Assembly (NCBI GenBank): GCA_963792965.1
Contig: CAWBYW010000007.1
Location: 480,001 to 544,000, forward strand
Origin: an uncultured delta proteobacterium
GTDB lineage: Bacteria; Desulfobacterota; Zymogenia; Zymogenales; Zymogenaceae
Length of the DNA: 64,000 nucleotides
Direction: 5' to 3'
Position numbers and translations under genes: made by a program. This document shows positions 1 through 64,000 of this stretch, piece by piece (position 1 is the stretch's first letter; each line of letters begins with the position of its first letter). The notes beneath the pieces are model-generated. The model was not told where the DNA came from. It saw nothing but the letters and a program-made list of their open reading frames with translations, and did not search any database.

Positions 1-878
1 CCGATTACCTCACCAAAAAGACGAGACTGATCGATCGGATGCTCCGCCGGATTATTGACGATCTTGACAATGCCTCCCCAACCTTGAAGGAGGCCGTGAG
101 CTACAGCGTCTTCGCCGGAGGAAAACGGATCAGGCCGATACTCGCTATCGCCGCCGCTCAGGCCGTCGGAGGCAAGGAAAAGGACGCACTCTACGCCGGC
201 GCGGCCATCGAGTGCATCCATACCTACTCCCTCATACACGATGATCTTCCCGCCATGGATGACGACGATCTGCGCCGTGGGATTCCCACCAGCCATAAGG
301 TTTTCGGCGAGGCCGTCGCAATCCTGGCCGGCGATTGCCTTCTCACCAAGGCTTTTTCGCTCCTCTCCGACGCCTCCCTGTTTAACGCCGACAGCGGCCG
401 TCTCCTCAAGGTCGCCCATGAGATCGCCGAGGCGGCCGGGGAACGGGGAATGGTCGGCGGACAGACTTTGGATATAGAGGCCGAGCAAAAGGAGACGGAT
501 TTGGCCTCACTTGAATTCATCCACGTCAGGAAGACCGGCGCGCTGATCGTCGCCTCGGTTCGGGCAGGCAGCATACTGGGCGGCGGCACCGAGCAACAGC
601 TCTCTTCTCTCACCGAGTACGCCCGAAACCTGGGGCTCGCCTTTCAGATCACCGACGATGTCCTGGACGTAACCTCAACGAAGGAGAAGATGGGAAAGGC
701 CACCGGGAAAGACCACGTCAAAGGCAAGGCGACCTACCCGGCGCTCCTTGGCCTGACCGAGTCCAAGGCGCGGGCGCGTCAGCTCATAGACCGTGCCCTC
801 GTGTCCCTCTCGGATTTCAACGACTCCGCCGAGGGCCTTCGGGCCATCGCACGGTTCGTAATCGAAAGACAGGTATAG
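1..878 (+). CDS. ispA: Polyprenyl (farnesyl) diphosphate synthase; probably 5'-truncated by the window edge
   Basis: GGKRIRP, SLIHDDLPAMDDDDLRRG (FARM) and FQITDD (SARM) motifs; frame stays open upstream of ATG 39; typical ispA-dxs-tlyA order. Confidence 0.93.
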   Translation, partial: DYLTKKTRLIDRMLRRIIDDLDNASPTLKEAVSYSVFAGGKRIRPILAIAAAQAVGGKEKDALYAGAAIECIHTYSLIHDDLPAMDDDDLRRGIPTSHKVFGEAVAILAGDCLLTKAFSLLSDASLFNADSGRLLKVAHEIAEAAGERGMVGGQTLDIEAEQKETDLASLEFIHVRKTGALIVASVRAGSILGGGTEQQLSSLTEYARNLGLAFQITDDVLDVTSTKEKMGKATGKDHVKGKATYPALLGLTESKARARQLIDRALVSLSDFNDSAEGLRAIARFVIERQV

Positions 879-884
879 AAGACC

Positions 885-2801
885 ATGAGACGGATCCTCG
901 ACGACATCGACCACCCCCAGGATATCAAAAAGCTCCCCATTGAGGAGCTTCCGCTGCTTGCCGAAGAGATCAGGCACGTCATCATCGAGACCGTCGCTAA
1001 GACGGGGGGACATCTCGCGTCGAGCCTCGGGACCGTCGACCTGACCCTTGCGCTCTACTATGTCTTTGACCCCGATACGGACCAGATTGTCTGGGACGTG
1101 GGGCACCAGGCCTATTGCCACAAGATCCTCACGGGACGTAAGGACACCTTTGGGACGCTCAGGAAGCTCGGCGGCATCTCCGGTTTTCCGCGGATCGACG
1201 AGAACCCGTACGACAACTTCGGCACGGGGCACAGCTCCACCTCAATCTCCGCGGCCCTCGGGATAGCCACCGCGCGCTGCCTCAAGAACGAGGCCGGCAG
1301 GGTTATCGCCGTCATCGGCGACGGCTCCATGACCGGGGGGCAGGCCTTCGAGGCCCTCAATCAGGCGGGGCATCTCCAGAAGAACATCATCGTCGTCCTC
1401 AACGACAACGAGATGTCCATAGACCCCAACGTGGGCGCTCTCTCGTCGTTCTTATCCCGAAAGCTTTCCACCAAGACGATCGTGCGGATGAAAAAGGAGA
1501 TCGAGATATTTCTCAGGTCGTTCCCGATGATCGGGGAGGAGATGGTAAAGGTGGCCAAGCGCGCCGAGGACGCCATCAAGGGTTTTATCACCCCCGGCAT
1601 GCTTTTTGAGTCGATGAATTTTCAATACTTCGGGCCGATCGACGGGCATCGAGTCGACCAGCTCGTCGAGACGCTCCGCAACGTCAGGGATATCAATGCG
1701 CCGATCATCGTCCACGTCCTCACAAAGAAGGGAAAGGGATACGAGCCCGCCGAAAAAAACCCGACACGGTTTCACGGCATCGGCCCCTTCGACGTAAAGA
1801 CCGGAAGGAGCGTAGCCACCGGAACCCACGTCCCGACGTACACCCAGGTCTTCAGCAAAGCCCTCCTCACGCTTGCCGCCAAAGACGACAGGATCGTCGC
1901 CATTACCGCCGCCATGGGCGAAGGGACGGGGCTTTCGGCCTTCGCCGAAAAATACCCTGATAGGTTCTACGATGTGGGTATTGCCGAGCAGCACGCCATC
2001 ACCTTTGCGGCGGGCCTGGCCACCCAGGGATTCGTTCCGGTCGTGGCGATCTATTCCACCTTTCTCCAGCGGGCATACGATCAGGTTCTTCATGACGTCT
2101 CACTTCAGAACCTTCCGGTCGTTATCGCCATCGACCGGGGCGGGATCGTCGGCGAAGACGGCCCCACCCATCACGGGATCTTCGACATCGCATACCTCCG
2201 ATGCGTCCCCAACCTCATCTTAATGGCGCCCAAAGACGAAAACGAGCTTACCCGAATGCTCGTTACCGCCGTCCGGGCGGGGAGGCCCGCCGCCATTCGG
2301 TACCCGCGGGGAAGCGGCATCGGGGTAAAACTTGATCCCCACCCGACCGCGATCCCCGTCGGCCAGTCCGAGGTGATCCAGGAGGGGGACGATATTACGA
2401 TCGTCGCAATCGGCTCGATGGTCAATCCCGCCGCCGAGGCGGCCCAGAGGCTTTCGGCAATGGGGATTGCCGCAACAGTGATCAATGCCCGCTTCGTCAA
2501 ACCCCTCGACAGCGCCACCATAGGCCGCTTCGCCCGGAGGACCGGAATCGTTCTTACCGTCGAGGAGGGGATCCTCTCCGGCGGATTCGGCGGTGCCGTC
2601 CTGGAAGATCTCATGCTCACCATCGATACGCCTATCCATGTCAAATCGATGGGCATCCCGGACCGGTTCGTGGAACACGGCCCCCAGGAGATCCTCAGGG
2701 AAAAATACGATCTCTCCGCCCGGGGAATTACAAAGGCCGCGCTCGATCTTGTCACGCGCAAAGCCGAGGGCCTGCATGAGAGCGCCGACCACACGGGGTA
2801 A
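885..2801 (+). CDS. dxs: 1-deoxy-D-xylulose-5-phosphate synthase
   Basis: [31 protein letters not shown] motif, [18 protein letters not shown]. Confidence 0.97.
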
Positions 2802-3539
2802 GGAGCGCATCGATCTCGTCATGGTCGATCGGGGGCTGGTGGAATCCCGCCATAAGGCCCGCGCAGTGATCCTGGCGGGCTCGGTGCTCGTCAACGGGAT
2901 CAGGGTCGATAAGGCCGGCGCGATGATCGACCCCGACGCCGATATCGTCCTGGTCGACCGACCCTCCCCTTTCGTGAGCCGGGGCGGCCAGAAGCTTGCC
3001 GCGGCCCTTGATAGAGTTCGGGGTCGATGTCACGGGCCTGACGCTCTTGGACGTGGGGGCCTCCACCGGCGGCTTCACCGACTGCCTCCTCAAGGCGGGG
3101 GCGGCGCGCGTCTATTGCGCTGGACGTTGGCTACGGTCAGCTTGCCTGGGAGCTGAGGAGCGATGCGCGCGTCATCACGATGGAGCGGACCAACATCCGG
3201 TACGCAAAGAGGTCCGACTTTCCCCACGACATAGACGGCGCTGTCATAGACGTCTCGTTCATCTCGCTCAGGTTGGTGCTGCCGGTTGTCCGGGATATCG
3301 TCGGGCCGGCGGGTTTCGTCATCGCCCTCATCAAGCCCCAGTTCGAGGTGGGGAGGCAGGACGTGGGGAAAGGCGGTGTCGTGAGGGACCCGGCGAAACA
3401 TCAGCGGGTCGTCGGAGCCATCGTGGATTTTGCGCAAGGCATCGGCTTTTCGGTCGGGGGGACGATCGACTCTCCCCTCCTGGGCCCCAAGGGAAACAAG
3501 GAGTTTCTTTATATATCTCAAGAAGGAATAATGATATGA
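2776..3539 (+). CDS. tlyA: TlyA-family rRNA methyltransferase (S4 + FtsJ), with two apparent frameshifts (~3010, ~3120)
   Basis: [22 protein letters not shown] in one frame, [15 protein letters not shown] in a second, [23 protein letters not shown] in a third. Confidence 0.9.
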
Positions 3540-4348
3540 GGCCGAATCGGGCCAAACCCTATTTCGACACGAAGCTCCCCATCGTGCTTGCCCACCGTGG
3601 GGCGAGCGGCACCGTCCCGGAAAACACGATACCGGCTTTCGAGGAGGCCGTGAAGATGGGGGCGCTCTATCTCGAAACGGACGTTCAGATCACAAAAGAC
3701 GGCGTGCTCGTCCTCGCCCACGACCCCCACCTCGGCCGGACGGCGGGCGTCGAGAAAGCGATCAAAGACCTCACCTTTAAGGAGCTCAGAGCTATCGACG
3801 TCGGCGCGGCGTTCTCGTCGGACGGGGGGAATACCTTCCCCTTCCGGGGCAAGGGGTTTGTCGTCGCCACCCTCGACGAGTTCCTGAAGCGTTTTAAGGA
3901 CCGGCGTGCGAATATCGAGGTAAAAGACGGCACGCCCGCCACCGCGCGGCTCGTCCTGGATATGCTGAAAAAGTATAGGGCCGAGGATCGGGTGCTCTTG
4001 GCATCGGAAAAGAGTGAAGCCCTCCCCTTCATCAGAAAAGAGGCCTCCCACATCGCCACGAGCGCCTGCCGAAAAGAGGTCCTCCGGTTTCTCTGGCAGT
4101 CGAAATTCATGAAAGGCTCCATGCGGGCACCGGCCTTCGATGCCCTCCAGGTCCCCGAGGGGCAGTTCGGAATAAAGGTGGTCAACGGGAATTTCCTCGA
4201 CGCGGCCCATCGGTTCGGCGTTCAGGTCCACGTCTGGACGATCAATAAAAAAGAGGATATGGAGCGTCTGTTCGCGCTCGGCGTCGACGGCATCTTTACC
4301 GACTTCCCCAAAATCGGCCTCCAAGCCGCCGCATCGCGCCGGCGATAG
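3536..4348 (+). CDS. Glycerophosphodiester phosphodiesterase
   Basis: AHRGAS..PENTIPAF, ETDVQITKDG, VHVWTIN, GVDGIFTD; ATG overlaps the tlyA stop. Confidence 0.9.
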   Translation: MRPNRAKPYFDTKLPIVLAHRGASGTVPENTIPAFEEAVKMGALYLETDVQITKDGVLVLAHDPHLGRTAGVEKAIKDLTFKELRAIDVGAAFSSDGGNTFPFRGKGFVVATLDEFLKRFKDRRANIEVKDGTPATARLVLDMLKKYRAEDRVLLASEKSEALPFIRKEASHIATSACRKEVLRFLWQSKFMKGSMRAPAFDALQVPEGQFGIKVVNGNFLDAAHRFGVQVHVWTINKKEDMERLFALGVDGIFTDFPKIGLQAAASRRR

Positions 4349-4366
4349 GCAACGGGCCCCACACCG

Positions 4367-5963
4367 ATGACTTTCACGTCAAAGCACGACGCACGATCCG
4401 GGCTCCCGGCCGCGCTTATTGTCGTCGTGCTCCTCGTGGCCTCGCTGTCGATCCATCTGATCGGCCTTGACCTCCCCTGGCGCGGGCCGCTTGATTCGAT
4501 CGGAGCGTGGAACTCCCACAACGCGGATTTCCTGATCAATCACGGGGCAGCGGTGACGAAGCTTGCCCTCGTCACGTCGGCCGGCTCTGTCGGCCCCGGC
4601 GATATAGAGTTCCGCCATACCCACCCGAGCCTCATCATTCTGTGGCTTGCGCTCTTCCGGGGCCCGCTGGGCACAGGCGAATGGACATCGAGGCTTGCGG
4701 CGATCGTGTTGTCCCTCATGCTCATCTGCTTCACCTATCTGATCGCCCGGCTGATAACCGACGCCCGGGTCTCTCGTCTTGTTCTGCTGGTCGCGGTCTT
4801 GCTGCCAATGGAGGCTTACTGGGGCAGGCTGCCGAGCGAGACACTCGCCGCATCGGCGCTGATGGCGGGCGCCGTCTATTTCTATCTCGCATACCGCCTC
4901 GGGCGCGGACACATTTTCGTCGTCTTTTTCTTCCTCTTTCATTTCCTGAGCTGTATGTCCGACTGGATCGCCTACCTGTTGCCCGCCGCCCTGATACTCT
5001 TTGAGCTCGCCGGACGCACGAGGCGCTTCCTGGTTCCCCTGGTCGCCCTCGGCCTCAATTTTATCTATTTCGGGATATTCGTCCTGCAGGGCTATTGGGC
5101 CGACGGAGACCTCTTCTTTCAGAAACTATTGGCCAGCGCATCCCCGTGGACGGGAACGAGCGCCGGCCGATATCTTATACGGTTCGGCGAAGATCGCCCT
5201 TCACATGGGGCTCTATTTCACGCTGCCGCTCTGTCTTGCGGCCGTCACCTGGCTCTTCCTCTTCCTGAGGCGATCGGCGGACAAAAAGGCGCCCGTCGAC
5301 GCGAGGACGAGCTATGTCTTCGCCGTCCCACTGATCTTCCTTTCGATCTTCGGCGTCTGGGCGCTCGTCTTCCCGAATCACGTGATCAATCACGAGGTCC
5401 TCCTCCACCCGTTGAGCCCCTTCTTCCCCCTGGCCTTCGGCCTCGTGATCTCCCGTTTCCCGGAGTGGACCCGTAAGCCTTTCCTCACGGTGCTCGTCGT
5501 AGTTTTGATGGTCGCTCAGCTCGGTGGCGTGCTTGCGTTGCGCTATTCGCGTCAGGACGGCTATCCCGTGGACTATCCCCTGTCAAGGGAGATGGAATCG
5601 GTTACGGACTATCGCGAGCATATCATCACCCACGTTACGCTCGCCCCGAGGTATTACCAGTTCTACTGCGATCGGGACATGCTTATGGGCGTCGGCACGA
5701 TACCCGAGTTCTTAAAGGCCACATCCCGTGGCAGATACACGACCTTCGTGGCGCTCGACCTCGACGCCTTCCTCTCCTCGTACCCTGAGATAGAAAGGGA
5801 CCCCGACGACCTCCTCGCAAAAGGCCGTCTCGCCGCAGACCCCGGACTCCTTTCCTACCTGAGGGTGCACTACCCTTGCGCGCGGGTATCCTATTTCCTG
5901 AAGTTCGATCTCGCAAAAAGAAACGGGCCCGACCTGTCGGCGGACCCAGATGCGGGACGATAG
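4367..5963 (+). CDS. Polytopic membrane protein, GT-C (ArnT/PMT-like) glycosyltransferase candidate, frameshift ~5180
   Basis: Many TM helices and an HTHPSL..GTGEWTSRL pattern typical of ArnT-like proteins; two ORFs join by one frame change. Confidence 0.55.
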
Positions 5964-5993
5964 GCTCCCGCACGGATTCAAAGGATATCCGTT

Positions 5994-6884
5994 CTATCCC
6001 TTCCTCCTTTCCTCCGAGGTAAACCGGACGCTCTTGAGCTCCCGGGGTATGCTCCTCTTGAACTTCACGGCGGGATAGCCGAGCATAACCCCAGCGTAGA
6101 CGCCGTTTCTTTCGGGGATGCCCAGCATTTCCTTGATTTTCTTGGCGCGGTTTACAACGGGCGGGATCAGACCGGAAACGCAACTCCCCAGCCCGAGCGA
6201 GACGGCGGCGACGGTGGCGTAAGACGACGCGATGAAGCAGTCCTGCTCGATGGATACCTTGTACTTGTCGCCGTGGAAAATCAGCAGAGCCGGGGCGCCG
6301 TAGGTGAAGTATTCCCGCTCCTTTTCGCTCTGTGTGAGTGCATGGCGCGCCGCCGGGACCACGTGACTCTTCAGGGCGTGGTACATCGGTCCGCCCTGCG
6401 CCAGCCGCATGACGCCCCTCGTCACGGGGTTGCCCATCATGAACAACAGGCCCTCGTACTGCTTTCTCACCTCCACCAGCAGCGCCTCGATGTCCGGCCT
6501 GCGGTCGAGCACGAGCACCTCCACGTCCGTCGGCGGAACGCCCATGGGCGCCGTGGCCGCCGCGGCAATAACCGACTTGATGACATCCTTCGGCACCGGG
6601 TCTTTCTTGTAGTTTCTGACGGATCTCCGGGTACGGAGAGACGCCAACAGTGTATCGAAGTCGACGGTCTTCTTTGTCAGCGGGGCGAAGTCCTTATAGT
6701 CAAGACCTTCGACCTTAATGGAGCGCGACGGGCAGATCGACATGCACAGGCCGCACCGGAAGCAGTCCCAGTCCTTGAAGGAAAGAACCTCGAACCGCCC
6801 GTCTACCTCGTGTATGATCCTGGCCCCGCAGACCCGCGCGCAGAGGCCGCAGTCGGTGCAGGTCGTGTGATTGATCCGCGTCAT
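5994..6884 (-). CDS. Nitroreductase family protein with N-terminal 2x[4Fe-4S] ferredoxin domain
   Basis: CxxCxxCxxxC twice; RRSVRNY..AAATAP; SLGLGSC. Confidence 0.9.
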   Translation of the reverse strand: MTRINHTTCTDCGLCARVCGARIIHEVDGRFEVLSFKDWDCFRCGLCMSICPSRSIKVEGLDYKDFAPLTKKTVDFDTLLASLRTRRSVRNYKKDPVPKDVIKSVIAAAATAPMGVPPTDVEVLVLDRRPDIEALLVEVRKQYEGLLFMMGNPVTRGVMRLAQGGPMYHALKSHVVPAARHALTQSEKEREYFTYGAPALLIFHGDKYKVSIEQDCFIASSYATVAAVSLGLGSCVSGLIPPVVNRAKKIKEMLGIPERNGVYAGVMLGYPAVKFKRSIPRELKSVRFTSEERRKG

Positions 6885-7019
6885 CCGTTTACCCCCTCGT
6901 GGTGCCGGTGTATCGCGCCCGGCATAGCCCGGCGCACCACGATTATAGACCGATTGAGCCGCGAGTCAAGCGCCGTCTTATCCGGTCCCCGAGTTAAGGG
7001 AACGCGAGCACTGCCGCAT

Positions 7020-7646
7020 CTATTCGATGGGTTTTCCCGATATCGTGAAGACACAGGCGGGCGCGCCCATCGCCCGGCACTCGGTCTCCTTCACCTGGTA
7101 GCGTTTACCCGTCGCCCAGAAGACGGACTCGTCGTCGAACCCCTCCTCCCCAAAACAGACGACACCCTCGCTCCCCTTGATGTCGTGGCACCAGCTGCAT
7201 CGGTTGATCCTGATCTCAAACCCGTCGGCCGTCTTCTTGAATTCCTGGTGTCCCTCGCCGAATATCTTGTTGGTCTCATAGCAGATGGCGCCCTGTATCG
7301 CCATGATCCGATCGTCGTCACTGCCCAGCTTCTTGAGCTCCATCCCGACAAGACCGAAGAGCTCGGGGCTCTTTTCGACGACAAACTGAAATCCGCGCCT
7401 CCCTGCCGTCTTCAGGATCGCCCGCGCGCCTTTGGGGCCGACGACGTCGATCGTCCCCTTCACGAGGTGAGAGAAATCGATCGCGTTCGATTCGGTTTGC
7501 GAGTCGTTGGGTGGATAGTTGTTCCTGAATTTCGAAAGGCCGGAGATATTGAGTATGGAGAAAAGACCGTTGAGCCCCATGATGTCTTCGATGGTAATGA
7601 GGGCGACATAGATGAGGGAATTGGGTATTTTTCGCTCTTCCAGCAT
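7020..7646 (-). CDS. V4R (4-vinyl reductase) domain protein
   Basis: CSWC..VVC..VKETECRAMGAPACVF; AGGAGGA RBS before ATG 7646. Confidence 0.8.
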   Translation of the reverse strand: MLEERKIPNSLIYVALITIEDIMGLNGLFSILNISGLSKFRNNYPPNDSQTESNAIDFSHLVKGTIDVVGPKGARAILKTAGRRGFQFVVEKSPELFGLVGMELKKLGSDDDRIMAIQGAICYETNKIFGEGHQEFKKTADGFEIRINRCSWCHDIKGSEGVVCFGEEGFDDESVFWATGKRYQVKETECRAMGAPACVFTISGKPIE

Positions 7647-7887
7647 CGGATCCTCCTGAGAAGGGGTAGGTGGGATTGTGATACGTCCGGCGGCAATCAT
7701 AATACAAAATACAGTTCGAGTGCAAAATAAATAACATATCCGCAAAAAATTTTCCCGTCACTCCGTCGACCCGGATCCCGCCTCGGGCCCATTCGTATTT
7801 GACTTGACAGCATCGCCCCAAAAGAAATATAAATGAAACAGGTTTCTTTTCCTCTTTACGCATCAAAGAGCCGACGTGAGGTTTACT

Positions 7888-9930
7888 ATGAGCCGGTGGA
7901 TAAAGGGAGTCCTGTTATGCGTGGTGACCGTCGTCGTGGTTATCGTCCTCTTCTTCCTCTTCCTCTTCAAGGTCTACCCGAGGGTTGACTACTCCGTCCC
8001 CCTTGCCGGGACGGCGGCGGACTACGAGATCAAAAAGGTCGGTGACTCGCTCATCCTGGTCGAAAATGCCCTCCCCTACCCCACTGATTTCGACACGGCC
8101 ACCTACCCGGCACAGGACCTCGGCGGAACCTGGAAGATGCGCTTTGACCCCGCCGAAATCGGGGAAAAAGACGGCTGGCAGCACGTCACAGAGCCCGACG
8201 AGAGCTGGACCGATATCACGATCCCGTCCACCTACAACAGCTACGACGGCCCGTACCGCAAGCACCTCGGCGTCGTCTGGTTCATGGTGAAGTTCGTTCC
8301 CACAAAAGACCGGACCGACAGCTCATTTGTCCGCCTCGGCTTTGACGGGGTGCTCTTGCGCTCCAAGGTCTGGCTCAACGGGATACCCGTCGGCTCCCAC
8401 GAAGGCGGCTACACGCCCTTCTATCTGGACGTGACCACGGCCGTGAGGCCCGGCAAGGAAAACGTGCTCGTCGTCAGGACCGACAACCGCCTGACGTTTG
8501 ACTCGCTTCCCGTCAAGTCGTGGAAGGGGCACACCGCCGGCTGGGGTTACTACGGCGGGATATACCGGGATGTGCATCTGGCCTGGCTCCCCCGGACCTA
8601 TCTCTTTAAGGCGGTCGTCACCTCTGAGACAAAGCCCGAATCCGGGACCGTCACCGTCGACTATTTCGTCCACAGCCGTGGGGACCATAGCGCGTACACC
8701 GTCTCGGGCGCGCTGACGGACCCCTCCGGGAGGCGCTACGAGATTCCCCCCCAGACCCACACCCCCGCCGGTGAGTTTGACGAACAGCGGATCGCCGTGC
8801 CGATCGGTCGGCCCGCCCTCTGGTCGCCGGAGTCCCCAAGGCTCTACACGCTGGCGTTGACGCTTGCCTCCGGGACGAAAAAGGAGACGTTGACCACGAA
8901 GATCGGCCTGCGCACGATCACGGTCGGCGCGGACGGCCTCTTCCTCAACGGGAAGAAGATCTTTTTGAGGGGCATCAGCAAGCACGAGGACGACCCGAAG
9001 CTCGGCGCCACGCTGACCAACAAGATAGTCGACCGCGACCTGTCGCTCATACAGGACATGGGGGCCGATTTTATCAGGCTTGCCCACTACCCGCACGACG
9101 AAAAGGAGCTCCATGCCGTCCGGGACCGGGGCATCATGGTCTCCGAGGAGATCCCCTACTATAAGGTGGGGATCGGCTGGGCGGAGTGGTTCCAGGAGAA
9201 GAAGGGCATCCTCGCCTTCCCGGTCGGGACCTTCGGGATGAAGCAGCTGGATGGCCTGCCCCTCATGAGGATCGCCCAGCGCCAGCTCATCGAGATGGTC
9301 GAGCGGGACCGCAACAACCCGGCCGTGATCATGTGGCTGGTCGCAAACGAGACCTACACGCTCTTTGAGGAGGGAGGCAGATATCACGGCTGGATGCGGG
9401 ACGTGGTCCGCGCGTTCGACGCCACGCGCCCCGTCACGATGGCCGAGCAGACCTACGACAAGCCTCTGCTCGATGACCACCGGCGCTCGGCCGACTATAT
9501 GGACGTCGTCTCGCTGAACACCTACTTCGGTTGGTACTACGGCACGTTCGACGGCATAGATGCGCACCTCGGCCATTTCCACACCCTCTTCCCCGACAAG
9601 CCGATCTTCCTGACCGAGTTCGGCGCCGAGGCCGGCCCCGGCCGGCACGACACCGACGGGCTCTGGGTGGGCGAGCGCGTGAGCCCGGGCAAGACCTACT
9701 CCGAGGAATATCAGGACAAGGTGATCCGCGGATACCTCGGGATCGCCGTGGAGAAGAAATACGTCATCGGGGTGTGCCCCTGGGTCTTCGCCGACTTCTG
9801 GGACCCCTGGTTCCCCCACAACCCGGTGCCCGACTACAACACCAAGGGGGTCGTCTCGCGCGACCGGGTCCCGAAGCTCTCCTACTATTCCCTGAAGCAG
9901 CTCTATACCGACATGAAGGAAAAGCCGTAA
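7888..9930 (+). CDS. Glycoside hydrolase family 2, probably beta-glucuronidase, with N-terminal membrane anchor
   Basis: [28 protein letters not shown] acid/base, TEFG nucleophile, NTKG motif; hydrophobic N-terminus. Confidence 0.85.
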
Positions 9931-9947
9931 CCGGCAAGGACACGCAT

Positions 9948-10535
9948 ATGGCACGAAAGGCAGAGATTACCAGGAAGACCACCGAGACGAACGTAAGCCT
10001 CACGCTCGATCTCGACGGCGAGGGAAAGTATAAAGTTTCGAGCCCCGCCCCGTTTCTGAACCACATGCTGGAGCTTTTTTCCCGCCACGGGCTCTTCGAC
10101 CTGACGCTCGAGGCCACGGGGGACAGCGACATCGACCTCCACCACACGGTCGAGGATATCGGGATCTGCCTCGGCGACGCCGTGGACAAGGCCCTCGGGG
10201 ACAAATCCGGCATCACGCGCTACGGCACCTCCACCGTCCCCATGGACGAGGCGCTGGCCACCGTCGTGGTGGACCTCTCGGGGAGGCCCTTTCTGGTCTA
10301 TGAAGTGGAGTTCGGGTCCGACAAGGTCGGCGAGTTTGACCTCGAGCTCTTCGAGGAATTCTTCAAGAGCTTCGCGAACCATGCAAAGGCCAATGTCCAC
10401 GTCGTGATACACCACGGCAAGAACGCCCACCACATGGCCGAATCGTGCTTCAAGGCGTTCGCCCGGGCGCTGTCCGACGCGGTCAGGATCGACCCACGGA
10501 TAAAGGGCGTGCTGTCGACCAAGGGGAAGCTGTAA
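9948..10535 (+). CDS. hisB: Imidazoleglycerol-phosphate dehydratase
   Basis: [35 protein letters not shown]. Confidence 0.96.
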
Positions 10536-10665
10536 CCTCCCCCAAGAATGCGAGCATTTTTGGGGGCCCCGGTGTCGCCCCACGAAGCCTATTTCATGGA
10601 TACCCCCTGTTCATCCGACAGAACGGCTTTTCCGGCCGTGAGTTCTTGCCGGAGAGGATTTGTAC

Positions 10666-10706
10666 TTGACAAAAAGACACTTCATGCAATACGCTGTATA
10701 TTGCAT
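10666..10706 (+). promoter_or_regulatory. Putative sigma70 promoter with overlapping palindromic operator ATGCAATA-N7-TATTGCAT
   Basis: TTGACA at 10666-10671; perfect 8-bp inverted repeat at 10684-10691 / 10699-10706. Confidence 0.5.
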
Positions 10707-10811
10707 AGTAACTTGCTCAGCATTTAACGTATTCGCGCGAAAAAACCAGCGCAAGGTGTATGGAGCGGTTCACCAGGATTATCGGAAAAATCTCCGTAAG
10801 GGGGCACAGGA

Positions 10812-12305
10812 ATGGCAGATTATGATGTTGTAGTAATCGGCGCGGGCTGCGGCGGTCTGAGCGCCGGGGCGCTCTTGGCCAAACAGGGACGCAAGGTTTT
10901 GGTGCTCGAACAGAGTGACCTCATTGGCGGATGCTGTTCCACCTTCGAGAAAGACGGCTACTTTTTCGACTCGGGCGCGTCCATCGTCGAGATAGTCGAT
11001 CCCATCGAGCGCGCGTTCCAGGCGCTCGGGACGACGCTCAAGGCCGAGATCGACCTCATCCCGTGCGATCCAATCGTGACGTGCCTGTTGCGCGACGGCA
11101 GCCGCATCACCTATCCCTTCTCGATGGAAGGCACCAAGAAAGCGTTGGAGGCCTTCTCCGCCGAGGACGCGCGCAACTGGGACAAGTACGTTTCCTACTT
11201 CTACGAGTTGACCGATGTTGCCTATAACACGCTCTTCAGCGAGCCGGCAAACGGCATCCTCGACATCGTGCACATGCTGCGCAAGGACCCGCGCCTGCTC
11301 AAGTACCTGCCGGCGTATTTTACCAGCTATCAATCCATGATGCGAAAGTACTTCGGCAACAAGACCCAGGAGTCCTTCGCGTTCCAATCGTTCTACTTTG
11401 GACTCCCGCCCGAGCTCTTGCCGGGCGTCTTTGCGCTGGTGCCCTGCACCGAGCATCGCGGGCTGTTCTATCCGCGCGGCGGCATGATCCAGATACCGAA
11501 AGCGCTCCAGCGGTGCGGCGAGCGGTTCGGCATGCAGCTCCGTCTCAATACGCACGTCGAGAAAGTCCTGGTGCAGGATCGCAGGGCCATCGGCGTGCGT
11601 TTTGGCGACGGGACGGAGATCACGAGCTCGCTTGTCGTGTCCAACGTCAACGCCAAGACGCTCTACCTCAAGATGATCGGCGAGGAGCATCTGCCGTGGC
11701 TCGCGCGCAAAGGCGTCAGGAGCTACGAATATTCCCTGACCGCGCCGATGGTCTACCTCGGAATCGATTACAGGCCCCAGCTCGACGCGCACCACACGCT
11801 CATCTCGCCGACGGTCGAGGAAATAAACACCTTCTGGCGGGACCGCCGTATCAAGCCGATCCCCGACAAGCAGTTCGGATTGATCGGATGGTCCACGTTC
11901 ACGGATCCTTCCATGGCTCCCAAGGACAAGCATGCGCTTGTCATCACCACGATGGGCGCCTACCACCTGAACGGGACCGATTGGGACACCGAAAAGCCTC
12001 GCTTTATCAAAAGCGTGATCAAGTACCTCTCCGACAATTTCGTGCCCGGCCTGTCCGATCATGTCAAGGTCGCCGATATGACGACGCCTCTGGACTTCGA
12101 GCGCCGGATCGGTCTCGGCGAGGGCGCGATCTACGGCCTGGCGCAGGACTTCCCGACCGGAACGATGTTCCGCCCGGCGAACAAATCGAAAAACATCCGG
12201 GGGCTTTACCTGGTCGGCTCGTCAACCAACCCGGGCGGAGGCGTGCCCACAACGATCGCCTCGGGCGCGATCACGTCACGTTTGATTGCCAAATACGAAG
12301 GATGA
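10812..12305 (+). CDS. Phytoene desaturase (CrtI)-like FAD-dependent oxidoreductase
   Basis: VIGAGCGGL Rossmann fold, FEKDGYFFDSG, YPRGG, GLYLVGSSTNPGGGVP. Confidence 0.85.
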   Translation: MADYDVVVIGAGCGGLSAGALLAKQGRKVLVLEQSDLIGGCCSTFEKDGYFFDSGASIVEIVDPIERAFQALGTTLKAEIDLIPCDPIVTCLLRDGSRITYPFSMEGTKKALEAFSAEDARNWDKYVSYFYELTDVAYNTLFSEPANGILDIVHMLRKDPRLLKYLPAYFTSYQSMMRKYFGNKTQESFAFQSFYFGLPPELLPGVFALVPCTEHRGLFYPRGGMIQIPKALQRCGERFGMQLRLNTHVEKVLVQDRRAIGVRFGDGTEITSSLVVSNVNAKTLYLKMIGEEHLPWLARKGVRSYEYSLTAPMVYLGIDYRPQLDAHHTLISPTVEEINTFWRDRRIKPIPDKQFGLIGWSTFTDPSMAPKDKHALVITTMGAYHLNGTDWDTEKPRFIKSVIKYLSDNFVPGLSDHVKVADMTTPLDFERRIGLGEGAIYGLAQDFPTGTMFRPANKSKNIRGLYLVGSSTNPGGGVPTTIASGAITSRLIAKYEG

Positions 12306-12478
12306 AAAAGATGAAAATGTCAAAGGGCACTTTGATCATCACTATTTTCGGTCTGATCGCAGTCGCTCTGGTCATCGTCGGATCGATCTGGTATCTGATG
12401 ATGGACAAGTCCAAGAGGACCTATATCAAGAGCCTGGTGAAACAGATACCGCAGATGCCGGGCCGGTACTCGGTCTGA
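12302..12478 (+). CDS. Small single-TM membrane protein (58 aa)
   Basis: ATG overlaps the CrtI-like stop (ATGA); MKKMKMSK then ~24 hydrophobic residues, then a basic tail. Confidence 0.65.
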   Translation: MKKMKMSKGTLIITIFGLIAVALVIVGSIWYLMMDKSKRTYIKSLVKQIPQMPGRYSV

Positions 12479-12501
12479 TGTCGTCGGCGCAGGCGCCCTC
12501 C

Positions 12502-12618
12502 TCATCGTCATTGCGAGCGTTCCGCTCTCTATCGGGGCCCCCGCTTCATCGTCATTGCGAGGAGCGTCCTGCCGAAGCCGCGAGGAGCACGAGCGACGTG
12601 GCGGGACGTGGCAATCCC
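12502..12618. repeat. REP/palindromic-element-like repeat (GTCATTGCGAGGAGC...GACGTGGCAATCC type), internally duplicated
   Basis: TCATCGTCATTGCGAG at 12502 and 12546; GCGAGGAGC at 12557 and 12580; GACGTGGC at 12595 and 12605. Confidence 0.55.
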
Positions 12619-12685
12619 ACGACTGTCACCGTGTACACAGGGTGACTCCGGCGTGCATCACAGATATTCAAGAGGAAAAGATTCC

Positions 12686-13120
12686 ATGAAGAACGGCCGT
12701 CTCTTTCCAATCGCCCTGATCGTCGTTTCTGCTTTCGTTCTGCTTGGATGCCAGCAGGTCTATTACAACTTCTGTCGCGGCGGCCTAAAGGCGCGCGGCG
12801 AGTGCGCGCGGATAGAAACAACGCCGAACTGCTTTATCGAGCGGATCAACGGCGGGCAGGTGCGAGAAGACCATATAATAATCGATGTCCCATCCGGCAA
12901 AGTGAGGCTCGTGCCGCACTGGATGACGGGCGAGTGGGAAATAGCCCGAAGGACTGAGCTGACGTACGACGTAAAGGCCGGCGGTTCGTACGTGCTCGGT
13001 GTGGAGGCACCAAGTACTGAGCCCTGCTTGGACGAGTACGGCGACATGACGATGAATGTGCATTTCTACCTGAGAGACGTAAAGACGGGCGAGAAGATAT
13101 ATCCTCTCACACAGCCCTGA
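12686..13120 (+). CDS. Hypothetical lipoprotein
   Basis: Signal peptide ending in lipobox LLGC; AGAGGA RBS. Confidence 0.7.
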   Translation: MKNGRLFPIALIVVSAFVLLGCQQVYYNFCRGGLKARGECARIETTPNCFIERINGGQVREDHIIIDVPSGKVRLVPHWMTGEWEIARRTELTYDVKAGGSYVLGVEAPSTEPCLDEYGDMTMNVHFYLRDVKTGEKIYPLTQP

Positions 13121-13152
13121 CCGCGAGACGCGCGACAGGAAGAAGAATAATG

Positions 13153-13180
13153 GGGCCGGGTCTTTCCCCGGCCCTTTGTT
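13153..13180 (+). terminator. Putative intrinsic terminator
   Basis: GGGCCGGG/CCCGGCCC stem followed by TTTGTT. Confidence 0.5.
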
Positions 13181-13222
13181 ATCGCCCCCCCCATCCTTAG
13201 AAAGGAGGTAATAAAACCATCT

Positions 13223-13717
13223 ATGAATCTCAAGAAAATAGTTAACTCCAGGAACATCAGTTTTGGTTCATCCTCCGCGGTAATAACGAGCCTTGCAATA
13301 ATAATTGGACTGAGCGGCACGATCAATCCCAAAATAGGCATAATTACTTCTTTGCTTATCATAGCCATCGCGGATAATGTTTCCGATTCGTTTGGTATAC
13401 ATGTACATCAGGAATCGGAATCTCGCGCCCCCGCCCTTATACGAGAAACAACCTTAGTAAATTTCTCCGCCAGATTTCTGATAACAATGATTTTTGTCTT
13501 GTTCGTCTCTCTTCTCCCATTGACTTATTCAATAGCCGTATCCATATTTTTTGGCCTGTCCATGATTACGGCCTTAAGTTACTTTATAGCAAAGAAGCAA
13601 AAAATAAGCCCCTACAAGGCGATAATCGGACATCTTGCATTAGCTCTATTTGTTATGACTATGGGGTTAGTTCTAAGGAATATACTTTCTGATTTTGCCG
13701 GTAGACTGATGAAGTGA
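13223..13717 (+). CDS. VIT1/CCC1-like membrane protein (AT-rich gene)
   Basis: FGSSSAVIT..IAIADNVSDSFGIHVHQESE resembles VIT1/CCC1; five hydrophobic segments; AGGAGG RBS. Confidence 0.6.
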   Translation: MNLKKIVNSRNISFGSSSAVITSLAIIIGLSGTINPKIGIITSLLIIAIADNVSDSFGIHVHQESESRAPALIRETTLVNFSARFLITMIFVLFVSLLPLTYSIAVSIFFGLSMITALSYFIAKKQKISPYKAIIGHLALALFVMTMGLVLRNILSDFAGRLMK

Positions 13718-13817
13718 AAGGTAACCTTCAGATACCCTGAGCAACAAAGGTGTTGACGGGAAGATGAACAAGGGGCCGGGTCAGACGATACCGGTGATAC
13801 GCCTCGTGATCGGTATC

Positions 13818-14228
13818 TTAGTTATTATAGTATGAGTTGGAATACATGTTATCGTAGGCGTTATAATAGGCGTTGGAATAGGTATCGTCGTACGCGTTGG
13901 AGTACGCGTTGTAGTAGGCATTGTCGTATGAGTTAGTGTAGTAGGTCGAGTCCGAGTAGTCGTAGTAGGCGTCGGAATACGTATCAGAGTAGGTATCGGA
14001 GTATTTGTCATAATAGGCATCGGAGTAGACGTCACCGTAGGTGTCTGAGTACACGTCGGAATACGCGTCGGAGTAGAAACCCTGGGTGATGACGGCGCTC
14101 ACGCCGAGTGACCCGAGCAGCGCCGCCCCCTTGGCGATGCGTTTGAGGGCTTCGCGCCGGTTCAGCTTTTCATTCCCGACGGCGCCCTTCTCTTTGTCTT
14201 TGGTCGCTTTCTTCTCTTTGTCTTCCAC
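13818..14228 (-). CDS. Tyr-rich tetrapeptide-repeat protein with twin-arginine-like leader (candidate RiPP precursor)
   Basis: GTG start after AGGAAAG; 50-aa leader with NRREALK and a hydrophobic stretch; 86-aa tail of Y-x-D-x then Y-x-N-x units with varied synonymous codons. Confidence 0.8.
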   Translation of the reverse strand: MEDKEKKATKDKEKGAVGNEKLNRREALKRIAKGAALLGSLGVSAVITQGFYSDAYSDVYSDTYGDVYSDAYYDKYSDTYSDTYSDAYYDYSDSTYYTNSYDNAYYNAYSNAYDDTYSNAYYNAYDNMYSNSYYNN

Positions 14229-14466
14229 TGTTCTTTCCTGGTGGCGTAATTTAGTAATTATGACGTACTGACCTGCCCCCGAGAACTACACCGGCGCCTC
14301 TGTCGGTCTATGGACATACGCTTCTCTTTGAACCACAGAATGTCGCGAGGTATAGTTTCGGGAGCAGGCACCCCCTTTGTCTGCCCCTTGAATGACAAGA
14401 CCGTAAAGCAAGGATGCTGTGTAACAGATAGGGCAGACTGCCAACTCGATCCGCGACGAGCCCGGA

Positions 14467-14684
14467 CTATTTCTTTTTCGTAGTTTTCTTCTTCTCCGCC
14501 GGCTTCTTTTTCCCCTTACTCTTAATTGCTGCCTTTGTCGGAGCCGAACCTTTTGACGCTGCTTTCTTAGGAGCTGCTTTCTTTGGGGCTGCCTTCTTGG
14601 GGCTGCCTTCTTGGGCGCTTCTTTCTTCCCAAAGAGTTTTTCCGCTATTCTCGCAAACACTCCGGGTTTACTCTTCTTTGCCAT
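14467..14684 (-). CDS. Small Lys/Ala-rich histone-H1-like protein (~72 aa), one apparent base missing ~14600
   Basis: Restoring one base gives MAKKSKPGVFARIAEKLFGKKEAPKKAAPKKAAPKKAAPKKAASKGSAPTKAAIKSKGKKKPAEKKKTTKKK*; GAGGAGG RBS. Confidence 0.7.
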
Positions 14685-14834
14685 AGGTAATATTCCTCCT
14701 CAATAAAATATCTGCTATACCAGCGTTTAGGTTAGCCCATACGCGTGCATTTCATTTTGAGCTCCCGAAGATCGGAAAAGTCCGGTTTCGGGAGCCGGGG
14801 AACGCTAACCAGCATAATTGCGTGACGTGAAGAT

Positions 14835-14864
14835 GTTATACCCCTTCCGCCATTTCTCTGTCAA
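14835..14864 (-). promoter_or_regulatory. Putative sigma70 promoter for the histone-like gene
   Basis: TTGACA-N18-TATAAC on the minus strand. Confidence 0.5.
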
Positions 14865-14956
14865 GACTTTTACTACTATCCGTGTATCAAAGCTCTCGCC
14901 GTTGAGGCTCTTGTTGTGGGTGGTTTGCTATACGGTAAAGCAAATTTGGAAAGTTT

Positions 14957-14985
14957 TAAACTTAGCAAACTTAATTTGGCGTATA
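14957..14985 (+). repeat. Left copy of a 29-bp direct repeat bounding the AT-rich island (att-like)
   Basis: TAAACTTAGCAAACTTAATTTGGCGTATA; 28/29 identical to 17339-17367. Confidence 0.85.
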
Positions 14986-15097
14986 AATATGGGCATAAGG
15001 ATCTAACAACAAAATCACGCTAAAGACACACCCCGTGTCCTTTTAATACGTTTGCGGGAATTTTTGAACGCGACGCAGGCCACGTCCGACGGTTTTC

Positions 15098-15942
15098 TCA
15101 ACTACTGAAAATAGTATAGCCGCTATTTTGTTGTTCCCACATTCTTAACGAAGAGTATAGGAGAGTGGAGGAGAAGCAGTTAGGATCATAGGCAATTCTG
15201 AGTGCTTTATCCAGTACTTCTAGATTTAGTTTCTTTGCTGTCCCAAACTTTTTTCTGAGCCCGATAAGGAGTAACTCCACTAAGTCATGTCCAACACAAG
15301 ACTGCAAACGGTCAAAATCCCTATCTAATAGATTTCTCAATTCATCCTCAAGATCTCTCGCATTTAAGCCGCAACTATCTGTCCTAGATATAACGACCAC
15401 AACCAATCTTCTAATATCTATATTGAGAGTCGACTTATCCGTAAAACTCTTGAATCTGAGGCCTTCAAACTTTAGCCCAAGATTTCTTTGCGACTCTGAG
15501 GAAATCCATCTTAACATGCCTATCGGAAAAGCAGCATTTAGAAGTGCGTTAAGCACAGGGACTTTTAACTTGTCTATCTTACTTCTAGAACCATGCTGAC
15601 GTAAGACTTCAGCAAGAGCTCTAGAAGCGATAAGCATTGTCTCCAAATCGTGATAGTCCGTGGAGAATACGTTATCGTTTTCAAATACAGTTCCTTCTAT
15701 CTTAGAAAAATCGGAGTCGATGATAACAATAATGCCTTTAACACCCATTTGTTTAAGAATATTATTAACTTCGAGCGCGGTTTCTTTGTTACACGCAATT
15801 TCGATAGCACACACATCCTCGTGAATAAACTTCCCGTATAGAAGCGCATCTGTATAACCCTCAACTATTATTATAGTCCAGCAAACACCTGACGTCTCTG
15901 CCATATCTTATTTACTATTCTATCTGGTTTTAGAGGATTCAT
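15098..15942 (-). CDS. DUF4435 / TOPRIM-like protein (PARIS AriB-like), frameshift near the N-terminus (~15878)
   Basis: IIVEGYTD, IIDSDF, TDYHDLETML, GHDL motifs; upstream MNPLKPDRIVNKI fragment in another frame; follows an ABC ATPase. Confidence 0.75.
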
Positions 15943-15944
15943 CT

Positions 15945-17281
15945 TTCTTCGGCCCCTTTAACACAACCGTTAGATCCGCCTATTACTTATTATGTCAGGC
16001 GAGTGCGTTGCTATCAGCACGTCGAAATTTGATAGTTCTATTGTCTGTTGAAGATCCCTAAGAAATCTTTCCTGCCATTCAACATGTAATGATAGTTCGG
16101 GCTCATCAATCAGAATCGCCGCGAGATTTTCCTCAAGTTCGAATAGTAGTCATTAGAAAATCTGGCTAGTTCGTTTGCTCACCGGAAGATAGATTCCCGA
16201 GCGGTATACGTTGTTATCTGGCCACCTGAAACAACGAAGCCATCCTTACTGTCTATTTTTAGTTTTGTATAAATAAACCGGCTATTAATAATATTCTTTA
16301 GACAGGCTTATTCTATTGTAGAGCTTCATCAAAAACGCTCAATTTTTCTCTTAATGTCTTCAACATGGATCTACAATACATCGCGATTTGTATCTTCTAA
16401 TTTCTTCAGTTCCTGGAAGTTTATCCCCTTCTCATCCTCTTCCAGAAGACCGACGTCGAACAAAAGTGAACGCTTTTGATTATTCTCCTCATATTTTGTC
16501 TCCATCTCATTTTCGTCGAGATCGGAGTTCCTATCTAGTCTCTTTACTAATCTTTTTGGAAAGCTACTATCGAGGAGTTGAGAACGAGAGGCATATTCCG
16601 CCAATGTAGATTGTATTCTCTTGGCAAGATTTCTTGAATAGACACTTACAGTTGAGAGTATCTTCACGCTGGATTCATCCTCTTCGCTCGCTCGCATTGA
16701 TCTAACTGTTCTCTGGGTATCAATGAATTTGACTTTTATGTCCTCCAAATTCATTAGCCATTCAGGTTTTGCGTGAGTCTCGTTTCTTTTGGAGGGAGGT
16801 AGTCCTAGTCTATTACCATAAACTTCGATGACTTCTTCTAATGAAAGGACTTTACCTGTATTTCTATTCCTCCAGGTGTCATAGGTTACTCTCATAAGTG
16901 CCGGGATTCTTTCTTCTATTGCTCTATAGATAAATCTCGTCGGGTAAGACGTTTCGCGAGTAAATACGTAAGGGCTCGGCCTCCGTTTCTTGCCTTTGCT
17001 ATCTGTACCATAGAATTCTAAACCGGCCCCTTTATCTGTGTCGTATTTACTCCTAACGGTAATTTGCTTTTATCATCAAATTCTAATATGAACTCTTTAA
17101 AGGGAATGCTTAATAATTCATGAAAGCGATTCTTACAAAGGGAATTTACCATTCTCAGTATGATAGTCTTACCAAACCCATTTGGACCAATAACGATAGT
17201 AATGTGCTCATTAGTATTCAGGCTAATGTTGTGGTTAAATATACCGAAGAGCTCGGTTACTTCTATTCTCGTTACCCTCAT
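15945..17281 (-). pseudogene. ABC-type (AAA_15/AAA_21) ATPase (PARIS AriA-like), multiply disrupted
   Basis: Walker A GPNGFGKT; signature LSSGEQ (~16180); Walker B/D-loop ILIDEPELSLHVEWQ (~16100); H-loop IATHSP (~16000); split over several frames. Confidence 0.8.
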
Positions 17282-17338
17282 CAGTAGTCTCCCCATCTAT
17301 TTAATAATGTATTATACTTATTTTAGTTTCCTAACTTC

Positions 17339-17367
17339 TAAACTTACCAAACTTAATTTGGCGTATA
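17339..17367 (+). repeat. Right copy of the 29-bp direct repeat (att-like)
   Basis: TAAACTTACCAAACTTAATTTGGCGTATA; GC-rich sequence resumes right after it. Confidence 0.85.
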
Positions 17368-17404
17368 CCGAATACCGCCCCAAAAAGCAGATTTCCTATG
17401 TCGA

Positions 17405-17871
17405 TTATAACCGTCCCAGCAGCGGATACGTATAGAGCTCCCCGCGGGAGGCGGCAAAGGTGGCGATGAGGATGAAGATGACGTCGATGACGGCGACGAA
17501 AACCGCCGCCATGAGGAAGAAGACGCCGACAAGGATGATCAGGAGGATGATGCCGAAGAGCATGAGGAAGATCATCGCCACCGACATAATCACCTGGAAG
17601 ACCAGGGCCTGCCGCCCGTGATGGGAAACAAACTCGTCGTCCCTCCCCCTGATGAGCAGGATCACCAGCGGCGCGATGATGTTGAGCCCCGGGATCACGA
17701 ACCAGAAAAACCCCGCCAGGTGGCAGATGAACGCCAGGTTCTTGCTGTCGTTGGATATCTCGGGCGCTTTCACCTCGGGGGCCGCCTGGGCGCGGCTTTC
17801 TTTGCGGCGGGCTTCCGCCTCGGGGCGGTTTTCTTCACGTCGTCTTTTTGGACTGTCGGTTTTTTAGCCAT
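17405..17871 (-). CDS. DUF4870-like membrane protein with Lys/Ala-rich N-terminus (frameshift ~17785)
   Basis: LAFICHL..APLVILL..FVSHHGRQALVFQ..ASRGELYTYPL pattern; MAKKPTVQK..AAKKAAP N-terminus in the adjacent frame. Confidence 0.75.
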
Positions 17872-18594
17872 AGGGCCCCCCTAACCTCATCAGGTAATTC
17901 ATGATGGGGTCAAAGTCGGTGAAGAGCAAAAAGACGCCGATGGCCACCAGCATCAACCCGGACACGATGTTGACCGCGGGGATGAAGCGCTTGAAGCGGT
18001 TGAAGAGAGACAGAAACGTGTTGAAGGCAAGCGACGAGAGGAAAAACGGCACCCCCAGCCCGATCGAATAGACCAAGAGCAGCCCGATGCCGTAGCCCGC
18101 GTTCATCGACGACCCGATCATCGCAAGCCCGAGGATGCAGCCCACGATCGGCCCGAGGCACGGCGACCAGCCGGCCGCAAAGGTGATCCCCACGATGCTC
18201 GACCCGAGGTACCCGGCGGGCTTGTCGCGCAGGTGCACCTTCTTTTCCCGGCGAGAAACGGGAGCGGCACAAGTCCCGTGATATAGATCCCCATGAGGAT
18301 AATGAGGACGGCCCCGATCCTCCTGATGATCTCCTTGAACTGGAAGAGCGTCTCGCCAAGAAAACCGAAGAGCGCCCCCATCGCCACGAATACGACCGTG
18401 AAGCCGAGGATGAAAAAGAGCGAGTGGATCACGGTGGCCCGCCGGACCGTCCGCGCGTCGGCCACCGTCAGGTCCTCAAACGACATCCCGGTGATGAAGG
18501 TGAGGTAGCTGGGCAACAGCGGCAAGACGCAGGGCGAGACGAAGCTGACGACCCCCGCCCAGAAGGCGACCACTATGCTGACGTGACTATCCAT
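17864..18594 (-). CDS. ccdA: Cytochrome c biogenesis protein CcdA (frameshift ~18245)
   Basis: AGVVSFVSPCVLPLLPSY and FAAGWSPCLGPI..YSIGLGVPF. Confidence 0.9.
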
Positions 18595-18653
18595 CCGTTG
18601 TCTCTCGAGCCCTCAAAAGGCGACGGGCATCAGGCACAAACGCCTCGTGGCCC

Positions 18654-19163
18654 CTACCACCGGTCCCGGTGTATTTTCTTCCCGTCGTAGCGGTCCTCGC
18701 GGACCTTTACCTCGTTGGAATATCCGATGGCGATCAAGGAGAGCGGGATGACCCTCTTGGGGATGCCGAGGTGCCGCTGTATCCCCTTGACCCGGTCCGC
18801 GCGCGGGTGGCAGCCCAGCCACACGGCCCCGAGCCCGAGGGCGTTTGCCGCGATCAAGATATTCTCAGTCGCCGCGGCGCAGTCCTGCTCCCAGAAGTCG
18901 GCGTGGAGCTCCATGTCCGTGTCGCCGCAGACCACGATGGCAAGCGGCGCCTGCAACACCGGGTCGGCGTAGGGGTGGTACTCTCTGAGCCCATCCAGCG
19001 TCTCCCTGTCGGTAACCACCACGAAGCGCCAGCAGCGCTGGTCCCCGGCCGACGGCGCGCTCATGGCAGCCGTGAGGAGTGTCTTTATTTGCTTGTCGTC
19101 CACCGGGTCTTTCTTGAACTTTCGTACGCTCCGTCTCGTGAGTATTGCATCAAGGGCATCCAT
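18654..19163 (-). CDS. Nitroreductase family protein
   Basis: AILTRRSVRKF, APSAG, DCAAATENILIAANALGLGAVW. Confidence 0.92.
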   Translation of the reverse strand: MDALDAILTRRSVRKFKKDPVDDKQIKTLLTAAMSAPSAGDQRCWRFVVVTDRETLDGLREYHPYADPVLQAPLAIVVCGDTDMELHADFWEQDCAAATENILIAANALGLGAVWLGCHPRADRVKGIQRHLGIPKRVIPLSLIAIGYSNEVKVREDRYDGKKIHRDRW

Positions 19164-19200
19164 GTGCTGCTCCTTTTTCTCTGAATGATGAATCGTCTCT

Positions 19201-20154
19201 CTATTTACCGACCAGCCTTTCCAGCTCCTTCACCAGCTTTTCCGCCCCCGCGATGATCTCTTTGACCACATCGCCCGCATGCTTCAGCTCCGTGATCATC
19301 CCCCCGATCTGGCCGCAGTAGACCGTCCCCTCCTCCACGTCCCCGTCAACGGCCGCCATGCGCGAGCGCCCCTCCCCGATCAGATCCAGGAGGGCTTCCT
19401 TTGAGACGCCGGATTTCTCGGCATCACTGATCCGCTCGGTGAGCTTGTTCTTGACGGCGCGGGTGGGCCCGAGCGTCCGGGCAGATACCACCGTCCCCGT
19501 GTCGGAGACCTTCAGGATCGCCTCCTTGAAGTTCTTGTGCGCGCGCGCCTCGAACGTCGCGGCAAAGCGCGTCCCCATCTGGACGCCCTGGGCGCCCAAA
19601 GCCAGCGCCGCCACGAACCCCCGGGCGTCCGAGATGCCGCCGGCGGCGATCACCGGGATGTTGACCCGGGAAACGAGCTGGGGGATCAGCGCCATCGTGG
19701 TGATCTCATCAAAGCCGTCGTGTCCACCCGCCTCGATCCCCTCGCCGACGACCGCGTCCACCCCCGCCTCCTCGCCCTTTGCCGCGAGCGTCACGCTCGG
19801 CGAGACATGGATTACACGGAGCCCCGCGTCCTGGATCTTCCTGGTGAAGCGCTTGGGGCTTCCCGCCGAGGTCGCTATCGCGTGCGCCCCGCCTTTGATG
19901 CAAACGTCTATGAGCGTTTCCGCGTCCGGCCGCATGAGCGGGATGTTGACCCCGAAGGGCTTCTTGGTCATTTCTTTCGTGAGCCCTATCTCAAGGCCAA
20001 GCTCGTCCGGGGTCATGCTCCCGCCGGCAAGGATACCGAGGCCCCCCGCCTCCGAGACGGCCCCCGCCAGCTCGTGCATGCAGATCCAGACCATCCCTCC
20101 CTGGATGATGGGATACTCGATCCCGAGGATGTCGCACAGTCTCGTCCGAAACAT
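19201..20154 (-). CDS. FabK-like enoyl-ACP reductase / nitronate monooxygenase family
   Basis: LGIEYPIIQGGM, EGIEAGGH, PVIAAGGI, GVQMGTRF. Confidence 0.85.
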   Translation of the reverse strand: MFRTRLCDILGIEYPIIQGGMVWICMHELAGAVSEAGGLGILAGGSMTPDELGLEIGLTKEMTKKPFGVNIPLMRPDAETLIDVCIKGGAHAIATSAGSPKRFTRKIQDAGLRVIHVSPSVTLAAKGEEAGVDAVVGEGIEAGGHDGFDEITTMALIPQLVSRVNIPVIAAGGISDARGFVAALALGAQGVQMGTRFAATFEARAHKNFKEAILKVSDTGTVVSARTLGPTRAVKNKLTERISDAEKSGVSKEALLDLIGEGRSRMAAVDGDVEEGTVYCGQIGGMITELKHAGDVVKEIIAGAEKLVKELERLVGK

Positions 20155-20290
20155 CTGGCCTCCATTAATCTTTAAAAAAGTATAGCCCGATTTCCGGGGT
20201 CGGTCAAAGGAAAAAGGAGAAATAAAGTCTTGAATAATCGCCGGCCGCTTGATAAGATATTCGACAGTCTTAATAGAGGTGCGTAAACGT

Positions 20291-21061
20291 ATGAAGAGGT
20301 CCGTCATCAGTTGTGCCGTCCTGTCGGCATTCATCCTCGGCTCGGTTGCCCTTGCTTTCCAGTCGGAAGATCCCCTCAAGGCGAAAGTCGTCGAGATCGT
20401 GGAGGCCTATACCTCGGGGAAGCTGCCCCCGGTGATCACCAAATACGAGGCACTCGTCAAGGAGAGCCCCAAGGACCCCACGTATCACTACCTGTTGGCC
20501 ATTGCCTATCTCTATGCCGATTTCGATAAAAAGGATACGACCTTCGACAAGTCCTACGCCGAGCTCACCGCGGCGAAAAAGCTCAACCCGAAGATGAAAT
20601 ACGTCAACTATACCATCGGGTATATCCTCTGGGCGCGCGGCCGATACGACGACGCGGTAACGTCCTACAAGACGGAGATCTCCATCGACCCAAGCTACGC
20701 CGGGAACTACTATAATCTCGGGCTGGCCTACGAGTCGCTCAAGAAGTGGGACGAGGCCGCAAGCCAGTATGTCATCGCCATCGACAAAGACCCGAAGATG
20801 GCCAAGGCCTACAACAACCTCGGCGCCATCTATCTGAACTGGAAGGGCGACTCTTTCAAGGCGCTGGACAATTTCAAGAAAGCCATGGAGCTGAAACCCA
20901 ACGTCTCGCTCTACCGGGAGAACTACAACAAGGCCGTGAGGAAGCTCCAGGCCCTCAGGGACTCCATCGGCAAGGGCGAGACGGTGCTGCCGCCGGACAT
21001 GGTGGAAAAGCTCAAGGGGATGGATCTGAAGGAGGTCGAGGTAGCCCCGGACAAGGGTTAG
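20291..21061 (+). CDS. Exported TPR-repeat protein
   Basis: Signal peptide; repeated TPR units such as YYNLGLAY and AYNNLGAIY. Confidence 0.85.
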   Translation: MKRSVISCAVLSAFILGSVALAFQSEDPLKAKVVEIVEAYTSGKLPPVITKYEALVKESPKDPTYHYLLAIAYLYADFDKKDTTFDKSYAELTAAKKLNPKMKYVNYTIGYILWARGRYDDAVTSYKTEISIDPSYAGNYYNLGLAYESLKKWDEAASQYVIAIDKDPKMAKAYNNLGAIYLNWKGDSFKALDNFKKAMELKPNVSLYRENYNKAVRKLQALRDSIGKGETVLPPDMVEKLKGMDLKEVEVAPDKG

Positions 21062-21187
21062 GAACGACCGTGAGCCGCCCGACCGTCGCGAGTCGGCCGG
21101 GCCCCCGATGGATCGGATTTGGTTGTATCGCCCACGCACGGCGACATAAAATAGTAACTTCGAAGTCTATTGGTAAGGAAATAAGCC

Positions 21188-22024
21188 ATGAAATCGTTTT
21201 TTCAGGACGCACGGCCCGGTAAGAAGACCACCCTCAAAGGCGAGGTCTTCGAGATGCCGATCCTCTACTTTCGGGATGACGCCTTCGCGCTCTTCTACAC
21301 CGCCGACCCGGCGAAAATCAAGGCGCTCATGCCCTCCGATAAGCTTCACCCCGTGCTGATAACCCCCAAGAAGGCGCTCTTCGGCGTGGGCTGCTTCAAC
21401 TATATCGACACCTCCATTGGCCCCTACGGCGAGGTGGGGATCGTCGTCCCGGCCATATACGCGGACAAAAAGCCGCCCCTGCTCATCCCCGCGATCCGGG
21501 AGTCCTACGACCCCCGGTTCGGCACGCTGGTCTTGCACCTGCCCGTCACCAACACGAAGGCGCGTGACGGCGGGCGCGGGTTGTGGGGGTATACGAAGTT
21601 CGTCTCCGACATGAAGTTCACCATCACGCCCGAGTACCTCGAGTGCCGGCTGGCCGAGGAGAAGAAGCATATCCTGACGCTGCGCGTGGCGCGCAAGGGA
21701 TTCATCAAGAAAGACTTCCGGCCGCTCTGCACCTTCTCCGTCAAGAACAAGAAGCTCATCCAGACGACGATCCCCCAGGTCGGCACGGCCCGAAACTCCT
21801 TCATCCCGGTGGGCTCGTTCCTGGAGCTGGGCGACCACGAGGTCGCGCGTCCGCTCAAGGAGCTGGGCCTCTCCCCCAAACCCTTCATGTCCCGCTACTA
21901 TCTGGAGAGATCCGGCATCCTCCCCGAGGGGAAGGTAATCGAAGAGAACGTGCGTGAGCTGGAGGGGTACTACGGGAAGGATAGACAGGGAGAACATTCG
22001 GTGACCTATCTCGGCGGGAAATAG
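21188..22024 (+). CDS. Acetoacetate decarboxylase-like family protein
   Basis: FNYIDTSIGPYGEV, LHLPVT, GRGLWGYTK. Confidence 0.75.
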   Translation: MKSFFQDARPGKKTTLKGEVFEMPILYFRDDAFALFYTADPAKIKALMPSDKLHPVLITPKKALFGVGCFNYIDTSIGPYGEVGIVVPAIYADKKPPLLIPAIRESYDPRFGTLVLHLPVTNTKARDGGRGLWGYTKFVSDMKFTITPEYLECRLAEEKKHILTLRVARKGFIKKDFRPLCTFSVKNKKLIQTTIPQVGTARNSFIPVGSFLELGDHEVARPLKELGLSPKPFMSRYYLERSGILPEGKVIEENVRELEGYYGKDRQGEHSVTYLGGK

Positions 22025-22124
22025 AGACGGGTCGAGCTTAGGACAATAAACGCGGCCTGATTGACGATCGAGCGCGGGCGGCGCAGGCACGCCGAGTTCG
22101 CCCGAATTATTTCGTTGGTATTCC

Positions 22125-22583
22125 ATGAACAAGAACACCACATGTACCGCATATTGCGGGCTCTTCTGCGGGGACTGCATCCCGTCCAACCGGACGCTCC
22201 TGGATGCCGCGGGCACGCTCATGGACGAGCTTGACCGGTCGGGCTTTGAGGACTACGCGATCCTGAAGGAGAAAAAGGACAAGGTATTCGGAGACTACAA
22301 GCGTTTCCGGGGGTATCTCTCAGCAGTGGCTTCGCTCAGGTGCAGCGGGCCGTGCGCCCTGGGCGGCGGGAAGCCCGACTGCGCGATCCGCTCGTGCGCG
22401 CAGGAAAAGGGCTTCCGTGGCTGCTGGGAGTGCGCTTCCTTTGAGACGTGCCGGCACCTCGACCCCTTCGAGGCCTTTCACGGCCGGACGCCGAGAGACA
22501 ATCTCCGGTTGATCAAAGAGTATGGGATCGAGCGGTGGGCCGATCACCGAGGCCCGCACTACTTATGGAGCAAGCGACCGTAA
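22125..22583 (+). CDS. DUF3795-like Cys-rich protein
   Basis: AYCGLFCGDC..CSGPC..CAIRSCA..CWEC..C. Confidence 0.75.
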   Translation: MNKNTTCTAYCGLFCGDCIPSNRTLLDAAGTLMDELDRSGFEDYAILKEKKDKVFGDYKRFRGYLSAVASLRCSGPCALGGGKPDCAIRSCAQEKGFRGCWECASFETCRHLDPFEAFHGRTPRDNLRLIKEYGIERWADHRGPHYLWSKRP

Positions 22584-22699
22584 CCGACCGTGCCCCTCGG
22601 CGCGCCGTCCATGTCCGACGATTCGTCGCATTCATCACGGAAGAACGGAAAGCGTTCTCTTCGAGGGCGTCGCGGGGAAACCGACTTATTCCCGGGGTG

Positions 22700-24560
22700 C
22701 TATAATGCTCCCCGCTTCTTGAGGTGAATCAGCACGACAGAGACCGCCGCCGGCGTCACCCCCGGAATACGGGACGCCTGCCCCACCGAGCCCGGGCGCG
22801 CCTCCTCGAGCTTCTCCACGGCCTCCGTCGTAAGGCCGGCAAGTCCCCGATATTTGAAGTCATCGGGGATCCGTACTCCCTCAAGCTTCCTGAATCTCCT
22901 GATATCATCGTCCTGGCGCGTCAGGTATCCTTCGTACTTCACCCCAACCTCGATCTCCGAGAGCACTTCCCCGGGTATCGCCGCAAGCTCCGGCACGAGC
23001 ACGGCCAAACTCTTGATGGAAACTTCCTGCCTCCGCAAGAGCTCGCCGTACGTTATCTTGTTGATGATCGGGGATATCCCGAGTGATCCGAGCTGTTCGA
23101 TTTTCGCCCGCGTGGGAGAGATACATCCGTCGAGCAGCTCGTGCCCCTTCTCGTAAGAGTGTTTCTTTTCTGTGTAGAGGCGCCAGGCGTCATCGTCGAT
23201 GAGCCCGAGCTCACGTCCGGAGGGCGTCAGTCGGAAGACGGCGTTCCCTTCCCTGAGCGCCAGCCGGTACTCCGCGCGGGAGGTGAACATCCGGTAGGGC
23301 TCGTCGGTGCCCTTCGTGACAAGGTCGTCGATCAACACGCCGATATAGGCATCCGACCGCGAAAGCAGGAACGGATCCCGCTCTTGGACATGGAGCGCCG
23401 CGTTGATGCCCGCCATGATCCCCTGGGCCGCCGCCTCCTCATAACCGGAGGTCCCGTTGATCTGTCCCGCCAAGAAGAGCCCGGAGATCGATTTCGTCTC
23501 AAGCGATGATTTCAATTGGATCGGCGGCACATAGTCATACTTGATCGAGTAGGCAGGGCGCGTGATCCGGGCCTGTTCCAGCCCCGGTATCGCCGCGATG
23601 ATCCGTGCCTGCTCCTCGATGCCGAGCGTGGTAAAGAGGCCGTTGGGGTAGACCTCGGTGGTAAAAACACCCTCGGGCTCCAGGAATATCTGGTGGCGGA
23701 TTTTGTCAGGGAAGAAGAGGACCTTCTCCTCGATGGACGGACAGTAGCGCGGTCCCTTGCGGTTGAGCCAGCCCTCGGCCACCCGCTTGTCATCCAGTGA
23801 CTTCCGGATTACGTCGTGGGTGTGCTCGTTCGTATAGGTCACGTGGCAGGGTAGTTGCTCACGGTCGATCGCGGCGCTGCGAAATGAGAACGGGCGGATC
23901 GGCCACTGAAGCGGCTGGATCGTCGTTTTGGCATAGTCGATCGTCGTTCCGTCGAGCCGGGGGGTGGTGGCGGTCGAAAACCGCCCGACAACAAGACCCA
24001 GAGCGCCCAGCGAGTCCGAAAGAAACTCCGACGGTCCGTCGCCCAGCCTTCCTGAGGGAAACGACACCTGCCCGATCCGCACCATCCCCTTGAGGAAGGT
24101 CCCCGTGGCGATCACCACCGACGCAGCCCCGAATTCTTCCCCGAATTCGGTCTTCACCCCCACGACCGCGCCCCCCTCGGCCAGGATCTCCTTTACCATC
24201 GTCTGGCGGACGGCGAGACGCTCCGTGTTTTCGAGGACCGCCTTCATGTACGAGCGATAACCGGCTCGATCGGCCTGGGCGCGCGAGGCCTGCACGGCCG
24301 GACCCTTGGTGGTATTGAGCGTACGAAACTGGATCCCCGCGGTCGTCGGTCGCCAGGGCCATCTGGCCCCCGAGTGCATCGATCTCCTTGACGAGCTGGC
24401 CCTTGGCCAGGCCGCCGACGGCGGGGTTGCACGACATCTGGCCGATGGTGTCGATATTCCCGGTGAGCATGAGGGTATCGGCCCCCATGCGGGCCGCCGC
24501 CAGCGCCGCCTCGATGCCGGCGTGACCCGCCCCCACGACGATGACGTCATACCGATTCAT
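22700..24560 (-). CDS. mnmG: tRNA U34 modification enzyme MnmG/GidA (frameshift ~24345)
   Basis: [61 protein letters not shown]. Confidence 0.92.
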
Positions 24561-24883
24561 GATCTGGATGGGTTCAGCGTGATCCCCAGCATCTTAACCT
24601 GCGCGCGGCCTCTGTTGAAAACCCCGTGGGGCGTCCTGCCTGGGACGAGCGCCGCCTGCTCGGGGCCGAGGTCCATCGTCTCATCTCCGAGCACGATCGT
24701 CGCTGTACCATCTACAACGAAGAAGAGGTGATCATGATCATGGGTGTGGATCGGCTCCGGTCCCCCTCCACCGGGCTCGATGAAGGCGAGTGCACCGTCA
24801 AGGGGGAATCCCTCCGCCTGAGAAAAAACCGTTTTTGCGACGAACCCCTGATGATGAGGCGGGGTGAAATAATCGTTCGGCAT
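24557..24883 (-). CDS. Cupin domain protein
   Basis: [21 protein letters not shown] cupin motifs. Confidence 0.85.
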
Positions 24884-24927
24884 CGCTGTCTCCCTTCTTC
24901 TCGTTATCCGCCGAGGACCCGATCCGG

Positions 24928-26118
24928 CTACGTCGGCCGCCGTCCTATCTCTTCATCCGTCAGATAGCAGGCCGGGTCTGACGCCCAGGTATCCCCCGTC
25001 ATCGCCTCCGCCCGCGCCCGGAAGTTCCCGCCGCAGACATCGAGCCACCGACAGGAGGCACAGCGGCCCGTAACGTACTTCTTCTTTTCCTTGAGCCGTG
25101 CCATGAGAGGATTTGTGGTGTCCGTCCATATCTCGGAGAAGGGCCGTTTTCTGACGTTGCCGAAAGAGCGGCTTCGCCAGAACTGGTCGGCGTAGACCTC
25201 GCCGTCGAAGCTGACACACGAGATCCCGACGCCGGAGGAATTCCCCTGGTTCATCCTGAGGAGCTTGAGCGCCTCCTCGGCGCGCGCCGGGTTTTCCTTG
25301 GCGAGCCTGAGGTAGACATACGGGCCGTCGGCATGGTTATCCACCGTCAGCACCTCGGGCGCCCTGCCCTTTTCGAAGAGCCGCTTCGTTCGATCCATGA
25401 TCAGATCGACGGCCGCGCGCGTCTCGTCGTGAGACGGCAGCATCCGCAACATGGCCGTGCCCCTTCCCGTGACGACAAGGTGATAGAAACAGACGCGGGG
25501 GATCCCCTCGGCCTCCATCAGGTCGAAGATCGGGCCGATCTCGCCGATGTTGAGCCTGTTTACGGTGAAACGAAGCCCCACCTTGATCCCCTGCTTCATG
25601 CACTGCCTGACGCCTGCGATCGCCTTTTTAAAGGCACCGTCGACCTTGCGGAAGGAATCGTGGGTCGCCTCCAGACCGTCGAGGCTCACCCCCACGTATG
25701 AGAGGCCGAGGTCCGCCAGAAGTGCCGCCCGGTCCTCGGTGATGAGTGTCCCGTTGGTGGAAATCACCGCGCGGAGCCCGCGTTTCGCGGCATAGGCGAT
25801 CAGCTCCTCTATGTCCGGCCGTATCAACGGCTCTCCTCCCGAAAAGAGGATCACCGGCGCGCCGAAAGAGGCCAGATCGTCCACGAGCGTCTTGACCTCG
25901 TCGGCGGTAAGCTCCCCGGCATAGGTCCGGTTTTCCGAGTCGCTGTAGCAGTGGATGCACTTGAGGTTACAGCGTCGGGTGGCATTGAAGACCACGACCG
26001 GTTTTTTGTCCCGCGAAAATTGCAGGAGGTGCGACGGAAGACGATTCGACTCTCCCCCATACCTGAGGACGTCTGATTCCTCCACCGATCCCATATAGAG
26101 CTTTGAGATACCGATCAT
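24928..26118 (-). CDS. ahbC: Radical SAM/SPASM 12,18-didecarboxysiroheme deacetylase (NirJ1-like)
   Basis: MIGISKLY..LRYG..HLLQFS.DKKPVVV N-terminus; CNLKCIHCY; CGGNFRARAE..DPACY; haem operon context. Confidence 0.88.
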   Translation of the reverse strand: MIGISKLYMGSVEESDVLRYGGESNRLPSHLLQFSRDKKPVVVFNATRRCNLKCIHCYSDSENRTYAGELTADEVKTLVDDLASFGAPVILFSGGEPLIRPDIEELIAYAAKRGLRAVISTNGTLITEDRAALLADLGLSYVGVSLDGLEATHDSFRKVDGAFKKAIAGVRQCMKQGIKVGLRFTVNRLNIGEIGPIFDLMEAEGIPRVCFYHLVVTGRGTAMLRMLPSHDETRAAVDLIMDRTKRLFEKGRAPEVLTVDNHADGPYVYLRLAKENPARAEEALKLLRMNQGNSSGVGISCVSFDGEVYADQFWRSRSFGNVRKRPFSEIWTDTTNPLMARLKEKKKYVTGRCASCRWLDVCGGNFRARAEAMTGDTWASDPACYLTDEEIGRRPT

Positions 26119-27669
26119 CGCTTTTCCAGGAAATAGGTAATCAGGGCCCTGACCAGCCCCCCCATCGTGTGCTCGGACGCCTCACAGGCTACCTCAAATC
26201 CGGCCTCCCGGGCCACTTTGCTCGTAATCGGGCCAATGGTCGCCGCCGGGGGGACGGCGATCCCGCCCATATCTGATCCTCCCACCCGACCGCTTGAGGT
26301 CAATGATCGTCCTGAGGTTCTGCGCGGTCGAGCCGCTCGTGAATGTTACCAGATCCGCGCCTGACAGGGCGTCTACGAACGCTTCGTCGGTTATCTCCGG
26401 AGCGGCCGAGCGGTAGGCCGCCACGTCAGTCACCTCCGCGCCCGCGCCGGTAAGCAGTTTCGGCAGCACATCCCGCGCCCCCTCGGCGCGAAAGAGGAGA
26501 ATGTTCTTGCCCTCGATCCCGGAATCGATTATCTTCTGCGCGAGCGCCTCCGCGATATACCGATCGGGCACGATATCCGGAACGATCCCGTGATCTTCAA
26601 GGGATTCGGATGTCCCGGGACCCATCGCCGCAACGAGCAGGCCGCCGAGTGCCCGACCGTCGCGCCTCTCGGCGGTAAGCTCCCCAAAGAAGGTCGCCAC
26701 CCCGTTGGGGCTGGTGAAGACGATCAGGTCATACGCCGGAAGACTCCGGATCGCCCTCGTGATAGGTCCTTGATCCTCGGGCGGGACGATCGTAATGGTC
26801 GGCAGCTCCACGGGACGCGCGCCGAGATCGCGGAGCATCCGCGAGAGCCCGCCCTTCTGGTGCTCCGATCGCGTGACGACGATCCTCCTGCCGAAGAGCG
26901 GAAGCGTCTCAAACCAGGCAAGTCTGTCCTTGAGGCTCACCACCTCTCCGACGACCATCACCGCCGGCGCGCCGATCTTGTTCCGCTCCACTTCTTTCGC
27001 TATTTCGCCGAGCGTCGCCGAGACGCCCCGTTGCGCCGGCGTGGTCCCCCACGAGATCACCACGCAGGGAGTCAGGGGGGGCTTGCCCCCCGAGATCAGA
27101 GCCTGTGCATTGTCCCCGATACGCCTGACCCCCATTAGGATCACGATCGTCCCATCAAAACGGGCCAGATACTCCCAGTCGATCGATTCCGTGTCCTTCG
27201 TCGGATCCTCGTGCCCCGTCACGAAAACAACCATCGACGAGACCCCCCGGTGGGTCACCGGGATGCCGGCGTACGCGGGGACGGCCGACGCCGAGCTTAC
27301 GCCGGGCACGACCTCGAACGGTATGCCCGCGCGCGCGAGCTCAAGCGCCTCCTCTCCACCGCGTCCAAAGATAAACGGATCGCCCCCTTTCAGGCGTACG
27401 ACCGTCTCCCCGTCCCGCGCCGTCTCGACGATGAGCCTGTTGATCTCGTCCTGGGACAGGGTATGCCGCCCCCCCTCTTTGCCCGCGTACATGCGCCGGG
27501 CACGGGGCCGGACATGCGAGAGGATTTCTTCATCAACGAGATGGTCGTAAACCACCGCGTCGGCCTCCGAGAGCACCCGGGCGGCCTTGAGCGTCAAAAG
27601 CCCCGGGTCCCCCGGCCCCGCCCCCACAAGGTAGACCTTACCGATTTTCTTTTGCTTCTCGTCGGTCAT
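26115..27669 (-). CDS. cobA-hemD: Fused uroporphyrinogen-III C-methyltransferase / synthase (frameshift ~26295)
   Basis: LVGAGPGDPGL, RLKGGDPFIFGRGGEE, then HemD RRIVVTR, FTSPNGV, TFTSGST; C-terminal IGPITS in the next frame. Confidence 0.9.
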
Positions 27670-28587
27670 CTACACATCCGAAAGGAGGGCGCGCGCCCCC
27701 CTGGTCAGGAAATCCTCCGCCAGCGCCCGCCCGACGGCATAAAAAGTGTCTACGTCCCCCGACCGTGTCCCCTCGATTGACCGCTTCCCGTCGGTGGAAA
27801 GGACGATGCCGGTGAGCCTGACACGTGTCCCCTCGATGCGCGCGTATGCACCCACCGCCGAGTGGCACGACGCCCCAAGGGTCGAGACAAACGCCCGCTC
27901 GCAGAAGACCGCACATCGGGCCTCCATATCGTCGAGTGCACGGATCATCTCCTCGTCCCCGATCCTGACCTCAAGCGCCAGCGCCCCCTGACCGGCCGCC
28001 GGCACGAACTCCTCCGGGGAGAGAATAAGAGTGGGCACGTCGTCGATCCCGAGCCGATTAATGCCCGCCGCCGCCACGATCACCGCCCCGCACGAACCAT
28101 CGGAGAGCTTCTTGAGCCGTGTGCCGACGTTGCCGCGAAGATTGGCCACCGCGAGGTCCGGCCTAACCCTGAGCAGCTGAGCCCGACGCCTCAGGCTCGA
28201 CGTCCCGACGACGGCGCCGCGCGGTATCTCGGCAAGTCCGGCTATCGGTTGGGCGGCGACGAGGGTATCACGCGCGTCCTGGCGCCTCGGCACCACCGGA
28301 ATCGTCAGTCCCTTCGCACAATCCTCAGGCATGTCCTTCATGCTGTGAACCGCAATATCGATCCTGCCCACCAGCAGCGCCTGCTCGATCTCCTGCACGA
28401 AAAGTCCCTTCCCCCCGACTTCCCAGAGGGCGGCCTTCGTTATCCGGTCGCCCGCGGTCTTGATCGAGACGATCTCGCATGCGGTGCCCGCATGGGCGGC
28501 CGCCAGCATACGGGCGACCTCCTGGGCCTGGACGAGTGCGAGTGGGCTACCCCTTGTCCCGATCCTGATCTTTCGTTTCTTCTCCAT
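27670..28587 (-). CDS. hemC: Hydroxymethylbilane synthase
   Basis: IGTRGSPLAL, GGKGLF, AVHSMKD, GTSSLRR, LRGNV, PAAGQGAL. Confidence 0.95.
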   Translation of the reverse strand: MEKKRKIRIGTRGSPLALVQAQEVARMLAAAHAGTACEIVSIKTAGDRITKAALWEVGGKGLFVQEIEQALLVGRIDIAVHSMKDMPEDCAKGLTIPVVPRRQDARDTLVAAQPIAGLAEIPRGAVVGTSSLRRRAQLLRVRPDLAVANLRGNVGTRLKKLSDGSCGAVIVAAAGINRLGIDDVPTLILSPEEFVPAAGQGALALEVRIGDEEMIRALDDMEARCAVFCERAFVSTLGASCHSAVGAYARIEGTRVRLTGIVLSTDGKRSIEGTRSGDVDTFYAVGRALAEDFLTRGARALLSDV

Positions 28588-29854
28588 CAATACCGAACAG
28601 CCCCCTGACCACCTCGCCGGTCGATCCCGTTTCTTCCTTGGCCTTCTTTTTCAGGTAGACCGTTGGATCATGAAGGATTTTATTGATTATTGAATCGACG
28701 AGATACGAAATCCGCTTGACCTCATCGGTGCTGACCCCGTTCCATGACGAGACCGTCTTCTTGATTTCTTCCTCTCCGATCCTCTTGAACTTTTGCCGTA
28801 TGAGCACGATCGTCGGCACGACGTCAAGCGAGGCAAACCATTTCATGAATTTTTCCGTTTCCTCTTCGATGATTCGCTCACAGAGAAGGGCGTCGGACTC
28901 GCGCTCGTATCTGTTTTTCTGTACCACCGCGTTGAGGTCGTCGATGTTGAAAAGGGAGACTCCCGCAATGTCTCCCGCCTCATCCTCGACATCGCGCGGG
29001 ACGGCGATATCGATGAGCGCCAGCGGCCTTCCGTTTCTGCGTCCCATGGCGCGCTCGATCATGGGCCCCGTGATGATCGGCCGCTCGGCCCCGGTCGAGC
29101 TTATGACGATCTCGGAATCCGTCAGGGCGTCCTCCAGCTCCTCCCAGGGGATGAGCCTTCCCACGAATTGACGGCAGAGCCTCTCGGCATGTTCCCGTGT
29201 GCGGTTTGCGATGACGATCTCCTTGGGCTGGCAGCAGGCGAGGTTCTTCAGCGTCTCCTCCCCCATCAGGCCTGCCCCGATCATGAGAACGCTCTTCCCG
29301 GATACGCCGCCGAGTGTCTCCTCGCAGAGCCACATAGCGGCTGAGCTGACCGATACCGGCCGGGATGCAATGCCGGTCTCGTTCTTGACGCGTTTTGCGG
29401 TAAAGAACGCCCGGTGAAGCAGCCGGTTGAGGACCGGGCCCGACGTTTCGGACGCGGTCGCCGCGCGATAGGAGTCCTTTACCTGCCCGAGGATCTGCGG
29501 CTCACCGACGACCATCGAATCCAGTGAGGAGCTGACCCGAAAAACGTGTTGTACCGCCTCCCTGTCCTCCCTGATGTAAAAATAGTTCTCCATCACCTTC
29601 GGGTCTTTGGCGTGAAACGAGCCGAGATATTGGATGGAACAGTTGACCGCCGCCTCCACGTCGGGGGAAAGGCCGAGAATCTCCACGCGGTTGCATGTGG
29701 ACAGGACCATGCACTCATCTATATCGGGAAAGGTCATCAGCCCCTTGAGAAACTTATCGATCGACTCCGGCCCAATGCCCATTCTTTCACGCACGTCTAC
29801 CGGCGCCGACTTATGGCTCATCCCGACCAAGAAGATTGTCATGTTCTTTTTCAT
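28547..29854 (-). CDS. hemA: Glutamyl-tRNA reductase
   Basis: LSTCNRVE, SLDSMVVGEPQILGQVK, IGAG, DIAVPRD. Confidence 0.95.
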   Translation of the reverse strand: MKKNMTIFLVGMSHKSAPVDVRERMGIGPESIDKFLKGLMTFPDIDECMVLSTCNRVEILGLSPDVEAAVNCSIQYLGSFHAKDPKVMENYFYIREDREAVQHVFRVSSSLDSMVVGEPQILGQVKDSYRAATASETSGPVLNRLLHRAFFTAKRVKNETGIASRPVSVSSAAMWLCEETLGGVSGKSVLMIGAGLMGEETLKNLACCQPKEIVIANRTREHAERLCRQFVGRLIPWEELEDALTDSEIVISSTGAERPIITGPMIERAMGRRNGRPLALIDIAVPRDVEDEAGDIAGVSLFNIDDLNAVVQKNRYERESDALLCERIIEEETEKFMKWFASLDVVPTIVLIRQKFKRIGEEEIKKTVSSWNGVSTDEVKRISYLVDSIINKILHDPTVYLKKKAKEETGSTGEVVRGLFGIDGEETKDQDRDKG

Positions 29855-29857
29855 CGT

Positions 29858-30535
29858 CTATTTACGGCCGATCGGGTCAACGGGGCCGAATCCCGACGGC
29901 AATCCTTCCTCAACAAGGATCTTATTCACGAGGGCCTGTATTTCGTACATCTTCCCTTCTCGTATCATCTTCGCCAGGGGCAGCTCCGCCGCCCGCTCCA
30001 TTACCTCCGAGAGGCGGTCGCCCACAACTCCCGAATCCCTCAAGAGGTTCCTGAGTCTGCCCATGATCGTCATGACGGATTCATATTCCGGGCCGTACCG
30101 GGCTTCCAGCTCCCGGCGGATCTTCTTAACCTCGGTGGGCGAAACCCCTCCCGAAGAGATTGCGATGACCAGTTCACCCCTCGTGACGACCGAGGGAAAG
30201 AAGAAGTCTGACAAACCGGGGTCATCCACCACGTTGACCAGGACCCCCCGTTCCCTGCACCGCCGGGCCACCGTTTCATTGAGGGTGCGGTCATCGAGCG
30301 CGGAGACGCAGATGAACTTGCCGTCAAGATGTTCGGGTACGAACTCTCCTCTTATATACGTCACGTTCCCGCCGCCAATGAGGAGGTTCAGCTCGTCGGT
30401 TACCTCGCACGACACCACCGTCACCCGAGAGCCCACACTCAGGAGCGACTCCACCTTCCGCGTCCCCACGCTCCCGCCCCCCACCACGAGGGCCTCTCTG
30501 TCGGTAAGCCTCATAAACATCGGGAAGAGAGCCAT
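29858..30535 (-). CDS. sirC: Precorrin-2 dehydrogenase / sirohydrochlorin ferrochelatase (SirC/CysG-N)
   Basis: LVVGGGSVG.RK, VNVVDDP, F.FPSVV.RG.L.IAISSGG.SP. Confidence 0.88.
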   Translation of the reverse strand: MALFPMFMRLTDREALVVGGGSVGTRKVESLLSVGSRVTVVSCEVTDELNLLIGGGNVTYIRGEFVPEHLDGKFICVSALDDRTLNETVARRCRERGVLVNVVDDPGLSDFFFPSVVTRGELVIAISSGGVSPTEVKKIRRELEARYGPEYESVMTIMGRLRNLLRDSGVVGDRLSEVMERAAELPLAKMIREGKMYEIQALVNKILVEEGLPSGFGPVDPIGRK

Positions 30536-30602
30536 CAATGCTCCACGTAAAAAGCCGCCTTGATTCGGCGGCGGGTATAAGGGCAAATTAAGTATCTTTG
30601 CT

Positions 30603-30992
30603 CTATTTTGCCTTCTTCCTCATGAGGAGCTGTTCCACCAGGATCACAATATCCACGGGCTTTGTGGTCTTCGGGATATGTACCTTAGACCCGAGGACAT
30701 CATGATGGTGCTCATGGGGAGGTTCGGAGATCATCGAGCTAACGGTGACAAAGAGGACATCCTTGGAGAAATCCATCTCCTGCGCCTTCTTCATGAAACG
30801 CGTGCCGCCCATCTTAGGCATGATCTTGTCCACGATGACGACGTCAGGCCGCACCTGCTTGAATACCTCGATTCCGCGTTCGCCGTCTTCGGCCGTCGAC
30901 ACTTCAAATCCTGCGTCCGCGAACTCATTGGTCATCACTTCCCTGAAGAAGTGGTTGTCATCGACGATCAGAATCCTTTTCTTATACTCCAT
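30603..30992 (-). CDS. Single-domain response regulator
   Basis: ILIVDD, PDVVIVDKIMPKMGG. Confidence 0.85.
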   Translation of the reverse strand: MEYKKRILIVDDNHFFREVMTNEFADAGFEVSTAEDGERGIEVFKQVRPDVVIVDKIMPKMGGTRFMKKAQEMDFSKDVLFVTVSSMISEPPHEHHHDVLGSKVHIPKTTKPVDIVILVEQLLMRKKAK

Positions 30993-31108
30993 GGTCCCCC
31001 CGGTATCCCATAGCCGATAGATTAGCGCCCTGGACCCGCGGTAGCTTTATTAGTATATCGTATAATCTGTTCTCGGTCAAGGCACCATTATTCCCGTCAA
31101 GAAATAGT

Positions 31109-32202
31109 TTATGAGAAACCCGCTGAGCGTTCATCCCGAAGGGCTCTATTTGATCCCACGCCGGCCGACACCCGACTCCGACGACGCCCGTCCGGAACAG
31201 CGGGGCGGAAGGAGAGCGCCCACCCACTTTGTCTCCGCTTCCTTACCTTCACCTCCAGCGCGTCGATGATCCCGGCGCACAGAAGCGGCACCATGATCTC
31301 GTGGTGCCCGACGAGGGTTATTCCTCTCCCTGATCCCGCCGTCGGCCGGGATACCACGTTCGTCTGAGGGCGGTAGTGCCGGATGAAGTCCATGTTGACC
31401 GTCATGAAGTTCTCTATCTGTGCGCCGAGGTTCCTGGCAAGGGATATCGCCTTGAGGAAGACCTCCGGCAGGATCACCGCGGATCCGATGTTGAGGTAAA
31501 CCCCACCCGAGAGAGTGGCCACTGCCGACGCGAAGGTGAAGAAATCGGCCAGCGATCCCTTTCCGATGGCCTCACCTGACGCCTCGGGATGCATGTGGAT
31601 GATATCCGTGCCCAGCGCTACGTGCACCGTTACGGGGATGTTCGAGCCGGTATCCCGCCGCCAGGATGCTGTGTTGGCGATGGGGAAGCTCGTCGTGCTG
31701 GATCATCGCCCCCACGGCCCGTCCGATCCCCTCATCGCGCTGGGCGCCTTCCCGTATGGCTTCGTTGACGAATTGCGCGGTTTCCTCGGCCATGCCGAAC
31801 TCTCCCCCGGACAGGACTGCGTCCACGTCCTCCGAGGTATACCCCGCATAGGCCATCTCGAAATCATGGACGATTCCCGCGCCGTTGAGGGCCACAAGAC
31901 TTGACCACCCCCCGCTCCATGAGATCAATGATCAGGGGGGACAGCCCCACCTTGATCACGTGGGCTCCCATAGCGATGATCACCGGCCTTTTCTTTTTCG
32001 CCGCCGCGGCCACCGCATCGATAACCTCCCGCAAATCCCGGCCCGCCAGAATGTTTGGGAGCCCCTCGAGGTATTCCCGCACCGTCATCCCCGGCTTTGG
32101 TGTCCGTGCAAGGTCCGCAACGGAGACCTTACTCTTGCGCGTTGCCAGAGAATAGGTCTTTATCTTCGAGATATCGAGGGGGATAAATCCGTCGCGCGTC
32201 AT
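31109..32202 (-). CDS. Conserved protein with deoxyhypusine-synthase-like features (GSU2086-type), two frameshifts (~31900, ~31630); 3' end uncertain
   Basis: MGAHVIKVGLSP; ALNGAGIVHDFE..TSEDV; HVALGTDIIHMHP..NIGSAVILPEVFLKA..HYRP..GHHE spread over three frames; overlaps gmhA stop. Confidence 0.65.
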
Positions 32203-32780
32203 GAGCCGGCACCCATAAAAAGCTTGTTATCCACCAGTTCACACAGCACGTGCCCGAGGGTGATGTGTATCTCCTGGATACGCGGAGTATTCCTTGACGG
32301 GACCAGGAAGGCATATTCGGCCATCTCGAACGCGGGCCCGCCGTCACCTCCCGAAAAGAGGATCGTGATAACCCCGAGCTTGCCGGCCGCCTCAAGGGCC
32401 TTGGTGATATTGGGGGATTTACCGCTGGTGCTGATGGCCACGGCAATATCTCCCTTGAGGCCGAGCGCCTTTATCTGTTTTGCGAAGATGTCGGAGAAGT
32501 CAAAATCGTTCCCGATGCTCGTTACTATCGAGCTGTCGGTAGTCAGGGCGATCGCCGGGAGGGGCGGACGGTCGATTTTGAACCGATTGACAAACTCGGC
32601 CGCGATATGCTGAGAATCGGCGGCACTCCCGCCGTTTCCAAACAAAAGGACTTTATTCCCTCGCTTGAAGGCCCCCACGATGAGATCGGCCACCTCGTTT
32701 ATCTTCTTTTCGTATTTCTCGGCAAATTTCCTCTTGATGTCGGCGCTGTCTATGAACGCATCCTGAATGACCTGGTCCAT
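32199..32780 (-). CDS. gmhA: D-sedoheptulose-7-phosphate isomerase
   Basis: GNGGSAADSQHIAAE, ISTSGKS, RIQEIH. Confidence 0.95.
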   Translation of the reverse strand: MDQVIQDAFIDSADIKRKFAEKYEKKINEVADLIVGAFKRGNKVLLFGNGGSAADSQHIAAEFVNRFKIDRPPLPAIALTTDSSIVTSIGNDFDFSDIFAKQIKALGLKGDIAVAISTSGKSPNITKALEAAGKLGVITILFSGGDGGPAFEMAEYAFLVPSRNTPRIQEIHITLGHVLCELVDNKLFMGAGS

Positions 32781-32868
32781 CTCTTCCTCTCTTGGGGTAA
32801 GGTAAATAATATAAAACGGGAGAGTTCGTGTCAAGGGGAATAAATCCGGAGACGGCGACTACCCCGAC

Positions 32869-34227
32869 TCACTTATCGATCCGGTACTCATCGATCTTCT
32901 TTTTGAGGGTATTACGGTTGATACCGAGGACCTTGGCGGCTTTCGACTGGTTGTTGCCGGTGTGTTCGAGCACGATCTTGATGAGGGGCGCCTCCACGCG
33001 TGCCAGGACGATGTTGTAGAGCCCCCGCACCTTATCGGGGTTCATTTTCGAGACGATCGGCTTTAGTTTTGACGTCAGGAGGTTTTCAAGAGAAATCCTT
33101 TCGAAGGGATCGGGATCGTCTCTCGTGATGAAATCGGGCAGCATATGCGGATCCACCGTTCCCTCCGAGCCCGAGACTATGGCAAAAATGACTACCCCGA
33201 TCAGCTCCCGAACGTTCTTCGGCCACTGATACTGGGTGAGCATCTTTCGTGTGGCGCGTGTCACCGTTATCGGGGGGACGTCCAGGATCGTCGAAAAGCA
33301 GTTTATATAATATCCGAAGATGGCGCCGATATCTTCGGGGCGCCGGCGCAGCGGCCCAATCTCGATGATATTGCCGAACAGTGACCTGTCGAACCGTTCT
33401 CCGATCTCAAACGAGGGGTCATAATGAAGGATGATACGACATGTTTTTCCCGCGCCCTCCTGCCCCCTTCTCAAGATCACGTCGAGCGTTGATGCCTCGC
33501 GGGCGGACAGATGCTGGGTGTTCTTGACGACCAGCGTTCCCGAAGGAGGGACCTGTCCGATGACCGAAAGAATGCCTCGCTTCCTCTGCGGATCCCTGAA
33601 GGGATCGTAAAATCGTATTGGGGAAAACGACTCCCTCGGCCGTATGTGAACGCACAGCGAGAGCTGGCTCTTTCCCGTTCCGTTCTCACCGATAAAGAGG
33701 ACGGGCCCCCTCCCGTTCTTGGCTGCGACCGCCTCTCTCCTCACCCGGTTGGCGTCGGCCGACCTGCCGATGAAGACCTTATGCGGGTTGCCCACATGCC
33801 CCACGAGCTCCGCCGTCGCCCGGTCCTTGATTTCGGATCTCCTGTTCCTGTCGGCAGCGCTAAGGACGAACAGGATCTCCCTTGCGTAGTAGGGCTCAAG
33901 GAGTACGCCCGCGACGTAATTGCCCAACAGGGGAAGGATTCTTTCTCGATCCTCGTGGGAAATACAGATGATGATCGAAAGCTCTTTTTCTCCCTTCTTG
34001 ATCGAGGGAATCAGTGAGCCGCCCCGTTTGAGCAGGTATGAAGATCCGACAAAAAGGAAATCGTAGAGGTCCGCCTTGAGGAGACGCCGAACATCGGCCG
34101 AATGCGTCGCCTTCACGGCCACGATCTTTTGCCCCCTGAGCGCCTCGGAGACGCCCCTGGACGCGTCATCCGTCAGCTGAAAGAGGATCGCCTTTTTTGC
34201 CTGTGATGTATCAGCCGCTTGCTGCAT
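32869..34227 (-). CDS. NtrC/Fis-family regulator with degenerate receiver and AAA+ domains
   Basis: GENGTGKS Walker A, LRRRPEDI, YQWPKNVREL, Fis-type HTH GNNQSKAAKVLGINRNTLKKKI; no GAFTGA and no DE Walker B. Confidence 0.8.
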   Translation of the reverse strand: MQQAADTSQAKKAILFQLTDDASRGVSEALRGQKIVAVKATHSADVRRLLKADLYDFLFVGSSYLLKRGGSLIPSIKKGEKELSIIICISHEDRERILPLLGNYVAGVLLEPYYAREILFVLSAADRNRRSEIKDRATAELVGHVGNPHKVFIGRSADANRVRREAVAAKNGRGPVLFIGENGTGKSQLSLCVHIRPRESFSPIRFYDPFRDPQRKRGILSVIGQVPPSGTLVVKNTQHLSAREASTLDVILRRGQEGAGKTCRIILHYDPSFEIGERFDRSLFGNIIEIGPLRRRPEDIGAIFGYYINCFSTILDVPPITVTRATRKMLTQYQWPKNVRELIGVVIFAIVSGSEGTVDPHMLPDFITRDDPDPFERISLENLLTSKLKPIVSKMNPDKVRGLYNIVLARVEAPLIKIVLEHTGNNQSKAAKVLGINRNTLKKKIDEYRIDK

Positions 34228-35173
34228 GGGTGTCCCGTATCATTTCCGTAAGGTAGTCACGGACCAGATCCATGATCTCGGTGGTCCCACTTTTCTCCAT
34301 GATCGCAACGCGGAGCGACGCTGACCGCGGCAGCGCCTTCAGGTAGTACATGCAGTGCCGTTTTAAAACGGAGGTCGCGGTCTTGGATGGGTAAAGCTCT
34401 TCGATGAGCGCCCGGTGTCGCTCGACGATCTCGAGGAGCTCATCCGGTTTCGGAAGAGCTTCGCCACCGGAAAAGATCCACGGCCTCCCCGCCGCGCCCC
34501 TCCCGATCATGACGAAGGCGGCGCTGGATTCCAGGAGCCTTCTTTGGGCATCCTGGCGGCTCATGATATCACCACTGCCTACCACCGGTATGGAGAGTCG
34601 CGCAGCGACGTCGTGCACAAGCGACCAATCGGCCGTTCCCGAAAAGAACTGGACGGCCGTACGCGGGTGAAGGATGACGGCGTCTGCCCCGGCGTCCTGG
34701 AGGCGGGAAGCGAGATCGAGACAATTAATAGAGGACGCGTCCCAACCCGCCCGTATCTTTGCCGTCACCGGGAGCGCGACCGATCGCTTCACCTCGGCGA
34801 CGATCCGGGCGCACAGGTCCGGTTCCTTCAGGAGCGCCGCACCGGCACCCTGCTTAACGACCCGCCGGACGGGACACCCCATGTTGATATCGATGAGAGC
34901 CGCCCCGCGCCGCTCGGCCCAAAGGGCTGCCCGGACAAAGGTGTCGGGGTTTCTTCCGAATAGCTGGACGCCGAGAGGCGCCTCTCCCGGAAGACAGGTC
35001 ACCAGGATGAGGCTTCCCCGCTCTTCCCTGACGATCCCCTCGACGCTTGTCATCTCCGTGAAGACCAGGGCCGCCCCGAACTCTCTCAGGAGGATGCGCA
35101 TACTGGCGTCGAAGACGCCGGCCATCGGTGCCGCAAGAAGGCGCGAATCCAGCGCGAGATTTCCGATTTTCAT
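34211..35173 (-). CDS. dusB: tRNA-dihydrouridine synthase
   Basis: APMAG, VQLFG, IDINMGCP, GAGAALL, VTAKIRAGW, HPRT, MIGRG. Confidence 0.9.
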   Translation of the reverse strand: MKIGNLALDSRLLAAPMAGVFDASMRILLREFGAALVFTEMTSVEGIVREERGSLILVTCLPGEAPLGVQLFGRNPDTFVRAALWAERRGAALIDINMGCPVRRVVKQGAGAALLKEPDLCARIVAEVKRSVALPVTAKIRAGWDASSINCLDLASRLQDAGADAVILHPRTAVQFFSGTADWSLVHDVAARLSIPVVGSGDIMSRQDAQRRLLESSAAFVMIGRGAAGRPWIFSGGEALPKPDELLEIVERHRALIEELYPSKTATSVLKRHCMYYLKALPRSASLRVAIMEKSGTTEIMDLVRDYLTEMIRDTHAASG

Positions 35174-36078
35174 GTGCCGATGGGAGGCCGCTCGATCTCC
35201 ATGAATATCTTGCCCTTCTTGAAGATACGGACGGTCCCGGTGGACTCGGAGATCACCATAGCGATGGCGTCGGTGAGCGACGTAATCCCGGCCGCGGCCA
35301 CGTGCCTGCTCCCCAACCCCTTGGGCATGTCGTCCTCCTCAAGCGCGGCGTTGAGGTGCCTGCCGGCGGTGACCAGCACGCCGTCACCCCGAATGATGAA
35401 GGCCCCGTCGATGGCGGAAAATTCTTTTATTGCATCTCTCAGCTGCGGATCGTGGATGCTCAACTCTTCTTCGGAATATCCCTTGAAGGGATTGATGATG
35501 AGCTGCCTCGAGAGCGCCAGCACCTGCTCTTCATCGCCGAGGACAAAAATGGTGCCGACGGACTTACCCTCTCTCCCCCGCGCGGCAAGCTCCATGGTGA
35601 GCTTCAACACCGTCTCGAAGACGTCGGGCCGCACGGAATCCGGGATATCCAGGAGATTGGCCGAGCTGAAGACTTCGAATTCCTTTCCCGTATCAATGAC
35701 GACCACCGAATCATTATTCCCGAAGGAAGTCACCCCCGTTACGCAGACGATTCGATCTCCCGGCTTGATGATCTTCGAGGAGAGGGCCAGCATGACCGCC
35801 ACCTTGATCTGTCCCATCCTCGTGAGGCTGATATCAGGCACCTTGAGTGCCTTGGGATTATCGACCGAAACCTCCCGGAAGAACTCATCCCCCCGCACCA
35901 CCGGCACCGCGTTCATCTTCCTGACCTGCTCGCCGGTCCGCTCATAGTCATCCCTACCTTGAAGGATAATGAAGATCTCCTGCGCCTTGATCTTCTCGGC
36001 GATTTCACCGGCGCTCTCGATAATGAGCCGTGAGAGTGCCTGTTCCTTTGTGACTGCTTTTTTACCGATCATACCCAT
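35170..36078 (-). CDS. Diadenylate cyclase (DisA_N domain, DacZ-like architecture)
   Basis: GREGKSVGTIF, AIDGAF (DGA), GLGSRHVAAA (RH), ISESTG; N-terminal extra domain, no TM. Confidence 0.85.
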   Translation of the reverse strand: MGMIGKKAVTKEQALSRLIIESAGEIAEKIKAQEIFIILQGRDDYERTGEQVRKMNAVPVVRGDEFFREVSVDNPKALKVPDISLTRMGQIKVAVMLALSSKIIKPGDRIVCVTGVTSFGNNDSVVVIDTGKEFEVFSSANLLDIPDSVRPDVFETVLKLTMELAARGREGKSVGTIFVLGDEEQVLALSRQLIINPFKGYSEEELSIHDPQLRDAIKEFSAIDGAFIIRGDGVLVTAGRHLNAALEEDDMPKGLGSRHVAAAGITSLTDAIAMVISESTGTVRIFKKGKIFMEIERPPIGT

Positions 36079-36354
36079 AGCTGGCCCCTTGGCACCTCAC
36101 CCCTCGCGGCCCACACAAGACTCCTCAAGGAGGGGGTTGCCTCATCTCCTTCCTCACGACGATTCACTACCTGTCTTTCTTAAAACGTCTGCCTTACTCT
36201 CTCATCGACCAGTCACCTGCCTGGACGCCGGTAGGAGTATCACGGTATCGTGCCCATAGCCCGCCGGCAATGAAAGCGGCGCGCCCTTCTTATCTACCGC
36301 ACGCCCCGGTCAGGATATTCGATGAGGTAAGTCCCATACCGACGCATCCGGGGC

Positions 36355-37299
36355 TCACCGAGCCGGTTTTTTCGTAAGGAGGTTTTTGAGCCTGAAATAT
36401 CTCCCGAGCTTAGGGACGGCCTCCTGAACCGCGGCGCTGCCGCAGCCGACCCCCTCCTGGTAGCGATGAAAATCGTAGGTGCCCAGGCCGCTGACGTGCG
36501 GCCTGATGATAAGGTCGGGCTTCTCGGACTTCATCCGCATGCCGACGACCTGGGATTCCATGATGGTAATGGAGCCCATGATGACCTCGAAGACGTTGGG
36601 GAGCTTGGGCTCCTCTTCCTTTTGAGTAATCGTCACCGGTCGGCTCTCTCCCCGGTCGGACACGGGGGGCGTTTTGGAGATCTCGGGGCAAATGTCCACG
36701 GCGATGATAAACTCCGCTCCCAGGTCCCTGACGACCTGGACAGGCACCGGGTTTACCACACCGCCGTCCACTAACAGCTTTGTATCCACCACGACCGGCT
36801 TGAAGACCCCCGGAATCGAGATCGAGGCCCGCACGGCCCTCACCAGATCTCCGCTGCCCAGGATTACCTCCCGGCCGGAATAGAAATCGGTGGCGACGCA
36901 GGCAAACGGGATCTTCAGGTCTTCAATCCTGACGGTACCGAGGTGCTCCCTCAGGAACCCCTCGATCTTTTTCCCCTCGATTAGGCCGCTGGTTGGGAAC
37001 ATCAGGTCTGCAAGCTTGAAGGACTCCTTTCGGGTAAGCGGAGCGGCGAATTCCTTGAGCTCTTCGAGTTTTCCCGCCGCGAGAAATGCCCCGACGAGGG
37101 CCCCGACACTCGCTCCCGAGATGAAATCGATCCGTATGCCGAGAGACTGGAGGATATCGAGCACCCCGATGTGGCAGAGTCCCCGTGCGCCCCCGCTGCC
37201 GAGCGCGATACCGACCTTCAGGTTGTACTTGTCGGGCAGATACTTAAGGAACGTCCGATAGTCAAACGGGGTCCTTATCTCACTTTTAAGAAAGTTCAT
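36355..37299 (-). CDS. Patatin-like phospholipase (RssA-like)
   Basis: ALGSGGARG, GASVG nucleophile elbow, DGG. Confidence 0.9.
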   Translation of the reverse strand: MNFLKSEIRTPFDYRTFLKYLPDKYNLKVGIALGSGGARGLCHIGVLDILQSLGIRIDFISGASVGALVGAFLAAGKLEELKEFAAPLTRKESFKLADLMFPTSGLIEGKKIEGFLREHLGTVRIEDLKIPFACVATDFYSGREVILGSGDLVRAVRASISIPGVFKPVVVDTKLLVDGGVVNPVPVQVVRDLGAEFIIAVDICPEISKTPPVSDRGESRPVTITQKEEEPKLPNVFEVIMGSITIMESQVVGMRMKSEKPDLIIRPHVSGLGTYDFHRYQEGVGCGSAAVQEAVPKLGRYFRLKNLLTKKPAR

Positions 37300-37412
37300 G
37301 ATTCGTGAAACCTTTTTCCCAGCTCTTCATCAAAAAGACCGAAGAGAAATAATATAGTAATCGCGCGGTGTTGTCAATGGAATACCTTTTTACTGGTGAT
37401 AACAAAATAGTC

Positions 37413-37467
37413 TTGATATTCCGCTTTATATCGGCTATAATTAGCACTCATAACGAAGGAGTGCTAA
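37413..37467 (+). promoter_or_regulatory. sigma70 promoter plus CIRCE operator upstream of rpoH
   Basis: TTGATA(37413)-N17-TATAAT(37436-37441) running into TTAGCACTC-N9-GAGTGCTAA (37441-37467). Confidence 0.92.
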
Positions 37468-37522
37468 TAAGTTTTCCACCTGCGAAAGAGGTGGAAATAG
37501 TGGGATGAAAGGAGAGGGTCAG

Positions 37523-38371
37523 ATGAAAACACTTCCGGAGAAAACAAGCGCTCTTGCGCTTTATATGCACAGGATAAACCGTTTCCCCCTTCTCACCAAG
37601 GAGGAGGAATATGAGCTTGCCGTTCGCCTGCGCGAACACAACGACATCGAAGCCGCTCATAAGCTGGTCGTTTCCAACCTGCGTTTTGTGGTAAAGATCG
37701 CCTATGAGTATGCCGACTACGGCCTGAAACTCATGGATCTCATACAGGAGGGGAACATCGGGTTGATGCAGGCGGTTAAGAAGTTCGATCCGTATAAGGG
37801 GTTCCGGCTCATTTCGTATGCCGTTTGGTGGATCCGGGCCTACATCCAGAATTTTATCATCAAGTCGTGGAGCCTCGTCAAGATCGGGACAACCCAGGCT
37901 CAAAAGAAGCTCTTCTACAAGATGGGACAGGCCAAGAAGGCACTCGGGATCGACGCTCCCACCGACGAAGATATAAACGCCATCGCACGAAGGCTCGATG
38001 TGAAGGACGTCGAAGTACGGGAGATGAACGAGCGGCTTTCGGGCCGCGATCTCTCGTTGAATAATACCGTGAAGGACGACGATGTAGCGACGTATATTGA
38101 TTTCATCGCCGAGGAGCCGACACAGGAGACGTTTCTCATCGACGAAGAGGAGAAGTCGCGTCTGAAGGAGGATATTACCGACGCGCTTTCCGTTCTCAAC
38201 GAGAAGGAGAGCTACATTGTCCGCCACCGAATCATGTCAGCCAAGCCGAAAACGCTGGCGGAGATCGCCGATACGTTCAAGATCTCCAGAGAACGGGTGC
38301 GCCAGATAGAAGAAGGGGCTCTCAAGAAGCTTAAGAGGGTTCCCGCGATTGAGAAGTGGGCGGAGGATTAG
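37523..38371 (+). CDS. rpoH: Heat-shock sigma factor sigma32
   Basis: DLIQEGNIGLM, YAVWWIRAYI, RpoH-box-like WSLVKIGTTQAQKKLF, ISRERVRQIE; CIRCE upstream. Confidence 0.88.
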   Translation: MKTLPEKTSALALYMHRINRFPLLTKEEEYELAVRLREHNDIEAAHKLVVSNLRFVVKIAYEYADYGLKLMDLIQEGNIGLMQAVKKFDPYKGFRLISYAVWWIRAYIQNFIIKSWSLVKIGTTQAQKKLFYKMGQAKKALGIDAPTDEDINAIARRLDVKDVEVREMNERLSGRDLSLNNTVKDDDVATYIDFIAEEPTQETFLIDEEEKSRLKEDITDALSVLNEKESYIVRHRIMSAKPKTLAEIADTFKISRERVRQIEEGALKKLKRVPAIEKWAED

Positions 38372-38709
38372 GCTAAGCCACGTTAAATATTTATATAACA
38401 TAGTACCACACCGACCGGCCGGCACACGGATGAAGATTCGTGTGCCTTTGTTTATCTCGAGTTTTCCCACCTCTTGCCTCCTTTTTCTTTATTCAGAGAT
38501 AAACCGTTCATTCGTGCATTTTTCGCTGCTTAATCTGCCATCGCCGTTTCAATAATTTATATTGCTTACGAAGGCCGATCTATTTTTTTCTTTACATCCA
38601 TAATGCGCTATGCTATCATTAACTTAGTAGCAAAGGTGAGTTTGTTCCTTTTTTTTTGTACGTGGTGTATACAGTATTCAAATTTAATCATTATTGAGTG
38701 GTGTAAGAG

Positions 38710-39249
38710 ATGAAAGAGAGAAGAAGAAAGTCACGGTCGAACATCAGTCCCAAGGAGGTATCCAACCGGCTCCAATTCCTTATCAAGAAGACCGGGCTGA
38801 AGCAGTATCAGTTCGCGGAAAAATGCCACATCACGGCCGCGGCCCTCTCCACGTACCTTAACAAGGACAGGATCCCCGAGTCCGCGATACTGGCCCGCAT
38901 TGCCGACTTCGCCAATACGTCTATGGAGTGGATTCTAACCGGCAAGACCATCAATGAGCAGCTGATGGAAAAGGGCGAGGAGTTCAAGGAACAGCTCCTC
39001 AAGGACATGGCCGACGAGATAGAAATCTGGAGGGAGAAGGCCCTTGAGGCCGAGAACCTGCTGAGGTCGACCCAGGAGGTTATGAGCGTCATGGAGTCGG
39101 GCGGAGACTATAGAAACGCGGACCCCACCAAGATAAATCGTGACGAGGTAACCATCTTGTCAAATTTCCGTCTTCTTTCTCCGAAGGGACAGGACAAGGT
39201 CCTTCAGTATCTCGAAGATCAGCTAAAACTCGAGAAACTGAGCAAGTAG
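38710..39249 (+). CDS. XRE-family HTH transcriptional regulator
   Basis: LKQYQFAEKCHITAAALSTY..RIP..SMEWILTG. Confidence 0.8.
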   Translation: MKERRRKSRSNISPKEVSNRLQFLIKKTGLKQYQFAEKCHITAAALSTYLNKDRIPESAILARIADFANTSMEWILTGKTINEQLMEKGEEFKEQLLKDMADEIEIWREKALEAENLLRSTQEVMSVMESGGDYRNADPTKINRDEVTILSNFRLLSPKGQDKVLQYLEDQLKLEKLSK

Positions 39250-39266
39250 CTCTCTTGCCGTTTGAG

Positions 39267-39295
39267 AAAAAGCCCCGTGCAGCGGGGCTTTTTTT
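39267..39295 (+). terminator. Intrinsic terminator
   Basis: AAAAAGCCCCG-TGCAG-CGGGGCTTTTTTT. Confidence 0.85.
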
Positions 39296-39462
39296 GCTTC
39301 AAAACGTGCCATCTCTGCAGCGATGCACGAGTCCTCTATCGGACCGTAACCGATTCCGACGCGCAGCGAGAGAAGGGATCGACGGATGGAATTTAGTTGA
39401 CAAAATCGAGTGATCAATGCTAATTTAATCACGTTATTCTGAACAACTATGGGGTAAATATT

Positions 39463-40035
39463 ATGTCTTTTGACCGCAAGATGTGCATGGTGATCTTTTC
39501 GATATTCGTCGCCGCTTCTCTGGCGGCCTGCGCCGCACCGGATAACGTCATCAGGGATAACAGCCAGCCGGTCCCGATACTCGAATCAGACCTTTCCACT
39601 GCGGAAGGCTATTTCACTAAAGAAGACTACGCCAACGCGTCCGTCGCCTACGACAATTTCATTAAGAAACATCCGCTCAACGAGAATATTCCCTACGCCC
39701 TGTTCAGGGAAGGGCTTTCATATTTCAAGATCTCCGAAGACACCAAACGAGACCAGTCCTACACGGAAAAGGCCGCGGAAAAATTTTCTCAGCTTATCCT
39801 CATGTATCCCAACAGCAAATATGTCTCCAACGCGATGAGCTACCTGAGGCTCTGTCATGAGCGGCTGGCCCAGTATAATTTCAACGTCGGCATCTACTAC
39901 TTCGATAAAGAAGAGTACAACGCCGCCATCCTCCGCTTCCAGGACGTGATCACCAAGTATCCCGGGTTCGGATATGACGAGGACTCCAAGCGCTACATAG
40001 AAGAAAGCAAGAAGAAGCTTTCCGAAAGGAAATAA
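39463..40035 (+). CDS. bamD: Outer-membrane assembly lipoprotein BamD
   Basis: Lipobox LAAC; RDQSYT..YPNSKY..LA..VGIYY..AAILRF..YP. Confidence 0.85.
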   Translation: MSFDRKMCMVIFSIFVAASLAACAAPDNVIRDNSQPVPILESDLSTAEGYFTKEDYANASVAYDNFIKKHPLNENIPYALFREGLSYFKISEDTKRDQSYTEKAAEKFSQLILMYPNSKYVSNAMSYLRLCHERLAQYNFNVGIYYFDKEEYNAAILRFQDVITKYPGFGYDEDSKRYIEESKKKLSERK

Positions 40036-40088
40036 CCCCTCGGGATAATCTGTTGTTGCGATACGTCTGCTCCGTGAGGTCGGGTATC

Positions 40089-40796
40089 ATGATGGAAAAA
40101 ATGGACAACAAGGACTATTGGCTCGGTAAAGAAGCGTTCGAGCACAAAAACTTCGTAAAGGCCGAGGAGTATCTCAATAACGTGGTAAGGCTGGGGTATG
40201 ATTTTGCCGATGTCCATAATATGCTTGGGATCGTTTATCATCAGCAGGGAAAGTTCGAAAAGGCGGTCCAAGCCTTCGAGCAGGCCCTCAGGATTAATCC
40301 GAACTACACGGACGCTTCGATGAACCTTGCCGTTATTTACAACGATATGGGGAACCTCGATAAGGCAAAGAAAGTGTACCTCGACGCCAAGGCTCGTGCA
40401 CAGGTAAAGGCTTCCCCGAAGGGGCTGGACCCCTTCTCGCTCGGCAAACTCTCCAACCTCCACAAGGATATTGCTGATATCTACCACTCGTTCGGCATGT
40501 ACGATGAGGCGATCGAGGAATATACGAGGGCACTGCGACTCAACGCCGATTTCGTCGACATCCGCACAAAATTAGGCATCGCCCTGAGGGACTCGGGCAA
40601 ATACGATGACGCCGTCGTCCATCTGTCCCGGGCATCGACCGAGAGGCCGGACTATATCCCCGCCTTTCTGGCCCTTGCCCTCTGCTACTTTAAGATGGGA
40701 AAGACCAAACAGGCCCAGACCTTATGGAACAACGTGATTAAATCCGATCCTGATAACAAGATCGCCGCGTTCTACCTGAAAATGATCAACGAATGA
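40089..40796 (+). CDS. TPR-repeat protein
   Basis: FADVHNMLG, ALRINPNY, FVDIRTKLG TPR units. Confidence 0.85.
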   Translation: MMEKMDNKDYWLGKEAFEHKNFVKAEEYLNNVVRLGYDFADVHNMLGIVYHQQGKFEKAVQAFEQALRINPNYTDASMNLAVIYNDMGNLDKAKKVYLDAKARAQVKASPKGLDPFSLGKLSNLHKDIADIYHSFGMYDEAIEEYTRALRLNADFVDIRTKLGIALRDSGKYDDAVVHLSRASTERPDYIPAFLALALCYFKMGKTKQAQTLWNNVIKSDPDNKIAAFYLKMINE

Positions 40797-40843
40797 GCTC
40801 TTCTCCGGGCTTATGCCTTTTGCCTGCGAAACCCTAAAACAAC

Positions 40844-40872
40844 AAAAGCCGCCGGTAATCCGGTGGCTTTTT
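40844..40872. terminator. Bidirectional intrinsic terminator between the TPR gene and dnaJ
   Basis: AAAAGCCGCCGG-TAAT-CCGGTGGCTTTT between convergent genes. Confidence 0.8.
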
Positions 40873-40961
40873 CTTTTCTATCTCTCGATCTACCCTTGTC
40901 TCGCCACATCCCCGGTTTTCACGGGCCGGACATTCCTGTCCCGGCCCGTACTGCGGGTCTG

Positions 40962-42074
40962 CTACTGAAACAGGTCTTTCACCTTCTCGAAGAAGCCCCT
41001 CGTCTCGGGATGGGTCTCGTCCCGGCTGTCCTTTAGGAAGTCTTCGAGAAGCTCCTTCTGACGTCGGGTGAGCTTTGTGGGTGTCTCCACCCGGATGACG
41101 ATATGTTGATCCCCGCGGCCGTATCCGGAAAGATGGGGGACTCCCTTCCCTTTCAGGACCAACACCTCCCCCGACTGAATACCCGGCTTTATCTTCATCT
41201 TCACAAGCCCCTCGATCGTCGGCACCTCAATCTCGGTACCAAGGGCCGCCTCGGGGAAGGTGATCGGAACGGGGACGACGATCGTGCTCCCGTCCCGGGT
41301 AAAGATCGAATGCGGCCTGACTTCGATCACGACGTAGAGATCGCCTGGCGGGGCGCCGCCACTCCCGCTCTCCCCCTCGCCTGAGAGCCTCAGCCTCGTC
41401 CCGGTCTCCACGCCGTGGGGGACCTTGACGGTGAGCGTCCTGGTCTTTTTGACCCTGCCGGCGCCCTTGCACTCCGTACAGGGACTCTTCACGATCCTCC
41501 CGGATCCCCGGCACTGATTGCAGGTACGGCTTATCGCGAAAAACCCCTGCTGCGTACGAATCTGCCCCGTCCCGCGGCACGTGGGGCAGGTCTCGGGCTT
41601 CGTGCCCGGCTCGGCTCCATTGCCGCCGCAGCGCCCGCAGGCCTCATGGCGCGGCACCTGGATCTTGGCGTCGACGCCGAAAACCGCCTCATTGAAATCG
41701 ATGGTGAGGTGGTACCTCAGGTCGGCCCCGCGGGCACCCCGCGAGCCCCTGCGGCCCATGCCGAAGATATCGCCGAACACGTCTGAAAAGATATCTTCGA
41801 AGCCACGAAAACCGAAGTCGGCATCCCTGAACCCGCCCGACCCGCCGCCGGAGAAGGCCGCGTGCCCGAACCGGTCATAGAGGTCCCTCTTTTCGGGATC
41901 CGACAGGACCACGTATGCCTCGTTAAGCTCTTTAAATCTCTCTTCGGCCGATTTATCGCCGGAGTTCTTGTCGGGATGATACTTGAGCGCGAGTCTTCGG
42001 TAGGCCTTCTTGATCTCCTCTTGTGCGGCGTTCCGCTGAATGCCGAGGATCTCGTAGTAATCGTTTTTGTCCAA
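40962..42074 (-). CDS. dnaJ: Chaperone DnaJ
   Basis: HPD J-domain, G/F region, four CxxCxGxG repeats; TTG start. Confidence 0.97.
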
Positions 42075-42238
42075 CGCAGATACGTCCCTTCTATCTTAAA
42101 GACACCCCGTCGGGGCGTGAAGATGTAAGCAAAATAACAGAGAGCAAAACGCGGCCGCACCCGACGCCGGACAGGCCGGTTATGCGGCCGATTTCCCGCA
42201 TCGTATCGTCTTACGGACCGAATAGTCGAATCGTCGCG

Positions 42239-44167
42239 CTACTTCTTCACCTCTTCAAAATCCGCATCCACCACGTCATCTCCGCCGCCTTTCTGTCCCT
42301 TTCCCGCCTCACCCGCACCCGGCTGCGGACCCGCCTCGGGCCCGGAAGGACCTGCCCCTTTAGCCGCCTGCGAGTAAATCATCTCGGCAAGCTTGTGAGA
42401 TGCCTGGGTGAGATCTTTTGTGGCCGCCCTGATGGCGTCGGCATCTGTTCCCTCCATCGCCTTCTTTGTCCTGGAGAGAGCCGCCTCAAGATCGGACTTG
42501 GCGGCCGCGTCGAGCTTGTTCCCGAATTCCGCCATCGATTTTTCGGTGGTATAGACCAGCCCATCGGCTTCGTTGTGCGCCTCGACAAGGTCCTTCTTTT
42601 TCTTATCCTCTTCCACGTGAGACTCGGCATCCTTGACCAGCCGTTGTATCTCTTCCTCGGAAAGGCCGCTTGAAGCGGTTATCCGGATGGACTGCTCCTT
42701 TCCGGTGCCGAGGTCCTTTGCAGAGACGTGCATGATCCCATTAGCGTCGATGTCAAAGGTGACCTCGATCTGGGGGATGCCGCGCGGGGCCGGCGGAATC
42801 CCGACGAGGTCGAACCTCCCGATCGTCTTGTTGTCCGATGCCATTTCCCGCTCCCCCTGCAACACGTGGATAGAGACCGCCGTCTGGCTGTCGGCCGCGG
42901 TAGAGAAGATCTGGCTCTTCTTGGTCGGAATCGTGGTGTTTTTCTCGATTAACCTCGTGGAAACGCCGCCGAGGGTCTCGATCCCGAGTGACAGCGGCGT
43001 GACGTCAAGGAGCAGCACGTCCTTGACCTCTCCTCGAAGGACTCCGCCCTGGATGGCGGCGCCCATCGCCACCACCTCGTCGGGGTTGACCCCCTTATGG
43101 GGCTCCTTGCCGAAGATATCCCTGACCTTTTTCTGTACCTTGGGCATACGGGTCATGCCACCCACGAGGATCACCTCGTCTACGTCGGACGGCGACATTC
43201 CCGCGTCCTTGAGCGCCGTGCGGCACGGCCCTTCCACCTTCTGGATCAGGGCGTCCACCAGGGCCTCAAGTTTTGCCCGCGTCAGCTTGATATTGAGATG
43301 TTTGGGTCCCGAGGCGTCCGCCGTGATGAAAGGAAGGTTAATGTCGGTCTCCATGGAGGTGGACAGCTCCATCTTCGCTTTTTCGCCGGCCTCTTTCAGC
43401 CTCTGGAGAGCCATCTTGTCGCCCCGCAGGTCGATCCCCTGATCTCTCTTGAACTCGTCGGCCAGGTATTTTATGATTTCCTGATCGAAGTCCTCCCCCC
43501 CGAGGTGGGTATCTCCGTTGGTCGACTTTACCTCGAAAACGCCGTCGCCCAGCTCCAGGATGGAGATATCAAACGTCCCGCCGCCGAGATCAAAGACGGC
43601 GATTTTCTCATCCTTTTTTCTCTCCAGCCCGTAGGCCAGGGACGCGGCCGTCGGTTCATTGATAATACGAAGGACGTTCAGGCCCGCGATCCTGCCGGCA
43701 TCCTTGGTCGCCTGCCGCTGGCTGTCGTTGAAGTAGGCCGGGACGGTCACAACCGCGTCGCTGATCGGCTCGCCGAGGTAATCCTCGGCGGTTTGCTTCA
43801 TCTTAGTCAAGATCATCGCGGAGATTTCCGCGGGGCTGTATCCCTTATCGCCGATGGTAACCTGGGCATCGCCGTTATCTGCTTTCGTGATCTTATAGGA
43901 GTAGATCTTGACATCCTTCTGAACCTCGGGATCCTCATATTTCCTGCCGATGAGCCGCTTTACCGCGTAGACGGTCCGCTCGGGATTCGTGATCGCCTGC
44001 CTTTTGGCGACTTGGCCTACGATTCGCTCGTTATTGTCGGTAAAGGCGACCATCGAAGGGGTGGTTCGGCTCCCCTCGGCGTTGGTGATCACCTTGGGCT
44101 CACCGGCCTCCATTACGGCGACGCACGAATTGGTCGTCCCGAGATCTATTCCGATAACCTTTGCCAT
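42239..44167 (-). CDS. dnaK: Chaperone DnaK
   Basis: [34 protein letters not shown]. Confidence 0.98.
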
Positions 44168-44200
44168 GTTACTCCTCCTTCATCATCACGATGTACTATT

Positions 44201-44989
44201 CTATTTATCATCGTCTTTAAGTTTGCGTGTGGATTTATCTTCACCGTTCCCTTCCCCATCGACAACGTATTCCTCATCCCCCCACGGCGACTCCTTCGAA
44301 GCTTCGGGTTCTTTAGACATACCGTCCTCGTCCTTGACCGACACACCGACCATCGACGGTCTGATGAGACGGCCGTTGAGGAGATAACCTTTTGAGATCT
44401 CGGACACGACGGTATTGGGCGGCGCGGCGTTCGTCTTGACCTGCATCAGCGCCTGATGGAAGTTGGGGTCAAACGGCTCTCCGAGCGCGGCGACTTCTTG
44501 GACCCCATATTTGACGAGAGTATCCATAAGCTGTTTCTGGACCATCTTCACTCCCTCTAAGATGGCTCCCGAGTTCTGATCATCCTCACCGTGCGACAGA
44601 GCGCGATCGAGGTTGTCGATCACCGGGATCAACGCCTTGATGAGCTCCTCGTTGGCGAACTTCCGGTTATCCTCGACTTCCTTCATTATCCGTTTCCTGA
44701 AGTTGTCAAGCTCGGCCACGGAGCGGACGTAGAGGTCGTAGTTGTTCTTGGCCTCCTCTCTGGATTTCTTCAGGTCGGCAAGCAACGGGCCGTGGTCCTG
44801 TGCGCGCTCCTCCTTACGCCCCCCGGACGAACCCCCCCGTTCGGGTTCCGATGCTTCCCTGTCGCCGCCGTCCGGGAGCTCTTCCCCTTCGATCTCCGAC
44901 ATCGTCTTGTCGAGCTCCTCCTGCGATACCTCCCCACCATGAGGACCGGCCTTTTTTGGGTGGTGTTCCCTCTTTTCCTTTTCTGCCAT
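44201..44989 (-). CDS. grpE: Nucleotide exchange factor GrpE
   Basis: AELDNFRKR, PVIDNLDRAL, FDPNFHQA, GYLLNGRLIRPSMV. Confidence 0.95.
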   Translation of the reverse strand: MAEKEKREHHPKKAGPHGGEVSQEELDKTMSEIEGEELPDGGDREASEPERGGSSGGRKEERAQDHGPLLADLKKSREEAKNNYDLYVRSVAELDNFRKRIMKEVEDNRKFANEELIKALIPVIDNLDRALSHGEDDQNSGAILEGVKMVQKQLMDTLVKYGVQEVAALGEPFDPNFHQALMQVKTNAAPPNTVVSEISKGYLLNGRLIRPSMVGVSVKDEDGMSKEPEASKESPWGDEEYVVDGEGNGEDKSTRKLKDDDK

Positions 44990-44996
44990 GCTCCCG

Positions 44997-46034
44997 TTAC
45001 TCCTCATCTAATATTCTCGTGATCAAGTTCGCGGTAAAGTCGACGATCGGAATCACTTTCGCATAATCCAATCGAGTCGGACCGATGACGCCGATACTTC
45101 CAAGGATATGCCCCTCCTTGCGGTAGGGCGACGCGACCAGGGTGCAGTCCCTCATGTTCTGGATGTTGCTCTCCGAGCCGATGAAGACCTTGACGCCGCT
45201 GGCCCGTGCCACCTTGTCGAGGAGCTTAATGAGGTGATGCTTATTCTCGAACGCTTTGAAAATCTTCTTCATCGTCACGATTTCGGTAAATTCGGGGTAG
45301 TCGAAGATGTAGGTGCTCCCCTCGATGTGGAGATCGTCTTCGGTGATCTCGGCGTCAAACACGTCCTTCGACATGGTGAGGGCGTTCACGAGGATCTTGT
45401 CGTAGAGGTTCTTCTCGCTCTGCATCTCCTGGAGGATCTTCTTTCTCACGTCTTTGAGTGTCAGCTCGGACAGCGTATCGTTGAGGTACCGGGACATCCA
45501 GTTGAGTTTTTCCTGGCTGAATTCCTCTTCGTTGTGAATCAATTTGTTGTAGATCATCCCGGTTTTCGAGACCAGCACGGCCAGGATCTGGCTGTCGGAG
45601 ATCTTCACAAAATCGATATACTTGAATATTGTCTCCGAAAAACCGAGCGTGCTCACCATCGAGACGCAGCGGGACATCTCAGATAGGACACGCGAGGTCT
45701 CCCTGACGACGTCCTTGATCTCGTGGCTGCTCGGCTTCAGGCTCGTCTCTATCTGGCGTCCTTCTTCTTCGGAGAGGTCCGTCACCTCAACGAGGCTGTC
45801 GACATAAAATCGATAGGCCCTTTCCGTAGGAACCCTCCCCGCGGAAGTATGGGGCTGCGTTAAGAAACCGATCTCCTCCAGATCGGCCATGATGTTCCTG
45901 ATGGTCGCCGGGCTCACGTCAAGGGTGCCGCGCTTGGAGATCGTTCGAGAGCCGACCGGATCGCCGGTTCGGATGAAGTCGGTTATAACGGCAAAGAGGA
46001 CGGCCTTGGCCCGTTCTGTCAATTCGCTGTCCAT
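44997..46034 (-). CDS. hrcA: Heat-inducible repressor HrcA
   Basis: PVGSRT, SPATIRNIMADLE, PHTSAGRVPT, GVIGPTRLDY. Confidence 0.96.
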   Translation of the reverse strand: MDSELTERAKAVLFAVITDFIRTGDPVGSRTISKRGTLDVSPATIRNIMADLEEIGFLTQPHTSAGRVPTERAYRFYVDSLVEVTDLSEEEGRQIETSLKPSSHEIKDVVRETSRVLSEMSRCVSMVSTLGFSETIFKYIDFVKISDSQILAVLVSKTGMIYNKLIHNEEEFSQEKLNWMSRYLNDTLSELTLKDVRKKILQEMQSEKNLYDKILVNALTMSKDVFDAEITEDDLHIEGSTYIFDYPEFTEIVTMKKIFKAFENKHHLIKLLDKVARASGVKVFIGSESNIQNMRDCTLVASPYRKEGHILGSIGVIGPTRLDYAKVIPIVDFTANLITRILDEE

Positions 46035-46056
46035 ACATTCTCCTCTTTCCTTTACG

Positions 46057-46118
46057 TTAGCACTCCAAACACAAGAGTGCTAATAGTTAAAAATAACAAC
46101 GATACCGCCGTTTGTCAA
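46057..46118 (-). promoter_or_regulatory. CIRCE operator and sigma70 promoter of the hrcA-grpE-dnaK-dnaJ operon
   Basis: TTAGCACTC-N9-GAGTGCTAA at 46057-46083; minus-strand TTGACA (46113-46118)-N17-TATTTT with TG extension. Confidence 0.92.
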
Positions 46119-46255
46119 GTCAAAAAACCAATCTTCTTGTCTCACTGCTTGACAACAACAACTCAATCTGATATGTGAAAAAAGCCCGTCCGTCCGACGG
46201 ATGCACGGTTTCTTCCGCTGGCACAGTTCATTTTCCACCGCACTGGAGGATTAGT

Positions 46256-47072
46256 ATGTCCGGTATTCTCTCCGATAAGGATTACGACAAATCGAAGGTA
46301 AAAGTCGAAACAAAGGGACAGAATTTCGTCATTACGCTGTCCCGGCCGGAAAAGCGAAATGCGCTGGACGCCGCCCTCATGTACGGGCTCCGGGATGCCG
46401 TCGATGGCGTCTATACCAACCCCGATATCAGGTCCATCATCATCAGGGGAGAGGGCAAGGGGTTTTCGGCGGGGGTCGATTTCGGGGCTCTGGCGGCCAC
46501 GGGCATCCTGAGCGTTTCCCCACCCGAGGTACGCAGGATCATCCGCGCGATGCAGGACGTGATCAACCTGATTTCCGATATCGAAAAGCCGGTGATCTTC
46601 GCGGTTCACGGTTTCTGCTTCGGCATGGCCACGGAGCTTATCCTTTCCGGAGACTTCCGGATCGCCCAGGTCGGTACGAAGATCGCCATACAGGAGACGG
46701 CCGTCGGATTCATTCCCGACGTCGGGGGCACCTCCCGTCTGACCAAGCTCATCGGGCCCATCAAGGCAAAGGAGCTCATTATGACGGCCAAGACCATCGA
46801 CGCCCAGGAGGCCAAGGCGATCCAGCTCTTTACCGATGTCGTGGACGATGCCTTTTGCCGGCGCGCTGTCGCTTGCCGAGGTGCTCAACAAAAATGCCCC
46901 TCTGGCCGTGGGGCTCGCCAAGCGGGTTATCAATCTGGGTCAGGCGCTCGATGTCAAGGCCTTCATGGACCTGGAGGCGATAGCCCAGACGAGCCTCGTC
47001 GGGACGCAGGATGTCAAAGAGGGTCTGACGGCAAAGATCGAAAAGCGTGACGCGAAATTCACGGGTAAGTAG
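46256..47072 (+). CDS. Enoyl-CoA hydratase/isomerase family (frameshift ~46855)
   Basis: RPEKRNAL, FSAGVD, KPVIFAVHG, IPDVGGT; C-terminal ..EKRDAKFTGK in the next frame. Confidence 0.88.
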
Positions 47073-47163
47073 AGCGCGGCGGGAAAACATCTTTCCGTAA
47101 TCGGCCGCCGTCCGCACTGTCGGAAGGCGTGAGGGACCGCTCCCCATTTCGCCGGGGGCCTCT

Positions 47164-48055
47164 TTACCGTCGGCCCCGGTCCAGGGCTTTATACGCCTTC
47201 ATGAATTCGAAGGCTGTGTCGATATAGAAGTAGTACGTTTCTCCCCCGATGCTCCCGGCGATACGGTCGGCCATATCATTTGACTGATCAAACGGCCCCG
47301 TTATCGCGCCGGAGAGGTACTTCCCGTCGTACCCCTGCATGAAGTACCACTTCCCCCCATCCCGGAAGCACGCCACCGTGTGGGACTGCAGAAGCTTCTT
47401 CTTGTCCCGGTAGATATCCACCGTGAAGAGCCGGGCGAAGTAGCCGTTGAACTCGAGGGCCTCGACGATGAGCGCGGCGAAGTCCTCACAGTCGCCCCCC
47501 TTTAACGAGGATCGTCTCGTAGGGAGCCTGAAGGTAGTTCTTGCCGTCGTTCGGCTCCGGGATATATTTGAGGGCCTTCTGTGTGTAGTAGGCGCAGAGC
47601 TCCGGGGCGGAAAGCCGCGCGCGGATCTGTCCCCAGTCGTCCCAACGGGCCCCGGTACAGTCCCCCCAGGAGGTCTGGAGGAGCCGTGTGAGATCGTACG
47701 AGCCGAGGATGTCCCGGGCCGACTTCGGGTCCTTCGCGTAGAGCCACAACAGCGCCTCAAGCGGCGAGCAGTAGGCCCTCCCCTCGACGATCCCGGTGGC
47801 AAGGATCTTCTCGAAAGCCCCCTTATAGGCCCCTCCCCGATAGTCCGCCCAGAGCTCCGCCAGTCCCGCGGTGTACGGGGAGCCGGACGTGTTGAGCCCG
47901 GGGATCTTGACGAGCTCGGCGGCGAACTCTTCGTTACTATAGTGGATCTCGTTGAGGACTGCGTTATTATAGACGGGTACCTTCGCCTTGAAGGCCGCGC
48001 ACCCGAAGGAGAAGAAGAGAGCGAACAGGCCGGCACACACCATGAGCTTCTTCAT
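47164..48055 (-). CDS. Lipoprotein with transglutaminase-like Cys protease domain (frameshift ~47500)
   Basis: Lipobox SFGC; YLQAPYETI..KGGDCEDFA..SHTVA. Confidence 0.7.
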
Positions 48056-48153
48056 GCCCTCATCCTCTCCCAACACTTTTGTTCTGTCAAGGAAAAACGA
48101 CTTGCTTTTTTTCTCACAAATTACTATCATGTGCGCAAAAGGAGGAGGCACCC

Positions 48154-49285
48154 ATGACACATCCACTCTTCGCTGCATTTCCGAGTCTCGCGGTCGGGCT
48201 TCCCAACGTCTCCCACGACGCCAATCTCTCTCCCGTCATGCTCGGGACATATCCCACCCCCGTCGAGCGGCTGGCCGGCCTCGGAAAGGAGCTCGGGATA
48301 AAGAACCTCTTCATCAAGCGGGACGATAAGAGCTCGGACCTCTACGGCGGTAATAAGGTCAGGAAGCTCGAATTCATCCTCGGCGATGCCCTGAAGAAAA
48401 AGGCGACGCATACCATCGCCTTCGGCTTTTCCGGCTCCAACTTCACGCTGGCGACCGCGGTGTTCGCCCATAAGCTCGGCTTGAAACCGATATCGATTCA
48501 CCTGCCGCAGCCCAACGCGAAATACGTGAGAAAGAACCTCCTCTACCAGAAACTGGTCGGGGCGGAGCTCCACGAGTTTGAGAACATGCCCCTCACGATC
48601 GCGGGCACGCTGGCGATCACGGCCCGCTGCCTGCTACTGCAGCGGAAAGCTCCCCTATATCATCGCCGCCGGCGGATCGAGCCCGCTGGGCGTGATTGGC
48701 GGGATGAGCGGCGTCTGCGAGCTGAAAAAACAGATCGAGGCGGGGCACATACCCACGCCCGACATCATCTACGTCACGATCGGCTCCTCGGGCACCGCGG
48801 CAAGCCTCGCGCTCGGGGTCAAGGCCCTGGGCATCCCCGCACACGTGAGGGCGGTGCGGGTCTCCGACCTCCAGTACGCCTCCTTCGAGAAGGCCCGCGA
48901 GCTGGCCCACAAGGCCGCCCGAATCCTGGCGCCCTTCGAAGTCACGTTCGCCGGCCTCGAGCTCGATTCCAATGACCTTGAGGTGGTCCACAACTACATC
49001 GGGCCGGGCTACGCGCACTTCACCGAGAAGGGAATGGCGGCGGCCCGACTCTTCAAGAAGACCGATGGGATAGAGCTGGAGGGAACCTACACCGGCAAGA
49101 CCGCGGCGGCCCTCATCGACGACGCCCGAAAGGGCCTTCTCAAGGACAAGACCGTCCTCTTTTGGAATACCTACAATTCCGTGAAGTTCGAAGGAAAGAC
49201 CAAGGGGGTCGACTACCGGACGCTGCCGAAACCTTACCACCGCTACTTCGAACAGGAATACCAGCCGCTCGAGATAAAGGACTGA
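48154..49285 (+). CDS. D-cysteine desulfhydrase / ACC deaminase family PLP enzyme (frameshift ~48640)
   Basis: PTPVE, IKRDD, YGGNKVRKLEF, GSSGT, LEGTYTGK. Confidence 0.85.
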
Positions 49286-49333
49286 GTGTCGATACCGGTA
49301 GGGGGCGGTGGCGGCGTGCGTGACACCGCCCCT

Positions 49334-50536
49334 TTATTGTCTTTGTTTAGCGTCCTTAGTTCCGAGCCTTTCTCCCTCATCCGCATCCTTGGTGCGGCTT
49401 GTCCCCTTCTCCCTCAACGTGCTCTTACCTACGTCGCTCATGAGGCGGGCGATGTTTCTTGTGCCGGGGATGTTTTCCATGACGATCTTGATCGTTGCCG
49501 TGATCGGCACGGCCAAAAAGACCCCCACCACCCCCCAGAGCCACCCCCAGAAGGCCAGGGCAAACAGGATGACGAGAGGAGAGAGTTTCAGCTCCCTGCC
49601 CATAATGCGGGGCTCGACGTAATTGCCGAGAATCAACTGGATCGTGCCGAGGATGCCGAGCATTAAAAGCGCGGCGCTCGGAGAGAACTGGACCCCCACC
49701 ATCAACACCGGCAACACCACCGCCCCGTACGATCCGATATAGGGGATAAAGTGCAGCACGAATGCCGATACCCCCCAAAGGATAGAGAACTCCACCCCGC
49801 ACGCACCCAGAAGCCCCGCGAAGATGGCGCCGGAGACCGCGGCCATCGTCGTCTTGACCATGAGGTATTTCAGGACGTCCCGGTTGATGGTGGCCGCAAC
49901 CTCGAGGATTTTTTTTGATCGCGCCTCACCGTAGGCGTAGGCGACCCGGGCCGGAAAGCGCTCGACCTCAAGGAGGATGAAGATCATCAACAGAATCACC
50001 ACGAGTGCGTTTCCCACCACCCCAAACAGCGACCCGATGCTCCGTGTGACCAGCCCTTTGATCCGGTCGGAGCTGACATAGTCCGAGAGATCCAATCCCG
50101 ACGTCGTGATCTCATCCGTGCCGACGAGCTCATTGACGATCTTCATCCGGCCGAGGTAGTCCCCGAGCTGGACGATCTGCTGCTTGACCGTCTCTTCATA
50201 GACCGGGAGCTTCGTCATGAACACCTTGACGTTGAGCGAGATAAGCTTTCCCAGGAAAAAGCCGACGGCCGCGATCGCCACGAATATAATAAGATAGGCG
50301 ACGGGCCGCGGGAGGCGGAGCCTCACGAGGAAGCGCTCGATGGGGGAAAGAAGGATGCACAAGAAGACCGCTATCAACAGCGGCTTGAGTATCGGGCCCA
50401 GGCTCTTCAAAACGATCACGAGCAAGACCGCGAGGATCACGCCGATGCCGATCGCGATGAAGTTGAGGTTTCCCGTAAGATAGGTAAGCCACGGGACCCC
50501 AGCCCGCTTGCTGTGGTCGATTCGTTTTTCCGCCAT
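49334..50536 (-). CDS. AI-2E (PerM-like) family transporter
   Basis: LHFIPYIG..GNYVEPRIMG..LSPLV..FWGWLWGVVGVFLAVP. Confidence 0.9.
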   Translation of the reverse strand: MAEKRIDHSKRAGVPWLTYLTGNLNFIAIGIGVILAVLLVIVLKSLGPILKPLLIAVFLCILLSPIERFLVRLRLPRPVAYLIIFVAIAAVGFFLGKLISLNVKVFMTKLPVYEETVKQQIVQLGDYLGRMKIVNELVGTDEITTSGLDLSDYVSSDRIKGLVTRSIGSLFGVVGNALVVILLMIFILLEVERFPARVAYAYGEARSKKILEVAATINRDVLKYLMVKTTMAAVSGAIFAGLLGACGVEFSILWGVSAFVLHFIPYIGSYGAVVLPVLMVGVQFSPSAALLMLGILGTIQLILGNYVEPRIMGRELKLSPLVILFALAFWGWLWGVVGVFLAVPITATIKIVMENIPGTRNIARLMSDVGKSTLREKGTSRTKDADEGERLGTKDAKQRQ

Positions 50537-50572
50537 GGGATTTCCATATGCCGGCGATGGGACCTGTCCGAA

Positions 50573-51787
50573 TTACGGACGAGGAGACCGCCGCACGCTA
50601 CCTGCCCGCTTCACCGTCTTCATGATCACGTCGCGGATGGGGATCGCCCTCTTTTCCTGCTCCTCTTCCTCTTTCCCCGCCCCCGCGCTCATGATGCGGG
50701 CGATGTTCCGGGTGCCGGGAAGATGCTCGAGGACAATCTTGATCGTGGATGTGATCGGCACAGCTAAGAACATCCCCGTGATCCCCCAGAGCCACCCCCA
50801 GAAGGCCAGCGAGATCAGCACGACCAGAGGGGAAAGGTTCAGGTGCCTGCCCATGAGGCGGGGCTGGATAATGTTGCCCAGCGCCACTTGGATCACGATG
50901 AGGACGATCAGTAGTATGAGCGCCGTGACGGGCGAAAACTGTACGAGGGCCATCATGACCGGGAGGAACGTGGCGATGTACGAGCCAAGGTAAGGTATGA
51001 AGTTGAGGAGAAAGGCCAGCACCCCCCAGAGGATCGCGAAGTCCTCCCCGATGACCGTCAGGATCACCGTGAACGACACCGCGATAGCAAGGTTGATGAG
51101 GGTCACCACACCGAGGTACTTGATGACACTCGCGTTTATCTTGTCGCCGATCGCCAGGATCTCCTCAGACTGCTCGGGGCCGTAGGCCCAACGGACGCGG
51201 TCCGGAAACTGGCCGACCTCAAGGAGGATAAAGATCATGAAGAAGATGACGACGAGCGTATCGGCGACGATTGAGACGAACGATCCGAGTCCCTGGCTTG
51301 CGGCGCTCGTAATCCTGCCAAGCGACACGTAGTCGGTCAGGGAAACCTTCGAGAGGTCCAGGCTCAGATCGAAGCCGAGCAGCTTGAAGGCCCCGTAGTG
51401 GGAGAAAAACTCGATGACCTGGGTGGTCAGCGCCCTCACCTTTGTCTCGTAGAGGGGGAAGTTGGTGACGAAGTCCGTGACGTTGGCGGAAATCAGGGCC
51501 CCCAGCACGTAGAAGAGCGAAAAGAGGGCGCCGAGCACCACGAGGTACGTGATCCCCCGCGGGATCTTGTACTTTGCCAGGAAGGTCCCCGCCGGATAGA
51601 TGAGGATGGAAAGGAAGATCGCTATGAAAAAGGGCTTGAGGATGGCCGCCAGGTCCCGCATGACGATGGCAAGCAGCACCGTCACCCCAACCGCCGCGGC
51701 GACGTGGATGACGGTGAGGGGGCGAGAGGGAGGAAGGGTTTCCGATGGATTCGGAGAGCCTTTCAGGATCGTCTTTTTTTGCGCCAT
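50573..51787 (-). CDS. AI-2E (PerM-like) family transporter, tandem paralogue
   Basis: LNFIPYLG..GNIIQPRLMG..LSPLV..FWGWLWGITGMFLAVP. Confidence 0.9.
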   Translation of the reverse strand: MAQKKTILKGSPNPSETLPPSRPLTVIHVAAAVGVTVLLAIVMRDLAAILKPFFIAIFLSILIYPAGTFLAKYKIPRGITYLVVLGALFSLFYVLGALISANVTDFVTNFPLYETKVRALTTQVIEFFSHYGAFKLLGFDLSLDLSKVSLTDYVSLGRITSAASQGLGSFVSIVADTLVVIFFMIFILLEVGQFPDRVRWAYGPEQSEEILAIGDKINASVIKYLGVVTLINLAIAVSFTVILTVIGEDFAILWGVLAFLLNFIPYLGSYIATFLPVMMALVQFSPVTALILLIVLIVIQVALGNIIQPRLMGRHLNLSPLVVLISLAFWGWLWGITGMFLAVPITSTIKIVLEHLPGTRNIARIMSAGAGKEEEEQEKRAIPIRDVIMKTVKRAGSVRRSPRP

Positions 51788-51958
51788 TGGTGTACCTTTT
51801 TCACAAGATAAGAATGTGATGATATGAAAGAATGCTCGATTGTGCCCATATATAAAGGACGCTGATAGTCACCCGTTCCTATTCAGCGTCCCCCGTATAT
51901 TTCGGCATTCTTTAACATGGAGCACTCTCAGATGTGATCTGACTTTTGCTTTCGCCCT

Positions 51959-53083
51959 TTACTTCAGCTTATAATCATACACATTATACGTCTTGTAGAT
52001 CTCGGCCCCCATGTTCTCCAGGGCGCGGCGCATCGGGAGGTTATTGTCGAGGATCCAGGACATCTCGCCCCACTCGATCCCCATCTTCCGGGCGGCCTTG
52101 AGCGTCTCGTGATAGAAAACGGCGTCAAGCCCGAGCTTCTGGTATTCCTTGACGACGCCCATGATCGTCACCCTCGCCGTCTTCACCTTCCTGACACCGG
52201 TGAGAATCTTGATGAAGCCGAAGGGGAACAGATGTCCTTTTATGTCCTTGACGATGACGTTGATATCGGGAAGCGTGATGGAGACGCCCACCACCTCGTC
52301 GTTCACGAAGGCAAAGAAGACGAGCTCCTCAACAGCGACCGGTTTGAGGTCTCTGACCAGCTTCTTGAACTCGGCCTCGGTGATCGGGCAAAAGCCCCAG
52401 TTGAGGGTCCACGCGCTGTTGTAGATCTTCTTGATCCGCAATAGCTCGTTGTTCCAATCCTTAAAATTGGCCGGCCGAACGAGTATCCCCTTGCGCTGCC
52501 CGATCTTGTCGGCCACCCGGGCGATCTTCTCGGGCATTTCCTGGTCCGCGAAGAAGCGGTAGGCGTACATCGGCATGACGAGCTCAAAGCCGTAGCTTTC
52601 GACGAGATTTCGGTAGTACGGGGGGTTATACGCCATATCAAACATCGGCGGCATGTCAAAGGCGTCTATCAAGAGCCCCACGATCTCGTTTTGGGAGAAG
52701 CTGTCCGGCCCCCGCATCGTGTCCATCCCCTTGCTCTTGAGCCACTTCCCCCCGGCGTCAAAGAGCGCGTGGGCGCAGTCGCGGTCGTCCTCACACTCGA
52801 AGAAGCCGAAAAAACCCACCTTGTCGCGGTGCACCTGGTTATGTATCGTGTTGGTATGGGCGGTCATCCGGCCGGCCAACTCGCCGTCTCGGTAGACCAT
52901 GAAGAACTCGACCTCCCCGTGCTCGTAGTACGGGTGTTTGCCGGGGGTGAGGAGATTCTTATAATCCATGATGATAGGCGGCACCCAGTTGGGATCGTCC
53001 TTGTAGATCTTCCACGGAAATTTGATGAACGCCCTGCGCTCCTTCTTTGTCTCGACCCTTTTCACTTCAATCTTTTTCGCCAT
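51959..53083 (-). CDS. YghO-like GNAT acyltransferase (candidate bacterial ceramide synthase homologue)
   Basis: FIKFPWKIYKDDPNWVPP, GFFGFFEC, MRGP, YNPPYY, NWGF, EMSWILDNN. Confidence 0.75.
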   Translation of the reverse strand: MAKKIEVKRVETKKERRAFIKFPWKIYKDDPNWVPPIIMDYKNLLTPGKHPYYEHGEVEFFMVYRDGELAGRMTAHTNTIHNQVHRDKVGFFGFFECEDDRDCAHALFDAGGKWLKSKGMDTMRGPDSFSQNEIVGLLIDAFDMPPMFDMAYNPPYYRNLVESYGFELVMPMYAYRFFADQEMPEKIARVADKIGQRKGILVRPANFKDWNNELLRIKKIYNSAWTLNWGFCPITEAEFKKLVRDLKPVAVEELVFFAFVNDEVVGVSITLPDINVIVKDIKGHLFPFGFIKILTGVRKVKTARVTIMGVVKEYQKLGLDAVFYHETLKAARKMGIEWGEMSWILDNNLPMRRALENMGAEIYKTYNVYDYKLK

Positions 53084-53103
53084 GAGTAGTCCTCGTCATA
53101 AAT

Positions 53104-54015
53104 TCAATAATTTGGATAGACCCGATAGATTTTTTGCGTCCGTTCCCACCACTCGATGGCCGTTTCCGCCGCCACGATGGTTGGAATCGTAAGGATTATG
53201 CCGGCCATGACGTCCACCGCGTAATGGTACCTCAGGTAGATCGTCGAGAAGATGATTAAGATCGAAATCGGCGTAAATAGGAGCAACAGCTTCTTCTCGT
53301 ATCGCCACGTGTAGAACAACACGACGAGCGTGAGCATCGTGTGCCCGCTCGGAAAAGCGTCCCGCATGACATGCTCGAGCCAGTTAAGGGATTCCCTGAT
53401 CGGGATCGTTACGAAGAAACCGACCAGCGCCGTCGTCTGCAGATGATAGAGACTGAACCTCGGGCCCACCGCGGGAAAGAGCATGTAACCGACATAGGTA
53501 ACATAAAAAGTGAAGATGACGCCGAAGAAGACGTGAGTGAAGTCCCTCATGTCCTTCCGCGTATAGACGACGATCCCGAGGATTATCGGCAGGAAATAGT
53601 ACGAGCAGTAGACGACCTGGAAGATATCCGTGAGGGCCGGCACCTCGAAACGCTCTATATAGACCGTCGGATGGACGCTGAAGATGAAGTAGTCCAGCTT
53701 GATCAAGACGTTATCGATATCCTGAGGGCTTATCTGCGGGATGAGTATGGAGAGCTCCCGGTAGGCCACCGTGATAAAAAAGGCGATATACCAGTTGCGG
53801 AAATGAAAGAGCGGACGGAACCCCGGGACTCTCTTGGCGATCAGGGCGATCGCGACGATGCCCACGAGGATGGCGAAGTTGGCCACAAAGAACGGCCGGA
53901 TTGCCGCGTCGCCGTCAAAGACGGGGATGATGAGCGTCAGAAAGATGAAGAACGCGCCCGTACACAGCTCGGTTGGGTTGAAGAGCATCAGGAATCTTGA
54001 CAGGCTTTGCTTCAT
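53104..54015 (-). CDS. PAP2 / Aur1 (inositol-phosphorylceramide synthase)-like membrane phosphotransferase
   Basis: YMLFPAVGPR, DAFPSGHT, STIYLRYHYAVD; multi-TM. Confidence 0.8.
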   Translation of the reverse strand: MKQSLSRFLMLFNPTELCTGAFFIFLTLIIPVFDGDAAIRPFFVANFAILVGIVAIALIAKRVPGFRPLFHFRNWYIAFFITVAYRELSILIPQISPQDIDNVLIKLDYFIFSVHPTVYIERFEVPALTDIFQVVYCSYYFLPIILGIVVYTRKDMRDFTHVFFGVIFTFYVTYVGYMLFPAVGPRFSLYHLQTTALVGFFVTIPIRESLNWLEHVMRDAFPSGHTMLTLVVLFYTWRYEKKLLLLFTPISILIIFSTIYLRYHYAVDVMAGIILTIPTIVAAETAIEWWERTQKIYRVYPNY

Positions 54016-54016
54016 C

Positions 54017-54619
54017 TCAGACCCGTGCTCCCCTTAAAAAAAGCTGGACGATCATATCGGTCTTGTCCGTAAACGGCGCTGTCTTGGGCTCAACCGACCA
54101 TTGGAAGACATAGGCCGAAAGGATTCCCACCAGGATATACGCGGTCTCGATGGGCTTATACGGCTTGAAGGCCCCGGACTCGATACCCTTTTCGATGATG
54201 CCGGTCAGGAACGCGAAGAATCGATCGTATTTTTCCTTGAGGATCCTGCAGTAGTCGACCTTCAGGCTCCACTCGAAGGTCCCCCAATCGGTGATGTAGA
54301 TCCGGAAAAAATCGATGTTTTGCTCGAAGAATTCAAGGAAGATGCGCACGGCTCGCTCCAGCGCGTCCTCCGGCGAAAGCGATTGGAGGTCGGCCCGGTC
54401 GAGCCTCGCGATGAGCTCGTCTGATTTCTCGCTCAGGATCGAGAAATAGACATCCTCTTTATTCTTGAAGAACTGGTAGATGGTGCCGAGGGCAAATTCC
54501 GCCGTTTTGGATATGTCGGCCATGGTGGTGCGAAAATATCCCTTGTCGGCGAAAAGATGAGTGGCCGCCGCCAACATCTCGCCCCGCCTGCGGTCATTTT
54601 CACGTTCTCTTCGGTTCAT
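54017..54619 (-). CDS. TetR/AcrR-family regulator
   Basis: LFADKGY..TTMADI..GTIYQFFKNKE. Confidence 0.92.
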   Translation of the reverse strand: MNRRERENDRRRGEMLAAATHLFADKGYFRTTMADISKTAEFALGTIYQFFKNKEDVYFSILSEKSDELIARLDRADLQSLSPEDALERAVRIFLEFFEQNIDFFRIYITDWGTFEWSLKVDYCRILKEKYDRFFAFLTGIIEKGIESGAFKPYKPIETAYILVGILSAYVFQWSVEPKTAPFTDKTDMIVQLFLRGARV

Positions 54620-54811
54620 CGCCGTCGTCCCATGAAAACCACCCCTGTATGGCTCCCGGCAAAGACAAGTACCCTGGTCTCATACATACCGAGAGGGTTG
54701 GAGAGAACAGGGCTCCGTTAACAACACCTGAGGGCTTATCTCCCCGGTTCCCCGACCCTCGCTTACGGAGAGTTGACGGTCAACCCACGAAAAGGAAATC
54801 TTCCGACCCAA

Positions 54812-54859
54812 TTTTAGAATCCTGGTTCATATTATGAAATCGTTATTCTAAAAAGTCAA
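54812..54859 (-). promoter_or_regulatory. sigma70 promoter overlapped by a long inverted repeat (probable TetR operator)
   Basis: Minus-strand TTGACT-N17-CATAAT; TTTTAGAAT..TTCATATTATGAA..ATTCTAAAA symmetry. Confidence 0.65.
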
Positions 54860-55250
54860 CCCTTTTGAGCACAAAAACCGTCTTTTCCGACATCGCGGAA
54901 TGGCTCTTACCGGGCAGGGACCGAAGGGTCGCTCAGCGGCGCACCCGCAACGCCCACCCGACGAGCCGGTGCCGGAATACGGCGCGCCCGCAGTAGTTCG
55001 GAGGGAGCCGTCGGCACCAAAAAGAGAAGGTCTTTTCCTGGCCCTTCAAAGAGCGGATAATTGAACACAGTTCTATGGAGGAACGTTCTACGATCATGCA
55101 GGGGAATCTCGAGCCATCTCCGTGGGTCGCCCCCGACAAGAACGTGCAGTGCGAAAAGAACGCTCGGTTGGGTCGATAGCCTTTCCCAAAAACGTCCGGA
55201 TCCTCCCTGGAACGGCTATCGTCGCGGGCCGGTACAGATACTCCGCACGA

Positions 55251-56608
55251 TTAGAGACTCAGCCCCGCCTTCTTGTTCTGCTTATTCCAGAACGCACGGA
55301 AGATGATCGAGGGCCCCTTTTTGGTCGGGGTCTTGATAACCTCTTCCGTCCATTTCTTTTCCGCCTTTTGTGCGTCTTCAAAGCAGGCCGGGAAAAGGCA
55401 AAGAGCCTCTTTTTTTTCTCGCCGTCGGAAAGCTTTGCGATTTGCGCCATCACTTTCTCTTCCTCGGCCATGAACCGTTTTTCAAGCTCGTCCCGCCTCT
55501 TTTCAAAGACCCCGATGCGCGTGGGGTAGTCCATGAGCACCGTCCGGTGGAGTCGCTCGTGGCTCCACCAGAGGGATTTGTCGCTGTACCTTCCCGAGGG
55601 CCGGGGACCGACCTCGGGGAGCCGGGCCGCCTCGAAGAAGAAGGGCTTGAAGACGGAGGTACAGGGGGCGGCAGTCCCGGTAACCCAGTGGGTGTTGACC
55701 GTGCCGCGAAGGTGGCAGACCAGTGACCCGGTCGTCTGGCTCATCCGTGACAGCTCGTTTGCGGCATGCATGCAGACCTTATCCATGAAGAGGCCGGACT
55801 GGGGCGCAAACTCGTCCCCTTCGCTCCGATGGTCGCGCAAAAAGGCCATCATCGCCTTCGGATCGACGCTCCCCTTCTTCCCGCTGACAAGCTCCGTGGT
55901 CCTCTTCCCCCTCGGCCGGCACATGGAAAAGGTCGTAAAGAACCAGTCGGAATAGTCGCGGGCAAAATCGAACTCCCGCTCCGATTTTGTCCACCCCTTC
56001 TCCATGGCGGTCTTGACCAGGGTTTTCGACGCCCTGTCGAAATCAGTGGTAATGGTCAGGCCGTTGGAGATGGAATAGACCCCCACGATCCTCTTTGCCG
56101 CCCACTCGTAATCTGCGGTCTCCAGCACCCAGGCCTCGTGGGGATCGGCGATGATATAGGAGTTGTGATAGACAAACTTCTTGTCCTCGAAGCCCGCCGG
56201 CCCCCCCTGGCCGTATTTCGCCAGGAGGTCCGTCATGACCTCGAGGGCGCCTTCGGCGCTGTCCGCGCGCTCAAGTCCGAGCCTGAGGATATCCATCCCG
56301 AGGAGCAGTTTTTCTTTTCTCATCGGGAGCTTGGTGAAAACCGACTCGTTGCCGATGGCCACACCCTTGTCATTGACGCCCATCTCCGCCCCCCACATCC
56401 AGAAGGGACGCGAGATAAAGATAGCCCGCGTCTGTCTCACCTGTGGAACCGTGAGATAGGTAACTTTCAGCTGTTCCCCTTCCCGGTGGGTCCGCCCGGG
56501 ATGATATTCGATGTTTTGGGCCTCGTTGGGTTCCCGGTCGCTGTTCTTCGCGAATATGACCGAGCCGTCCCGGGTGGCCTCTTTCGTGGCGACGATGGTA
56601 TCACACAT
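55251..56608 (-). CDS. Peptidase C69 / secernin-like Ntn hydrolase (frameshift ~55385 near the C-terminus)
   Basis: MCDT N-terminal Cys nucleophile, AKNSDR, WMWGAEMGVN, GMDILRLGLER. Confidence 0.88.
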
Positions 56609-56887
56609 GACTTGGGTTCCTCCGCTCTATCGTGTTGATACGCCAAAAAAGGGGTACATCCTCATCCCGCACGAGGACGCATCGGTAAGATAGCGCGAGT
56701 TTTTGCAGGCGGGTCGGGAAATAGTGGACTGGCCGACCGGTATCCTCGATGCTATACGCCGGACGGGATGAATCATTACGGTAATACTTGCCCTTTTTTG
56801 TTGAGATATAAGAAGAAAACACGTATAATTATACGCGCGATTGTTCCGACTAATCAACAGAAATGACACAACAGAAAGGAGGTTTTA

Positions 56888-58243
56888 ATGAAGACACGGG
56901 GATTCTTACTGGGCATCGCCGTTGCGTGCATATCCCTCTCCTTTTCCTGTTCGACTGTTAACCACAGACTGCTTGTCTACGATCAGCCCACCCCGATAGA
57001 TCGAAACTATGTACCCAAGGACGACGGAGATTTCATCCTGGGGGTGGCGGTTTCGGGGGGCGGGAGCAGGGCCGCGGTCTTTTCGTGTGCGGTCATGAAC
57101 GAGCTCTATAAGCAGGTCAAACTTCCCGACGGCACAAGCATTGTCGACCAAATTGACTATGTGTCGAGCGTCTCCGGCGGGAGCCTCTCCATGGCATACT
57201 ACTGCATGAATAAGCCCGACGTGGACTCCTCTCACACCGATCTTTACGATCAATTCTTCAAGAAATATCGGGCCGACATGCGGGAGAACATCGAAGGGGA
57301 CCTCGTCAAGAGCATCTTTCAGTGGTATCGGATATTATTGACGTCGGAAAAAAAAGGCCTGCTCCTCAAGCAGGAGTTCGATAAACTCTACTTTCACGGC
57401 GCCAAATTTGACGAGCTTGATAAGCGCCAGGCGAATGGATGGTGCCCCACCCTTATCCTGAACGGCACCACGATGGACACCGGGTCGAAATTTCTCTTCA
57501 CCACCCTCTCGCGGGCGAACTTCGACGACGTCCCAAAGGATATCTCGGACAGACTCGCGGCCACGGCTTTCGGCAAGAGCGACTACACGTTCGGCGGGGA
57601 TCTCCTCGGGGTCACCTTCTGCGATGACATCGGGCTTTCTATCGGCGATATGGACGTTTCACGGGCTGTCACCGCCTCCGCCTCGGTCCCGCTGCTCTTG
57701 GGCCCCATCGTATTGAAAGACCAGAAACGATCAACGCCCGAATCCGACTATTACCTGCACGTCACCGACGGGGGCGTCAACGACAACCAGGGCATCGTCT
57801 CACTCATGCAGCTCCTCTACGATCGATTCACCGACATGCCCAAGGGAAAATACCGGGGCGGCATGATCATTCTCATCGACTCCAACCAGAAGATCGATCC
57901 GACCGAATCCGAACACCTGATAAAGGGGTTCACTCTCCTGGGTACGGCCGAGCGGGCCATGAACATCAGCTTTTTCAGGGGCAAGGCCTTCACCTATATC
58001 TCCATCATGTTCCTCACCAGCGCCGACCCCCGTTTCAAGGACATCACGTTTGTCTATATCTCGCCCTACTCGACGGGCGATGAGTCGATCACGAGAATGT
58101 TCGAGGAAACTCCCACGCGCTTCAAGATCGACCCGGCCAAGGCGGATAATCTTGACAAGGCGGCCGAAATTGCCGTGAGCAAAGTCAGGGACATCATCCT
58201 GGAGAGCTATAACGGCTATTCACACACCAGGAAAGGCCGGTGA
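56888..58243 (+). CDS. Patatin-like phospholipase lipoprotein
   Basis: Lipobox SFSC; SGGGSRAA, SSVSGGS, ASASVP, DGGVNDN. Confidence 0.85.
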   Translation: MKTRGFLLGIAVACISLSFSCSTVNHRLLVYDQPTPIDRNYVPKDDGDFILGVAVSGGGSRAAVFSCAVMNELYKQVKLPDGTSIVDQIDYVSSVSGGSLSMAYYCMNKPDVDSSHTDLYDQFFKKYRADMRENIEGDLVKSIFQWYRILLTSEKKGLLLKQEFDKLYFHGAKFDELDKRQANGWCPTLILNGTTMDTGSKFLFTTLSRANFDDVPKDISDRLAATAFGKSDYTFGGDLLGVTFCDDIGLSIGDMDVSRAVTASASVPLLLGPIVLKDQKRSTPESDYYLHVTDGGVNDNQGIVSLMQLLYDRFTDMPKGKYRGGMIILIDSNQKIDPTESEHLIKGFTLLGTAERAMNISFFRGKAFTYISIMFLTSADPRFKDITFVYISPYSTGDESITRMFEETPTRFKIDPAKADNLDKAAEIAVSKVRDIILESYNGYSHTRKGR

Positions 58244-58474
58244 CCCGGCGGTAGTCGGGTGCCAACGCTCCGTGCCGATCGACAATGGTGACACCAAGGG
58301 TACCGGCGCGGTTATTGTCGCCCTTCTTTGAGGCCATCCTGAGGGGTGACGGCCGGACCATGATTCGGGCGCGAGGTTTGCTTTCGTCGGCACGAAATCC
58401 ATTGCGGCCCCAAGGATTCGTGAGCTATTTTTCGACTACCCCTCCCAATCGCTCGAACTAAGGAGATACTCCCG

Positions 58475-59848
58475 ATGTATCTGAGAAGGCTCTTCCTTTG
58501 CATCCTGTTTTGCGGCATCGCGCTCTCGATTGTCGGCTGCGGCATTCGCTCAAACGACGATCTCGTCTACAGCCGACCGAGCCCGAAAGAAAATCCCTAC
58601 GTCCCGATAGACGAGGGGGATTTCTTCCTTGCGGTAACGGTCTCCGGGGGGGGGAGCAGATCCGCGGTCTGGAGCGCGGCGGTACTAAAGGAGCTCTACC
58701 GCCAGGTAAAACTTCCCGGCAACAGAAGCATCCTGGACGAGATCGACTACATCTCGTGCGTGTCCGGCGGGAGTTTTTCTTCGTCCTACTACTGTCTCAA
58801 CAAGCCCGAACAAGACACGACGCATACCGAAAAATACGACGAGTTCTTTTGTCGGTTCCTCGCCGACATGCGCTCGAACGTCCAGGGCAAGATTTTCGAT
58901 GAGCCCAACGAATGGTACCGCATCTTCATCTCCGACGAGCATAAGGGCATCGCCTTCAAGAATGAACTGGACGAGCACTTCCTCCACGGGCGCACCTTCG
59001 ACTATCTTTATAAGCGGGAGGAGAGCGGCGCGTCCCCGACCCTCATCATTAACGGCACCGAGATGGATTCCGGGGCGAAGTTCCTCTTCACGACGTTTCC
59101 TCCGTCGGCATTTACGCATCGAAACCTGATGGGCATCGTAGATGGCGAAAGCACGGGGATCATGAAGAGCAATATCCTCTACGAGGAGGCCGTCCTCGGT
59201 GTAAAGTTCTGTGACGATATCGGCCTTTCCATCGGCGACATGGAGGTATCGCGGGCCGTGGCCGCCTCGACGAGCGTGCCGCTCGTCTTCGGGCCGATCG
59301 TGTTGAAGGACGAGGTTCGATCGACGGCCGACAAACCGGCCTACGTGCACATCAATGACGGTGGCATTTCCGACACGCTCGGCCTGGAGACCGTCATGCA
59401 GCTCTTCCTGGACCGCTTTAACCGCCCCAAGAAGAAGAGCTTCCGGGGGGGACTGGTGCTCATCATCGACGCAAATCAACACCTGGACCCCGAGGATTCC
59501 ATATACTTCGTGAAGGGCTTCGGGCCCTTCGCTCTCGTCGAGCGAAGCCGTGAGATCATCACCTATCGGGGGAAGAACCTCGCCTATCTGACGATCATGC
59601 TTCTCCAGCAGGATCCCCGCTACCGGGACATTCGTTTCGTTTACCTGTCACCCTACATGACCGACAACACCCGTGTAATCAATATCGTAAAGAAGACCCC
59701 CATACGGCTCAAGATTAAGCCCGAACAGGCCGACAACCTTGAATACGCGGCAAAGCTCGTCGTAGGGGCGGCTAAAGACCGTATTCTTGCGAACTTCAAC
59801 GGAAAGGACGTTCCAACCGAGGAGCCGGCGTTCATCGAACAGAAGTAG
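58475..59848 (+). CDS. Patatin-like phospholipase lipoprotein, tandem paralogue
   Basis: Lipobox IVGC; SGGGSRSA, SCVSGGS, DGGISD; colinear with the previous gene. Confidence 0.85.
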   Translation: MYLRRLFLCILFCGIALSIVGCGIRSNDDLVYSRPSPKENPYVPIDEGDFFLAVTVSGGGSRSAVWSAAVLKELYRQVKLPGNRSILDEIDYISCVSGGSFSSSYYCLNKPEQDTTHTEKYDEFFCRFLADMRSNVQGKIFDEPNEWYRIFISDEHKGIAFKNELDEHFLHGRTFDYLYKREESGASPTLIINGTEMDSGAKFLFTTFPPSAFTHRNLMGIVDGESTGIMKSNILYEEAVLGVKFCDDIGLSIGDMEVSRAVAASTSVPLVFGPIVLKDEVRSTADKPAYVHINDGGISDTLGLETVMQLFLDRFNRPKKKSFRGGLVLIIDANQHLDPEDSIYFVKGFGPFALVERSREIITYRGKNLAYLTIMLLQQDPRYRDIRFVYLSPYMTDNTRVINIVKKTPIRLKIKPEQADNLEYAAKLVVGAAKDRILANFNGKDVPTEEPAFIEQK

Positions 59849-60506
59849 CCCAGTACGTTGAGACGGCAATCAAGAACTGCCCCGCGTAGTACGGGATAAG
59901 CGAGAGTCTATTGTACCTCATGGGGATACGAAACCGGTTGATCGCCAGTATCAGATCCGAGATGTAGAACAACAGACTCCCCCCCGCCACGAGGACGGAG
60001 AAGAGAACACCGACGCGCGCCACGTACAGGGTCGATACCGCGGCCGACGCCATGAAAGAGATGATGAGAATGTAGAGGGCCACCGGCGCCTTCATCGTGC
60101 CGAGCCCCCCGAGGAGATAGATGTAAACGGCCGTTCCCAGCCCGAAGAACAGTGCCGAGATATAGGGGAGCTCCGGGGCGGCACCGGAAAATGCGATGAA
60201 CGCGACGCCGTAGACGACGTGGGCGACTAAAAAGAGGATCAGGCCTATTCGAAATGCCGTCGCCTTTTCCTGGAACATGAGGGCCACGTCCCCGCCGAAG
60301 GATAGGAAGAGGCCGAGGGCGATCGCGAGAGAAAAGGAGCGGTCGGCCCCGGTCACGCAAAGGGAAAACAGACACGTCACGATGACAAGGATCGTGGATA
60401 ACGGTTTGGTGATATAGATTCCGGCCCTCTTCTTGCGAATCTCGAAGGATACGAGTAACGATACCGATACCGCAAGCAGGGGGAGAATGAAAAGATACGG
60501 TCCCAT
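59832..60506 (-). CDS. YhhN / lysoplasmalogenase family membrane protein
   Basis: TKPL, SFGGDVALM, GLILFLVAH, LFYISDLILAINRF, YYAGQFLI. Confidence 0.85.
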   Translation of the reverse strand: MGPYLFILPLLAVSVSLLVSFEIRKKRAGIYITKPLSTILVIVTCLFSLCVTGADRSFSLAIALGLFLSFGGDVALMFQEKATAFRIGLILFLVAHVVYGVAFIAFSGAAPELPYISALFFGLGTAVYIYLLGGLGTMKAPVALYILIISFMASAAVSTLYVARVGVLFSVLVAGGSLLFYISDLILAINRFRIPMRYNRLSLIPYYAGQFLIAVSTYWATSVR

Positions 60507-60638
60507 CGCTTCTTTCCTCCAGATATCCGCCCGTATAGTATCAATAAAGTGCGATAAAATAAAATGCTTTTGTTTCCTTTTCAAAGAAAGGAAATCGTGA
60601 TAATATAGTCAGAATTACCGTTACTCAATGGAGCCTTT

Positions 60639-61178
60639 GTGATGCAAAAAACCTCGACCGCGGTGCTCCTCGTTTTTACCTTTCTGGTCGTCTCCGCCTT
60701 CAAGGATGCCGCCTTCTCCCCGTTTGAGAACGGCAAGTACGGGTATCGCATCGAAATCCCCGAGGGTTTCGTCATGGAGGGAGACTGGGGCAAGCAGACC
60801 TCCTGGATGTATCAGCCGGGTGAGGGCGAGGAGTTTGAAGAGGCGGTCCGGCCGATCATCAGCGTCGTGGCCTCAGACATCCCCAGCCGCTTCTCTGCAA
60901 ACGCACTCTACAATACGAAGGTCAAGAAGATCCAGGAGATGATCGCAGAGAAGGACTCGCCGTATGATGACCTCGAGCTCCTGACGCTCACCGGGGGGTA
61001 CGCCCTCATGTATAAAGAGGTCGATAGGGACGATTCCCAGGCCCTCAATCATTGGTATGTCAACGTATACGGGAATAATAGATATTACATTATCGAAATC
61101 TCCGGCACGCACAGCCAGCTGAGAAAGTGGAGCTCGGAGTTCAAACACGTCGTGGAGAGTTTTGCGTTGGTGCCGTAG
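60639..61178 (+). CDS. Exported hypothetical protein (PsbP-like pattern)
   Basis: Signal peptide; FENGKYGYRIEIPEGF start and ..FKHVVESF end. Confidence 0.55.
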   Translation: MMQKTSTAVLLVFTFLVVSAFKDAAFSPFENGKYGYRIEIPEGFVMEGDWGKQTSWMYQPGEGEEFEEAVRPIISVVASDIPSRFSANALYNTKVKKIQEMIAEKDSPYDDLELLTLTGGYALMYKEVDRDDSQALNHWYVNVYGNNRYYIIEISGTHSQLRKWSSEFKHVVESFALVP

Positions 61179-61263
61179 CGGTCGCCTCACCGCCGGACTC
61201 TGAAGCGATTGGCCTTCGGTGCCGTAATAGATTACTACATATATATATTATGATGGAACTCAT

Positions 61264-61731
61264 ATGAGAAAGACAATAAACAACGCCATTCACTCGGGAA
61301 AGGTAAAGAAGATCGCGCTCATCGCCCACGACGCGCGTAAGAAGGACCTCCTGGAATGGGCCGATTTTAACAGGCTGACCCTCTCAAAGCACAAGCTCTT
61401 CGCCACCGGCACCACCGGACAGTTCCTTCACGACGAGCTCGGCCTCCGGGTCACCTCCTTTAGGAGCGGGCCGCTGGGGGGAGACGAGCAGATCGGGGCC
61501 AAGATCGTGGACGGTGATATCGACTTCATGATCTTCTTCTGGGACCCCATGTCGTCACACCCCCACGATCCGGACGTCAAGGCGCTGTTAAGGATAGCGG
61601 TGCTCTACAACATCCCCGTGGCCTGTAATCGATCAACCGCGGATTTTGTCATCTCTTCGCACCTGATGGATGAGGAGTACGACAGGGCCATGGTCGACTT
61701 CGAGTCGCGGATTAAGCGGGAGATACCGTAG
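61264..61731 (+). CDS. mgsA: Methylglyoxal synthase
   Basis: IALIAHD, ATGTTG, SGPLGGD, FFWDP, PHDPDVKALLR. Confidence 0.95.
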   Translation: MRKTINNAIHSGKVKKIALIAHDARKKDLLEWADFNRLTLSKHKLFATGTTGQFLHDELGLRVTSFRSGPLGGDEQIGAKIVDGDIDFMIFFWDPMSSHPHDPDVKALLRIAVLYNIPVACNRSTADFVISSHLMDEEYDRAMVDFESRIKREIP

Positions 61732-61812
61732 ACCACCCATACGGGACATCGTTTCACGCATCGCCCGGTAGGGAGATACTATCCTATTCAGATATAATAG
61801 CAGGAACGACCA

Positions 61813-62253
61813 TTGAGCAGAATCGAAACCGCCGTATCCACCTTCAACGAGGGGTTCTCCTGTTCCCAGGCGATCTTTTCGGCGTTCTCGGAGGAGCTCG
61901 GCCTCGACCCGACGACCGCCCTCAGGGTAGCCGGCGCTTTTGGCGGGGGTATGGCCGCAACGGCCAAAACCTGTGGTGCGGTAACGGGTGCGCTGATGGT
62001 GATCGGCCTCAGATACGCCATGGTGATTGCCTCCGACGACGCCGCCAAGAAAAAGACCTATGATATTTCGCGCGAGTTTATGCGTCGATTTGCCGAGAAA
62101 AATGGCTCCATCGTGTGTGCAGAGCTCCTCGGCGTTGATATCTCCACGCCCGAGGGCCATAAGAGGGCGAAGGATGAGGGGTTGACAAAGAGCCTCTGCC
62201 CGGGGTTTGTCCGGAGCGCGGCCGAGATCATCGAGGAGATCCTCTCAGAATAG
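61813..62253 (+). CDS. C-GCAxxG-C-C family redox protein
   Basis: FSCSQA, FGGG, CGAVTG, two further Cys; TTG start. Confidence 0.85.
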   Translation: MSRIETAVSTFNEGFSCSQAIFSAFSEELGLDPTTALRVAGAFGGGMAATAKTCGAVTGALMVIGLRYAMVIASDDAAKKKTYDISREFMRRFAEKNGSIVCAELLGVDISTPEGHKRAKDEGLTKSLCPGFVRSAAEIIEEILSE

Positions 62254-62603
62254 TCTTGACAAAACTCGTAAAATCGTAAAAAGTATAGATACATACGTCC
62301 TCGAACCGAGGCTCTCGGAGCAGATAAAAGAGAATGGATTTTCATATCGTGATTAAATTCCTGATCCGATGAGGTGAGATCACGGGACCCGTGAGGTCCC
62401 GTCGGCATCCCTCATCGTCCGTCTTCCCGCCCACGGGATAGCGTCTCCCCACGCCCCGTCCGGGAAGACCGGGCACGGGGCGACAATGCACCATCCCAGA
62501 ACAATCAGAATAACGAAAGACGTCGAGGAAGTCGCTCCCCTCACCTTTTTCCTTGCCCGGAAAAAGGAAGCACATTAACGGTCGTCTCACAGATGAGGAA
62601 CCC

Positions 62604-63755
62604 ATGATCTATCTTGATAACGCCGCTACTTCATTTCCTAAGCCGCAATCAGTCGTCGACGCGGTCTGTGACTTCATGACTCGCATCGGCGCAAACCCCG
62701 GCAGGTCTGGCCACCGCCTCTCGGTGGAGGCGGAAATAGTCCGCGTAGAAGCGCGGGAGCGAATCGCGCGGCTCTTCAACGGCACGGACCCCCTGCGCGT
62801 GGTCTTTACCGCCAACGTCACCCATGCGATAAACCTTGTGCTCTTCGGGCTGCTGAAACCCGGCGACCGGATCGTCACGACGGCAATGGAGCATAACGCC
62901 GTCATGCGGCCCCTCAGATTCCTTGAGACGCGGGGGGTAAAGGTGGCATTGGTCGCCGCCGCGCCCGACGGCACGGTCGACCCCGCCGACTTTGCCCACG
63001 AGCTGGAAAAAGGCGCGCGGCTTGCCTGCTCACTGCACGCCTCAAACGCCGTCGGCACGATAATGCCTATCGGCGAGATCGGGCGGCTCTGCCGGCGGTA
63101 CTCGGTCCCCTTTATGGTTGACGCCGCCCAGACCGCCGGCAGCTATGGCATCGACATGGAGAGGGACAACATCGACATCTTGGCCTTCACCGGCCACAAG
63201 GGACTCCTCGGACCGACGGGGACGGGCGGCCTCGTGCTCGGCCCCGATGTCGACGAAAGATCGATTGTCCCCCTCGTCCTCGGGGGCACCGGGAGCAGGT
63301 CGGACAACGAGGCACAGCCCGATTTTCTCCCTGACCGGTTCGAGAGCGGTACCGCGAACATAGCCGGGATCGCGGGGCTTTCCGAATCCGTCCGGTGGGT
63401 CACTGAAAAGGGAGTCGACACGATCCGCGGACGCGAGATACGGCTGGCCGAAAGGCTCATCTCAGGGCTGGTGGATATTCCGGGCGTTACCGTCTACGGA
63501 ACCAAAGACATGAGCAAGCGGACGGCGGCGGTCTCCTTTCGGGTCGCCGGAATCGACAACGCCGAGGTGGGCGGTCGCCTCTGCGATGATTTCGACATCA
63601 TGTGTCGGGCCGGGCTCCACTGCGCCCCCCGCGCCCACATGACGATGGGGACCTTCCCCAAGGGCACCGTGCGGTTGAGCATCGGCCCGTTCAACACCGA
63701 GCCCGATATCGACGCGGCCATCCTCGCCGTCGAGGCGATAGCCGGAAAAAAATGA
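62604..63755 (+). CDS. Class V aminotransferase, cysteine desulfurase family
   Basis: MIYLDNAATSFPKP, EHNAV, DAAQTAG, TGHKGLLGP, RAGLHCAP. Confidence 0.9.
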   Translation: MIYLDNAATSFPKPQSVVDAVCDFMTRIGANPGRSGHRLSVEAEIVRVEARERIARLFNGTDPLRVVFTANVTHAINLVLFGLLKPGDRIVTTAMEHNAVMRPLRFLETRGVKVALVAAAPDGTVDPADFAHELEKGARLACSLHASNAVGTIMPIGEIGRLCRRYSVPFMVDAAQTAGSYGIDMERDNIDILAFTGHKGLLGPTGTGGLVLGPDVDERSIVPLVLGGTGSRSDNEAQPDFLPDRFESGTANIAGIAGLSESVRWVTEKGVDTIRGREIRLAERLISGLVDIPGVTVYGTKDMSKRTAAVSFRVAGIDNAEVGGRLCDDFDIMCRAGLHCAPRAHMTMGTFPKGTVRLSIGPFNTEPDIDAAILAVEAIAGKK

Positions 63756-63817
63756 GACGATACCGGTGTTCATTTCGACCCCCTCATGATATGATGTTCG
63801 CACGCTGAATATGTACT

Positions 63818-64000
63818 ATGGGTGACTTCTCGGTAATTTTGACCTTCTCCACGGGATACGCCATACGGGCGCAGAAAGTGCTGGCCGAATCGGGAATCGA
63901 GTCGAAGCTGATCCCGGTTCCGCGCCGTCTTTCCAGCGACTGCGGCGTTTCCGTCCGCATCCGCCGGACTGACGGCACCTCCGCGGAAGAAGTCCTCAAG
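63818..64000 (+). CDS. DUF3343-like small protein, truncated by the window end
   Basis: MGDFSVILTFSTGYAIRAQKVL..LIPVPRRLSSDCGVSVRI, translated by hand; follows the desulfurase. Confidence 0.7.
   Translation, partial: MGDFSVILTFSTGYAIRAQKVLAESGIESKLIPVPRRLSSDCGVSVRIRRTDGTSAEEVLK

Follow-up and report, generated by a model that had tools for sequence, protein, structure and literature searches.

Does a gene that encodes a twin-arginine leader followed by a long tyrosine ladder give rise to a modified peptide, and if so, where is the enzyme that modifies it? This question is raised by an open reading frame (ORF) in the stretch of DNA analyzed here (the window, 64,000 nucleotides in total, from an uncultured Desulfobacterota genome). 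A preliminary description presented the frame as an orphan, either a multiply cross-linked, Tat-exported RiPP precursor with a distant maturase or an unmodified scaffold or surface protein. Comparison of the window sequence with the rest of the genome and with other genomes suggests that its product is probably a modified secreted peptide.

The window open reading frame

The window ORF is a real gene, and its features are collected in Table 1. The 11 nucleotides 5' of its start (AGGAAAGAACA) are similar to those of paralogues located at C36 in the same genome (AGGAGAAGACA), and the GTG start is favored because the resulting N-terminus, MEDKEKK, agrees with the N-termini of these paralogues in the alignment.

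Table 1. Features of the window ORF and of the C36 locus
Feature	Location	Strand	Details
Whole CDS, unlinked paralogue of the Tyr-repeat precursor family	13818..14228	minus	136 aa + stop, GTG start
Shine-Dalgarno AGGAAAG	14233..14239	minus	4 nt 5' of GTG
Leader N-region, Lys/Glu-rich, residues 1-22, MEDKEKKATKDKEK...	14163..14228	minus	
Twin-arginine motif N-R-R-E-A-L-K-R, residues 23-30	14139..14162	minus	alignment; TIGR01409 13.0 bits
Hydrophobic h-region IAKGAALLGSLGVSAVITQG, residues 31-50	14079..14138	minus	helix in AF2 model
Core block 1, residues 51-94: Y-x-D units, mostly Y-S-D-[ATV]	13947..14078	minus	period 4
Hinge T95 and core block 2, residues 96-136: Y-x-N units (YSNA, YYNA, YDNA)	13821..13946	minus	
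Five tandem Tyr-rich paralogues	C36:5086-8142		
rSAM1	C36:8281-9312		CxxxCxxC; PF04055 4e-13
292-aa pseudo-radical-SAM protein	C36, between rSAM1 and rSAM2		model pLDDT 90.4
rSAM2/SPASM + GT9 glycosyltransferase fusion	C36:10140-12218		
Lgt paralogue, additional copy	C36:12218-12985		

The protein consists of a 50-residue leader, in which a Gly/Ala/Leu/Val stretch of 20 residues comes after NRREALKR, and an 86-residue tail containing 27 Tyr, 15 Asp, 14 Ser and 10 Asn. Consecutive tyrosines are mostly spaced by 4, and this register is unbroken across all 86 residues. The residue two positions downstream of Tyr (Y+2) is Asp in 12 cases and Asn in 10, so that 22 Tyr (0.81 of those with a residue at that position) carry one or the other, a count that none of 2000 shuffled tails reached. 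The leader and period-4 Y-x-D / Y-x-N tail originally reported for this frame are thereby confirmed. At the DNA level, Tandem Repeats Finder detected degenerate periods of 12, 24 and 36 nt (61-75% matches) and a single 23-nt stretch at 90%, and synonymous codons in the tail are mixed (Tyr, 18 TAC and 9 TAT; Asp, 10 GAC and 5 GAT; Ser, four codons). Given these varied codons, the repeat is maintained at the protein level, in agreement with the earlier proposal of selection on the protein rather than DNA slippage.

The whole window protein contains 0 Cys and is missing the Q-D/G-E-C segment present in most paralogues. The last residues of its h-region, T-Q-G, could be a cleavage site for signal peptidase I. 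The AF2 model of the precursor (mean pLDDT 47.9) has no strands and contains only two helices, one in the leader and one, of low confidence, at the C-terminus; on this prediction, a beta-solenoid gains no support, and a solenoid or amyloid form is neither supported nor excluded.

As had been noted, no maturase, peptidase or transporter adjoins the window ORF, and no maturase was found anywhere within the window. The neighbors are all of other kinds: an amine-oxidase-like flavoprotein, two proteins without a family, a DUF4435/OLD-like protein, an AAA fragment and a DUF4870 protein. A scan for promoters and terminators around the ORF gave counts inside the shuffle range. Pfam and NCBIfam scans of the whole protein produced no match up to E 10, and the exact protein is absent from a collection of 15 billion proteins. 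This absence tells little, because two of the three other paralogues looked up are missing from the same collection. Among metagenome contigs scanned with the window protein, 0 of 511 pattern matches were confirmed and no close relative was recovered, so that the protein collection and the contigs together yielded no orthologue of the window copy that could reveal purifying selection. The sole word-based homologue match, P0002 (E 9.7e-3), is a leaderless, low-complexity protein and was set aside as compositional. A protein-atlas lookup returned unnamed clusters only, at low recognition; among these, a Cxxx-repeat cluster (0.84) is a mere lead.

A family of leader-bearing precursors

The leader motif occurs in exactly seven ORFs of this genome, the window copy and six paralogues, all of which are Tyr-rich. 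Approached from composition, the 16,649 six-frame ORFs with a length of 60 residues or more include 9 with at least 12 Tyr in a 60-residue span, and six of these nine carry the same leader motif. Five of the paralogues lie in tandem immediately upstream of a radical SAM cassette at C36. Relatives in public protein sets form about 45 sequence clusters. The label of orphan given to the window ORF consequently falls away.

Across the family, the leader consensus is [ST/GN]-R-R-E-A-[LMI]-K-R-[IM]-A-K-G followed by a Gly/Thr-rich hydrophobic stretch, and 18 aligned members all share R24, R25, A27 and R30; G34 and G39 are further invariant positions. The window precursor retains all seven leader residues that are invariant in the family, including positions beyond the RR pair. 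A Q-[DG]-E-C-x-G-G-Y junction, placing a Cys after the h-region, is found in 15 of the 18 aligned members and is missing in the window copy, which may therefore have left the pathway. The cores are hypervariable and made of Tyr-x-[Asn/Asp/Arg/Ser] units: across 22 cores (a count that leaves out core G009c, which has M-R-R instead of K-R), Asp, Asn, Ser or Arg occupies Y+2 in 52-88% of cases, and in 20 of the 22 this bias is matched by at most 33 of 2000 shuffles. Some paralogues close with tails rich in His, Asp, Arg and Glu. Dispersed, unlinked copies are likewise present in G005, G007 and G009, all three of which carry the cassette, and no synteny was found between the window locus and these copies. 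Members of a sister subfamily, whose units read Y-[SG]-D-[SA] and resemble block 1 of the window tail, lie directly 5' of rSAM1-like genes at two of three metagenome loci.

Pfam and NCBIfam contain no model for the Tyr-repeat precursor. Two proteins returned by the leader-profile search, P0071 and P0079, are long, have 17 and 21 repeat matches and match through the hydrophobic part only; they were rejected as unrelated. The genome also encodes three further small Tyr/Gly/Asp-rich lipoprotein-like ORFs with ordinary signal peptides, from which it follows that a Tyr-rich tail alone does not imply modification.

A conserved radical SAM cassette

The C36 cassette contains two radical SAM genes, a gene between them for a 292-residue protein, and an Lgt paralogue. 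The top NCBIfam matches of rSAM2 are DynA (4e-41, 141 bits) and anSME (7.5e-38), with further matches to DarE, DarW, AmcB, GrrM/OscB, YhhB, FxsB and XyeB, and every named radical SAM family match of the cassette enzymes is far under its curated cut-off. Among solved structures, rSAM2 best matches anSME (2.7e-18) and ChlB (1.1e-8), and it retains CX3CX2C together with seven SPASM-region Cys, including CX2CX5CX3C. No subfamily could be assigned to rSAM1. The 292-residue partner has no NCBIfam or Pfam match; the top PDB matches of its predicted structure are ChlB and anSME (TMq about 0.6), and it is, by this model, a pseudo-radical-SAM protein with a ChlB/anSME-like fold. An anaerobic sulfatase maturase system was considered and rejected, as rSAM2 scores 130.5 bits under the anSME model TIGR03942 against a cut-off of 349 and the C/S-x-P-x-R sulfatase motif is absent from the precursor cores. 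Complex prediction pairing residues 1-385 of rSAM2 (alignment A5) and window precursor residues 1-90, run without controls, scored 0.00, a value that speaks neither for nor against an interaction.

The cassette was found by tblastn at 7 of 12 loci searched. Its first enzyme, rSAM1, is present in 8 of 10 genomes of this uncultured Desulfobacterota family and in 21 of 401 genomes sampled across the phylum, and the cassette occurs with leader-bearing Tyr-rich precursors in 8 of the 10 family genomes and at six other loci in the phylum. Among 13 further loci, the seven with a homologue of the 292-residue protein are exactly the seven with a leader-bearing precursor. A GT9 domain or gene is fused or adjacent in the cassettes L009, L013, L015, L016, L045-L050 and L056 and is absent in L029, an additional metagenome-assembled genome; in G009, the rSAM2, GT9 and Lgt genes form one ORF of 949 residues. 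Whether homologues sit beside radical SAM/SPASM genes, a question left by the preliminary description, is thus answered by the five C36 paralogues and by the conserved cassettes in other genomes.

Possible links to Tat export and lipidation

The window leader scores 13.0 bits against the twin-arginine model TIGR01409, whose cut-off of 16.7 it does not reach. This model matches 5 of 18 family leaders, and one alone (L013:10010-10159, 17.0 bits) passes. The formate_TAT and Iro signal models match the leaders weakly, and no Tat-signal family came up when the leaders were scanned against Pfam. TatC is encoded in this genome (1.5e-75), and in L029 the only TatC of that genome (3.8e-46) directly follows the cassette. 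The TIGR01409 matches, though mostly below its cut-off, and the TatC linkage strengthen the Tat reading first suggested for the window leader. The 561-residue ORF that follows TatC in L029 reached 11.3 bits with PF02416 (E 0.2) and is not assigned to TatA/B. In L047, the precursor keeps RREALKRI and has no hydrophobic stretch, from which it follows that the RREALKR-type motif may be a maturase recognition site rather than an export signal.

The Lgt proteins of the cassettes form their own clade (100/99 support), separate from the Lgt adjoining Lsp. Canonical lipoboxes are present in distant members (LASC in L029, ISAC in P0121), and the Q-D-E-C segment common in the family is, as judged from its residues, a poor lipobox. 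The window protein has no lipobox Cys of the kind that bacterial lipoproteins carry.

Proposed maturation and alternative explanations

In sum, we consider it somewhat probable that the window gene is a dispersed, trans-modified, Tat-exported, triceptide-like RiPP precursor of an undescribed family. The single C36 cassette (rSAM1, the pseudo-radical-SAM protein and the rSAM2/SPASM-GT9 fusion) would recognize the leader in the cytoplasm and act in trans on the window copy. Its anSME/DynA/3-CyFE-like SPASM enzyme would join the Tyr ring to the C-beta of the residue two positions on, giving the window peptide up to about 21 three-residue cyclophanes at -2 Da each, and the GT9 domain may attach a sugar. 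The same leader would then act as a twin-arginine signal through which the rigid, already modified peptide leaves via Tat. Cys-bearing paralogues would probably be lipidated by the cassette's own Lgt paralogue, and the Cys-less window copy would either be cut free by signal peptidase I at TQG|F or keep its leader as an anchor. The gene family, the cassette and its conservation, the enzyme folds and nearest families, the Y+2 bias and the linkage to TatC and Lgt are observations; from these we infer trans-modification, cross-link chemistry, export and lipidation.

The earlier proposal of a RiPP with its maturase elsewhere is supported by five same-leader paralogues beside the C36 radical SAM genes and by a conserved cassette; the orphan status proposed with it is not. 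The accompanying suggestion of triceptide chemistry on Y-x-D/N units fits the nearest families of rSAM2 and the Tyr-Asp and Tyr-Arg cyclophanes among the examples given in PMC11002830. According to that review, 3-CyFE cross-links include Tyr-Asp in YxdB, Tyr-Arg in YhhB, Trp-Asn/Asp in OscB and Phe-Ser in MscB, and maturases of the DarE/DynA type join an aromatic ring to the residue two on (PMC11002830, PMC12912966).

The cassette may also act on the window peptide by chemistry other than Tyr-to-C-beta cyclophanes, which we regard as unlikely while taking it seriously. The cassette might form ether or C-N links, as DarE and DynA do, or couple one Tyr to another; it might also hydroxylate the peptide or, through GT9, mostly glycosylate it. 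In this reading, rSAM1 with its pseudo-radical-SAM partner may be the chief catalysts. The radical SAM family scores all lie below their cut-offs, and the chemistry could therefore differ; the best matches of rSAM2 are DynA and anSME, with no named Tyr-cyclophane enzyme at the top. The lack of an assignable subfamily for rSAM1, the position of rSAM1-like genes as nearest neighbors of the sister-subfamily precursors, and the fused or adjacent GT9 of the cassettes named above, L029 excepted, point the same way. However, the sole core feature kept across lineages is Tyr with Asp, Asn, Ser or Arg at +2, matching the published cyclophane acceptors.

It is improbable, in our estimate, that the window gene encodes a Tyr-rich envelope protein of low complexity that is exported without modification, forms a scaffold or a surface for adhesion or for binding metals or minerals, and shares only ancestry and a signal peptide with the cassette-linked copies. 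Such a protein would suit an unlinked copy without the conserved Cys junction in a genome with three other small Tyr/Gly/Asp-rich proteins bearing ordinary signal or lipoprotein-like N-termini, and the His/Asp/Arg/Glu-rich tails of some paralogues suggest metal binding. It would leave unaccounted for the retention of every invariant leader residue, also outside the RR pair, the strict Y-x-D/N register of the window tail, and the dispersed copies in G005, G007 and G009, all cassette-bearing genomes; AF2, moreover, shows no ordered fold. A decaying or silent duplicate, or a frame that is never expressed, is very improbable. The exact protein is absent from the public collection, a clear promoter or terminator is lacking at counts within the shuffle range, and the ORF lies beside defense-like genes in what is perhaps a variable region, but its 136-codon frame is intact with a good ribosome-binding site, its repeat register runs unbroken over 86 residues, and the collection likewise lacks two of the three other paralogues looked up.

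A broader proposal, which we advance only tentatively and hold to be doubtful as a whole, is a RiPP class in which the twin-arginine signal is the leader. Its Tyr-x-(Asn/Asp/Arg/Ser) cores would be stapled by the three-protein radical SAM module into strings of up to about 20 cyclophanes, perhaps glycosylated by GT9, exported by Tat once modified, and mostly anchored through a dedicated Lgt paralogue as a rigid, Tyr-dense lipo(glyco)peptide layer on the envelope of anaerobic Desulfobacterota, with the Cys-less window copy releasable. If true, this would bring very long Tyr repeats within the reach of cyclophane (triceptide-type) chemistry and would connect the maturation of RiPPs with two general routes of the envelope, export by Tat and lipidation by Lgt. 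One cassette with seven natural substrates of differing X3, a pseudo-radical-SAM partner and a GT9 fusion also make up a parts set for studying substrate tolerance and leader recognition, and the Tyr density and His/Asp-rich paralogue tails may point to redox, metal-binding or envelope-structural roles. No paper joining a twin-arginine signal or lipobox with radical SAM RiPP precursors was found by full-text search; the Tyr-repeat precursor family appears previously undescribed, although it may already stand in supplements of radical SAM RiPP surveys.

Comparison with known systems

The His-Xaa-Ser system (HxsABCD) also combines a precursor of tandem aromatic-x-small repeats with a pair of radical SAM enzymes and an additional partner, and the cassette matches HxsB (1.1e-15) and HxsC (2.8e-4) weakly. 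These matches reach 57 bits against 370 and 20 bits against 268, however, and the 292-residue partner has no HxsD match. The Cys-Xaa-Xaa-Xaa targets of TIGR04117 share the repeat period of 4; 5 of 18 family leaders show similarity to positions 1-45 of that model (best, 18.2 bits), and in G001 an ORF encoding Cxxx repeats and an SRRKFLK leader is found upstream of a cassette-clade Lgt. In contrast, the leader scores are below the 50-bit cut-off, the window protein, with its Tyr-based repeats and no Cys, does not match the model, and no member above cut-off was found in 401 genomes. Darobactin and dynobactin (DarE, DynA) are related through rSAM2, whose best NCBIfam model is DynA and which also matches DarE and DarW. 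It scores 141 bits against a DynA cut-off of 450, and the long Tyr repeats differ from their single short Trp-containing core.

As in Tat signal peptides, a [ST]-R-R-x-A-[LM]-K motif follows a charged N-region and precedes a mildly hydrophobic Gly/Thr-rich stretch, although no A-x-A site is present and 1 of 18 leaders exceeds the TIGR01409 cut-off. Tat lipoproteins occur in actinomycetes and haloarchaea. The family resembles Tat-dependent lipoproteins in the Cys after the h-region in 15 of 18 members and in the TatC adjacent to the L029 cassette, and differs in that the usual pre-Cys residues, Q-D-E, are not lipobox-like.

From the triceptides (XncB/XyeB, OscB/GrrM, MscB/FxsB, YxdB, YhhB, HaaB, ChlB and MicB), the Tyr-repeat system is set apart by a second radical SAM enzyme and a pseudo-radical-SAM protein in the cassette, by GT9 fused to the SPASM enzyme, by a Tat-signal-like leader and an Lgt paralogue, and by up to about 20 motifs per peptide. 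Its cassette contains no protease or ABC exporter, its family scores are under the curated cut-offs, and its cross-link is a predicted one. The two are alike in their tandem precursors, in a putative anSME-like radical SAM/SPASM maturase that matches, below the curated cut-offs, AmcB, GrrM/OscB, YhhB, FxsB and XyeB as well as the ChlB structure, and in cores built, as in the triceptide examples drawn from PMC11002830 and PMC12912966, of repeated aromatic-x-X3 units in which X3 is Asp, Asn, Arg or Ser.

A tyrosine-repeat precursor family

The window encodes an intact open reading frame of 136 codons, whose GTG start is fixed by the predicted N-terminus MEDKEKK, identical in several paralogues. 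The preliminary description of its leader and Tyr-repeat tail was correct. Tyr-to-Tyr spacing in the tail is mostly 4, and Y+2 (two residues after a tyrosine) is Asp in 12 cases and Asn in 10, a share reached by 0 of 2000 tail shuffles. The underlying DNA repeats in degenerate form, at periods of 12, 24 and 36 nt (61-75% matches). Synonymous codons vary among repeat units, which argues, as that description had it, for selection on the protein and not DNA slippage; judged from the sequence, the Tyr repeat is maintained at the protein level. Spans with at least 12 Tyr per 60 aa occur in 9 of the 16,649 six-frame open reading frames (at least 60 aa) of the whole genome. AF2 models the precursor at low confidence (pLDDT 47.9), placing a helix over residues 24-50 and predicting no strand.

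Locations of the precursor, cassette and associated features (C, contig of the window's genome G000; G, other genome; L, fetched locus)
Feature	Location	Strand	Description
Window precursor	window 13818-14228	-	GTG start, 4 nt 3' of Shine-Dalgarno AGGAAAG
Leader	residues 1-50		Lys/Glu-rich part, N-R-R-E-A-L-K-R, then a 20-residue Gly/Ala/Leu/Val stretch
Tail	residues 51-136		27 Tyr, 15 Asp, 14 Ser, 10 Asn
Second leader-motif frame	C7:439496-439921		some 40 kb ahead of the window
Five tandem leader-motif frames	C36:5086-8142
Tandem paralogues with charged tails	C36:5734-6189, 6366-6686, 7033-7392		metal-binding-like: RDRDSDHDRDRDRDRDH, HFHHYRDHHH, EEHEEHEEHEGGERR
rSAM1	C36		343 aa; C-x3-C-x2-C at residues 10-17; PF04055 4e-13; no subfamily
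292-aa protein	C36		start overlaps rSAM1 end; no family matched
rSAM2	C36		692 aa; radical SAM/SPASM with C-terminal GT9 glycosyltransferase domain (PF01075 1e-6)
Cassette Lgt	C36		PF01790 1e-45; start codon overlaps stop of rSAM2-GT9 gene
Lgt beside signal peptidase II	C16:199829-200584		presumably the housekeeping Lgt
DUF4435 protein	window 15098-15904	-	weak OLD-like TOPRIM match
Short frame	window 17018-17296	-	AAA/SMC-type P-loop N-terminus only
Tyr/Gly/Asp/Asn-rich frames	C7:117468-117860, C9:121023-121640, C18:152548-152820	-	ordinary signal peptides
Second repeat-peptide system	C33:2108-2362	-	sub-threshold TIGR04117 match, 26.9 bits
Second repeat-peptide system	C33:4672-5064	+	small Cys-rich frame, C-T-G-C-T-A-G-C-T type
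Paired rSAM/SPASM genes	L048 (G177:C17) 10311-12603		52% and 39% identical to rSAM2
rSAM1 of the G005 cassette	L012 (G005:C2:451362-452390)		one TGA and two TAA within the match
Cys-x-x-x repeat frame	L058 (G001:C277) 546-1025		SRRKFLK leader
Lgt of cassette clade	L058 (G001:C277) 1344-2096
rSAM2-GT9-Lgt	L013 (G009:C5) 4150-6999	-	single 949-aa frame

Pfam and NCBIfam scans of the window protein matched no family, and the sole match of a word search with this protein alone was set aside as compositional. Searching the genome and 60 relatives in six frames gave seven places here and matches in 7 of the 9 others that belong to the genome's own family, so that the protein, initially called an orphan, is not one. 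The motif RR-x-A-[LMI]-K-R-[IM] occurs in exactly seven open reading frames of the genome, all seven Tyr-rich. In an alignment of 18 members, R24, R25, A27, R30, A32, G34 and G39 do not vary, while E26 and K29 scarcely do; all of them are retained in the window copy, which is very probably a genuine member of the family. The cores diverge strongly (YYNYSN, YYNYSD and YYRYSR, with YSDA and YSNA in the window copy).

A leader profile searched against 1.84 billion representatives returned 20 proteins at E <=1e-3, 18 of them small and Tyr-rich and the other two long and judged unrelated, while the full profile (5.8 billion) returned 45 clusters, each labelled 'hypothetical' or not at all. Neither set of matches held a close relative of the window copy, the exact protein is absent from the public protein collection, and a metagenome scan gave no near relative. 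The family is small and unnamed.

Several neighbouring or similar features were also recorded. Three of the five C36 paralogues have charged tails of a kind absent from the window copy. None of the three further small Tyr-rich frames outside the window has an RR leader; in two, the hydrophobic stretch is followed by a Cys (LLFGC, FGAGC). After the DUF4435 gene come two short frames, the block reaching from window 15098 to 17296; it may represent a pair of defence-type ATPase genes, split or decayed, adjoining the precursor gene. On C33, the two repeat-peptide frames adjoin two near-identical radical SAM/SPASM-like open frames, a duplication that may be an assembly artefact.

A radical SAM cassette linked to the precursors

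Directly 3' of the five C36 precursors lies a cassette of four genes, encoding rSAM1, the 292-aa protein, rSAM2-GT9 and an Lgt paralogue. The top NCBIfam matches of rSAM2 are DynA (4e-41), the anaerobic sulfatase maturase (7.5e-38), DarE and DarW, followed by the cyclophane formers AmcB, GrrM/OscB, YhhB, FxsB and XyeB, every match being far below its curated cut-off; among solved structures, its sequence comes nearest to anSME (2.7e-18) and ChlB (1.1e-8). Twelve rSAM2 orthologues keep the SAM-cluster Cys and seven further Cys, including C-x2-C-x5-C-x3-C. The 292-aa protein, with a confident model (pLDDT 90.4) whose top PDB matches are precursor-bound ChlB and anSME (TMq ~0.6), has no C-x3-C-x2-C and retains four invariant C-terminal Cys; we read it as a putative pseudo-radical-SAM partner. 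Its 60 homologues include none that is named, two source labels being Deltaproteobacteria and Syntrophobacteraceae MAGs.

By tblastn, the cassette was present in 7 of the 12 loci searched, the remaining five being unlinked copies and one contig end. rSAM1 is found in 8 of the 10 genomes of the family, not in G001 or in G002, whose precursor lies at a contig end. In a sample of 401 genomes of the phylum it was present in 21, 13 of them outside the family. Of those loci, 13 were fetched: a 292-aa homologue adjoins rSAM1 in seven (L045-L050 and L056), which are exactly those with a leader-bearing precursor just upstream; in the six with only a distant rSAM1-like gene, no leader-bearing precursor was found. 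Cores in the seven lineages are NY-x-NY, Y-[ST]-S-G (period 4, as in the window copy) or Y-S-R. A sister subfamily (leader LTRR-x-A-M-KRIAAG), whose core units PYGDSA, PYSDA and DYSDA are those of the window copy's first repeat block, has its precursor directly upstream of an rSAM1-like gene in two of three metagenome loci (L030 and L031), while in L032 the precursor ends the contig and downstream sequence is absent. The proposal of a RiPP with its maturase elsewhere gains comparative genomic support, with candidate enzymes on C36, the modification itself being predicted. Modification of the window copy in trans by the C36 cassette appears somewhat likely.

Some loci depart from this arrangement. 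The L030 and L031 rSAM1-like gene has only two Cys at the C-x3-C-x2-C position, and its product may not bind the SAM cluster. At L048 a separate GT9 gene follows two consecutive rSAM/SPASM genes, and the precursor shows V-T-N-C, a Gly run and a period-4 Y-[ST]-S-G core, in that order. In G005 the cassette appears disrupted, with partner, rSAM2 and Lgt in pieces, which could reflect decay or sequencing errors.

Leader function and proposed export

The leader is a loose fit to the twin-arginine consensus, with [STN]-R-R-x-A-[LM]-K and then a stretch of mild hydrophobicity. Run on the isolated leaders, TIGR01409 matched 5 of 18, one at 17.0 bits, above the 16.7 cut-off; the window leader scored below it (13.0 bits, E 0.11). 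Weak matches were to formate-dehydrogenase Tat-target and Iro signal models, and a Pfam scan of the 18 leaders found no Tat-signal family. TatC is encoded in the window's genome, and locus L029 has the order rSAM1, partner protein, rSAM2 (without GT9), precursor and TatC (3.8e-46), the only TatC found in that genome; this linkage is the strongest support for a putative Tat leader. The following L029 frame, TatB-like by eye, reaches only 11.3 bits with PF02416 and is not claimed as TatB. Since the short L047 precursor keeps RREALKRI with the hydrophobic stretch missing, the motif may also, or mainly, be a maturase recognition site. Export of the window copy by Tat is still the reading we lean towards.

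A Cys stands right after the hydrophobic stretch in 15 of the 18 aligned members, usually as Q-[DG]-E-C, the exceptions being the window copy, the second C7 copy and one G006 copy; canonical lipoboxes occur in members further removed, L-A-S-C in L029 and I-S-A-C in P0121. Genomes of the family each have three Lgt-like genes. A tree of 19 Lgts unites the six cassette-linked sequences in one clade (support 100/99), joined by two more, on a short G008 contig and in G001. We infer with moderate confidence that the Cys-bearing members are lipidated. The window copy cannot be; it would instead be cut by signal peptidase I at T-Q-G↓F or anchored by its uncut leader.

The G001 Lgt lies downstream of the Cys-x-x-x repeat frame with its canonical twin-arginine leader, in a genome where neither rSAM1 nor Tyr-rich precursors were found. 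The G009 949-aa frame may be a genuine fusion, or a stop codon may have been lost.

Core register and comparison with known systems

Across 22 cores (one missed by the search pattern was left out), the share of Y+2 residues that are D, N, S or R is 52-88% per core, and in 20 of the cores it is reached by at most 33 of 2000 shuffles (exceptions C36_2 and G009b), a bias that we treat as a pattern and not a test because repeats are non-independent events. The favoured residue shifts by lineage (N, D, R or S) and the register is constant.

We file this as a putative radical SAM peptide system of triceptide-like type, marked by a Tat-type leader, pseudo-rSAM partner, GT9 fusion and Lgt paralogue. 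Since it misses every curated cut-off, we assign it to no named family. The cluster may already figure in published radical SAM surveys. Three-residue cyclophane-forming radical SAM/SPASM enzymes (3-CyFEs, whose RiPP products are triceptides) join residues i and i+2; according to PMC11002830, XncB links Trp to Arg or Asn, OscB Trp to Asn or Asp, MscB Phe to Ser, YxdB Tyr C3 to Asp C-beta and YhhB Tyr to Arg, and PMC12912966 shows a Tyr-Ser-Lys cyclophane. Because the acceptor residues published there for triceptides and 3-CyFEs are the Y+2 residues of these cores, we tentatively propose that the modification could be a Tyr-to-C-beta(i+2) cyclophane.
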